From contig OX597837.1 of assembly GCA_951406725.2 (NCBI GenBank), positions 27,838,001 to 27,902,000 on the forward strand: a stretch of DNA of 64,000 bases, given 5' to 3'. Positions 1 through 64,000 of the stretch are shown here, in pieces. The notes beneath the pieces are model-generated. The model was not told where the DNA came from. It ran no database searches and saw only the letters and a list, made by a program, of their open reading frames with translations. Position numbers and translations under genes: made by a program. Position 1 is the stretch's first letter; every line of letters starts with the position of its first letter. This stretch comes from Octopus vulgaris (taxonomy: Eukaryota).

Positions 1-69
1 CTCGGGGGTATGCTCTACCACCGAGTATATTCTCCACATCCATATCGTGTTTGCTTGTTCGTCCACATT
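1..69 (-). CDS. Factor C-like gene, exon 9 (partial, runs off window): start of trypsin-like serine protease domain
   Basis: Acceptor ttttcaatttag ends at 70. Phase-1 join gives (E)CGRTSKHDMDVENILGGRAYPR, a CG linker followed by an IxGG activation motif. Confidence 0.8.
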
Positions 70-143
70 CTAAATTGAAAAGAATAACGGAATAAACGAA
101 TGTAATTATTAAATGAACGAATGTGTCATCGAATGAAAACATA

Positions 144-469
144 GGCGTAGGAGTGGCTGTGTGGTAAATAGCTTGCTTACCAACCACATGGTTCCGGGTT
201 CAGTCCCACTGCGTGGCACCTTGGGCAAGTGTCTTCTACTATAGCCTCGGGCCGACCAAAGCCTTGTGAGTGGATTTGGTAGACAGAAACTGAAAGAAGT
301 CCGTTATATATATATATATATATATATATCTATATATATTTAAAAAAGGAGATGTGGAACACAAGTTGTGATATATAAAAAAAGGAAATGAAGAAAATGC
401 TGACAAAATAATTTAAGTACACTCTCCCTTACTTAAATTATTTTGTCAGCATTTTCTTAATTTCCTTTT

Positions 470-508
<39 letters not shown>

Positions 509-739
509 GTATGTATGTATGTACGTGTGTATATATGTTTGTGTGTCTGTGTCTGTCCCTCCAACATCGTTTGACAACCGATGCTGGTGTGTTTACGTCC
601 AGTAACTTAGCGGTTCGGCAAAAGTGACAGATAGTGTAAGCACTAGGCTTACAAAGAATAAGTCCCGGGGTTGATTTGCTCGACTAAAGGCGCTGCTCCA
701 GCATGGCCAGAGTCAAATGACTGAAACAAGTAAAAGAGT
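144..739 (+). mobile_element. tRNA-derived SINE family A (internal TA/TG tract, GTAAAAGA tail)
   Basis: A-box-like TGGCTGTGTGG and B-box GGTTCAGTCCC. Near-identical copies at 34800-35187(-), 37698-38119(-), 43496-43890(-), 47118-47538(+), 58022-58429(+); partial copies near 830-1640, 23300-23622, 39490-39663, 54845-55160. Confidence 0.88.
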
Positions 740-989
740 ATTGTTACAGAAGCTGTGAACGTGTAGAGTCGGTGACTAGTTTTGAGATTATGAAAGAGAA
801 AAAATGGATTTATTTATTTATCTTTCATCTTTTGTCTTTTGTTTCTTTCAGTCATTGGACTACGGCCATGCTTGGGCAACACCCTGAACGATTTAATCGA
901 GCAAATCGACCCCAATACTTAAGTAAGCCTGGGGCTTACTTAATCGGAATGTTTGCCCGACGGCTATGTTGTAGAGACAAACATAAACT

Positions 990-1010
990 CAGACACACTC
1001 ACACACACAC

Positions 1011-1066
<56 letters not shown>

Positions 1067-1322
1067 ACAGACAGACACACACAGACACACACACACAGAC
1101 ATACATAAAACCACACACACACACACGCACATACACAAGCACACACAAAACCACACACATACGCGCACACACACAGACACACACACACACACACAGACAG
1201 ACAGACAGACACAGACACACACACAGACACACACAAAACCACACACACACACGCACAGACACAGACACACAGACACAGATAGACACACACACACGCGCAC
1301 ACACACACACAGAGACACACAC

Positions 1323-1353
<31 letters not shown>

Positions 1354-1423
1354 CACACACACACACAGACACACACAAAACCACACACACACACGCACAC
1401 ACACAGACACACAGACACACACA

Positions 1424-1481
<58 letters not shown>
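990..1481. repeat. (CA)n/(CAGA)n compound microsatellite inside a SINE A copy
   Basis: Direct inspection. Confidence 0.95.
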
Positions 1482-1483
<2 letters not shown>

Positions 1484-2198
1484 ATGGTTTATTCAGTTCC
1501 CGCCTACCAAATCCATTCAGGAGGCTTTGATCAGTTCGGGGCTATAGTAGAAGAGACTTACCCAAGGTGCCGCGCTGTGGGATTGAACTTAAAACCACCT
1601 GATTGAAAAGCAAGTTTCTTAACATCGCAACACGATACACTGGATAGATATCTTCTGTTTATAGCCTCGGGACGATCAATGCTTTTAGAGTGAATTGGCA
1701 GACGGAGACTGTGCGGAAACTCGACGAATACGTGTGTGAGAGCGTGTGTGTATGAGTGTGTGTATACGAGTGTGCGTGCGAGCGTGTGTGTTTGTGTGTG
1801 TGTTTGTGTGTGAGTGTGTGTGTATGTGAGTGTGTGTGAGCGTATGTATGAGTGTGTGCATGTGAGTGTCTGTTTGTGGGTGGGTGTGTGTGAATATGTG
1901 CATTTGGCCTTCACCACCGCTTGTCGACCGACTTTGGTTTGTTTACGTCCCAGTTTATATGCGGCTCAGCAAAAGAAACCGATGTAATTTAGTACCAGAC
2001 AAAACAATAAGCATGATAGATAGGATCCGTTTTGTTCGATTAGAATCGCTCAAGGTGTTGCTCCAACATGGCCACAGTCCAATGACTGAAACTATAAAAA
2101 GATGACGTGGATTATTGTCTCCCTATCTCGTTCTCTCTCTCGCTCTCCCCCTTTCTCTCTCTAGTAATTCTTATATAGGTTCAATGATTCGATCTTAC

Positions 2199-2329
2199 CT
2201 GGGACACAGGTAGGTTGAGACCCTGTCCACTCACTGGTCGGTAAGCATTTGCGGTTTGCTGATCCATAGAGTTTATATAATGATGGGCATTTAAAACGCA
2301 ACACAGTACCGATGGGAAAATCGTCACGC
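2199..2329 (-). CDS. Factor C-like gene, exon 8: second half of CCP3
   Basis: ttcctatccag acceptor, gtaag donor, 131 bp, phase 2 to 1. RDDFPIGTVLRFKCPSLYKLYGSANRKCLPTSEWTGSQPTCVP. Confidence 0.92.
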
Positions 2330-2386
2330 CTGGATAGGAAATATAACATTTGAGAATCAAACAAATAAAATAAATAAATAAATACA

Positions 2387-2417
<31 letters not shown>

Positions 2418-2753
2418 ATGTGTGTGTGTGTGCGTGCGTGCGTGTGCGTGTAGGCGCAGCGTTGGCTGTGAGATTAAGGTATTTGCTTTGTAACCACGTG
2501 GTTTCGGGTTCAAATCCACAGCGTAGCACCTTGGGTAAGTGTTTCATTCAAAATGTCGCCGGCCAACCAAACTACGTGAGTGAATTTCGTAGACGGAAAC
2601 ATACATACATACATACATACATACATACATACATACATGCATGCATGCATGCATGCATGCATGCATGCATGCATACATACATACATACATGCATACATGC
2701 ATACATGCATACATACATACATACATACATACATACATACATACATACATTTA

Positions 2754-3137
2754 GGGAAGCACTCCGTCGGTTACGACGACGAGGGTTCCGGTTGATCCGA
2801 TCAACGGAACAGCCTGCTCGTGAAATTAACGTGTAAGTGGCTGAGCACTCCACAGACACGTGTACCCTTAATGTAGTTCTCGGGGATATTCAGCGTGACA
2901 CAGAGAGTGACAAGGCCGGCCCTTTGAAATACAGGTACAACAGAAACAGGAAGTAAGAGTGAGAGAAAGTTGTGGTGAAAGAGTACAGCAGGGATCACCA
3001 CCATCCCCTGCCGGGGCATCGTGGAGCTTTAGGTGTTTTCGCTCAATAAACACTCACAATGCCCGGTCTGGGAATCGAAACCGCGATCCTATGACCGCGA
3101 GTCCGCTGCCCTAACCACTGGGCCATTGCGCCTCCAC
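2754..3137 (-). mobile_element. tRNA-derived SINE family B
   Basis: Head GGAGGCGCAATGGCCCAGTGGTTAGGGCAGCGGACTCGCGGTC...GGTTTCGATTCCC. Copies at 13081-13451, 23880-24213, 25047-25355, 58718-59105, and a head-only copy at 5332-5502. Confidence 0.88.
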
Positions 3138-3333
3138 CATACATACATACATACATGCTGTAGGATTACACACGACAATTTACTGAGAATCGGAATCAAA
3201 GCATTGGTATTTTGTGTCAATTGCTATATAAATTTGTGCACACGTTACACTCGTTATCAATTTAGTCAATAAGATTAGCATCTTCAATTAGATTGGTTTG
3301 TTAGTTTAAATCAACGGATGTATTTTTACTTAC

Positions 3334-3406
3334 ACTCTGCTGCCTATTGGCCGTTCGGACATCCTTTGCGCCTCATTCGGTATTCCCGGGTCTTTGCAAC
3401 TAATAA
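3334..3406 (-). CDS. Factor C-like gene, exon 7: first half of CCP3
   Basis: ttttgcag acceptor, gtaagt donor, 73 bp, phase 1 to 2. ISCKDPGIPNEAQRMSERPIGSRV; phases match both neighbours. Confidence 0.88.
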
Positions 3407-3646
3407 CTGCAAAATAACATGTGTATGTATGTATTATCCGGGAGAATTTTTCTTAAAGTAGTGGAAATAGCTAAAAAACTTTTTAGCTGCTATTTCTAAA
3501 AAGTTCAGTATGTGGCAAAGTAATTTATTTTACTAAGCCCTAATTATATAATGTAATATTTTGAATACGCCTTAAATGGTCCTTTTACATACTGAACACT
3601 ACTTGGTGAAATTGATTAATAACTAATTAGTTTTACCCTCAATTAT

Positions 3647-3705
<59 letters not shown>

Positions 3706-3828
3706 GAATTAGAGAGATAAAACCACTATTATATATATTTATATACTGATACTGTGAAATTTGATTTAATGCTAAATTGAATTTTTCCCTGTAAGTTTGG
3801 AGTTATACTCCCTAATATTATTATTATG

Positions 3829-3890
<62 letters not shown>

Positions 3891-4399
3891 TACATATATA
3901 TATACATATATACATATATACATATATATATATTGATAGAAATGGTAAGACAACAAAAGAATGAAAGAGACCTCGATATTATGTAAATAGAGGAATTTAT
4001 CTGTAAACGTAATATGTGACAATTATTCGGTAACCATGATAAAACTCTGAGTGCGGAAATCCACACTGCAATCTCTTCAGTTATCCGGCCATAGGAAAAA
4101 ATACTCATATTACTACCGAATTTAACACCAGGAAGAGCCTCCTCCAGCTGGTTACCAATGCAATTTGCATCCGGTATATATTGCAAGCAGGGGAGAGAAC
4201 TCCTACTATCTTTTAAAAGACGACGGGATCACCAGACCGAACGGTTTGGGGCTATTTATGTCCAGCATCTTATATATGTGTGTGGAGGCACCTGGCTCAG
4301 TAGTCAGGGCATTGCAGTGACGATCGTAATAATGGGGTTTCAGCTACTGGACCGGGGGGCGCACGTTGCTTCAGTCCACTCACTTGGAACAAGTGAGTA

Positions 4400-4920
4400 C
4401 CGTAGATCCTCGAGTATAGTCCGCCCTTGAGCATAATACGCAGGGGATTTTTAGGGGGCTGTACTTCTGAAAAATCGAAACCTTGTGTATAATACGCACC
4501 CCTTCTCTAACTTGAGTCGTGCGAAATTAAGCCAGCAGCACCTAGTCGAACAAAAACTTCTGCGCATGCGTAATACAATAATGGTGATGTTCTTAACTGT
4601 TATATGGGAATGTAAATATGTTTGCAAATTGTCTTTGTTACATGTTATTCTGTGTTCTGAATACTTTTATTTTAATAAATGTTGCTTACTGCAAGTTATG
4701 GATGATTCTTTTATGACTTCATTGCTTTCTGGCTTAGCTTAAGGTATTTTCGCGCCCTACATCACAAAATGCGTCTGAATAAACATTGCCGGACAGCAAA
4801 TAGAGACTCGGACATTGCTTAGAAAATACTTTTCATTTTTAACCTCGTATATATTACGGACTAGGGATTTTGACCGTTAAATTTTTGGAAAAAAGTGCGG
4901 ATTATAATCGAGGATTTAGT
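4400..4920. mobile_element. Non-autonomous pogo/Tc1-like DNA transposon
   Basis: Imperfect TIRs CCGTAGATCCTCGAGTATAGTCCGC / GCGGATTATAATCGAGGATTTAG, preceded by TA; internal GTATAATACGCA subterminal repeats. Confidence 0.6.
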
Positions 4921-4994
4921 TATAAGCGAGTTAAGAGAGTGAAAAGGACATATTTTACGAAAAGGTTTAAAGGCTATATTTTTCAAGAATTTAC

Positions 4995-5098
4995 CTTTAC
5001 TGCAAAACGGTTCCGATCCTGACCATTTGCCGTCAGCCCCACAGATTCGTACAGATTCGCCATAAATCACGTAATCGTCGTCACACGAGTAGGATACT
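4995..5098 (-). CDS. Factor C-like gene, exon 6: second half of CCP2
   Basis: tattctatttag acceptor, gtaaat donor, 104 bp. VSYSCDDDYVIYGESVRICGADGKWSGSEPFCSK. Confidence 0.92.
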
Positions 5099-5500
5099 CT
5101 AAATAGAATAAAAATAAATAACTCTTATGCATATACGTTCATATGAATATACATACATACATATATATATATATATAAATAAATATATATATATATATAT
5201 ATATAAATCACGTGATCACGTGACCGACCAGACAATTCAGATATTGTTACACATCGCTGGTCACAATGCGTTCGCATTGTTTTTTAGCCTTCGAATGACG
5301 CCACGCCGCTGGCTAAGCGAGCAGGCCAACAGAAGAAAGAGTGGTGAAAGAGTACAGCAGAGATCACCACCCCCTGCCAGAGCGTCGTGGAGCTTTTAGG
5401 TGTTTTCGCTCAATAAACACTCACAACGCCCGGTCTGGGAATCGAAACCGCGATCCTGCGACCGCGAGTCGGCTGCCCTAACCACTGGGCCATTGCGCCT

Positions 5501-5552
<52 letters not shown>

Positions 5553-5691
5553 ATGTATGTATATATATGTATATATATATGTATGTATATGTATACATAC
5601 ACACTCACACACACACACACATATATATATATATACATCTATATATGTATGTATGTATTATGTATGTATGTATGTATGTATGTATGTATGT

Positions 5692-6133
5692 ACTAGGGGG
5701 AATCCAAAAGTAACCGGAAACGTTTACTGTGGGACAAGCCTATTCTGGTTCAGGCTTCCGCCGCTCGAAGCCACTTGATGCGACCCTCAGGCATCAGCCT
5801 GCCGACTGGCGGCGTTTGCTAATGCCGTACTGCGCCGTGGTGTGTCTTTGTTTTGAAGTGCTTCCCTGTTCGTCGATTTTTGCGATGGCTCAAACGAAGG
5901 AACAACGTACTTCCGTGAAATTCTGTTTTCTACTGGTTTATGTACGCTTGTTTAGCTCAGGCATAATGTTGTCGTTGTTTCACTCTTGATTGTGCTCTAT
6001 TCTGGCTCCCCCTCCTCCAAAATGGATTTGTCATCTCTTACAGGAATTAAAATTTTGTGCAATTTATTCCCTCCATTCATATTTTCTATTTTGGTTGTTG
6101 AACCAATATCATCTGTTCAAGACTGTGATAATC

Positions 6134-6173
<40 letters not shown>

Positions 6174-6990
6174 GAAGTCCAAAGTCAGGACGCCATGATA
6201 GATCGTTAGCTCCTACACGCATTTCTCTCTCTCCTTGTTTCTCTCCTTGTTTTTTTCTGTGTATCTTTCTGTCGAAGAGCGTAGGCTCGAAATGTAAAAG
6301 ACTTTTTCTATTTCTATTCCTGAGCGCCATACTAATACAATTGTTTGTTTGTACTCCACCTGCCTTCGTCTTTTGCTTATTTTCGTAAACCTTCCCGTTA
6401 TATATATATATATATATATATATATGGGACAAACAGCGCTGGAAATAGTTGTCATTTCTTCAATCAGCTTATAAGGACGCTGCAATGAGCAAAACAAATT
6501 TAAGAGTGGTTTCCACGCTTTAGGAACGGTCACTTGTCGCCTGGAGACCAACCTAACAATCGACGAACTTGTCGATACGACTGGTGTATCCTGGACCTCC
6601 TGCCAACAAATTTTGAGCGAGGAATGCAAACGAAAAGAGTTGCAGCAAAATTTGTGCTTCGATTTCTCACGGAAGATCAAAAGCAGTCATGACTGAATGC
6701 ATGTCGTGAACTGCAGGAACAGCTGGAAGTTGATCCGGACCTGTTTTCGAAGGTCCTTACTGGTGACGCAAGCTGGTGCTACGGAATTTGCGAATGTGGA
6801 AGAGGTGAAAAAAGAACGACGGAGGCGTTAAAGGGCATCACTTCGCATCCAGCACTGCTTCGAACAGTGGAAAACACGCCTGGACTGATGCATTGCTTCA
6901 AATGGAGAATACTTTGAAGGAGATAAAAAGTGTAAACATGTAAAACCAAGTGAATAAAATAACAATTCCAGTTTCTTTCGGGTACACTCT

Positions 6991-6993
<3 letters not shown>
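5692..6993 (+). mobile_element. Decayed, internally deleted mariner transposon, interrupted at about 5940-6425
   Basis: MAQTKEQRTSVKFCFLL, then KRVAAKFVLRFLTEDQK*..DPDLFSKVLTGDASWCYG and ASNGEYFEGD; stops and deletions. Confidence 0.82.
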
Positions 6994-7038
<45 letters not shown>

Positions 7039-7080
7039 TAAATAAATGGAGTTGAACGAAGACGTTATTAAAATTCTTTA

Positions 7081-7162
7081 CTTTCGACATATGTTTCGAA
7101 GACAACATGGTTTTATTCCAAAGGAATAAACGGTGTAAAATGAAATCTTCTCATCAGGAAAG
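7081..7162 (-). ncRNA. Type I hammerhead ribozyme motif, intact core
   Basis: CUUUC-CUGAUGA-GAAGA[..]UCUUC-GAAA-CAUAUG-UC-GAAAG: stems I and II pair, stem III is palindromic, GUC cleavage site. Confidence 0.85.
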
Positions 7163-7316
7163 AAAGAGAGGCTATCTCAACAACAAGACATTATAACAAT
7201 TACGATGACTGCCTAAATGATAAACAGAACGTTATTAAGTATTTAAAAAAACCGTTAGTAGATTCGACGTCAAAGGCAGATAGTAGGAAGAGTATATATA
7301 TATGATGTATTCTTAC

Positions 7317-7409
7317 CTATCATTGACATTGAAAACAAGCTGGTTTCTGCTGTAGTGGATACGGCCGTGTTTCAGTCCTGCAGGAGGGAGACACATGGTT
7401 TTCAAACAC
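7317..7409 (-). CDS. Factor C-like gene, exon 5: end of CCP1 and first half of CCP2
   Basis: tgtttcag acceptor, gtaaga donor, 93 bp, phase 2 to 2. CLKTMCLPPAGLKHGRIHYSRNQLVFNVNDR. Confidence 0.88.
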
Positions 7410-7510
7410 CTGAAACAACAGATTTTCAGAAATACAACATCCCAAAACTAACAAGAGCTCTCTCTCTCTCTCTTTCTCAAAAATGACTGAAAATGACTGA
7501 AAAAGTAAAA

Positions 7511-7559
<49 letters not shown>

Positions 7560-7560
<1 letters not shown>

Positions 7561-8375
7561 TAGATAGCGTACCCGGTAATTCCCGAGAAAGCGGGTCTTA
7601 TCCCTTGGGTCCGTTCTCATAATTGTTTCGCTAATCCAATAACAACAATACAAAGTATGTAGACCTTAGAGCGATTTTTGTGCATTTACAGAGAACTGTC
7701 TTACACAGGATCTTGTTTTTAAGAATTCCCAATAAGTTATGAATACCCAAATTGTGAAGTCAGTTTTGTAACAACATGAAATTAGTTACTCGATAATAAG
7801 AATTCAAATAAAGTAACCCCGAAAAGGGTTTTAATGCATTCCCAGAGTATAAAGACCATAGGAGAAAATACTAATAAAGTATATATACGAAAATCGTAAT
7901 AACAGGATAATCAGATATGAGATAATAACAATTCAAAGTAAATAACTCTGAAAAGGGCTTTTGTGCGTTCCCAGAGGATATTATCTTCAGGGACGCAAGT
8001 GTTGGTATACTAGTGAATAAGTCACTAACCGAAATAAGTGGATCTATTGTTTAGGAAAATACTATTTACTTGCTTAGGGGTTGTTCAAATACTAAGAAAT
8101 AAGCATACTCAACTTCATTTTATCAAATAATTTAAGAAAATGAATGGGTTATTTTCCTTTGCTATATATAAGGATCTATTCAAGGGGTGAATGGGTTATT
8201 TCCCTTGGTTTATAAAATATTATCGATTTTTTTAACAATCTGAGTATGCCACGAGGTTTCCAGACATGAGTTCTACTCACGTGTCAAGTTTCATCAAAAC
8301 CGATAAAACGTTGTAGGAGGAGTTAGTTAACAACTCCACAAACACACTCACAGACAGAATTTCCCACATATGTAG
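7560..8375 (-). mobile_element. Helitron-like element of a second family
   Basis: CTAG 3' end at 7560 with a subterminal CTCGGGAATTACCGGG hairpin; 5' end approximate. Confidence 0.5.
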
Positions 8376-8500
8376 TAATAATTTTCAATTACGAATTAAA
8401 AGCAGCGCCAGTGTGGTAAACATTATCCACTGCACCTACTTAGTGTATGCACTCTTTGATTGTACGCCGGTTCGCTGCTCGTCCCCATGTATGTACGTAC

Positions 8501-8551
<51 letters not shown>

Positions 8552-8702
8552 AAAAAAGCAACGAGAATGTTGCTTTTTTCCTATTTGTAACAACCCCACT
8601 TGTCGTATGGCTAACACCATATAGATTTCCGGTGCATCCTAGTTAAGGACCATATTCATGTGAATTCATTAGAACTCACTTGAATCTCAATTACTTAAAC
8701 CG

Positions 8703-8745
<43 letters not shown>

Positions 8746-9315
8746 TAATTAATAATAAAATATTAGGGAATAAATCCAAACTTACAGGGAAAAATCAGAT
8801 TTAGGATTAAATCCAATTTTATAGTAAAATATATTATATTATATTATATTAAATTAGAAATAAAACCACTGTTAGGCAAATCAAACAATGAAAACCATAA
8901 GCCAATACATAAAATTAATTTAATTTATATTATTTTAAATATATCAAAAGTATTAAAAGTTTAATAAAAGATAAAGATATATATATATACGTATGTACGT
9001 ATATGTACTCTTTCATTTATTTCTTTGCCACATCGGTCCGATATGGTAATAATGGAATTTTTTTCGTTTGCCCTTTATATATATATATAACACCAAGTAA
9101 GTTAGGGGTTGTGAATCCAACCCACTAAGGGATAATACTTATCCAATATACTGTTGGTATAATATCCAAATTATTAATACACAAGTATTTTTAATTGCAA
9201 TGCAATAAACTTACTTATTGTATTAAATGGGTGAAGGTAAAGAAATATTTTACCATTAATTTATATTACAAATAAGAAAATGGATATTAGAATATTTAGG
9301 ATATTAGAATATTGA

Positions 9316-9405
<90 letters not shown>

Positions 9406-9757
9406 TGTATGTGTGTGTGTGCCGCAGTATATGCGTGTGACGAAACATTGAGTATGTGCGGTTGTTACTATATATGCATATATATATATTTCTTTACTAC
9501 TCACAAGGGGCTAAACACAGAGGGGACAAATAAGGACAGACAAACGTATTAAGTCGATTACATCGACTCCAGTGCGTAACTGGTACTTAATTTATCGACC
9601 CCAAAAGGATGGATGAAAGGCAAAGTCGACCTCGGCGGAATTTGAACCCAGAACATAACGGCAGACGAAATACGGCTACGCATTTCGCCCGGCGTGCTAA
9701 CGTTAGGCGTAGACAGAGGGCCTGACTTAGAGAGAACAAAGTTAAGAATCGTCTTAC

Positions 9758-9932
9758 GTGGGTGGACCGCCGATCCAGCGAAAATCCCCTCCGCATGTAC
9801 GTTTTGGCTGTCCTTTCAAGACATACCGGTTAGCACATTTGTATTTCACCACTGACCCTTGTTGTGGTTTCTTGTCCACAGTGATGTGGCCGTTTGGTAG
9901 TAGAAGTGGACGAGGACAATGATTTCTTCGAA
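9758..9932 (-). CDS. Factor C-like gene, exon 4: CCP1
   Basis: atttccag acceptor, gtaaga donor, 175 bp, phase 1 to 2. RRNHCPRPLLLPNGHITVDKKPQQGSVVKYKCANRYVLKGQPKRTCGGDFRWIGGPPT. Confidence 0.9.
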
Positions 9933-10439
9933 CTGGAAATTGAAGAATTTTATTAATTAAAAATATTGTTTAATAAATGAAACAAGATATATTTAGTGGT
10001 GGACAAAATGTGGACAAAGTCGTGGCTGTAGTATTAAGTGTGGTAGTCATGGTAGGTGTGGTGGTTGTAGTAGTAGCAGTGATAGTGGTAGTTATTTTAG
10101 TTGTGAGGCCATTTTAATACTGACTGGAAATGTTATGGTTACAGTTTTTTATGCTGGGGTGGTTCTGGTGGGTTGATGTTATAGGTGGGTGGGGTGTGGG
10201 ATTGGTAACGACGGTCTGAATGTAGCAATCAAGGTGGTAGTGGTGGTGGTGGTGATGGTAATTTTAGTAGTAATCTTGGTAGAGGTAGCGGTGGTGGTAG
10301 TAATGGTGTTGTTTGTGGTAGTGTTGGTGGTGGTGGTGCTAGTAGTGGTAGTAATGATAATAGTAGTAATAATGGTAGTCGTGGTGTTGGCGGTGTTGTT
10401 GTTGTTGGTGGTGTCGGTGATGGTGGTGGTGGTTTTGGT

Positions 10440-10957
10440 GGTGGTGGGTTTTGGGGGTGGTGGTGGTTGTGGTGGTGGTGGTGGTGGTGGTTTTGGGGGT
10501 GGTGGTGGTGGTGGTGGTGGTGGTGGTGGTTTTGGGGGTGGTGGTGGTTGTGGTGGTGGTTTTGGTGGTGGTGGTGGTGGTGGTGGTGGTGGTGGTGGTG
10601 GTGGTGGTGGTGGTGGTGGTGGTGGTTTTGGTGGTGGTGGTGGTGGTGGTGGTGGTGGTGGTGGTGGTGGTGGTGGTGGTGGTGGTGGTGGTGGTGGTTT
10701 TGGTAGTGGTGGTTTTGGTGGTGGTGGTGGTGGTTTTGGTGGTGGTGGTGGTGGTGGTGGTGGTGGTGGTGGTGGTGGTGGTGGTGGTGGTGGTGGTAGT
10801 GGTGGTTTTGGTGGTGGTGGTGGTTTTGGTGGTGGTGGTGGTGGTGGTGGTGGTGGTGGTGGTGGTGGTGGTGGTGGTGGTGGTGGTGGTGGTGGTGGTG
10901 GTGGTGGTGGTTTTGGTGGTGGTGGTGGTTTTGGTGGTAGTGATGGTGGTGGTGGTG
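10440..10957. repeat. (GGT)n microsatellite with TTT interruptions
   Basis: Direct inspection; intronic between exons 3 and 4 of the Factor C-like gene. Confidence 0.95.
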
Positions 10958-11035
10958 TGGCAATTATAATTAAACTTTACTTCTTTGATGTTGATTGTAT
11001 TGTTACTGTCGTCGACGTTGTTTATTTTATTTCTT

Positions 11036-11451
11036 ATTTCTTTACTGCCCACAAGGGGGCTACACACAGCTGGGACAAACAAGGACAGACAGACGGATTA
11101 AATCGATTATATCGACCCCAGTGCATAACTGGTACTTATTTAATCGACCCCGAAAGGATGAAAGGCAAAGTCGACCTCGACGGAATTTGAACTCAGAACG
11201 TAACGGCTGACGAAATGCCTATTTCTTTACCACCCACAAGGAGTTAAACACAGAGGAGACAAACAAGGACAGACAGATGGATTAAGTCGATTACATCGAC
11301 CCCAGTGCGTAACCGGTACTTAATTTATCGACCCCGTAAGGATGAAAGGCAAAGTCGACCTCGGCGGAATTTGAACTCAGAACGTAACGGCAGACGAAAA
11401 ACCGCTAAGCATTTCGCCCGGCGTGCTAACGTTTCTGCCAGCTCGCCGGCT
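11036..11451 (-). mobile_element. SINE family C, tandem dimer
   Basis: Two head-to-tail units of about 185 bp; another single copy at 9488-9705. Confidence 0.85.
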
Positions 11452-11619
11452 TATTTGTTTTAAGTTGTTTGTTTTATCTACCATCTCACTGCCACGGTGA
11501 CAGGGATTCGAACCACCGATCTGTGACAGAACATCCCTACCCAATTCTCCTCGTTCACACACAATACACAATCTCATCTCAGTCAGTCATTTTTTAACAA
11601 GAAAATAACAACAGCTTAC

Positions 11620-11777
11620 TTTGGCGGTCTTTTTTGTAGGGGATACAGGAGCTAATACCATCAGGTCTGCAATCTGTACAGTGTTTGTAAGGTCTACAGA
11701 CGGCTTCCGGTATAAGGGAGTGACAAGTCAGACATCTTAACTTCGGGAAAAACCATCCGAATGTGAAATTTCGACAC
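11620..11777 (-). CDS. Factor C-like gene, exon 3: Cys-rich domain
   Basis: ctccttccag acceptor, gtaagc donor, 158 bp, phase 2 to 1. [52 protein letters not shown]. Confidence 0.88.
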
Positions 11778-11809
11778 CTGGAAGGAGAAACATATAGGTT
11801 TAGAGAGAA

Positions 11810-11865
<56 letters not shown>

Positions 11866-12136
11866 AGAGACAGAGAGCGTGAGAAAGAAATAAAGGGAGA
11901 GATAGTGAGAGATGGAGACGGATTGTGTATGTGTGTGTGTGTGTATGTGTGTGTGTATGTGGAAGAAGATAGACTCGAACTGGAAAAGATTTAGAGTAAA
12001 ATTAAGAAAGAATAGGGGAGAGGGAGAGAGGGGGAGAGAGAGATTGTGTAAGAGAGAAAGTTGGCATGGAAGAGAGGGAGAAAGAGAGAGAGTCTGTGTG
12101 TGTGTGCGTATATGAGTTTGTAAATATATCTTTATA

Positions 12137-12170
<34 letters not shown>

Positions 12171-12184
12171 GCTAGCTAGCTAGC

Positions 12185-12264
<80 letters not shown>

Positions 12265-12472
12265 CGATAGACAGATAAATAAATACATGTAGGCTATAAT
12301 TTGAGATATGCATGCATACACGCATACAATACAAGCATACATACATATATACATCGTATATAATACGTTTAAATATACATACAGAAATATATACATGCAT
12401 ACATGTATGTATATCTATTCATATGAACATATAAACATGCAGAAATATATACATGAATATATGTATGTATTT

Positions 12473-12919
12473 ATTTTGAGGGCTAAAAACCACTATGTGG
12501 ACAGCCATATGCTAGAAATAGATCACCTACGATCAAGCTACAAAGGAAGAATGTTCTCTAGAGAAAAATTCAGCGGACACCAGAACAATAGGCGGGCAAG
12601 ACAGATGAAAATTATATAAAAATCAAGAATTAGTAACATACCGGTTTCATCTATTAACGAATAGATCACTTATGTAATCCTTCGTCGTACTGATAAGTCC
12701 TACGGACGAAGGATTACGTAAGTGATCTATTCGTTAATAGACGGAACCGGTATGCGATTAATTCTTGATTTTTATATAAATTTCATCTGTCTTGCCCGCC
12801 TATTGTTCTGGTGTCCGCTGAAATTTTCTCTAGAGAACATTCTTTCTTTGTAGCTTGATCGTAGGTGATCTATTTCTAGCATATGGCTGTCCACATAGTG
12901 GTTTTTAGTCCTTAAAATA
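12473..12919. repeat. Near-perfect ~215-bp-arm palindrome
   Basis: The left arm to about 12686 is the reverse complement of about 12705-12919. This explains the duplicated ORF peptide KNHYVDSHMLEIDHLRSSYK on both strands. Confidence 0.92.
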
Positions 12920-13080
12920 TACACACGTATTGGAATTTTCTCTGATTTTTCAGATTTTTGTATGTTAGGCAACTGGTTTTAAATTGATATTAATTAAATT
13001 AATATTCAATTTATCTCCCTCATTATTTAAATGTGAATATATGTATGTATATATATATATATATATATATATAGGAGTGT

Positions 13081-13451
13081 GGTGGAAGCACTCCGTCGGT
13101 TACGACGACGAGGGTTCCGTTTGATCCGATCAACGGAACAGCCTGCTCGTGAAATTAACGTGCAAGTGGCTGAGCACTCCACAGATACGTGTACCCTTAA
13201 CGTAGTTCTTGGGGATATTCAGCGTGACACAGAGAGTGACAAGGCCGGCCCTTTGAAATACAGGTACAACAGAAACAGGAAGTAAGAGTGAGAGAAAGCT
13301 GTGGTGAAAGAGTACAGCAGGGATCACCACCATCCCTGCCGGAGCCTCGTGGAGCTTTAGGAGTTTTCGCTCAATAAACACTCACAACGCCCGGTCTGGG
13401 AATCGAAACCGCGATCCTACGACCGCGAGTCCGCTGCCCTAACCACTGGGC
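13081..13451 (-). mobile_element. SINE family B copy with 10-bp target-site duplication
   Basis: ATAGGAGTGT at 13071-13080 and 13452-13461. Confidence 0.9.
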
Positions 13452-13502
13452 ATAGGAGTGTATCGCTGTGCGTGAATGAGTGCAAAATAATCGTCTACTT
13501 AC

Positions 13503-13620
13503 ATCTCAATCGGAACATCGACCTCTTTCATGAGATCTCTCCCACACGGACATGACACAAGACTATCAGGACATCCTTGATTCTCTGCGCTCGATATTTG
13601 CACAGTCATGAAGGAAAACA
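13503..13620 (-). CDS. Factor C-like gene, exon 2: end of signal peptide and start of Cys-rich domain
   Basis: tctttttcag acceptor, gtaagt donor, 118 bp, phase 1 to 2. VFSFMTVQISSAENQGCPDSLVSCPCGRDLMKEVDVPIEM. Confidence 0.87.
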
Positions 13621-14149
13621 CTGAAAAAGATGTGAAACATAATTTAAAGTGATAGTGAAAATATATTGGGAAAATCCTGCTGAGCACCGCTATACAAGGG
13701 CCCGATCATTATCATTAAGGGTTTAGATTAAGCCCCATTGGCAGCATCTTCGTTTGGTGGCTTTTGATACAGATTCGGTTTCCCCAATACAGGTGAATCT
13801 GTACAAAGCCACTTGGATGCTTCAGGAAGCACGCATATTTAAATTTGTGCGCGCGTTTGTATGTGTGTGTGTGTGCATGTGTGTCTGTATCCGTGTGTAT
13901 AAGAAATTTGCTTCCCAACCACATGGTTCTGGGCTCAGTCCCACTGTGTGGTACCTTGGGCAAATGTCTTTCTACTATAACCTCGAGCCGACCAAAACCG
14001 TTGACTACACAGCAGTTCTTCCGCTCTTAGACGGGTCTTATTTTTCGTCCCGCAGGGTGTCCAACAATCATCCTCCCCACCAAGCAAGCTGGTAAGGGTT
14101 TCCAGTTTAGTCGCCGACAACCCGGCCATGGGTTACATGTTACCAGTGG

Positions 14150-14365
14150 CGCTTAAGAGCGACCTGACCATAAAGCCGTCAGCAAGGAATTAAAACTTGT
14201 CCCATACAAACAACTGAAAACAACTGATCATGAAGAGCGACTTCGCTATCGCAGATGATTTAATTGATTTATCGAAGACAATACTGTTTATGTGCTGAAT
14301 ATCGCATCTTTTAGCGACGAAGCATGGTCCCATCTCTCGGGCTATGTTAATTCGCCAATACATAT
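14150..14365 (+). mobile_element. Tc1/mariner-superfamily transposase fragment
   Basis: FSDEAWSHLSGYVNS motif (first catalytic Asp region) at about 14310-14357. Confidence 0.6.
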
Positions 14366-14443
14366 TGAGGATTTTGAAAAGTTATAACATATAAACACGA
14401 GGCACGTTCTTTATCGCCTCGTGTCTATATGTGAGCCTTGGCC

Positions 14444-14530
14444 TCCTGCTGAAGATGGCAACGCCAGTTGTAAATTGAAATTATTTTATTTTATTTACAA
14501 AAGATTGCCGAAACTATGCATAGTCCAGGA
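14444..14530 (+). ncRNA. Type I hammerhead ribozyme motif, intact core
   Basis: UCCUG-CUGAAGA-U-GGCAA[..]UUGCC-GAAA-CUAUGCAUAG-UC-CAGGA. Confidence 0.85.
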
Positions 14531-14625
14531 AAGATAGGGTAAACGTTTTTATTTTTCATTCCATTTCAGAATTTAACTGCTCTTACTAATGAGTCAGATG
14601 TCCATATATATACATATGTATATAT

Positions 14626-14688
<63 letters not shown>

Positions 14689-14692
<4 letters not shown>

Positions 14693-15079
14693 CGCATATT
14701 TGCCATTTGAATATGGCTAACCCCTAAGGGTGGATGCTACTGTAGTTTGTAGCCCCAGGAAGATATCTCCTCCAGCTGGCTATATACACACTATCTGTGT
14801 CCTCTCAGTATTTGTGAAGGGAAGTCATCCTCCCCGTCTTCAACTCATGATACACACGGACCCGAGTTTCAAGGTGTTTACCTTTCATCAGCGTGTGACA
14901 ATCATGGTTGTCGACGAGAAGTCAGCTCCCTTCACAAATACATATATTTTTTCCAGTGTCGATTGACACTGATATTGAAAAAGTGAAATCAAACAATGAT
15001 AAATCTCAGAGCGAGTTATAAACTACAGTAGCATCCACCCTTAGGGGTTAGCCATATTCAAATGGCAAATATGCGTCAC
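14689..15079. repeat. Element with perfect ~60-bp terminal inverted repeats enclosing a hammerhead
   Basis: 14689-14748 is the exact reverse complement of 15020-15079. Confidence 0.88.
14853..14897 (-). ncRNA. Minimal type I hammerhead ribozyme motif, intact core
   Basis: CACACG-CUGAUGA-AAGGU aaac ACCUU-GAAA-CUCGGG-UC-CGUGUG. Confidence 0.87.
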
Positions 15080-15122
15080 GATGTGTTACCGCTACTGTTT
15101 ATAACTCGCTCTGAGATTTATC

Positions 15123-15187
<65 letters not shown>

Positions 15188-15905
15188 GTATATATGTATA
15201 TATATATATGCACACGCACACATATATACATACATATATACATACATACATACATGCATACATACATAGATATATAGATACATACATACATGTATACACA
15301 AACATACACGTATATGTAGCTAAAATGTTTGTTTATATAGAATAAGCCCAACACATGTACTAAATGACAGAGATTCAATGGAAGTGCACACACACACACA
15401 CACGCGCATTTACAAACACATATACGCAAGCACATGCACGCATGCACACACACACACATACATACACACACACACTCTCTAAGTGCACAAATACTTAAAC
15501 CTCCATGCCGTAGACAATATTATGACGTCAAACGAAGAATCACATTTTTCAGGGAATGGCTTTTTAACAGTGACGTACGGTAGTATGTTTTATCTATTCA
15601 GCGCTAAGCCCCTCTACTTCATCTTTGCAACATCCTGCTGTTTGTTAGTTTTCATATCTCATACACCACCACCACCAACAACAACAACAGTTAAAGTATA
15701 AGAGTATAATTACACTAGAAAAAATTTAAAAAAGAAAAACATTCGGTGAATTTTCTCGCCTAAAGTTTTTGCTACTAAAAATGTTATAGCATTTTAAAAA
15801 CTCAAATCTACCACCGAAGACGTGGCCATTGGATTTATTTACATTCTCTCTCTCTCTCTCTTCTATTATGTCTGTCATTCATCTGACACAATCAAACGTT
15901 CTAAA

Positions 15906-15968
<63 letters not shown>

Positions 15969-16165
15969 TAAACAAGTGAGGATAGAAAATGCCAAAATAA
16001 TTTTATAAAGAACATTTCAGTACCGGTTTCAGTCATTGCGACATTTTCAACTGTAACAATTAAATAATTAAATTTAGAAAAATTAAAAGAAAATTTTTTT
16101 TAAAGAATATTTGCATAGTAAAATAAAGAATATTTGCATAAGTGGCATTTTCCTAGTTTCTGCCT

Positions 16166-16200
<35 letters not shown>

Positions 16201-16256
16201 ATATATATGTATATTTGCATAGTGTTCAAATATAAGTGGCATTTTCCTAGTTTCTG

Positions 16257-16294
<38 letters not shown>

Positions 16295-16495
16295 TACCTG
16301 CGTTAAACTCCATTTATTTATTTATATATTATGCAAAAAGTTCCACGTAAACCCGAAGTTTCTACCTTTAAAAACAAGGAGTTACAACCCCATTACTTGT
16401 GTGATTTTTTGCTACCCTGGAAACTATTCATCTATTTTTTCCGTGTTAATTGTTAACAAGGGAAAAATACACTCATCTCTCTCTCTGTCACTGTC

Positions 16496-16609
<114 letters not shown>

Positions 16610-16914
16610 GTTCAGACTTATAGAAAGACTAAAGACGAAGACAGGTGTAGGAACAACAAGCAAGCATATTAGTTTGACGCTCTGGAAAAATGGAAAAGTC
16701 TTTAACGTTTCGAGTCTCGGCAGAAAGGAATAAGAGGGAATAAATAGAGACGGAAAAAAATCGTGTTGAGTTCAGCAGTCCAACATGGCAGTCCACACAT
16801 ATACACAGATAGACATACAAACATACTTTCACAGACAAGACTCTTGGCCAAGGTGCCACGCAGTGGGCTGAACCCGGAACCATGTGTTTGGCATGCAAGC
16901 TACTTATCACACAG

Positions 16915-16973
<59 letters not shown>

Positions 16974-17116
16974 CAAGAAAAAGCAACAAGAAAGGATCCT
17001 TTTTCTTGGTTATAATACCCCACATAATTTTATGGTTTATACCATAAAGAATTCTGGTGCATCTAAGTTAAGTACCATATTCATTTGAATTCATTTGAAT
17101 CTTAATTGTTTTGCTG

Positions 17117-17169
<53 letters not shown>

Positions 17170-17358
17170 TTGTATATATATATGTATATATATATACATA
17201 TGCATATATGTATGTATGTTATTTAAAGGTCGCAATACATGTATTAGAACGTTACTAATAGTTTCATGCGTTGAGCAAGCCACATATAACGAATTATTAC
17301 TGTTACTATAACTGTTATTATTATTGTCCAAATTGAATTTTTATATCACGGATCAGTG

Positions 17359-17412
<54 letters not shown>

Positions 17413-18191
17413 ACTAACATTACGATGTAAGTACAAAAACAGTGAGAAAACATTATTAGTAAATAAGTCTAAAGGCGGGCGTGTGGCGGTATTGTGAAGA
17501 AACTTGCTTCCCAAAACACGTGGTCATGAAATATATATCCGAGTTTGTAAGCTTATGTATAGAAGAATATATTAATCAATGAAATTCCAACGATTTTGAA
17601 ATAAACTAGTACTTTCATGTGTTACGTAATCGTCAGGTTTATGTAGTGACAGTCGTGTTCCACAACTGACAACGCTAGCGAAATGGTCAGATTTGTCCTT
17701 TAAATACCCTCCGATGAGTTCTTGCAACCTGAATCTTACGAACTGCATTTTTGACCAATCAGTATGTGGCTTAGATGTCATGGTTTTGTGAGCGCGCCAG
17801 CAAAGTTCTAACTGTATTTCGACCAAGCAGGATGTGGCTTAGATATCACGGTTTGGTAATTGCGCCAATTTGGTTAGCATTTATTCCGCTCTTGTCAACG
17901 AGATATTTTCGTCAATTAGTTAGCGGCGTAGACGTCACGGTTTGATAAGCATATCAAGGATCCTCTACTTTGAGCGCGCCTAAAAGAATAATTGTTTGGC
18001 TATATTTTGTTTACAACATTCCCGTTTATATTGGATTGTATTTTACCAATTTTCCAGAAATTTTACATTTCAATCAAGTCAACGTTTATATGCTTAAAAC
18101 TACTACCATCATCACCATCGCCTTTATTGTTGTTGTTGTTGTTAGTGGTGGCGGTGTAAGTAGTAGTAATAGCAGTAGTAGTTATTAATAT

Positions 18192-18905
18192 ATTTCTTTA
18201 CTACCCACAAGGGGGCTAAACATAGAGGGGACAAACAAAGACAGACAAACGGATTAAGTCGATTACATCGATCCAGTGCGTAACTGGTATTTTATTTATC
18301 GACCCCGAGAGGATGAAAGGCAAAGTCGACCTCAGCGGAATTTGAACTCAGAACGTAACGACAGACGAAATACCGTTAAGCATTTCGCCCGGTGTGCAAA
18401 CGTTTCTGCCAGCTCACCGCCTTTTAGCACAAAGACACCTATTTCTTTACTACCCACAAGGGGCTAAACACAGAGGGGACAAACAAGGACAGACAAAGGG
18501 ATTAAGTCGATTACATCGACCCCAGTGCGTAACTGGTACTTTATTTATCGATCCCGAAAGGGATGAAAGGCAAAGTCGACCTCGACGGAATTTGAACTCA
18601 GAACGTAACGGCAGACGAAATACCTATTTCTTTACTATCCACAAGGGGCTAAACACAGAGGGGACAAACAAGGACAGACAAAGGGATTAAGTCGATTACA
18701 TCGACCCCAGTGCGTAACTGGTACTTTATTTATCGATCCCGAAAGGGATGAAAGGCAAAGTCGACCTCGACGGAATTTGAACTCAGAACGTAACGGCAGA
18801 CGAAATACCTATTTCTTTACTACCCACAAGGGGCTAAACACAGAGGGGACAAACAAGGACAGATTAAGTCGACTATATCGACCTCAGTGCGTAACTGGTA
18901 CTTAA
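18192..18905 (-). repeat. Tandem array of SINE family C units
   Basis: About four units; junction ...gacgaaatacctatttctttac... repeated. Confidence 0.87.
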
Positions 18906-19331
18906 CTTTTGGCAGAAAGGCCATATTTTTCTCGTCCACCTAGTTATTCCGTCTTTGTCAATCGTCTTAATTTACGTTTGTTTATTTTGTATCGTTTTGT
19001 TCGCTCGAAGCCCTAATTCTCCGCAAATTTTCCGGGTGGCACCGATATGAATATTATTAATAAAAGCATGGAGCTGAGTATTGCCGTTCCGTTGATAACT
19101 GCTGGAGAATTAGGGCCTTCTCTGTCTGTCCTACGTGTACGTTTTGTAGCCATCGTTGTTTATTTAATGCATACATACGTGCGTACATACATACATACAT
19201 AAATACATACATACATACATACATACATACATACATACATGAATACATACATACATACATACATACATGCATATATGCATACATGAATACATACATGCAT
19301 ACATACATACATACATGCATACATACATACA

Positions 19332-19365
<34 letters not shown>

Positions 19366-19526
19366 CATAATACATACATACATACATATATGCATACATA
19401 CATACATACATACATATATACATACATACATACATACATACATACATACATACATACATACATACATACATACATGCATACATACATGCATACATACATA
19501 CATAATACATACATACATCTACATTA

Positions 19527-20510
19527 ATGATTTGACTGTTTCCCCTACATCTGACGAGGAATGTAACAGGTATCTAGGGGTAGGTGACAATATATCTTAC
19601 AGTGGCACCTGTAATAAAACACGTGTCACTAAAGAATATTTCAGCCGAATAAAGAAAATTTGGACTTCAGAACTCCCTGCATTCAATAAAACAGTGGCCC
19701 AAAAATGTGTTTGCAGTGCCAGTACTCATACCAACATTTGGGCTGCTTGATTGGATGCTTGATGAGATCCGAGCCGTTGATGTGAAAACCAGAAAAATAC
19801 ACATGCACACATAATTTTTTTTACATAAACAGTGATGTAAACTGCTTCTACCTAAAATGGAAAGAAGGCGGCAGAGGCTTAACATCGATCCAAAATGCCT
19901 TTGAATGTCGCATCATATCCCTTCAGCAACATCTTTTAACCATCAAGTGTCGAAGTGCATCCTTTGACCAAGTTTGCATACATGAGGCTGATAACATCAT
20001 AAGACTTGGAAGGCAGCTCCTTGAGCAACACTCTTTGTCTGATGACCTAGAATACATGCCCAAAGAAGTCGTACGACTCTGCCGCAACGTATCATCAGAT
20101 GGAAAGATGACCTATATGAGCAGAAGACTGCATGGGTATGTTACTAGAAAGCTCCGTGATGACAGTAACATCGATCATCAAAGCAGTTTATCATGGACCA
20201 ATAGCCGGATTACTACCTCCCATTTTGAAGGGTCTGCGTTTGCAATTCAGGAACAGGAAATATCAACCAAGTACCTGATGCACAAAAGGGATAGATATGC
20301 AGGAAAAGCAGTAAAATGTGACAACCGATGCAGACTTTGTGGAGTTCACTCTGAAGCTATCACCCACATCAAATGTCATCACGGCATTATCTACCGACGA
20401 GACATGACAGTGTAGCTAGGACACTCTATAATGAAATCCGTCGAAGGATAATCCCGAGGACAAATAAATAAGAGCCCACAATATGGTAGAGCCATAGTCA
20501 CATATAAAAT
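19527..20510 (+). mobile_element. R4/Dong-like non-LTR retrotransposon fragment (RT C-terminus and CCHC region)
   Basis: YLGV, RIKKIWTSEL..NK, AVPVL..FG..DW, LHGY, EG.AFAIQEQEISTK, CRLCG..EAITHI; frameshifted. Confidence 0.78.
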
Positions 20511-20619
20511 ATTGAGAAAATGTTGGAAATGCGTCAAAATTTTGTTCATATATTTATATATTTTTTGTGTTATTAAAAGAAGCTTAACTTTTTAAACATG
20601 ACATGAAAATAGTTCTATT

Positions 20620-21437
20620 CTTATTTCTTTATTGCCAACAAGGGGCTAAACATAGAGAGAACAAACAAGGACAGACAAACGGATTAGGTCGATTACATCG
20701 ACCCCAGTGCGTAACTGGTACTTAATTTATCGACCCCGAAAGGATGAAAGGCAAAGTCGACCTCGGCAGAATTTGAACTCAGAACGTAACGGTAGACGAA
20801 ATATCTGCTAAGCATTTCACCTGGCGTGCTAACGTTTCTTAATTCTTTATTGCCCACAAGGGGCTAAACACAGAGGGGACAAACAAGGACAAACAAAGGG
20901 ATTAAGTCAATTACATCGACCCCAGTGCGTAACTGGTACTTAATTTATCGACTCCGAAAGGAAGAAAGGCAAAGTCGACCTCAGCGGAATTTGAACTCAG
21001 AACGTAACGGCAGACGAAATACCTATTTCTTTACTACCCACAAGGGGCTAAACACAGAGAGGACAAACATGGACAGATACAGGGATTAACTCGATTATAT
21101 CGACCCCAGTGCGTAACTGGTACTTAATTTATCGACCCCGAAAGGTTGAAAGGCAAAGTTGACCTCGGCGGAATTTGAACTCAGAACGCAGCGGCAGAAA
21201 ATACCTATTTCTTTACTACCCACAAGGGGCTAAACACAGAGAAGACAAACAAGGACAGACAAACGGATTAAGTCGATTATATCGACCCAGTTGTAACTGG
21301 TACTTAATTTATCGACCCCGAAAGGATGAAAGGCAAAGTCGACCTCGGCGGAATATGAACTCAGAACGTAACGGCAGACGAAATACGGCTACGCATTTCG
21401 CCCGGCGTGCTAATGTTTCTGCCAGTTCGCCGCCTTA
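20620..21437 (-). repeat. Tandem array of SINE family C units
   Basis: Four head-to-tail units of about 180-215 bp, with a complete head at about 21437. Confidence 0.87.
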
Positions 21438-21522
21438 AATAGTTTTATTCTATGCATTCATATGTTTTGAAATAAAAATATACAAATGTTTTCACAGAAT
21501 AAATATTTTCGTATTAAATTTT

Positions 21523-21937
21523 GGATTTTTTCGGTTTTTTCTAGCGGTGTCAATTGAAATTGTCACCCATAATTATGACCCTATTATCGATCTATTGCAT
21601 TTCAATCTATTTAAGAGTTAGGGTTAGTTAGGGTTAGGGACGGGGTGAAGGGTATCTTTTTTTCTTCACAAATGTAAATAAACTCAATCTATTTCTTAAA
21701 CGAGGGACATATTCATACGGCACATAATGTTTTTTACCTCAATAAACGTCAGAGATTGGTTGAAATTGCAGAAATTGAAAAAAACAACAACAAATGCCTT
21801 ACAAACTATAGAATTTTCTCAATAAAGCTAAGAGAAAAAGATGTTTTATAAACAAATTCTACCGGTATACGAAGTTTAAAAGTGTTTAGTTACGTGGAAA
21901 TTATTTTTAAAAACTGCCGTTCAAACTGAAAAGATCC
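21523..21937 (+). mobile_element. Merlin-like MITE, second copy
   Basis: GG...CC termini; 8-bp TSD TAAATTTT at 21515-21522 and 21938-21945. Third copy at about 25845-26239(-), fragment at 27088-27310. Confidence 0.82.
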
Positions 21938-22101
21938 TAAATTTTAACTGAAATATAAGTTTGACGTATATAACACAAATAAAAAAAGGGGGAAAAAGAA
22001 AAAGGGGGACCATATGTTACATAATATCATGCACGCGTACGCTTGTTGTTATGAATATGTGATATATAATCTGAGGAAGAAAATCACACTTAATGACTTA
22101 C

Positions 22102-22138
22102 CTTGTGACAATAACAGTAACTTCATTACAGATTCCAT
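22102..22138 (-). CDS. Factor C-like gene, exon 1 (coding part): signal peptide start
   Basis: ATG at 22138 gives MESVMKLLLLSQ, then AAG|gtaagt donor in phase 1, matching exon 2. The joined product MESVMKLLLLSQVFSFMTVQISSA is signal-peptide-like. Confidence 0.75.
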
Positions 22139-22544
22139 TTCGACGGTCGATAAAAACACCAAATATTAAATATTACAAATAAACAAATCGTTAATGAACG
22201 TAAATAAATAGACAGCGAATAAATTATTTTAAATTATTTTTCGTTTTCTTTCTTTCTTCCGTACTCGAAACCCGATTCTTCTTTATATTTTCATGGAGCA
22301 AATTAGTAATATCGCTCTCGTCCTTTTCGCAGTTTCCACACTGTGTGGTCCTTTAAGTTGTATATCAAACAGTAATCTTGTTTCCGTTCCTCTCGAGAAC
22401 TGTCGTCGGTGACCGTGTGTCACTGATTATTAACCCAACAACTTAGGACTAACATCCGCTAGGAGGCGCACCCATATTTTTTTTTTATTATTTCAATTGT
22501 GTTATTTTTTTTCTCCTTTGTTTACGTCGTCGAGCTTTCCGCTA

Positions 22545-22649
<105 letters not shown>

Positions 22650-22670
22650 GTCTCTCTTTCTATCTCTCTA

Positions 22671-22770
<100 letters not shown>

Positions 22771-22805
22771 CCTGTGTCTCTGTCAATATCTATGTGTGTG
22801 TGTAC

Positions 22806-22899
<94 letters not shown>

Positions 22900-23173
22900 G
22901 TATAATTATCAGTCTACGTACGCAGGCAGGCACTAAAACAGACGGATAGAAGTAGATACAGAAATAGACGCCTGCCTGTTTCCCACCGTTGTCATTGTAT
23001 AAATATGCGTGTATATATATATATATATGCAGCCATAGCGTATGTATATGTGTGTATGTAATCACATGTGTATGTGCTGGGTGTATTTAATTGAATGAAT
23101 ATAATTGTTTATTCAAATCTACAACATTGTCATTATTGTCTCAGTAACAAGGTAGGGCAGGATCCATTGTGAT

Positions 23174-23184
23174 GGGAAAATTCC
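23174..23184. promoter_or_regulatory. Candidate Rel/NF-kB site about 1 kb upstream of the Factor C-like ATG
   Basis: GGGAAAATTCC fits a kB-type consensus and lies in non-repeat sequence. A single short motif could be chance. Confidence 0.25.
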
Positions 23185-23621
23185 AAAAATACTTACGCTC
23201 GCCATTTTGCGTAGGCATAGGAAACACTTGTACATACAGACACACACAGTCACACGTCCACGCAGGTAACTCAAATACACACACATAAGCACACTTGCAC
23301 TCTTCTGCTATAGCCCCGGGCCGACCAATGCCTTGTGAGTGGATTTGGTAGACGGAAACTGAAAGAAGCCTGTCGTATATATGTATGTATATATATATAT
23401 GTATGAATGTGTGTTTGTGTTCTGTGTTTCTCCCCCTAGCATTGCTTGACAACCAATGCTGGTGTATTTACGTCCCCGTCACTTAGCGGTTCGGCAAAAA
23501 AGACCGATAGAATAAGTACTGGGCTTACAAAGAATAAGTCCCGGGGTCGAGTTGCTCGACTAAAGGCGGTGCTCCAGCATGGCTGCAGTCGAATGACTGA
23601 AACAAGTAAAAGAGTAAAAGA

Positions 23622-23657
<36 letters not shown>

Positions 23658-24211
23658 AAAAAAATTCAAACTGGGACAAGAACGCAAAACATTCGGAAGA
23701 CGACACAAGAAACACGGACGGGACATTCGAAGCCCTCAATCTTCAGTCAAGAACCGGATCATCCTCGCAATTTCGGCTGGTTAATCTTGAGATTGCTCTG
23801 ATCTGGGCAGCCCCAAAGGAAAATCTAAGCCAAGCACATTAGATTCCTTGGAAGAAAGCTATATATATATATATATTAGTGGAAGCACTCCGTCGGTTAC
23901 AGCCTGCTCGTGAAATTAACGTGTAAGTGGCTGAGCACTCCACAGACACGTGTACCCTTAACGTAGTTCTCGGGGATATTCAGCGTGACACAGACAGTGA
24001 CAGGGCCGGCCCTTTGAGATACAGGTACAACAGAAACAAGTAAGAGTGAGAGAAAGTTGTGGTGAAAGAGTACAGCAGGGATCACCACCATCCCTGCCGG
24101 AGCCTCGTGGAGCTTTAGGTGTTTTCGCTCAATAAACACTCACAACGCCCGGTCTGGGAATCGAAACCGCGATCCTACGACCGCTGCCCTAACCACTGGG
24201 CCATTGCGCCT

Positions 24212-24248
<37 letters not shown>

Positions 24249-24252
<4 letters not shown>

Positions 24253-24579
24253 CTTCGGTCATGAATGACCATGGGATTGCACCTAGAAAGTTACCCTCCC
24301 AGGCACAAGTCCGGGCAAGGTTGTTTATGGAAGAGCAGTAGTCGCCCATGCATACCAGCCTCCCCTCTCCACGCCACCAGTGTTATCCAAGGGAAAGACA
24401 AAGGTCGATACAGCTTGGCACCAGTGACGTCGCAACTCATTTCTACAGCTGAGTGAACTGGAGCAACGTGAAATAAAGTGTCTTGCTCAAGAACACAACA
24501 CGCAGCCTGGTCCGGGATTCGAGCTCACAACCTCACGATCGTAAGCTCGACGCTCTAACCACTGAGCCATGCGCCTTCA
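24249..24579 (-). mobile_element. tRNA-derived SINE family D
   Basis: Head GAAGGCGCATGGCTCAGTGGTTAGAGCG...CTCGAATCCC, then TTCTTGAGCAAGACACTT...TTGCTCCAGTTCACTCAGC. Related copies at 24845-25040, 34435-34605, 51270-51535, 59208-59690. Confidence 0.82.
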
Positions 24580-24581
24580 TG

Positions 24582-24655
<74 letters not shown>

Positions 24656-25353
24656 TATACGTGTGTATATAGATAGATATAAATATAGATATATATGTGT
24701 ATGTGCGTGCGTGTATAGATTGATAGATAGATAAATAGATAGATACATGGATGGATGGTGAATGGATAGATAGATTGAGAAACAGACAGACACAGATAAT
24801 AAATACAGAGATAATTAGTATATATATATATATATATTGTGTGGTCCCCTTCGGTCATGAATGACCATGGGATTGCACCTAGAAAGCCACCCTCCGAGGC
24901 ACAAGTCTGGGCAAGGCTGTTTATGGAAGGCCAGCAGTCGCCCACGCCTACCAGCCTCTCCTCTCCACGCCACCAGTGTTATCCAAGGGAAAGGCAAAGG
25001 CAAAGGCCATCGCAGCTGTGGCACCAGTGACGTCGTAGCTTAATTATTAATGTGCAAGTGGCTGAGCACTCCACAGACATGTGTACCCTTAACGTAGTTC
25101 TCGGGGAGATTCAGCGTGACACAGAGTGTGACAAGGTTGCCCCTTTGAAATACAGGTACAACAGAAACAGGAAGAAAGAGTGAGAGAAAGTTGTGGGGAA
25201 AGAGTACAGCAGGGTTTACCACCACCCACTGCCCGAGACTCGTGGAGCTTTAGGTGTTTTTCGCTCAATAAACACTCACAATGCCCGATCTGGAAATCGA
25301 AATGCGATCCTACGACCGCGAGTCTGCTGGCCTACCACTGGGCTATTGCGCCT

Positions 25354-25396
<43 letters not shown>

Positions 25397-25483
25397 AAAA
25401 TGGAGTTAAACGATGGTGATATTTTTTCCGTGCTAATTGTTAACAAGGGAAAATACACGCACACACACATATATATATATATA

Positions 25484-25517
<34 letters not shown>

Positions 25518-27316
25518 GAAGAAATATTGCATTTCTAAATCTTTCAGAGAGACTTATACAGTAGCAGCTCGATAAAGTTATGGTTTGTTACCAACTTAAT
25601 GTGGCAGTCCCAGGAAAGGGAAGAATGCTACTGCTATTTAACCCCAGGAAAATCCGTTTCCAGTGTAGATCAGTGAATTTATTTAATTTGAAATTCTATA
25701 GGCCTTCGAAGGCAAATAAGCATTGGCAGCTACCAAGCCACATTTTTGTTGGTTTTTGAAGAACTCTAGCCGAAGTTATGCAGAAGCTACTGGAGGTCGA
25801 GTTCCTCTTGACCCATGTGTGCTGAAACAGGAGATGCTATAGTGGGATGGCGGCAGTTATTAACATAATTTCTAGGTAACTAAAAAATTTAAAACTTCGT
25901 ATACTGGTAGAATGTGTTTATAAAACATCTTTTTCTCTTGGCTTTATTGAGAAAATTCTATAGTTTGTAAGATATTTGGTCTTTAATTTCTTCAATTTCT
26001 GCAATTTCAACCAATCACTGGCGTCTATTGAGTTGAAAATCATTCTGTGCCGTATGAATATGTCCCTCTTTTAAGAAACTGATTGGGTTTATTTACATTT
26101 GTGAAGAAAAAAAAAGATACCCTTCCCCCCGCCCCTAACCCTAACCCTAAAACAGATTGAAATGCAATAGGTCGATACTAGGGTCATAATTACGGGTGAC
26201 AATTTCATATGACACCGCTAGAAAAAGCCCAAAAGATCCAAAATTATCCAGGAGAATATAATGGTGGAGAAACACAGAAACAAATAACAGAACATGACGG
26301 TGTGTTTGTGGAGGTGAAAGCAAGAAAAAGAGAGAGAGGAGGAAGTCATGAAAGAGGTAATCCAACCTATGACGAGATGCGGGGAAGACTTACCAGTAGG
26401 TTCACCAGTAAAGGACTTAAAAGTACATAAACATTCAGGCCCACAGACACACAAATACACAGACATACAAAAGCACAGAAATATAGACAAACAGATACAA
26501 GAAAACTCAGAATCATAGAAACCTAAAAACATAGACACACAGACGACATTCGCAGAACAACACACAGGCACACAAATACAAGCACACAGACACAAATACA
26601 CAAACACACAGACACACAGATACAATCACAGGAAAGCTAAGAATTACAGAAATACAGAGACAAAATGCACAAACATGTAAGACACAAACAGAAGTAAGGT
26701 GTATAGTGGAATATAGGACAGCCAAAAGTTAAAAGAAATTCAAAATTTAAAGACATTATGACAGAGTGAATCCACTGAGGCCGGAGGTGAATATTGAACG
26801 TCGCACCTCGATGGTGAATTATACGGACGGACGAAAAGAAGATGAAGTGGTAAGTCTTGATTTATTTTTAAAACTGTGAAAGACTGAGAAAAATATTTCG
26901 TTAAACATTTTATGTAAAAAAAAATGAAAAAAAAAAGATCCTGTAACTATTGAATGAGCATTCGTTAAAAAAGTTGTTTTTTTTAAATGTAAGGAAGAAA
27001 GGAAAAGGGGAGTCGCGGTTTCGCCTCGGAGCGGGGTTGGAATTTGTTATTTAAAATGTAATGTTTTAAAAAAAGTAAAAAGATCACAGGAATATTTTCC
27101 TTTTGAACGGCAGTTTTCAACACAATTTCTAGTTAACTAAACACTTTAAAACTTCGTATACTGGTAGAATGTGTCAAAATAAAACATTTTTTTCTCTTGG
27201 CTTTCTTGAGAAAATTGTAATTTGTAAGTTTAACGTAGTTTAATTTTTCGAATTTTAACCAATCAATGGCCTCTATTGAGCTAAAATCATTTGCTGCGTC
27301 TAAAACTAAAACTGAG

Positions 27317-28045
<729 letters not shown>

Positions 28046-28317
28046 TACGAAGATGTACTTGCATAACAAGTGACCTGATTTCAGATCGTGTACTTGAACG
28101 AAAACAATTGAGCGTGTAGGAGGTGTTTATAACCCATTTAAGAAACACACAAAAAACGTTAGATTCACGTCAACATTTAATTTTGTCAGTGAACATATCG
28201 CGGTTTCAAAACGAGGAAAATAATTTGGCAAATTAAATTTAATTGTTGAAGTGAATCTAACGGTTTTTGTGTGTTTCTTAAATGGCTTATAAACACCTTC
28301 CACGTTTCAATCGTTTT

Positions 28318-28384
<67 letters not shown>

Positions 28385-28565
28385 CCATGTTGATTCGCTA
28401 GCTTCTGCACGCATTTTTTTTCTCTCCTTGTTTCTTTCTGTGTTTCTTTTCTGTGTATCTTTCTGTTGAAGAGCGTAGGCTCGAAACGTAAAAGACTTGT
28501 TTTATTTATATTCCTGAGCGCCATACTAATACAATTGTCTTTTGTTTATTTTCATAAACCTTCCC

Positions 28566-28612
<47 letters not shown>

Positions 28613-28675
28613 GTATGTATGCATCTATGTATGTATGTATGTATGTATGTATGTATGTATGTATATAAAAATACA

Positions 28676-28713
<38 letters not shown>

Positions 28714-28955
28714 ATATATATATATATACATACGAGCAAAACGCCCCCGTCCAATGGACGGAGCTGATGTACTTGCGCGTACAAAAACACGTTTCCACGG
28801 CTTTATCAATCGCATTCTCACCTGGAATCGATTTTTGTAATTTTTTTCAAAACTTATACACGCCCTGATACCGTTGATATCTACTTATCAAATTTGAGTG
28901 CAATCGGATGGAGGATGCCCGAGATCCTAGAAGACAGACATACATAACGGGTTTT

Positions 28956-28990
<35 letters not shown>

Positions 28991-29081
28991 TTAGGTATTT
29001 GTTGCTTTATATTTAGAGATAGATAGATATATAGATATTTAAGAACAAACATATTGATTGCCATTTACGTAAGAAACGCAA

Positions 29082-29129
<48 letters not shown>

Positions 29130-29368
29130 ATGTGTGTGTGTGTAAGTGCGTGTCTGCGCGCGCGCGTTTTACGCATAGCGAAAATTCGCTGAAGCGTGTG
29201 GTAACAATTTGTAATGTGGGTGAAATCCTGTACCATATCGTCTGATCTGGGTCACCGAGTGAACGACATGGCTGATGAGTTGGGTAGTTTGTCGCTGACA
29301 TTTTGTTTTGTTTTGTAATATATGAACGTGTGCGCAAGTATGCTTATATATATATATTTATATACATG

Positions 29369-29414
<46 letters not shown>

Positions 29415-29571
29415 GGTGCAAATAGGGAAAAATAGAACTCAAAATATCACTATATGTATCATCTTATTAACATTTAGCGGAAGGACAGAGTGACTCAAGT
29501 TCCGAGTGTTTGTGCCAACGCACAATCACTCTCGGACAATGAGTCACTCTAGTACTCCTGCTAAATGTTAA

Positions 29572-29622
<51 letters not shown>

Positions 29623-29864
29623 ATGTAGTCGTTTTCAAACGTGAACTTGACCTCTAGCTCTCCGAGATCCGGGATGAGCCAGCCAATATCTAAGCAAGAA
29701 ACTCAAAAGAGGGCAGTGACATCGAACTCCATCCTTCACCAAAAACCGCCGCTCCGACAAAGGCGGAAAGTGGAAAGATTATCACAATGGCGGTGCTACA
29801 GCATGGCCACATTTATTGAACTGAAACATGTAAAAGAGTAAAAGAATATAAGATAGAAAATATT

Positions 29865-30265
29865 TTAGTGGGGAAACACACGTATTGGATATAAATAGAG
29901 AAAGAGATGCGATGAAGTGATAAGAGAGTTTGATGCAGCTGCCCTCATCTGCACCTCCTGTCGTGAAGTTGGTTCATTTGGGACACCTGACGGGAAGAGG
30001 TCCAGCTTTAATTTAAAGACGTCTGCATCCACCCCATGCAGGTCTCTCAGGTCCTTCGGGAGGATACTGAAGAGCTGTGGACCTCTGAAGCCCAGGCTAT
30101 TGCAGTGTCTTGTCCTACATCTTGATGGCAAATTTGGAGTCCTTGGCACTATGCAGTAGCGCCCAGTCCTAGTATTTGTGTAACTCTCGATGCCAAAGTT
30201 CGGGACAAGTCCTTCCAGGATCTTCCAGATGTATATTATGGCATATCTTTCTCGCCTACGCTCTA
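29865..30265 (-). mobile_element. CR1-group LINE 3' fragment
   Basis: ERRRERYAIIYIWKILEGLVPN...GPQLFSILPKDLR...FKLKLDLF..VPNEP is a post-RT C-terminal motif. Confidence 0.75.
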
Positions 30266-30269
30266 AGGA

Positions 30270-33200
30270 TTAGAGTCTTAATCTCTTGGGTCTTTCCCAA
30301 TATACGCATTCAGGAAATTTGTCCCCTTCCTTGGAACGATGAAGACACCGAGCCCCCCACACAGCGCTAAACTAAGAACCTTTAAACACACACACACCCG
30401 AAACAATCCCAGAGTTAAACATCACCATCCACCAAACCCAAATCCCTACTTTTACAAGGACAAGTCATACCAACACAACAACAAGCAGCATTTTCCAACC
30501 CCTCAACAAGGAAACGGGACACATTTTGGAACACACACAAAGTACCAGCCAAAGAACTCCCAGACACCTATACACGCAAAACAACCCAAGATAACAACAT
30601 CGCCATACATCCAACCTAAACCCCTTCTTATCCACGGATGTATCATACCAACACAACAACAACCAACATTTTTTAGCCCCAGACCAGAGAAAAGGGGTCA
30701 CAGGTTGGAAATTGATATACAGGAGAAACCGAAGGTAATTAACCTTTCATGTAAACACCTGTCATCCACAAAGATCGATATCCTATCTAAAGGGTTATAA
30801 TTCACCCCAGCACCCCATATAGCCAACCAAAATGAGATCAAGGACAGTGTTTCAGAATTCTCTAGGAAATTAAGGCTTACAGAAGCACTGGGTGACTATA
30901 AAAGCGAAGATTATTCACTAGTTAAAAACAGAAGTGAACACATCCCCTACATAGACAGAAATAAAAATCTCGATGAATTTTGTTACCACATCGAAAATTT
31001 CCCCTAGCACGCCTTGCAAAAACAAAATCAAAAAAAAAACATTGCTTCAAATTTCAGCGCCACCTTACGGAAAGAACTAACTGAACTACAAATCAATGGA
31101 GAAATGACAATCAAAGAAGCAGATAAAGGAAGTGCGGTAGTGGTTATGGACACATTGTACTTCAAAAATCTCGTATCCATACTTAATAATGACGAACACT
31201 ACAAAACAGTCAATAATTACACCCTGCCAAAAATAATGAAAAATCTCTATTCTATAATCCAAATCCACAGAAAAGAAATAGACCATTTGACAAACTTTAA
31301 ATGTAAACCCAGCCTATTCTATGATCTACCTAGAATTCACAAAAGCCAAACTATAAACGAAGCCATCAAAAAATCTCCAAAGGCATACATACATACATAC
31401 ATACATACATACATGCATACATACATACACACATACATACATACATACATACATACATACATACATACATACATACATACATACATACATACACACACCA
31501 GCACCAGGAGACCTAAAATTATGACCCATTGTAGCTGGAGCATTCGGTGAAACACATCGATTAAGCTGCTTCAGAGACATTCTCCTGAAACCATTTCTAA
31601 AACATATCAAGAGTCGTATTAGGGCTGACTTAGGCATGTTAAATCCCCTGCCAGAAAGGGTCGAGGAGGAAACAATCATGGTATCATTCGATGTGATTAA
31701 TTTATACACCAACGCACCCCATAGTTATGGAATAGAGGCAATCTGTTTCTGGCTGGACAAATCTCCAGAAGAAATACCAGAACGGATCAACAAAGACTTT
31801 GTAATCGAATTAATTAAATTCGCCCTCCAAAACAACCATTTTATGTTTGACACCACTGTTTATCGCCAAAAATTTAGAATTGCAATGGGAACCAGGGCAA
31901 CCCCAACCATTGCCAATCTAACAATGGGCTATTTAGAGATAACAATATATCTGGAGTCTTTTTCAAAGTTTGGAAACACTCTCTCCCAATACATAAAAGT
32001 AAATTAGAAAAGATTTTTGGATAACTGCTTCATCCTCTGTAATGAAAACATGAATAAGCACCTGGAGTTCAAAAGACTTCTCAATAACGTTAACACCAAC
32101 ATAGAATTTACAATAGAATACAACCACAAGGATCTCCAATTCCTAGACATACTGATTAAAAAATTAAAAAATAGAAACAGACATGTTTTGCAAGACCACA
32201 GACTCTAAACAATATCTATTATTTAGTTCATGTCACCCGAGACATATCAAAACAAATATCTCCTTCAAGCCTTGCAAGAAGTATTTGCACCATAGTATCC
32301 AAAAAAATACCAGAGAACTAAGACTGCAAGAGTTTAAAAATGTACTCCAGGACAGGCACTACCCAATTCAACTCATAAATGAAAGAATTAAACTTGCAAA
32401 ATCGAATAATATTAAAACATTAAGAAAAGCTAAACACAACAACACATCTACCCTCGAAGTACTACTTTATATCTCCGCATACAACCCCAGAAACAAATAA
32501 GCATTCAATATCATTATCCAAAATCTTCCAATACTCCATAGGGACCCAAAACTTTGGAAATTCTACGTAAACATAAAATCATTAAGAGCAGCAAATACCT
32601 TAAGACATTGAAGAAAATTCTCACCAATGCCAAACTATTCTCTAGAACAACGGACGCAAGAGACGTAAAGTGTGGTTGCCCTAATTGCAGAACATGTCCC
32701 AATCTGTTGGAAGGATCAGAATTCCATTTCAGACAAGGACAAATATTCAAGATAAAATCTAACGTCACTTGCGCCTCCCAAAACCTCATTTACGTAATTA
32801 GATGCTCGGGCTGCCATCGAAATTATATTGGCTCAACAGGAAATTCGATCCGAAAGAGATGTACGGTCCACAGACAACAAATTTCCTCCCCACAATATAG
32901 CCAGATATACCTCAGTCAACACATTGATGAATGTGCAGAACGATTACAACCACAATTCGTAATTTTCCCATTTTATCAACTTGCCTTCTGGACCTCAACA
33001 CAAGTAAGACTGAATAAAGAAGCTTCATTTATCCAAAAATATAAACCAGAATTAAATATGAAACCGTATTCAAAATACAGGACTTATCCCATCTAATGGA
33101 AGATGTAAGACAGAATAAAGAAGAGAACACAAAAAAACTAAAAATACAAATGACAGATTTACCTCCCTTTTACTGCAAAATAAATGAGTGAACAATTATC

Positions 33201-33370
33201 TCCCTTAGCAATATCTTTTTCCCTAGCAATTTTGTCTCTTTCAACTCTCAGTTTCATGAGCAATGCGAAACCGGTCCTTACTTCAAATATGTTGAAAGAA
33301 CAAAACCTTATTTTGTACAAAATTTATAATATCTTTATTATCCTGGCTCTAACATACTCTTAAATCCTGT
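30270..33370 (+). mobile_element. Decayed Penelope-like element (Neptune-type: RT, Cys finger, GIY-YIG)
   Basis: ADKGSAVVVMD, PRIHK, SFDVINLYTN, NNHFMF..YRQ..IAMG, FLDILI, SSCHP; then CGCPNCRTC and NLIYVIRC..C..YIGST..R...HR. Several stops and frameshifts and a (CATA)n insertion. Confidence 0.9.
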
Positions 33371-33397
33371 AAAACAAATCTTCTGTGTTTTTAAATC

Positions 33398-33469
<72 letters not shown>

Positions 33470-35488
33470 TTGTCTCTCAGTCTGTCTATCTATCTATTTG
33501 TCTATCTACCTATCTATCTATCTATCTATCCACCCATCTATTTATCCATCTGTCTGTGTGTGTAGCAGTTGATGTGTGCTTGTTCAGGTGGTGTGTGTAT
33601 GTGTGTGTGTACGTATGTGTCTGTGACCAAATAGTGTATATGTGTATAGTGTATGTTTGTGGGCAAAAGTTGTCTTTGTCTATGCGTGTTGCGTGTGTGA
33701 GTGTGTGTGTGTGTGTGTATTGTCGGTGTTCAGGTATTATGTGCTTGTGTGGATATGGGAGTGTGCTTGATGGTGTGTGTTATGTGTACTGAGTTAAATG
33801 GTGTGTGCGGCTGCTCATATAGGGGTATGTGTGGTGACGCTATTGAAGATTGTGTGTGGGTGTGTTGGTAATGGTGTGTGGTGTGGTTGCTGAGAAGTGT
33901 TAGGTGCTAATGTGTGTGGAGTGGGAAAGTGCTTGTGGGCGTGTGTATAATGGTGTGTGAAGTTAGTAATGAGTTGAACAATGTGTATGGGTGTTCGTGT
34001 GTGTATGTGTTTGTGTGTGTGGCGAGGGTACCTAAGTAGGCGGTATGTAGGTGTGTAGATAGAGGGGGCAGACGGATGTGGGAGGTGTGTAGGAATCCGT
34101 GTGTAGTTGGTGTCAGATGAAGAGAGGTAGTGAGTTGAGCCCATATAGTGCAAAGAAACAAAGATATATATATGTGTATATGTTTATATATTTTGAATTC
34201 TACATGGTATGGACTCATACAAAGTTCGAATTGTTTCCAACGGAATTTTTGTCCATTCTTCAGCTAAAACAGTCTCCAGTTCTTGGAGTGATGATGGTGG
34301 AGAATATCGATCCCTTACTTCTTTTTCTAAAATACACCACAAATGTTCAGTAATATTGAGATCTGGGGACTGTGGTGGCCAGATAAGATGTTTAACTTCA
34401 CTAGAATGTTCCTCGGGCCATTCAGTAATAATTTTAGCTGATACAGCTTGGCACCAGTGACGTCGCGACTCATTTCTACAGCTGAGTGAACTGGAGCAAC
34501 GTGAAACAAAGTATCTTGCTCAAGAACAACAACAACATACAGCTCAGTCCGGGAATCGAACTCACTACCTCATGATTGCGAGCCCGACGCTCTAACAACT
34601 GAACACGACGGGCTTCTTTCAGTTTCCGTCAACCAAATTCACTCACAATGCTTTGGTCGGCCCGAGGCTATAGTAGAAGACACTTGTGCCCAAGGTGCCA
34701 CGCAGTGGGACTGAACCCGAACCATGTGGTTGGGAAGCATGTTTCTTAAAAACAATAATAGAAAAAAAGCCAGACAGAAGAAAATATCAACTTATGATAC
34801 TCTCTTTTTTACTTGTTTCAGTCATTTGACTGCGGCCATGCTGGAGCACCGCCTTTAGTCGACCAAATCGACCCCGGGACTTATTCTTTGTAAGCCCAGT
34901 ACTTATTCTATCGCTCTCTTTTGCCGAACCGCTAAGTGACGGGGACGTAAACACACCAGCATCGGTTGTCAAGCAATGCTAGGAGGACAAACACAGACAC
35001 ACAAACACATATATATATATACATATATACGACAGGCTTCTTTCAGTTTCCGTCTACCAAATCCACTCACAAGGCATTGGTCGGCCCGGGGCTATAGCAG
35101 AAGACACTTGCCCAAGATGCCACGCAGTGGGACTGAACCCGGAACCATGGGGTTTGTTAGCAAGCTACTTACCACACAGCCACTGCCATTATATTATAGA
35201 CTACGTACGACGAACGAGGCTTAATTACAGAAACTAAATTCATATCGCAACACAAGGCTACAATTAACATACAAACAAAATACTTCACAAACAAGATGAA
35301 CACGTCATTGATGACATCTAATTTTAAAACGGTCAATGTCCCGCTGCAGAATTCTGCCTGTAAAGACTGCGTAAACAGAAGCAAAATGAATTTGGAACAT
35401 TTGAATTTATTGCTTAAAACAACCTCCAGGCGGATACGAAGGAAAATAAATAAAATTGAAGCGTAATCAGGTTTTTAACATAGCTAAA

Positions 35489-35521
<33 letters not shown>

Positions 35522-35523
35522 GG

Positions 35524-35558
<35 letters not shown>

Positions 35559-35894
35559 ACAGACAGTGAGAGAGGGAGAGAAAGAGAGGCAGAAAAAGAG
35601 AAGGAGATAAAGAGAGGGAGGCGGAGAGAAATAATTAGACATAGATAAATGGAGAGGGAGAGGGAGAGAGAAATAATTACACAGTCCTAGATAATTAGGT
35701 AGGTAGGTAGGTAGGTAGGTAGGTAGGTAGAGAAAAAGAGAGATGGAGAGAGAGACAGAGGCAGAAAGATAGATAGATAGACAGAGAGGCACACAAATTG
35801 TTAGACAGCTAGCTGGCTAGATAAATAGAAAATTAAATAGATAGATAGATAGAAAGTTAGATAGATAAATAGATAGATAGATAGATAGACAGAC

Positions 35895-35945
<51 letters not shown>

Positions 35946-36082
35946 TAGATAGATAGTAAGTTAGAATAGATTAATAGATAGATAGATAAATAGATAGATA
36001 GATAGATAGACAGACAGATAGATAGATAAATAGTAAGTTAGATAGATAAATAGATAGATAGTAAGTTAGATAGATAGATAGT

Positions 36083-36118
<36 letters not shown>

Positions 36119-36121
36119 CAG

Positions 36122-36163
<42 letters not shown>

Positions 36164-36604
36164 GTAGATAAATAAGTAGATAGATAGACAGATAGATAAA
36201 TAGATAGATAATAGATAAATAAATAGATACTTAAACGCAAACATATTTATGGATGTACATGCAGAAGCGCGCGTGTGTGTATGTACGGTGCGGGCTGCAC
36301 GCACGCGTGTCTGTGTGTAAGAATGTCTCATTAGTGTGCAGCTGGTTCTCTAAGACTAACGAGCGACGCACATTGAGCAAACTAATTACAATTAACAAAT
36401 ACGCATTATACATAGACGCCATGATAGATCGTTAGCTACTACACACATTTTTTTTTCTCTCCTTGTTTTTTTCTGTGTATCTTTCTGTAGAAGTGCGTAG
36501 ACTCGAAACGTAAAATACTTTTTCTATTCCTAAGCGCTATACTAATACATTTGTTTGTTTGTACTCCACCTGCCTTCGGTTTTGTTTATTTTCGTAAACT
36601 TTCC

Positions 36605-36635
<31 letters not shown>

Positions 36636-36650
36636 ACTCGCTCAGAGATT

Positions 36651-36705
<55 letters not shown>

Positions 36706-36879
36706 GTATTTTTAATGGGTTTCTTATGAGTTATCTATAAATGGATTTTTAATGAGTTTCTCTGCATACGCTTGTGTTTACTCTTAACTCTTTTTCTTTC
36801 TAGACTATTATACTGTTATTCTGTATTCCATTATTCTATAATACCATTATTCAAAATTGCCACCCACAGCTCTTATGAC

Positions 36880-37690
36880 AATGCTGACACCTGAACAATA
36901 CCGAGTGATTTTCTTGTACGAATACAAGTTTGGTCAGTGGGCCACCGGAGCTCTACTAAACATTAAGCGGGCTTTTGGTAACAGTTCTGTTGAAATTAGG
37001 GATCTTTTCTGTTTGAACGGCAGTTGTTCCTTGCGGTGTCTTGAAATTGCCACCCATAATTACGACCCTAGAATCGATCTATTGCATTTTAATCTGTTTT
37101 AGGGTTAGGGTTAGTTAGAGTTAGGGTTAGGTGTGGGGGGAAGGGTATCTTTTTTTCTTCTCAAATGTAAATAAACCCAATCTGTTTCTTAAACGAGGGA
37201 CATATTCATACGGCGCAGAATGTTTTTTTTTTACCTCAATAGACGTAATTGATTGGTTGAAATTGCAGAAATTGAAGAAAAAAATAACAAATATCTTACA
37301 AACTATAGAATTTTCTCAATAAAGCCAAGAGAAAAAGATGTTTTATAAACACATTCTACCAGTATACGAAGTTTAAAATTTTTTAGTTACCTAGAAATTA
37401 TGCTAAAAACTGCCGTTCAAACCGAAAAGATCCGAAATTAGAACTGTTCAGAGATGATTCCAAAGATTTCGTTCAGGAAATGAAAGCCTTAAAATGAACC
37501 AAGATTATCACATATTTAAACACTTCGAGCTTGCTATGCGCAACAAAATATTCTTAAATAAAGAAGAGGTAATTGAAGCATCCGAACAGTTTATCAGTGT
37601 AAAAGATGACAAATTCTTTGTAGATAGAATATATTCTTAAGAGGACTGTTGGATGAAGGGCATAAATAAACAAGGATCATATTTTGATTA
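36880..37690 (+). mobile_element. Decayed mariner fragment interrupted by a MITE
   Basis: MLTPEQYRVIFLYEYKFG..NIKRAFG..SV resumes as IRTVQR*FQRFRSGN after the 37000-37433 insertion. Confidence 0.7.
37000..37433 (+). mobile_element. Merlin-like MITE with internal TTAGGG repeats
   Basis: TIRs GGATCTTTT..GTTTGAACGGCAGTT / AACTGCCGTTCAAACCGAAAAGATCC; 8-bp TSD GAAATTAG at 36992-36999 and 37434-37441. Confidence 0.82.
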
Positions 37691-37897
37691 ATTATTCTCT
37701 TTTACTCTTTTACTTGTTTCAGTCATTTGACTGCGGCCATGCTGGAGCACCGCCTTTAATCGAGCAACTCGACTCCGGGACTTATTCTTTAGTAAGTCCA
37801 GTACTTATTCTATCGGTCTCTTTTGCTGAACCGCTAAGCAACGGGGACATAAACACACCAGTATCGGTTGACAAGCAATGCTAGGGGGACAAACACA

Positions 37898-37965
<68 letters not shown>

Positions 37966-38195
37966 TACGACGGGCTTCTTTCAGTTTCCGTCTACCAAAT
38001 CCACTCACAAGGCTTTGGTCGGCCCCAGGCTATAGCAGAAGACACTTGCCCAAGGTGCCACGCAGTGGGACTGAACCCGGAACCATGTGCTGGTAAACAA
38101 GCTACTTACCACACAGCCAACTTAACAAAATAATTTCAGTTTACTTTTCCAAATGCGACTTTTCATGTGAGACAACCTAATCTCTATATATAAAA

Positions 38196-38239
<44 letters not shown>

Positions 38240-38528
38240 TAATAATAAAGGGTGAAATTAATTAATTAGGATAATTATCAATTACACCAAGTAGATTTCG
38301 GCATGTAAAGCCCCATTCGAGGAAAATTTAAGTAATACTAAGTAATTAAGGGTTTAGCAACGAATTGCCTCACCAACACACCGAATTTAGAAATAGCAGT
38401 CAAAGAGATATAGCTATTCCTTCTACTAAAGGGGGATCTCAGTAAAAACACAGCACTTGAAAGGCAAACACAGACAGGTAAGAAAGAAAGAATGGAATGA
38501 CGGCAATCTGTCATGCAATTTTAAGTTA

Positions 38529-38620
38529 CCTACGGACGTACGTTTCGAGATCAAGTTTTAGGATAGCATAAGAATTAGAAAATTCTACTTTACCCAAACT
38601 TCTTCTCTCATCGGCGCAGG
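38529..38620 (-). ncRNA. Type I hammerhead motif with U4C core change
   Basis: CCUGCG-CCGAUGA-GAGA[..]UCUC-GAAA-CGUACG-UC-CGUAGG. Confidence 0.75.
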
Positions 38621-39133
38621 ATACCACAATTATGAATAATTGTATATTAAATTTTGAGATACTAGAATGCATCATCTCAACTCAGTGTCAGAGCGAGCCA
38701 AAGCATGACCAGTACCACGAAATTCAAAGTTTGAATGAAAGTTTGTGTCACCAGCCCCTTCCACCCGCGTGTAGCCAAGACAAAATGCTGCGGTATTTAT
38801 ATATATGTTATCAGTAATAATAAAGGGTGAAATTAATTAATTATATATATACATATGTATATATATATATTCTCTTTTACTTGTTCCAGTCAATTTGGCT
38901 GCGGCCATGCTGCAGCACTGCATTTAATCGAAGAAATCGACCCCAGGACTTTTTCTTTGTAAGCTTAGTACTTATCCAATGGGTCGCTTTTGTCGAACCG
39001 CTAGGTTACGAGGACGGGAACACACCAACATCAGTTGTCAAGCGATGGTGGTGGGACAAACAGACACACAAACACGCACACACACAAATACACACACTCA
39101 GACACACACACACACATACACACACACACACAT

Positions 39134-39173
<40 letters not shown>

Positions 39174-39263
39174 GTAGTGCTATAAACTTAGACATGGCCT
39201 GGACCAATCTTTGGTTGAAACATATCTAAGTTTATATATATATAATATATATACATACATACA

Positions 39264-39297
<34 letters not shown>

Positions 39298-39343
39298 CAT
39301 ATATATATCAAATAAAATCAAAAACAGAATACAAAGGATGTCT

Positions 39344-39432
39344 CGGTACACGTGTTTCAAGCTTTATAAACGACCTATTCTTACATCAGTGTATAACAGA
39401 TATAAAGGATAGTTTAAAGCTCCCTTCAGCCG
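39344..39432 (-). ncRNA. Type I hammerhead motif with A9G core change
   Basis: CGG-CUGAAGG-GAGCUUUA[..]UAAAGCUU-GAAA-CACGUG-UA-CCG. Confidence 0.7.
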
Positions 39433-39697
39433 CATGTAATTGTTATTCCAATATATATATATATATATTCCACGCCTACATATGTATTACAACGGGCTTC
39501 TTTCAGTTATCGTCTACCAAATCCACTCACAAGGCTTTGGTCGGGCCGAGACTGTGACAAAGACACACACACACACACATGCCCAAAGTGCCCCCAGTGG
39601 CTTTGAACCCGGAACCATGTGGTTGGGAAGCAAGCTTTTTACCACACAGCCACTTCTGCGCCTATACATATATATATTTCTTGTTTGTTGTGTGCGC

Positions 39698-39769
<72 letters not shown>

Positions 39770-39893
39770 TTGTTTAATTTGGATTTCTGACCCAGACACT
39801 CCTTTCAAAGCCGCAGTGGTTTTGTTTGCTTTGACTAATTACCGTATTTAATGTATTCCATATGCCTCTCACCATGTCTGTTTGTACAGCAGG

Positions 39894-39938
<45 letters not shown>

Positions 39939-40322
39939 TCACACGTACACACTCACACACAGATACACACACACTTGCGCACACTCACTCACAGATACAC
40001 ACACGTACACATATGCGAACAGAAACGCACACAGAACCACACACACAAACACTCATCCATTCGGTTGCTTTTCTATCTAACTATAGGCATGCTTATATAC
40101 ATACATATATAGATATATGTATATATGATATATGATATATGATATATGTATATATATATATATATCCATATATATATATGCATATAAATGTATGTATATA
40201 TATATATATATATATATGCATATATATATATGCGTATATATATGCATATATATATATCCATATATATGTATGCATATATATATATCCATATATATGTATG
40301 CATATATATATATCCATATATG

Positions 40323-40360
<38 letters not shown>

Positions 40361-41149
40361 CATCCATACATAAATACATATCTATATATATATATACATG
40401 CATACATACATACTACTACTAGTACTACTACTAAAAATAATGATAACAACAACAACAACAATAATAATATTACTACTACAACAACTATTACTACTAGTAT
40501 TAATGACTGTTTTGTTCGGCTTAATGCAACTTAAAGTTTCCCAGGCCTTTCAAACCAAAACTACCTCATTCGGCTGTATCTTTTATTTTTCAAGCAACAA
40601 ATTTACGACAGAATAAAAAACCATGTAGAGTTTCAAGTTTGATTTATGTTCCTACTTTTGATTTTTTTATATCCATCAACTAATTTTGGCGCATTTGTTT
40701 TGTAAATCATATTTATTTTTTTGTTACCGTCATTACTTCTTTTCGTTGATATTTTTTTTGGCCTGCGTTTATTTGAATCTATAAATTATTTAGTGTAGAC
40801 AGAAGGCTAATAATACAAAGGGGCATAAAACCGTGGTAAACTGTTCGTGGTTCAGCAGTGCTATCAAAGCCACTCACCTGATGACGTGCCCTTGACTCGT
40901 ATTTATCTATATAATAATTTATGTAAATAGCTATTACCAATGCACAGAAACAATTGTTGAGATTTATGATTAAGGCTTCTTCATTTCATCGTCTTGTTTT
41001 ATAGATCTTTATTTAAATTTTGCGTGCATTAACTGAGTTTTACATGTATATCTAGTAAAAGGAGTAATTCTGCTATGTGGTGGTAGTCGATAGCCAGACA
41101 GGAGCTTTGAAATTGCACGTTGTGAGTTTCGTCTGTGTCAATCGTAAAA

Positions 41150-41660
41150 ATTGACCCGTCGGATTTCCTCACGAAAAGAAGGTAAGCAATGTTTTCTCGC
41201 AGTAGTAGCAATAGCGAAAGAGGTGGTATGGAAGTCGCGAATGAAAGGTTTGGCGACAGGCAACCTCATCTCCGGTCTCGGGTTGGTGAGATTTTTTATC
41301 TTCCACCTTAAAAGGAAGGTGAGGCTGGAGAGAAGTTGCTTGCCAAAGAAAATGTTCAAAGAAAGATGGGTGCATGTTGCGAGGGTGCTGGGAATGAAAG
41401 ATCCCTCGTGAACATGTCATAAGTCTGCATACAAAAGTTCCAGTAGGAGAATGGGGCTCGTGGGGTCGGAGCGTAAGCCATCTCTCTGCTTCATCTCATG
41501 TTTGTATTTCGTCCTTGTTGTATCTCATTCGATTTCATTCGACTTCATTATATTTTGTAAAATTTTAAAAGTCATATAATCATTGTGTGTCTGACCCCAA
41601 TCAGGCTGTATTGTCCCCCTCTATGTTTGGGCCCTTGTGGCTAATAAAGAAATTGAATAT
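41150..41660 (+). mobile_element. Tx1/L1-clade LINE 3' end
   Basis: AKEVVWKSR...FHLKRKVRLER..F.ERW ORF2 C-terminal motif, then a 3' UTR ending in AATAAA. Confidence 0.65.
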
Positions 41661-41677
41661 ATATTTATATGTAATAC

Positions 41678-41757
<80 letters not shown>

Positions 41758-41758
41758 C

Positions 41759-41790
<32 letters not shown>

Positions 41791-42609
41791 CGTGTGAGTG
41801 TGTATGTCATGTGTGTACGCACACAAATACAAACATATATAAATGTTTGCATTCATATACAGTAACTGTCCGAAACAGTCGTGATTTCTGGTACTTGACT
41901 GAGGAAAGAAGGCCACGAATGCTCCGTGTCTATTCGCCTGTCCTAATTGTTGTTTCTCTGTCCTTCTAATTGTTGTTTCTCTTGAGACGGTTCTGCTTCA
42001 TCTCACGTTAGATAAATTAGTTTAAAATTAGTTTAAAATTGAGTTACTTCCCTTGCCTCAGTTTGGTTTACTCAGATATCAGAATTGTTCAACAATGTTT
42101 ACCTCAGCCTAGCTACGACTTTGGTACCAATAAGTTATCGTGCCGGCTACATTAAATCTATTAATCTCTACTTAGTTATCTTCAATAAGTTGGTAGCTGA
42201 TTACTTCATATTTATGCCCTGATTCTTACGATTGTTCTTCTTTGAGAGTAACAAAGTCCGTTACTATCTCTCACACAGATCCACACACACACACACACGC
42301 ACACACCACCTCACAGAACCCACCGCCACATATTCTCTTCACAGAAATGAATCTACATTCGGAGACAGATAATGCACATGAATTCATGCATATATAAATC
42401 GCATATATTCACACATACACACGTACATGACGGCTGCCCCCTCGTTATCGAGTATGGCCATTGCACGAAGCTTAATCAATGTTGTTATCGTGCAATGCCC
42501 GTGCAAGAAGATACTTTTTAAAGTGAGGAAAGGCTGTGCACTGAGTCAATCCCACTCATTAAGCATCAGCAGCCACATACATACATACATGCATACATAC
42601 ATACATACA

Positions 42610-42640
<31 letters not shown>

Positions 42641-42805
42641 GCATACATAGACATGGATACATATATACATACATATGCATACATAGACATGCATACATAC
42701 ATACATATGCATACATAGACATGCATACATACATACATACATACATACATATGCATACATAGACATGCATACATACATACATACATATGCATACATAGAC
42801 ATGCA

Positions 42806-42836
<31 letters not shown>

Positions 42837-43223
42837 GCATACATAGACATGCATACATACATACATACATACATACATACATACATGCATATGCATACAT
42901 AGACATGCATACATACATACATACATGCATTCATGCATTCATACATACATACATGCATACATACATACATACATACATACATACATACATACATGCATGA
43001 ATTCATACATACTCACGCCACACGTAAATACGAGTGTGCATACATGCAAACACATATACACACGTACGTACATACATACAGTCATACATGCGTGCGTACG
43101 TATATACATACAGTCATACATACATACATACATACATACATACATACATACAGACAGACAGACAGACAGACATTTGTATATACAACATAGATACATGCAA
43201 ATATACATAATACTTTTATAAAT

Positions 43224-44119
43224 ATGTGTTGCTGGGTTTTCTGTCTGTTCGGCGTGTGTATCGTCTTGGGTACTTGAGCCGATTTACAATGGATATAGGG
43301 TAGCAGTTGGTTTTCAATACCTCTAGGAAGCGTGTGGTGTGACAGATTAACTCCCTAGCGGTTGCGAACTCCGCCTAGCCTAGGTGTAGTGATAGGAGAG
43401 TATTGTAGTTCGCTTGAAGCATTGTGTATTGTTTGTGAAATATACAGTTATTATCGTCCACTCTGCATTGTTATGCCATTCAAGATACTATATCTCTCTC
43501 TTTTACTTGCTTCAGTCATTTGACTGCGGCCATGCTGGAGCACCGCATTTAGTCGAGCAAATCGACCGCGGGACTTATTCTTTGAAAGCCCAGTACTTAT
43601 TCTATCGGTCTCTTTTGCCGAAAGGCTAAGTAACGGGGACATAAACACACCAGCATCGGTTGTCAAGAAATGCTATGGGGACAAACACAGACACGCAAAC
43701 ACACTCATACATATATATACATATATACGACAGGCTTCTTTCAGTTTCCGTCTACCAAATCCACTCACAAGGCATTGGTCGGCCCGGGGCTATAGCAGAA
43801 GACACTTGCTTAAGATGCCACGCAGTGGGACTGAACCTGGAACCATGTGGTTGGTAAGCAAGCTACTTACCACACAGCCACTCCTGCGCCTGTTATATTT
43901 CACAAACATACACAATGCTTCAAGCGAACTACAATACGCTCCTATCTCTAAACCTGGACCAGGCCGAGCTCGCAACCGCTAGGGAGTTAATCACTCTATC
44001 ACTCACACCACACGCTTCCTAGAGGTACTGAATACCAACTGCTACCCTATATCCATTGTAAATCGGCTCAAGTACCCAAGACTACAAACACGCCGATGAC
44101 AGAAAACCCAGCAACGCAT
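43224..44119. repeat. ~225-bp inverted repeat with a family A SINE in the spacer
   Basis: 43224-43447 is the reverse complement of 43890-44119, with some divergence. Confidence 0.85.
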
Positions 44120-44427
44120 GCTTCCTTAAAATAATTAAATTATAGCAGTTATTATAGTCCACTCTGCATTGTTGTTCCATTTAGGACACGTTATATTTCA
44201 TATATATATATATATATATAAGGATAAGATCGTTATTTAAATATCGATCTTATCAAGTGGCCAGCTTGAGAATAAAAAAACTTCAAAGGTAATAATTATT
44301 ATTAAAATTATAATTTAGGGTAACTTAGGGTACCCTATATATATACATATATTGGTAAAATCAGTAAGATAACAAAAGAAAGAAAGAGACCTCAATATTA
44401 TGTAAATAGAGGAAATTTATCTGTAAA

Positions 44428-44613
44428 ATAATATGTGACAATTATTTGGTAGCCAAGATAAAACTCTGAGTTTTGGATGCCAAGGTGGAAATCCACAACA
44501 CCATCTCTTCGGTTATCTGGCCAGATAACCGGAGAGATGGTGTTGTGGATTTCCACCTCGACATCCGAAACTCGGAGTTTTATCTTGGCTACCGTATAAT
44601 TGTCACATATTAT
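44428..44613. repeat. Spacer-less ~93-bp-arm palindrome with a decayed hammerhead in each arm
   Basis: Centre at TGG|CCA 44520/44521. Arm reads GAUAA-CCG(A/G)AGA-GAUG..CAUC-C-(G/A)AAA-CUCNGAG-UU-UUAUC. Confidence 0.8.
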
Positions 44614-45237
44614 ATTATATTATATTATATTATATATATATATATATTCAGTTGAATATGGTACTTAAGTTAAAGGCACCAGAATTTGGTATGGTATTAT
44701 CCATATAACTGAAAATGGGGTGATTATAATCACCCCATTTTTGAAATATATATATATTACTCTTTAAAATTACTCTTTGAAACATTCTCTAGATGTTTTA
44801 GCTAGAACGCCCATCAATAAAGGCCTTCTGTAAGGGTAATATATAAGGGCTATATATACGGGACATATAAAAGGGGCAGTCTGCAATTTGAAGTCAATGC
44901 ATATTTCTTTTGGTGAGAAGTCGTATGTAAAGTGTTTTTCTTTTCCAGTTTGAGATATACAAAGGGGATATTAACGAGGAAAAATTCAAAAGCAAATAAG
45001 AAACAAAACAGGGAAAATGGTATTAAAGAATGTAAAATGTTCTGTAAGTGTTGTAAATAAGGTGATTTCAAAATTATGTTTAAATTTCTTGTTACAATCA
45101 GAATACTCATATCAGAGGACGCAGGAAACAACAATTGAAAATTGTAGAAGAAAACAATGGAATAGTTTTAATGAAAACTGGTGCGTGTAAAACAATATGC
45201 CAATATGCACATCGACTCTATACATTCCGAATAGTAA

Positions 45238-45488
45238 CTATAGTGGGGCTCCTTTCTCGCTGATTTTCGATAAGTTAAGTTTTTTCTGTTTCCGGCTATG
45301 TAAAAAGAAAATAAAGGCAAATGCTAGAAGTGAGATGAAACGACCGACAATCATAGGAAAGAATACGACGCGTCTTAAGTTATCTAGATCATACAATTTA
45401 CAAGCCCCGCGTTCGTTACACTTCATATCCCAGAGGATACACACGGAATCGATGGCACGTCCAAATAAAACCGGCGCAGGAAGGAACG
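45238..45488 (-). CDS. OATP/SLCO organic anion transporter, last coding exon (TM11-TM12)
   Basis: ctctctcacag acceptor. AFLPAPVLFGRAIDSVCILWDMKCNERGACKLYD matches the OATP PxPxxFGxxIDxxCxxWxxxC..GxCxxYD motif; TAG at 45240-45238. Confidence 0.93.
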
Positions 45489-46717
45489 CTGTGAGAGAGA
45501 AAAAAAAAAGAAAAACAAAGAAGTGCATAAGAAATTTTGGTATATGCGAAATAAATAACCATCGAATATTAAAATATTGTTTATATTAAAGTATTTGAAA
45601 TATTTTAGCAGTCATTCGGATTTATGTCGGCAAAAATACTAGCCCAGAACGAACGTTAAGAATGGAACCCCCAATGCTAAGCTCCTTAGAGGTGTAAAAT
45701 TTATAAATTTCATTTCATTGTACGTTCTGTCGTATTCTAATATGTTTCAAATGATTTTAAAACATTTAAATCCTTATTCCAAGTCAAAAGAGTATGAGAT
45801 TAACATTGTATCTGATTGTCTATCAGGATTTATAAAAGTTGATCTGTGCTGGTTATATCATAGTTTGAAAGGATTTGCCGTCAGACCAATATTAAAAAGA
45901 CTGAAGTATTAGCTAAAATTTCGTTCGCGTAATAAAGAATGAATTTCAAAATTTACAAATTATTTAAGGAATATTTCTAGGGCTTCATACAATTATACAA
46001 ACAGGAAGCGCTAAGTATGGATATAGGATTAAGCTTTTTAATTTACTATTTGCTATTTCTGTATCAAAGTTCCGTGTACAACTAAAATATAATTCAATAT
46101 TATTCTTATTTAAAGTTTTAAGACATCTAGAAATTTTCAGGAAATGTCCATGCAACTTAATATTTGTAAATGGAGAATGAAATACAATCTTTTCAATCCC
46201 CTTACTCTTAAGGAATGTCCAAATATTGTTAAAACTTTGTGAAAGGAAAATACACCAGATGAAGCACTAGATTAACTTATACTGTCAAATCATGTATAAT
46301 TTAGCAACAACACTAATCTTTAAGCCTAATTAATCTTAAGCCTAATTATTCAAATATTTATGAGATTTTCCAATGAAATTATTTAGCCGTCAAGTTTTTA
46401 TATTACCTTTTATAATAAGCACGTCATCTCGATATAGCTGATATTATAAGTTATTGGATTTCTTATGTAATACATATAAAAATCTAAAGGCCTACAAACT
46501 CACTAGTTTCACCAGAATTTAGCCAAGCCATCGCCACTGCAAAATAGAGTAACTTCTAAGTCTCTGAGTAATATTGAAAGAAAGTAGTGATCTCCAACCA
46601 TGTATCAATATTTTAATATCGAAATCACTGACTGATAGAATATTTAGTCAGAGGAACGTCATATTTTCCTCTTGTTGTACAGTATTAACTACAAGAGTCG
46701 AATCATTTTATACTTAC

Positions 46718-46782
46718 CACCACCAGATAAAATCATTGAGTAGAAACCAATTCCGAGGGCCTTATCTTTCTCACTTGGTGTT
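46718..46782 (-). CDS. OATP/SLCO exon (65 bp)
   Basis: ttttccag acceptor, gtaagt donor, phase 2 to 1. RTPSEKDKALGIGFYSMILSGG resembles the OATP R..xxKxLALG segment. Confidence 0.88.
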
Positions 46783-47117
46783 CTGGAAAAGTATAATGGA
46801 AAAATATTGAGACTATTACTATTTACTTCCGAACTGAAATCTTACCGCAGTCATCATTACGTTTCGTCCTGCCGGAGTTAATGAAAAAAATAGCAGCCGA
46901 TCGAGTCATCCACACCAATTCTATAAAAAATGTTTGTCTTTGTACGAATATTAATTGTCGTTGTCAAAAGATTAGGGAGAGAAACGTTAAAATATAGGGC
47001 TAAAAACTTCAGATGGGAAAAGCCATCTGAAGTCAATCAAAAAGGGAGCGAGTTATATATTGGGGTCGACTAAATTACTTTTTACTTTACAGATTGTAAA
47101 GTGTACAACAAATTATA

Positions 47118-47538
47118 GGCGCAGGAGTGGCTGTGTGGTAAGTAGCTTGTCTACCAACCACATGGTTCCGGGTTCAGTCCCACTGCGTGGCACCTTGGGC
47201 AAGTGTCTTCTGCTATAGCCTGGGGGCCGACCAAAGCCTTGTGAGTGGATTTGGTAGACGGAAACTGAAAGGAGCCCATCGTATATATGTATATATATAT
47301 ATATGTATGTGCGTGTGTGTGTGTTTGTGTGTCTGTGTTTGTCCCCTAGCTTTGCTTGACAACCGATGCTGGTGTGTTTATGTCCCCGTCACTTAGCGGT
47401 TCGGCAAAAGAGACCGATAGAATAAGTACCGGGCTTACAAAAGAATAAGTCCCGGGGTCGAGTTGCTCGATTAAAAAAGGCGATGCTCCAGCATGGCCGC
47501 AGTCAAATGACTGAAACAAGTAAAAGAGTAAAAGAGAG
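47118..47538 (+). mobile_element. SINE family A, full-length copy
   Basis: Same head, body and tail as 144-739 and 58022-58429. Confidence 0.88.
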
Positions 47539-47861
47539 TATTGTGACTTTGTACACAAGTTCGAATCATTCATGCTCTTGTCTTCTTTTAATGAATTTTT
47601 CTTCTGTGGCACCGAGATAGAAAAGTATTCCCAATGATTTATTTACTGTTCCATACATTCAGTTGATGGACAAGTAGCTCTATTACTATCGCATATTCAC
47701 CAAACTATTCTGTCTCACCAGTCATATATTATACAACATAAGGCAATGTGTGATTCTGTCATAGGAATCAAGTATATATCGCAAGGCATTACTGAATACC
47801 ATTTGACTAAAAGTGTGGCTTGTCATTCCAAATGTGCTTGTCATTCCATATTTATATTACA

Positions 47862-48354
47862 CTAGCAGTATCGCCCGGCGTTGCTCGGGTTTGTAAGGGA
47901 AATAACTATATAAGCATTTTTAGAGAGTTACTTCCCTTATAAATTCGGGCTTTCTTAGCCATTTTAGTTTTGGTGTCTTCAAGCCATGAAGTCGTTGTTC
48001 TAAAAGAACGCTGGTCTCCTTCACAACGCTTTACGACGTTGATTTCTTTACACTCCCTTCCCCACAGCTTCACGAGGGAGGGAAGGGGGAGAAGCAAACA
48101 GGTGCAGCTGTGAGCGTGGACGCCAACTCCGCCGCCATCGACACACGATGCATTTTATGCATTAAAATGGAATAAAATATTTTTATAATCATAGACTCAT
48201 CGTTGACGCGCGCTAATAGTCAGACGGGCTCGATATGAATCACGACTATAAGATACCCGAATTTGGTTAAACTGCACCGCAAAATGTGGGAGGAGTTAGG
48301 AATCTAAATCGAAGGGGACAGACACTCACACAACTAGAGTTTTATATATATAGA
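47862..48354 (-). mobile_element. Non-autonomous Helitron-like element
   Basis: 5'-TC and CTAG-3' ends, subterminal GC hairpin CCCGAGCAACGCCGGG, inserted between A and T, no TSD. Confidence 0.8.
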
Positions 48355-48440
48355 TATCTTAAGATATTATAATTTATAATAATCGATGATGCATTGATTT
48401 GCATACCGATGTATATACATACATAAATACATACATACAT

Positions 48441-48471
<31 letters not shown>

Positions 48472-48660
48472 CATATATTAGCCACGTCACACATTTTTTC
48501 CTCTCATTGTTTCTCTCCTTGTTTTTTCTGTGTCCCTTTCTGTAGAAGAGCGTAGGCTCGAAACATAAAATACTTTTTCTATTCCCGAGCGTTATACTAA
48601 TACATCTGTTTGTTTTGTACACGACCTGTCTTCGTCTTTTTTTTTTTTTTCGTAAACTCT

Positions 48661-48715
<55 letters not shown>

Positions 48716-48793
48716 TTTAATATGTGACAGCGTGTGTATCGTTGGCGATTTTCTTTCTCCGTCTTCCCTTCCTTGGACCTTTCCTTTTTCTAT

Positions 48794-48828
48794 GTTTCTG
48801 ACGAAGAGCTCCGCTCGAAACGTTAAAT
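48794..48828 (+). ncRNA. Minimal hammerhead motif in a short repeat (second copy at 50561-50595)
   Basis: GUUU-CUGACGA-A-GAGC ucc GCUC-GAAA-CG-UU-AAAU. Confidence 0.65.
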
Positions 48829-49362
48829 CCGCCTTCTTTCTTTCCATTCCTGACCGTCCAATAACACTATACTTGTTCCATGTCCTCGCGTTGTTGTGTT
48901 TCTCTTTGTTCATGTTTCGAGTAATTATATACATGCACATATATATATATATTTACATACAGACGTACGTTTGTGTGTGTATATATGTACTCATGTATAA
49001 GATGTCATGACATTATGATGTGTCATAAGCAGCAAAGCATAGATTATCATAGGAACGTATTTAAGACTTGTCACAAATAAGAGTGTATTCATTCTCATAT
49101 CAACCTACATGTCCCATAATATAAAGCTGAATACAGAATCTAATGGACCTAGTAGCGTTTATAGCTAAGTCACAGAAAGATGGACAACATCAGAATCATA
49201 ATTACATGTCTTCTAGCCTGGCTAAATTAAAACGGAAGAATTAGCGAAAAATGATGTGTTATCTTCAGACCAGAGACGTATGTATGCAACAGTGTGGACT
49301 CTACTAATGACATCCAAATAATGGGTAGTGTACCTTAGTACTCCATTTATATTGGTACTTAC

Positions 49363-49517
49363 CTTATAACTAAAAGATAACCTGCTGGAATACTCGCCAT
49401 AGCTAAGATGTTATTAATAGTCGAAAGTCCTATAAATATATTTTTGGCTTGGCATTCAAAGGGACACAGACCAGCAGTTGCTGACATTCCAGGGATTCCA
49501 AAGCAGTTGGTGAAATT
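49363..49517 (-). CDS. OATP/SLCO exon (end of Kazal-like loop and TM10)
   Basis: tttttcag acceptor, gtaagt donor, 155 bp. NFTNCFGIPGMSATAGLCPFECQAKNIFIGLSTINNILAMASIPAGYLLVIR. Confidence 0.9.
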
Positions 49518-49631
49518 CTGAAAAAGCGGGGAAAATACAAAAATCGGTTATGAATAAAAAGCTCTACTATGTATACATACATACACACTCATATATAAAC
49601 ATGCACATACACACACATTTATATATGTATA

Positions 49632-49663
<32 letters not shown>

Positions 49664-50395
49664 ATAATAGTAGTAGGGAATATAATTCCAAACTTACAGG
49701 GAAAAATTCAATTTCGCAATTCTAAATCAAATTTCACAATATATCATATATGTATATAATTAAGAGAAATAAACTCTATTAAGTAATTCAATAGTGAAAG
49801 ACATTATCTATATTATATTAGAAAGAATTTAAATATACTATAATAAATATTATTAAAAAAATCACTAAATTAAATTATTTAATTTAGTGACTTTTTAAAA
49901 TAATATTTATCATAGTATATTTAAATTTTTTTGAATTACTTAATAGAATTGAATTACTATTGAATTACTTAATAGAGGTTATTTCTCTTAATTACTTTAT
50001 TATATAGATATGAATTACTTAATAGAGGTTATTTCTCTTAATTACTTAATTATATACATATGGGTATTTGTATATATATATATATATACATGTGTGTATG
50101 TGTGTATTTCGTTTTATATTTGGTTTGTAAGATTCTTTATGCGAATTTGTGTGTTGAAGCATCTTTTATTCCGTCTGGAGAGAGTCATTCTGTTTTAATG
50201 CCTCATTAATTAAGACACACACCGGTTCGATTTCTTGCAACCTCTTCAATAGTCGTTGCCGACTATTGAAGAGGTTGCAAGGAGCGACGAAAATTTTAGA
50301 AAAAATAAATAATTAAGTGGAATTAGAACTGTTGAGTGTGTTAATTAATAAGACATTAAAACAGATACAGTAATAAATAATAAATACAATAATAA

Positions 50396-50468
<73 letters not shown>

Positions 50469-50688
50469 AGTGTGTATATATTTTCAATATGTGACCGCGT
50501 GTGTATCGTTGGCGATTTTCTTTCTCCGTCTTCCCTTCCTTGGACCTTTCCTTTTTCTATGTTTCTGACGAAGAGCTTCACTCGAAACGTTAAATCCTCC
50601 TTCTTTCTTTCCTTTCCTAGCGTCCAATAATACTATACTTGTTCCACGTTCTCGCGTTGTTGTGTTTTCTCTTTGTTCATGTTTGGAT

Positions 50689-50786
<98 letters not shown>

Positions 50787-51049
50787 TGTGTAGCATATAT
50801 GTTTAATAGTGTGAATGTTAATATACTATATATATATGTATGTGTGAGTATACACATACATACATATACATACACACACGCGCACACACACATACACGCA
50901 CGTGCACACACACATACACACTCACATGCATACATAAAGGAACACACAGGCTGTAGTGAAAGTCTAGAGGAATGAAGAAAGAAGAAAAGTGGAAGTGAAA
51001 ATGGTAAATTAAGAATTGTTTGACTTAGTGAAAAATGCTTTGAACTTAC

Positions 51050-51185
51050 AAAATAATTTCCATCTGCACATCCAGCATGGCATGGTGAGAAATAATTCTG
51101 TTGATCGGAACCACATATAGGGAAATACTGTCGAATATCGCAGTTGCAGTCATCAATCAATTCCGTCATATTGGCATATAGGGAA
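51050..51185 (-). CDS. OATP/SLCO exon (Kazal-like extracellular domain)
   Basis: ccttttcag acceptor, gtaagt donor, 136 bp. DCNCDIRQYFPICGSDQQNYFSPCHAGC is the OATP Kazal_2 signature. Confidence 0.93.
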
Positions 51186-52019
51186 CTGAAAAGGAAACAG
51201 ACGATAGATATTCTTATTATTTTAAACTCAGCTCGGCTCTGAATGAGATCTCTTAAAGGGTAAAATAGTCCCCCTCGAAGGCACAAGTCCGGGTAGGCTT
51301 GTTTGTGGAAAACCCGCAGTCGCCCATGCACACCGGTCTTCCCTTCTCCACACAACCGCTGTTGTCCGAGAGAAAGGCTAACTAAATTCCATACAGCTTG
51401 ACTCCAGTGATATCGCAACTCATTTCTACAGCAGAGTGAACAGGAGTAACATGAAATAACTTGCTCAAGAACACAACACAAGCCCGATCAAAGAATCGAA
51501 GTCACAACCTCACGCTCTAACCGCTGAGCCATGTAACCATCTTGACGTTTTGTATATCTAGGAATACTTTATCAAGTGTGTTCTTACTTTTCTTAAGGTG
51601 TTAGACAATAATTTGATGGAAAATTATTTTATTTCTAGCAGGTCAAGCTCCCACCTAGAAATTGCGTTTTGCCTTGCAGACACTGCTGGTACATTTTCTG
51701 AGCAGTCATGAGCATAAATATTAACAAAGCCCGACGTTGCTCAGCTTTGTTATAGAATGGGTTCGTATGGCCGTGGGTAGCTATTTTTAACATTAAATTG
51801 CTTAATATAATCTGTCTTCTTTTTAACTGATAAGAGTAGGTATAATCGCTGCGGACGAATGTCTCTATAATATACGCATGTATAAATGATAGTCATACAT
51901 AAAACTGAATTAGAGAGAGAGAGAAATACATGCATACATGCATATATACATGCACGTATACTCAAAAATTAAGCGTGTCTGTTGAATGTTTATGGCAATA
52001 AAAGGTTAAACCAGATTTC

Positions 52020-52580
52020 TATTCAGCCGAACTGTCTTAGATTTCAGCAGGATTTTCACTGTCCAATGGTGCTCTCGCTCGATCACCGTTAGCTTGGTCT
52101 GCACTGATTACTTGTTGATGTTGTCCCAAGAAGGTCCCAGGGCTCTGTGTTGGTACCGATGTTCTTGGAAGTAAACTTTGTACCCTCCTTCCCAAATATT
52201 GTTTTATCAATTAATGGGCAGATATATTCAGTACAACTTGGAATTGCATGTTAGCTCTATTCTCTATTTCGTAAATGACATATATAGTCTCCTGAGCCCT
52301 ACATTTCTCAATAAAGGAAATTTTGTCCAACGTAGCTACCGTGGATATTTCCATCTCGTCCCTGGATTGGATGAATAAAACAATTGACAAAGCACAACTA
52401 AGTGACCCTTCTTCTCCTCTCTTGCACAGGTGTGATTGACTGTGGTTGGCTGTCACCTGTACTCACCTGTACTGTGTACAAAATGCAACAAAACTTTCGA
52501 CCTTGCAGCAAAATGTCCCATATCAAATGTCCTGGTTTGAAAAATATTTGCAATCGATGATGTTTTTGATTCTTTGCCAA
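52020..52580 (+). mobile_element. Highly decayed CR1-like RT remnant
   Basis: QGSVL.P motif at about 52138-52160; otherwise degenerate. Confidence 0.4.
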
Positions 52581-52624
<44 letters not shown>

Positions 52625-52849
52625 GAAATATTAAAATAACTAAGTCTCTCTATTAGTATGGCGATAACTATTATATATATATATATATATTTATATTTAT
52701 AGTGGTTGTATAAAGTCAAGATAACGTGACAGTCCCGTAGAGGGAATTACACCACCGCTAAATAGCCCTAGGAAGCATCGACGCTTCCTGTCGGCTTTGA
52801 CACATTTCCTGTGTCCTTATATTAGCAAAGGAGAGGCAAGAGCCCCCCC

Positions 52850-53165
52850 CCCACGAGCTGAATTTTGGGGGAGCTTGAATAATTCACATCTAGAAACGTG
52901 TGTTTTGCTCAACATCTGCAAACAGCCCTTATTCAGGGTCCTTTTGAGAGGAATTGGCTACACGACCTCAAGACAATCCTAACTGGGTCCCACCTGCAAG
53001 GTCATGCACTGTTTGTCTTGAAATAATGCCACCATGTCACACATGTATGGTTGTGATGCATGTGCCTGATGTATCCTTATCAGGCGAGTATTCATGACGG
53101 ATATATTGGGCTTCGAATATTTCTATCTCAGTGTCCCTTTGATGACATGCACAGCTCTCTCACTC

Positions 53166-53214
<49 letters not shown>

Positions 53215-53806
53215 GCCCTGATGCAGTACCATGCCCTGATGCAGTAATAAATGCCCTGATGCAGTACCAGGCAGTGGCTCTCATGGCTTCTGATCTTAAC
53301 TGGTTGGAAGTGTTATCATGTACATTGTTTTGTCTTGGTATAAAAGATGGGCTACAGCAAATATTCTGCTCAATACCACAGATTTGCTTGTCAGTTGTTT
53401 GACCTTAACCAGTTGAGCATGTCCCTTTGTGGCTGACGATATGTGCATCTCTGATCACGAGCAGAAGTAGTGGGGTGCATCATAGCCATGTGTTGAGAGG
53501 GATTCTTTGGGGTTTGAATAATTCACCTCTGGAAACATGGGTGTTTCGTTCAACATCCTTAAACAATCCTTATTCAGGGACCAATTGAGCGGGATGGGCT
53601 GCTCAACCTGAAGAAAATTCTAACTGGGCCCCACCTGCAAGGTCATGTGCTGTTTATCTTGATATGAGATCACCATGTCGCGCACATATGGTTGTGATGC
53701 ATGTGCCTGGTGTACCTTTATCAGACGGGTAGTCATGATGGGTATATTGGGCTTCGTATATTTTACCCCAGTGTCACTTTGATGGCATGAACTGCTCTCT
53801 CACTCA
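52850..53806. repeat. Tandem duplicated non-coding element bounded by (AAT)n tracts
   Basis: About 52850-53166 repeats about 53505-53806; both end CTCTCTCACTC(AAT)n. Confidence 0.7.
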
Positions 53807-53823
53807 ATAATAATAATAATAAT

Positions 53824-54510
53824 AGACCATCTCGTTTCAGGATGTCCTGTGCTGACACCAAACGAATACAAAAATCGCCATGATTGCGTAGGACAGTATT
53901 TACATTGGTAAATATGTAAACACTACAAAATCGGTCCTCATGCTTACTTGTATGAACATCATCCTGAGCCAGTCGTTAAATGTAAAAATGTCACTATCCC
54001 CTGGGATTTTTCAGTCAACATCGACAGAACGATCCAGGCTAATAGACCAGATATAATTATTAAATACAGGGAAGAAAATACTTCTAGGCTAATAGATGTA
54101 ATTGTTCCGATTGATAAAAATATATCTGTAAAGAAATTTGATAAATTAAGTAAATATAATGACCTGGAAATTGAAATACAAAAGATGTGGCATCTTAAAG
54201 CAAGAACTATTCCTGCTATTGTAGGTGCCCTAGGTATGATAAAAAAGGGACGTCAGAAATAGCTAGACAACATCCCAGGAGAACCATATCTCAGAGAAAT
54301 CCAAAAGGTTGTGCTGAAAAGTACTGCCTTTAAAAAACCGTATCGATTTAAATATCTGTGTTGTATTACATGAAGATATTTCGCTACTGCCTCTGCTACT
54401 TCCTCTCCACAAGCTGTCAGTCATACTGCAACATCTCTTATCCTTTACTCGCCCTAGGACACTGGGTGTGTCTCGGCAAGTGAATGTAAGAAACATTCAG
54501 ATTAAAAGTA
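53824..54510 (+). mobile_element. R4/Dong-like retrotransposon 3' end (restriction-like endonuclease), 5'-truncated, inside (TAA)n
   Basis: HLVSGCP..Y..RHD, WDF...DRTIQANRPDII, LIDV.VP, K..KY.DL, IVGALG; (AAT)n on both flanks, the known Dong target type. Confidence 0.85.
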
Positions 54511-54526
54511 AATAATAATAATAATG

Positions 54527-54575
<49 letters not shown>

Positions 54576-54583
54576 GCACTTAC

Positions 54584-54776
54584 GAATTGTTCATGGGATT
54601 ATTGTTCAAGTGGGGTGCTTCACAGCGCAAGAAAGATATGATAATCTCCAAGCCGAGGCAGATACAATACGCAACTAACTTCATCATAATCATTCCACGT
54701 ATTTCAAGTTTCAATCGAGTAATTATGGTACAGCCAGCCAATATACCAACCAAGGAAGTTACAACTCCCATGGAAG
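54584..54776 (-). CDS. OATP/SLCO exon (TM8-TM9)
   Basis: ctcattgcag acceptor, gtaagt donor, 193 bp, phase 1 to 2. ASMGVVTSLVGILAGCTIITRLKL...SFLRC. Confidence 0.88.
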
Positions 54777-55560
54777 CTGCAATGAGATGAATTTAATATT
54801 ATGGATGTACATAAGGCGGAGGGCTGACAGGATCGTAAGGCTCAGGCGTGACTGTGAGGCAAGAAGCTTGCTTCCCAACCACATGGTTCCAGGTTCGATC
54901 TTACTGCGTGACACTTTGGGCAAGTGCCTTCTACCGGCCAAAGCCTTGTGAGTGAATTTGGTAAACGAAAATTGAAAGAAGCACGTCGTATATATGTATA
55001 TATTTATGTGAGTGTGTTTTTGTGCCTGTGTTTGTCACAACTTAAAAACTGGTGTTGGTGTGTTTATGTCCACGTGACTTAGCAGTTAGGCGTACTGGGG
55101 TCGATTCGTTCGACTAAAATTCCTCAAGGCGGTGCCCCAGCATGGCCACAGTCAAATGACTCATAGAAGTAAAATATAAAAGATGGAAGGCCACAAACAC
55201 AGAGGATAGACACAACACCACTGTGGGGACACAAAACATAAAACGAATGAGTTACCGTTGCCAACTGACTGACAGTTCACACAGGTCTTTATTTTTTTGG
55301 AATGCGTTATTCCACTTTCAGTCACACGGGGGTATTCAGCATCCTTCAACAACAAGTTCATAAACCCATTCTTCATATTACGTTTTGCACTCCCATTGTG
55401 AAGAACATGATAATGCACAAATAATCGCAACCAACACAAGCAAGATATACATGTAAATACATCGAAGCATGTCCGCCCAACTAGTTTTGCAACGTCGAAG
55501 CACTAAGTATACGAAACCGAAGTTACCTCTTTCAACTCAAACAGGTCTGTTGACAGTAAA

Positions 55561-56075
55561 TCTTTATATATAAAAGTGAAGTTGTGTGAGTGTCTGTCTC
55601 CTACGATTTAGATTCCTAACTACTCCCACATTTTGCGATGCAGTTTAACCAAATTCGGGTATCTTATAGTCGTGATTCATATAGAGCCCGTCTGGGTATT
55701 AGCGCGCGTCTATGATGAGTCTACGATTTTAGAAATAATTTAACATCATTTTTTTATTCCATTTTAATGCATATTTTTTCGTGTGTCGATGGCGGCGGAG
55801 TTGGCGTCCACGCTCACAGCTGCACCTGTGTTGCTTCTCCCCCTTCTTCTCTCCCTCGTGAAGCTGTGGGGAAGGGAGTGTAAGGAAATCAACGTCGTAA
55901 AGCGTTGTCAAGGAGACCAGCATTCTTTTAGAACAACGACTTCATGGCTTGAAGACACCAAAACAGAAATGGCTAAGAAAGCCCGAATTGGCATCTATAA
56001 GGGAAGTAACTCTCTAAAAATGCTTATATAGTTATTTCCCTTACAAATCCGAGCAACGCCGGGCGATACTGCTAG
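55561..56075 (+). mobile_element. Non-autonomous Helitron-like element, same family, opposite orientation
   Basis: A|TC...CTAG|T junctions; highly similar to the reverse complement of 47862-48354. Confidence 0.8.
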
Positions 56076-56552
56076 TATCATATAAGAATGGAAGATGGCA
56101 AGTTCAAGATACTATAGACCAACAATAATGCTTACTTTATCTATATTGACAGAAGCTAAATTAGTGATGTCTAATTACGTAAGGGCAGCTTAAAGGAAAC
56201 AAGGTTTTATTATGGGAAAATGGAAATAATAAAGTTGAGCTGATTTTGCATAAACGGAGAAGGACGATCCCATTCAGGCAGAACAGGTATTATTATACTT
56301 AACAGCCTTGATCACTCAACAAAGTATTTAATTACAAGAACAATTTTTTTCCGATAGATTTCAGTCTCGACAAACTTCTTTTCAAAGTTTGAGACACCGT
56401 CTTCAGATCAACTAGAACCTATTTCGACTGTTACCTTGCATTCACCCCACTTTTATTTATCACAGAATCCTTGCACTTTACCGGCTTTTATAGTGATATA
56501 CCAAATATGGTCATTTAGTCCTCGATTACCTTCTTGGACGGTATTGACTTAA

Positions 56553-56785
56553 AAGGCGGTGAGCTGGCAGAAGCGTTAGCACGCCGGGCGAAATGCTTAG
56601 TGGTATTTCGTCTGCCGCTACGTTCTGAGTTCAAATTCCGCCGAGGTCGACTTTGCCTTTCATCCTTTCGGGGTCGATAAATTAAGTACCAGTTCCGCAC
56701 TGGGGTCGATGTAATCGACTTAATACCTATGTCTGTCCTTGTTTGTCTCCTCTGTGTTTAGCCCCTTGTGGGTAGTAAAGAAATA
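56553..56785 (+). mobile_element. SINE family C (MetaSINE-like central domain) monomer with 13-bp TSD
   Basis: B-box GAGTTCAAATTCC; central GCCTTTCATCCTTTCGGGGTCGATAAATTAAGTACCAG; TSD GGTATTGACTTAA at 56540-56552 and 56786-56798. Confidence 0.88.
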
Positions 56786-56859
56786 GGTATTGACTTAATT
56801 TCACATCAGCAATCTCCACCTCTTCTTATAGGACCTATTTACAGAGAAATTAATACCCT

Positions 56860-57920
56860 TATTTTTTAATGAGAATTTTTAAAGAAAGACGGATTAGTTC
56901 GCGAACGAAGAGGACACCATAAACCACTCCCCTGTGGCGATAAATATACAGGATTGGGTACTCCTGCCGACTTACTGTGGCAAACGTGTGGCCAGAGTAA
57001 GAATTGGCAGAATACCTCCCACCTACGAAATTAAGGAAGCATGGCTGGTAGCTGCAGTTATGCATAGAATGGTAGACGAAGCCAAAATATTGAAGATCGC
57101 AAGAACCAAAAATGTTAACGGGTGGAGTTATGGCCCTTAGATGGCCATACAAGTGAGCCTTAAAAACTTGCATGAGATCACAGAGGAGATTATTTTACCG
57201 GAAGATGTGAGACTAAGGGTGGTGGTGGAAGGCAGACCACCAACATGTTTCCTATGTGGTCAAAAAGGGCACATGAAAGCAAGGTGCCCCCAGAAGGAGG
57301 AAAGAGGCGAGGAGCAGAGGCAGCAGTGTGAAAAACAAAGAGAGAATGTAGAAGTGGCGGACGGAGAAGAAGAAACATTCACCGGCGTAAATAAGAAGAT
57401 GAGGAAGGAGTGTTTAAGCTCCCCACCGGAGAGTCAAAAAAAGATGAAGGAGACAGAGATGGAGGTGACAAGGAGCTGGTTAGGTACACCAGCAGCACCA
57501 ACATTACAAACAACAGGTAACGAGGATGCAGCAGTATCAGTGGAACACGAAATGGAAGACATAAACGTTGAAGAATTTTTAGAAAAACTAAGAGAGGAGT
57601 CAAGAACAGTGTCTCGCCCGGGCGGCCCAGGTCCGTCGATGAAACGATCACGGAGGAAGAACAAGTGGAATGTGGTCACATACGTCAAAAGCACAGCAAT
57701 TGAAAGGAAGATAACAGAATTCAAATCGGTAATACGAGTCAAGTTGCCGCCAGAGAAATGTTCGGACGACATTAAAGCAATTATAATTAACAAGGAAAGA
57801 TACGAGAAACTAAAAGAACTGTTCGGGAGTAATATAGTCCCTTTAGGGGTGGAGATAGAATTTGACGAATTGCCATCAGTCGTTGAATACGAGGATTTGA
57901 AACCATTGATGAACTGTTAA
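56860..57920 (+). mobile_element. Decayed L1/Tx1-like ORF1 (gag-like, CCHC zinc knuckle)
   Basis: VVVEGRPPTCFLCGQKGHMKARCP; in-frame TAGs at 56895 and 57138; no ORF2 follows. Confidence 0.7.
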
Positions 57921-58021
57921 AAAAGTAAGTGAAACTTTAAAAAATGTAGATTTAAAAAAGAAAAAACGATGCTGAAAGGAAAAAAAGGGAGAAAAAGAAA
58001 ACCTTTTTAAAATTGTATATA

Positions 58022-58429
58022 GGCGCAGGAGTGGCTGTGTGGTAAGTAGCTTGCTAACCAACCCACATGGTTCCGGGTTCAGTCCCACTGCGTGGCATCT
58101 TGGGCAAGTGTCTTCTACTATAGCCCCGGGCCGACCAATGCCTCATGAGTGGATTTGGTAGACGGAAACTGAAAGAAGCCCGTCGTATATATGTGTATAT
58201 ATGTATGTGTGTGTGTTTGTGTGTCTGTGTTTGTTCCCCTAGCATTGCTTGACAACCGATGCTGGTGTGTTTACGTCCCCGTCACATAGCGGTTCGGCAA
58301 AAAGAGACCGATAGAATAAGTACTGGTCTTACAAAAAGAATAAGTCCCGGGGTCGAGTTGCTCGACTAAAGGCGGTGCTCCAGCATGGCCGCAGTCAAAT
58401 GACTGAAACAAGTAAAAGAGTAAAAGAGT
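58022..58429 (+). mobile_element. SINE family A, full-length copy
   Basis: GGCGCAGGAGTGGCTGTGTGG head through GTAAAAGAGTAAAAGAG tail. Confidence 0.88.
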
Positions 58430-58717
58430 ATACTAAACAGTTAAATGGTTCTGCTCGAGAGTGGGGTTCAATGCAGCCATTTCGTCATTTATTTTATTAT
58501 TTTTGCATCGTGCATTTTCATTCGTTTTATGTTTTTGTCCCCACTGCGGTGTCCTGTCCTTGTGTTGTCCCCTCTGTGTTAGGGCCGAAGTGTCTAATAA
58601 AGAAACAGGTATTCTTCAGAGTTGCAGATTCCTAATTCTTTGGTGGGGAGTCTTCGTTTTATATTGATCAAGAGGGAGACCATATTTTCTGAATCGTTGT
58701 AATATTATACTTTATCA

Positions 58718-59105
58718 GTGGAGGCGCAACGGCCCAGTGGTTAGGGCAGCAGACTCGCGGTCATAGGATCGCGGTTTCGATTCCCAGACCGGGCGTTGTG
58801 AGTGTTTATTGAGCGAAAACACCTAAAAGCTCCACGAGGCTCCGGCAGGGGATGGTGGTGATCCCTGCTGTACTCTTTCACCACAACTTTCTCTCACTCT
58901 TACTTCCTGTTTCTGTTGTACCTGTATTTCAAGGGGCCGGCCTTGTCACTCTTTGTGTCACGCTGAATATCCCCGAGAACTACGTTAAGGGTGTATGTGT
59001 CTGTGGAGTGCTCAGCCACTTACACGTTAATTTCACGAGCAGGCTGTTCCGTTGATCAGATCAAACGGAACCCTCGTCGTCGTAACCGACGGAGTGCTTC
59101 CATCC
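58718..59105 (+). mobile_element. SINE family B full-length copy with 14-bp TSD
   Basis: ATTATACTTTATCA at 58704-58717 and 59106-59119. Confidence 0.92.
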
Positions 59106-59207
59106 ATTATACTTTATCAAGTTTTTCTGAGATTTGAAATCTTGTTCTTTTGGATTAGCCCTATTTAAAATATGATCCTATTTTTTCTCGATCCTTTGCT
59201 AGGATGT

Positions 59208-59690
59208 GAAGGCGCGTGGCTTAGTGGTTAGGGTGTCAGCATCATGATCGTAAGATTGTGGTTTCGATTCCGAGCTGGCAGAAACGTTAGCACGCTGGGC
59301 GAAATGCTTAGCAGTATTTCGTCTGCCGCTACGTTCTGAGTTCAAATTCCGCCGAGGTCGACTTTGCCTTTCATCCTTTCGGGGTCGATTAAATAAGTAC
59401 CAGTTACGCACTGGGGTCGATATAATCGACTTAATCCGTTTGTCTGTCCTTTGTCCTCTCTGTGTTTAGCCCCTTGTGGGTAGTAAAGAAATAGGTTTCG
59501 ATTCCTTGACCGGGTGACGCGTTGTGTTCTTGAGCAAAACACTTCATTTCACGTTGCTCCAGTCCACTCATCTGGCAAAAATGAGTAACGCTGCGATGGA
59601 CTGGTGTCCCGTCCAGCTGGGGAACACATACACCATAGAAACCGGAAAACCGGGCCCATGAGCCTGACTAGGCTTTAAAAGGGCGCATTT
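59208..59690 (+). mobile_element. SINE family D-related copy interrupted by a family C SINE (59272-59493)
   Basis: 12-bp TSD GGTTTCGATTCC at 59260-59271 and 59494-59505 duplicates the host SINE B-box. Confidence 0.85.
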
Positions 59691-60215
59691 ATTTATTATT
59701 GTTTGGATATCCCAAGTCATTTATTAGCACTTCGTAGTTTTTTGTGAAAGGCTGTGAATTTAATTTTATTTAGAAATGCTTGGTTCCCCTTCCTAAGAAA
59801 TGGATTCTTCCTCAGCCAAAACTGCTCCTTCTTTGCAGGAAATGGACTCTACCTAGCGTTTTATAAGCGTTTTTGCGGTCTTTTTTTTACCATTTTTCAA
59901 AAGTATTTTGTTTTGATTAAATCTGCTTTTACCATTCCACACCTGTTTGGTTTTCATTGCCGTAAGTGGATGGGAAGGTCTTGCTGCGAGGGTTGAAGGC
60001 TGCGGAGGGTGCGATGCTGGGAGGGGTGAGGGTACTGCGAGTAGAGAGGTAGCTATGTGGCTGTTTTTGTGTTAGTTACTGCGATTGGTACTTTCCCATC
60101 TTTGCTGGGAAGATAGAGTGGCGTTTGATTTGATGGGTTTTTTCGGGCCCTAAAACCGGATGTAGCTGAAAAGTCTCTCTCACACACATCTATCTATCTA
60201 TCTATCTATCTATCT

Positions 60216-60291
<76 letters not shown>

Positions 60292-60359
60292 TACAACGCA
60301 AGCACACACACACACGTTAAGATTATTCGAATATCGATGAATAAAGTTGCAATATTTAC

Positions 60360-60524
60360 CTAAAACGTAGTTGGTTTTCCAGACAGGAAGGAAGAATTGG
60401 TGCTCGAAGTATTTTGCCGAAAACGACCACAAGCCATTGAAACAAAACACTAGAATACAATCTCCGATTACTAAGAGAACGAAGATTGGATTGGTCACAA
60501 GGCCTTTCAGTGACGAAGGTAATT
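60360..60524 (-). CDS. OATP/SLCO exon (TM7); more 5' exons must lie beyond the window
   Basis: ttcttgcag acceptor, gtaaat donor, 165 bp. LPSSLKGLVTNPIF...FSAKYFEHQF matches the OATP LxxNPxF..PKYxExQF motifs. Confidence 0.9.
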
Positions 60525-60557
60525 CTGCAAGAAGAAAACAAAGATTATAAAAGAATG

Positions 60558-60595
<38 letters not shown>

Positions 60596-61904
60596 TTATA
60601 TTTATATAATAATTTAAGGATGGAAATTCATAGGGTTTATCATAGGTTTATCAAAGGATCACAACATGTTTCTGCACCACACACGATCATTAGATAACAA
60701 TTTCTCATATTCGTAAGATATCAGTTAAGATTACACTTAATATTTTGATATTATTATGCATATCCACGCCGCCATCTCTTCAGTAATCCGGCCATCTGAA
60801 AAATGCTATGAAAAATAATCGTTATACAAAGGTAAATTACTGTGTGATTGACCGTTATTGCGACAAAAGAGGTATTTGAATAACCGCTAAGTAAGGGGGT
60901 AAAACGTTCATAGTGTTCGCTTAAGCGCGCCTGTTCATACCAACACATGCGCACTCGCACACTCACGTGCGTGCGCCTAAAAGTATACATTCATCTACCC
61001 TCACTTGAAAACGTACACATCCTCAATCTCACCATTCGCCAAATGTATATGTATATACATACAAACCCACACATACACACACACACACGCGCGCACCATA
61101 AAGGTTCATACACACGTCTATACACGTACAAGCACAAGAAAAAACATGGCTAAGGGTAACAATACAGAAAAAGGCATAAGGGAGTATACAAAGAGTAAAC
61201 CACATTTATATAGGTACATACCCTTTCGGTGTTAGAAGGTGGAATGATCTTGCTGTCGCCTCAGGTGTCACAAGGCACAATGAGGACCGGATGAATGAAT
61301 GAATTTATGTATAAGAGTGTACTGTTCCGTCATTAGTGAGATCAGCAATAAAAAAAAAGGACTCCATGAAGCGAGCGATGAATATTATTTTCTGTACACA
61401 TTATTTAAACGTAAGCTATAATAAGTTTGAAGCCTTTTATAGTACTTTATGCGAACGGCCTTGCACAACGTGACGTATTAGAGATTACACATATTGTTTT
61501 TCGAGCCTGAAAGATGGCAGGATAGGACACAGCATGCTATACAAGCTTGTCCGGGTGTTATAATCTCAGAGTCCGAAATCTATAGTTGCTCACGTTTAAA
61601 TCCTTTGCAGGTTCAATGATGTGTATGTGTTAAGTCAGGAACGAAACAGACTCTCGTGTATTAGATAATAGAATGGGCATAATTTTTATATAGTATAATT
61701 TTTATATAGTATAATAAATAACAGTTTGTTGCCACACGGTTTCATGCTGAGAAACTTTGAAGCTGTGAAGTGGTAAATTATCAATCATCGGATGTTGCTC
61801 AAAGGAAAAGAATAATTTGGGTTCGCGCTAAAATTTTCAAATATACCATGTCTGATGATTGTTAATTTACCACTTCACAATTGCCAAATTCTTCAGCATG
61901 TTAA

Positions 61905-61962
<58 letters not shown>

Positions 61963-62193
61963 TGTGTATCTGTATGAATAATGTAAGGCAAGTGGACTAC
62001 GTCATCTCTTTAGTTTTGCTATTTCTCTTTTATTATACCTTTCATATATATATGTATATATGTGTGTGCGCGCGGGGGTGTGTGTGTGTGTGAATATACA
62101 TTTTATCACATCGTAATTAATATATGTATATGTATCCCATGTTCACTGAAAGTTTTAACATCATGTATATATATATATATATATACACACACT

Positions 62194-62285
<92 letters not shown>

Positions 62286-62290
62286 CACAT

Positions 62291-62329
<39 letters not shown>

Positions 62330-62374
62330 CATACATATATATATATATATATACATACATACATACATATATAT

Positions 62375-62444
<70 letters not shown>

Positions 62445-62504
62445 ATACATATATATATATACATACATATATATATATATACATACATATATATATATAC
62501 ATAC

Positions 62505-62688
<184 letters not shown>

Positions 62689-62729
62689 ACAAATAACTGT
62701 TTATATATACTGCATTAGCTTTCTTTCTA

Positions 62730-64000
62730 CTACATTCTATCTTGGTCATTTCCACCGGAGGTGGGAGTTGTTGGTAAACTCTTTTCTGCATAATGACGAT
62801 AATGATGACTACAGTGGGATATTCCCGGTAAAGATCCTTTTTGCAGGGCAACGAATTTGCTACCGGCTGCTCCGAAAGTAAGCACCAGCCTTTCGTGAGG
62901 CATTAGAACTGTAACATGCTTTGCTTCGTTCAAAGATGAACCATCTGTCTGTACCATCGCCGAACACATGTCTTGAAGTAGGTTTTCAGTTTGACACTCC
63001 GTGGTTTTTGTTTCAGCCACTTTTGTAGTAAAAGAAGAAAGAATGTTCTGTTGATCATCAATAAACGTTGGAATTGTAATATCAGTCTGAATATCCTTTT
63101 GATAAAATGTGACATGTTTTTCAGTTAAAATAGTCGTTTCTTCCCCTTGTTGTTGTTGTTTTCTTTCTTCTTCCTCTTCCTCCTGTTCTTGCTCTTGTTG
63201 TTCTACCCATCGTTCTTCCACGACGTCAAGTGACCATGGCGAGTCTGGAGATTGTTTTTGGCTTGAGACTGATATAGCACTTTCCAGCGCAAAGTTATTT
63301 ATAACTAATTCAACCTCTCTATCAATATCAAATTTTTCTTTGCCGTCTGCAATATCAGACCAATGAGCTCTATTCCTGAGCATCTCATCGTAAAGAGGTT
63401 GCAGTTCCTTACTCACTTGAGAAAGAAGTCTATAAACCATTGAACACACCAAATCAATAAAACCAACTTGCATTTTAGGCAATTGGTGTCTTTTCCTGCG
63501 ATCCATCATAGGCATGATATTACGAGTAAAATGGCTCTCCAAATCGCCTTGTTCGAAGAACTCAGTTGCAACTGTAATAGCAGTCTTTCTTTGAACCTCC
63601 CATGGCTTAGTAATACTTGAAAGATCAGACGCAGTCATCATCATGCAAATTAGTAAATCAATACTTTCTTGAGATGACAACGCTTGGTCATCGACTTCTA
63701 ATTTCTGTTTGAAAAGGTACCTTTTCTCAAAGTACATTAGGAGGTCCGTAGCAAGGATTGATTTCTCTATAAGTTTAAGCCCCTGCTGATATTTTTCAAC
63801 TGAGATGTTTCGTAAAATATTTGTTTCTTCATATTTTAATATCATGAGACATCGACTTATATGATGATATTCCATCACAGACGTGTTGTAAAGAATAGCA
63901 AGAGGAGATGCCGTCTTCGCTTGAAACGCATTATCACGTCCTCTATGATCAATATCATGACACAAACAAGCAATCAATAGGCAAATCCGATCAAATTCTG
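62730..64000 (-). CDS. Class I cyclic nucleotide phosphodiesterase (PDE5/6/11-like) catalytic domain plus C-terminal tail; intronless here, 5'-partial
   Basis: [42 protein letters not shown] and MQVGFID (invariant Gln) are present. The frame stays open to the window edge ([15 protein letters not shown]). Confidence 0.93.

Follow-up and report, generated by a model that had tools for sequence, protein, structure and literature searches.

The minus strand of the stretch of octopus DNA analysed here (the window, 64,000 nucleotides, G000 C24:27,838,001-27,902,000; positions above 64000 continue the window numbering past its end) carries an intact single-exon GAF-GAF-PDE gene within intron 3 of an OATP transporter gene. 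On balance, this gene is probably a DNA copy, equipped with its own promoter, of a member of an older intronless PDE cluster, and its product is probably a soluble enzyme that degrades cGMP in the male germ line. The array behind the nested gene appears to be new; the nesting itself is ordinary. We found no paper on the octopus PDE array in the literature searched, from which most subscription journals and genome-paper supplements fall outside coverage; the cluster proteins are annotated individually in NCBI.

The host OATP consists of 9 exons separated by 8 introns, all GT-AG, and its joined frame is open over 713 aa. The earlier note had recognised one of these exons and argued that the N-terminal half of the transporter must lie upstream of it, where exons 1 to 3 were indeed found. 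The coding exons and the intron of interest are:

99837-100686, minus strand: OATP exon 1, beyond the window (exons 1 to 3 located by a search for the OATP family and by tblastn queries of three OATP proteins)
80851-80937, minus strand: OATP exon 2, beyond the window
71788-72027, minus strand: OATP exon 3, beyond the window
60525-64000, minus strand: in-window part of OATP intron 3 (GT-AG, phase 1), the whole of which spans 60525-71787 (11,263 bp) and holds the PDE gene
60360-60524, minus strand: OATP exon 4, the exon named in the earlier note
54584-54776, minus strand: OATP exon 5
51050-51185, minus strand: OATP exon 6
49363-49517, minus strand: OATP exon 7
46718-46782, minus strand: OATP exon 8
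45238-45488, minus strand: OATP exon 9, coding as far as the stop codon

Since OATP exons 1 to 3 lie beyond the PDE and exon 4 before it, the whole PDE gene sits within intron 3 of a complete OATP and on the host strand, which confirms the nesting previously proposed. A single N gap occurs across the 313 kb that were joined; it is located upstream of exon 1 and none lies inside the host, so the nesting is no scaffolding artefact. Misassembly or a truncated OATP is likewise ruled out by the complete, internally gap-free host of 9 exons. An in-frame OATP-PDE fusion was also considered and rejected, as no acceptor with at least 14 pyrimidines per 20 bases was found between -460 and +400 of the PDE ATG. 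No OATP-PDE joint was seen in the runs examined, which is not proof of absence.

Several other features of the locus deserve mention. The host protein is 78% identical to that of an adjoining plus-strand OATP paralog (G000 C24:27,800,855-27,827,854), which is arranged tail to tail with it, shows the same exon layout and holds no nested PDE; tblastn detected no PDE remnant in intron 3 of this neighbour. Another OATP exon 1, whose donor is compatible in phase (G000 C24:27,975,354-27,976,206), lies 37 kb upstream, past the 100-N gap (27,941,335-27,941,434). No further exons belonging to it were found, and it may either act as an alternative first exon or mark the beginning of a third, collapsed OATP copy. 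One contig of run X1 (1,397 bases) matches OATP exon 3 between its two splice sites, then departs from the genome on both sides; because 7 of its 240 exon bases differ from the host, it may represent another allele or an unassembled paralog. Runs X11, X3 and X17 show zero cover on exon 3, which we do not count as evidence. OATP intron 4 also contains an open frame of 259 codons (window 57141-57920, plus strand) whose CCHC motif resembles a zinc knuckle and which is likely a retroelement ORF1 remnant. At L018:3461-4301, seven copies of a 120-bp unit (99% identity) form a 317-codon minus-strand open frame, possibly a piece of a LINE end.

The nested gene and its surroundings are composed of the following features:

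62730-64000, minus strand: in-window part of the single-exon PDE ORF, which continues to the ATG at 65639
63330-64000, minus strand: in-window part of the PDE catalytic domain (whole domain about aa 450-770, up to 64292)
63384-64082, minus strand: PF00233 core of the nested PDE (profile match)
about 64350-64832, minus strand: degenerate GAF-B, outside the window
about 64875-65372, minus strand: GAF-A, outside the window
62733-63329, minus strand: acidic, Gln-rich tail, about 170-200 aa shorter than in the sister genes and without a CaaX-like end
65640-66092 (453 bp), minus strand: flank 5' of the ATG common to the nested PDE and the paralogs c6 and c10, outside the window
65845-65852: CRE-like 8-mer of the nested PDE, outside the window
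68660-68961 (L018:5660-5961): partial 5' duplicate of the PDE, outside the window, in the same OATP intron
62235-62686, no strand: (AT)n array, which begins about 40 bp past the PDE stop codon

Within the window the PDE frame is open for 422 codons (62730-63998, minus strand), and it extends to an ATG at 65639 (G000 C24:27,903,639), giving 969 codons plus a stop in one exon, with no intron between ATG and stop. The in-window part matches positions 30-237 of the 238 of PF00233 (E 1.7e-64). Of the more than 420 uninterrupted codons that the earlier note had taken to span most of the catalytic domain, only some 205-223 belong to it, the other 200 or so forming a low-complexity tail. The best solved match of the nested protein is human PDE5A (PDB 9lss, 3bjc; E 2e-135, aa 79-769). 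Residues Y612, H613, H617, H653, D654, H657, E682, D764, Q775, Q817 and F820, in PDE5A numbering taken from the alignment to the human protein, are all kept, and among the 21 PDE5A positions tabulated N661 alone differs, being D in the nested PDE. The metal ligands, the general acid H613 and the invariant Gln that mark a class I PDE (PF00233) are all kept in the nested PDE, and the earlier description of an intronless PDE with intact catalytic residues proved accurate. Ahead of the catalytic domain, GAF-A retains the NK..F..DE motif of the PDE5/6/11 group. GAF-B is alignable, but its NK is gone in all 8 clade members compared, so that the second-GAF motif of that group is missing. By family, the nested PDE would be expected to hydrolyse cGMP.

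Own-genome searches revealed 11 further single-exon PDE paralogs, c1 to c11, arranged in tandem at G000 C24:28.717-28.848 Mb, i.e., 0.8-0.95 Mb from the nested gene, for a total of 12 intronless copies. Animals usually keep one gene of the Pde6 type. In this assembly, c2 has one frameshift (near 28,740,865) and c6 two (near 28,798,450 and at the 3' end), which may be assembly errors or mark young pseudogenes. LINE-type ORFs are frequent in the cluster. Phylogenetic trees of 22, 14, 67, 27 and 17 rows were computed under LG+G4 without mixture after near-identical copies had been dropped. The intronless genes form a single clade (100/100) in the 22-row tree, which was built on the catalytic region; within this clade the nested PDE pairs with O. 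bimaculoides P0003 (100/100) and this pair is sister to c6/c10 (99/99). As the single large exon is also found in the 11 paralogs, intron loss is older than the nested copy. The earlier note's reading of a retained retrogene consequently needs revision: 11 single-exon paralogs in the same genome share it, the nested copy is derived within them, and 453 bp of upstream DNA are shared as well.

The protein P0003 of O. bimaculoides is 973 aa long and bears the same C-terminal truncation as the nested PDE. In that species the record numbers of the PDE ortholog and of a neighbouring OATP are 13 apart while those of the cluster are far off, and from these numbers we infer that the ortholog is also nested in an OATP. 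The same truncation together with the OATP-adjacent record number makes it likely that the move into the OATP intron predates the O. bimaculoides split. The scaffold of an Argonauta member (c5 type) has the same length as a scaffold carrying an OATP. No squid, cuttlefish or Nautilus entries appeared, by name, among the candidates scored in the homolog searches. At the base of the intronless clade branch the ENA proteins P0075 and P0085; the latter has H657, H684, H685, Q817 and F820 changed with its CaaX-like end kept, and is a possible pseudo-enzyme. Beyond octopods, Pde6-type genes from fly, krill, starfish, priapulid and two snails entered the comparison through a full-library search. In the resulting 27-row tree, the intronless clade joins the Drosophila, krill, starfish, priapulid and gastropod Pde6-type genes at 96/99, apart from the PDE11-like genes. 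The snail genes are sister to the intronless clade in the 17-row tree (SH-aLRT 88), a position that is unsettled in the 27-row tree. The starfish gene has six annotated isoforms, and the outgroup Pde6-type genes are presumably multi-exon.

Members of the array differ at both the substrate pocket and the C-terminus. In c3 (28,747,126-28,750,203) and c9 (28,825,476-28,828,577; both on G000 C24), the invariant Gln (PDE5A Q817) is replaced by Glu, together with Y612F, Q775E and F820Y. O. sinensis P0055, P0056 and P0058 and O. bimaculoides P0094 share the Gln-to-Glu change. Because the invariant Gln is changed while the metal ligands are kept, the substrate choice of c3 and c9 may differ. Enzymes of the PDE6 type are prenylated at a CaaX motif. 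A C-x-x-x end occurs in 10 of the 11 cluster loci, as in the fly, starfish and snail genes, whereas a CaaX-like end is absent from the nested PDE and from O. bimaculoides P0003. Lacking this end, the nested PDE is predicted to be unprenylated and hence a soluble enzyme.

All 12 intronless copies carry TGACGTCA or TTACGTCA, a CRE-like 8-mer, 196-517 bp before the ATG, against a background of 16 in 1530 windows of 550 bp (850 kb of other DNA); the motif was noticed in the PDE flanks before counting and the 12 copies are related. Their flanks fall into five types, four of which do not align with the nested flank and are mutually dissimilar around the site. In mammals, CREM controls spermatid genes via such CRE sites. 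The genome also contains an array of intronless receptor guanylyl cyclases of about 1,700 aa (G000 C12:28.436-28.613 Mb, plus C18:66,713,799-66,718,859). Shared CRE-like control of the PDE and cyclase arrays was considered and found no support: the 8-mer occurs within 1 kb upstream of none of the 11 intronless cyclase starts, and guanylate cyclase activity is not enriched among testis DEGs in the O. sinensis table of PMC11202624 (22/191, 17.4 expected).

The ends of the gene bear on how it reached the OATP intron. DNA homology of the nested PDE to c6 and c10 reaches 453 bp upstream of the ATG, then stops. A genome search with this flank returned four matches, namely itself, c6, c10 and the partial copy in the same intron, and elsewhere only c6 and c10 carry it at full length. 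The derived position of the nested gene in the clade, together with these 453 bp of its sisters' upstream DNA, points to DNA duplication rather than retroposition into the intron. At the other end, the nested gene stops some 200 codons before c10 does. Its stop codon is not followed by a poly(A) tract, a weak test since old copies lose such tracts. Retrocopies made by LINEs usually retain their 3' end and lose their 5' end. The nested copy shows the opposite, a kept 5' flank and a lost 3' end, which makes DNA duplication the better reading; a retrogene formed at this site is also at odds with having the intronless c6/c10 as nearest relatives and with the failure to find a multi-exon parent. 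The partial 5' duplicate in the same intron is 93% identical to the PDE and is broken off by a repeat.

A second round of retroposition appears unlikely; by this route, an mRNA with a long 5' UTR from the c6/c10 ancestor would have been copied back into DNA in the OATP intron. The source being intronless already, the absence of introns cannot separate the two routes; the DNA shared comprises the gene and its 453-bp flank and no more, and LINE-type ORFs abound in the cluster. However, the CRE-like site that all 12 copies share is present in the nested one and probably belongs to a promoter rather than to an mRNA; the nested copy also has neither the 3' end nor a poly(A) tract.

Under the favoured reading of DNA duplication, a multi-exon Pde6-type gene of an early ancestor, octopod or coleoid, would have given rise to an intronless copy, with loss of the intron-bearing gene thereafter. 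The intronless gene would then have expanded into the 11 tandem loci now observed. An ancestor of c6/c10 with its 453 bp of upstream DNA would subsequently have been duplicated, about 0.9 Mb away, into intron 3 of one OATP paralog, a step whose place in the tree is observed and whose mechanism is presumed; this would have occurred before the O. bimaculoides split. The nested copy would next have shed its last 200 or so residues and the CaaX-like end, a loss visible in the alignment, leaving a protein predicted to be unprenylated. Its CRE-like promoter element would drive it in testis independently of the host, and the host would splice across it, as the PDE coding sequence is without introns. 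The enzyme, judging from its family, would hydrolyse cGMP, like PDE5 in sea urchin sperm.

Of 24 sequencing runs listed, six contain at least half of the gene's words: three are large, and the other three are small assemblies from a single study; none of the six is catalogued as RNA or bears a tissue label. The contigs of X11 and X13 (64-68 million letters, one study), which by size are likely RNA, cover the PDE ORF at a depth of about 280-1200 with one repeat skipped. Their cover ends about 90-190 bp before the PDE ATG while that of X12 continues further, and as X11 and X13 come from one study this end is not taken as a start site. A 28-base loose end of X13 had no match in the DNA examined.

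In O. sinensis, the accessible part of PMC11202624 describes one 'cGMP-specific PDE-like' gene with 13.93 FPKM in testis versus 0 in ovary, and its Table S7 of testis DEGs counts, without naming them, 14 PDE-annotated genes out of 28, where 2.55 were expected (p 4.1e-5). Sea urchin sperm, according to the accessible part of PMC7024835, use a GAF-A-bearing PDE5 to end cGMP signals. Taken with the CRE-like sites, these observations from related systems make testis expression and function of the nested PDE likely. A broader scenario is possible but tentative: octopods may have exchanged their sole Pde6-type gene for 12 intronless, CRE-driven genes forming a male germ-line array. Membrane-anchored forms, the c3/c9 Gln-to-Glu subfamily (three Octopus species) and one soluble form (the OATP-intron copy) would split the termination of sperm cyclic-nucleotide signals among them.

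It is quite unlikely that genes of this same origin serve a somatic tissue such as retina, kidney or gill, where they might be coupled to the host transporter. Such a role would suit the presence in the clade of P0109, a long branch which we take from its N-terminus to be vertebrate PDE6-like, as well as the action of fly Pde6 in renal tubules and of CRE sites in neurons. Against it stand the enrichment of PDE genes among O. sinensis testis DEGs and the testis-only expression, relative to ovary, of one gene bearing the family's annotation name in the same species (PMC11202624), as well as testis being the commonest expression peak of Drosophila same-strand nested genes (58% in the accessible part of PMC3814207).

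Nei-Gojobori dN/dS of the nested PDE is 0.60 against c10 (920 codons) and 0.35-0.36 against c5; a ratio of 0.6 is weak constraint, and the gene appears to be kept under modest constraint. Residues identical to those of its O. bimaculoides ortholog number 269/321 in the catalytic domain, 144/166 in GAF-A and 133/178 in the tail. We consider it improbable that the gene is a decaying duplicate, truncated and still transcribed yet with no needed function. Its lost C-terminus, the ratio of 0.6 and the broken partial copy nearby would fit decay, as would the 13 non-synonymous differences among the 17 examined in sequencing runs, some of which come from paralog contigs. On the other hand, the frame is open over 969 codons, the catalytic residues are kept, and an ortholog with the same truncation has been preserved in O. 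bimaculoides with a largely identical catalytic domain.

The origin of the intronless family itself was approached by own-genome searches with bivalve PDE11, PF00233 and a snail catalytic domain as queries, which gave 11 multi-exon PDE loci. All 11 match exon by exon only, so that the uninterrupted frame of the nested gene is no chance feature. Seven of them, with weak or no score against the snail catalytic-domain query, were left out of the trees. The multi-exon parent whose existence the earlier note had assumed was not encountered: among the best-scoring candidates of these searches in the one assembly, none was a multi-exon Pde6-type ortholog. The closest multi-exon match by similarity is locus C3, which has at least 18 coding exons, 47-83% identical to bivalve PDE11, and whose O. 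sinensis ortholog carries the label PDE11. In a sparse-taxon tree, the intronless clade joined C3 and the bivalve gene at 98/97. With Pde6-type genes included (AU tests on the 17-row tree), the sister position was rejected for C3 (p-AU 9e-6), for C3 together with the bivalve gene (p 3e-4) and for locus C17 (p-AU 9e-5). Loci C7 (PDE10-like) and C13 (the outgroup, presumably PDE2-like by motif) were ruled out as parents by the trees. Direct origin of a lone retrogene from a multi-exon PDE5/11 gene that the genome still contains, C3 or C17, is therefore very improbable and largely refuted in spite of the similarity of C3 and the sparse tree, as both candidates fail once Pde6-type genes are in the tree and the nested copy branches among eleven intronless paralogs.

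The multi-exon 'PDE11' (C3) is thus shown not to be the parent of the intronless array, and the twelve intronless copies likely replaced an ancestral intron-bearing Pde6-type gene. Since no intron-bearing ortholog of this type was found in the genome, the family looks like an expanded orphan retrogene. The array provides named candidates for the enzymes shaping cyclic-nucleotide signals in octopus sperm, and its shared candidate promoter element is testable for CREB/CREM control of spermatogenesis in a mollusc. It also offers natural variants for PDE enzymology, i.e., a form with no prenyl anchor and forms with a Gln-to-Glu change in the substrate pocket.

Four invertebrate Pde6-type genes (Drosophila biarmipes XP_016950272, Acanthaster XP_022096548, Batillaria KAK7496272 and Nucella KAL8567864), members of the same 96/99 clade as the octopus genes, share the GAF-PDE layout and the C-x-x-x end of 10 of the 11 cluster loci. 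The octopus differs from them in having 12 single-exon copies per genome, in the loss of the GAF-B motif and in a nested copy without a CaaX-like end. Human PDE5A shares its active-site residues with the nested PDE, but in the tree the PDE5-like P0093 falls on the PDE11-like side, and the human PDE5A gene is multi-exon, unlike the nested one. PMC4906994 covers vertebrate PDE6, its accessible text making no mention of an octopus-type family. The orphan retrogenes described in the accessible part of PMC3548309 are likewise intronless, their intron-bearing parent gone from the genome; those of human are under strong purifying selection with no testis bias, whereas the octopus family has 12 copies and dN/dS of about 0.35-0.6 between more distant copies. 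As a working model for the octopus family, we favour the sea urchin sperm PDE5 (PMC7024835, accessible part), a GAF-A cGMP PDE ending guanylyl-cyclase signals in the flagellum, although sea urchin sperm have one abundant PDE5 and the octopus 12 copies, the two being compared by description. Finally, the earlier note had regarded same-strand nesting as the less common orientation. Opposite-strand genes make up 71% of the nested genes of Drosophila, but single-exon genes predominate among those on the same strand (72.5%), which frequently have their expression peak in testis (PMC3814207, accessible part), so that the nested PDE represents an expected type of nesting: like them it is a single-exon duplicate in a host intron, and nothing essential differs.
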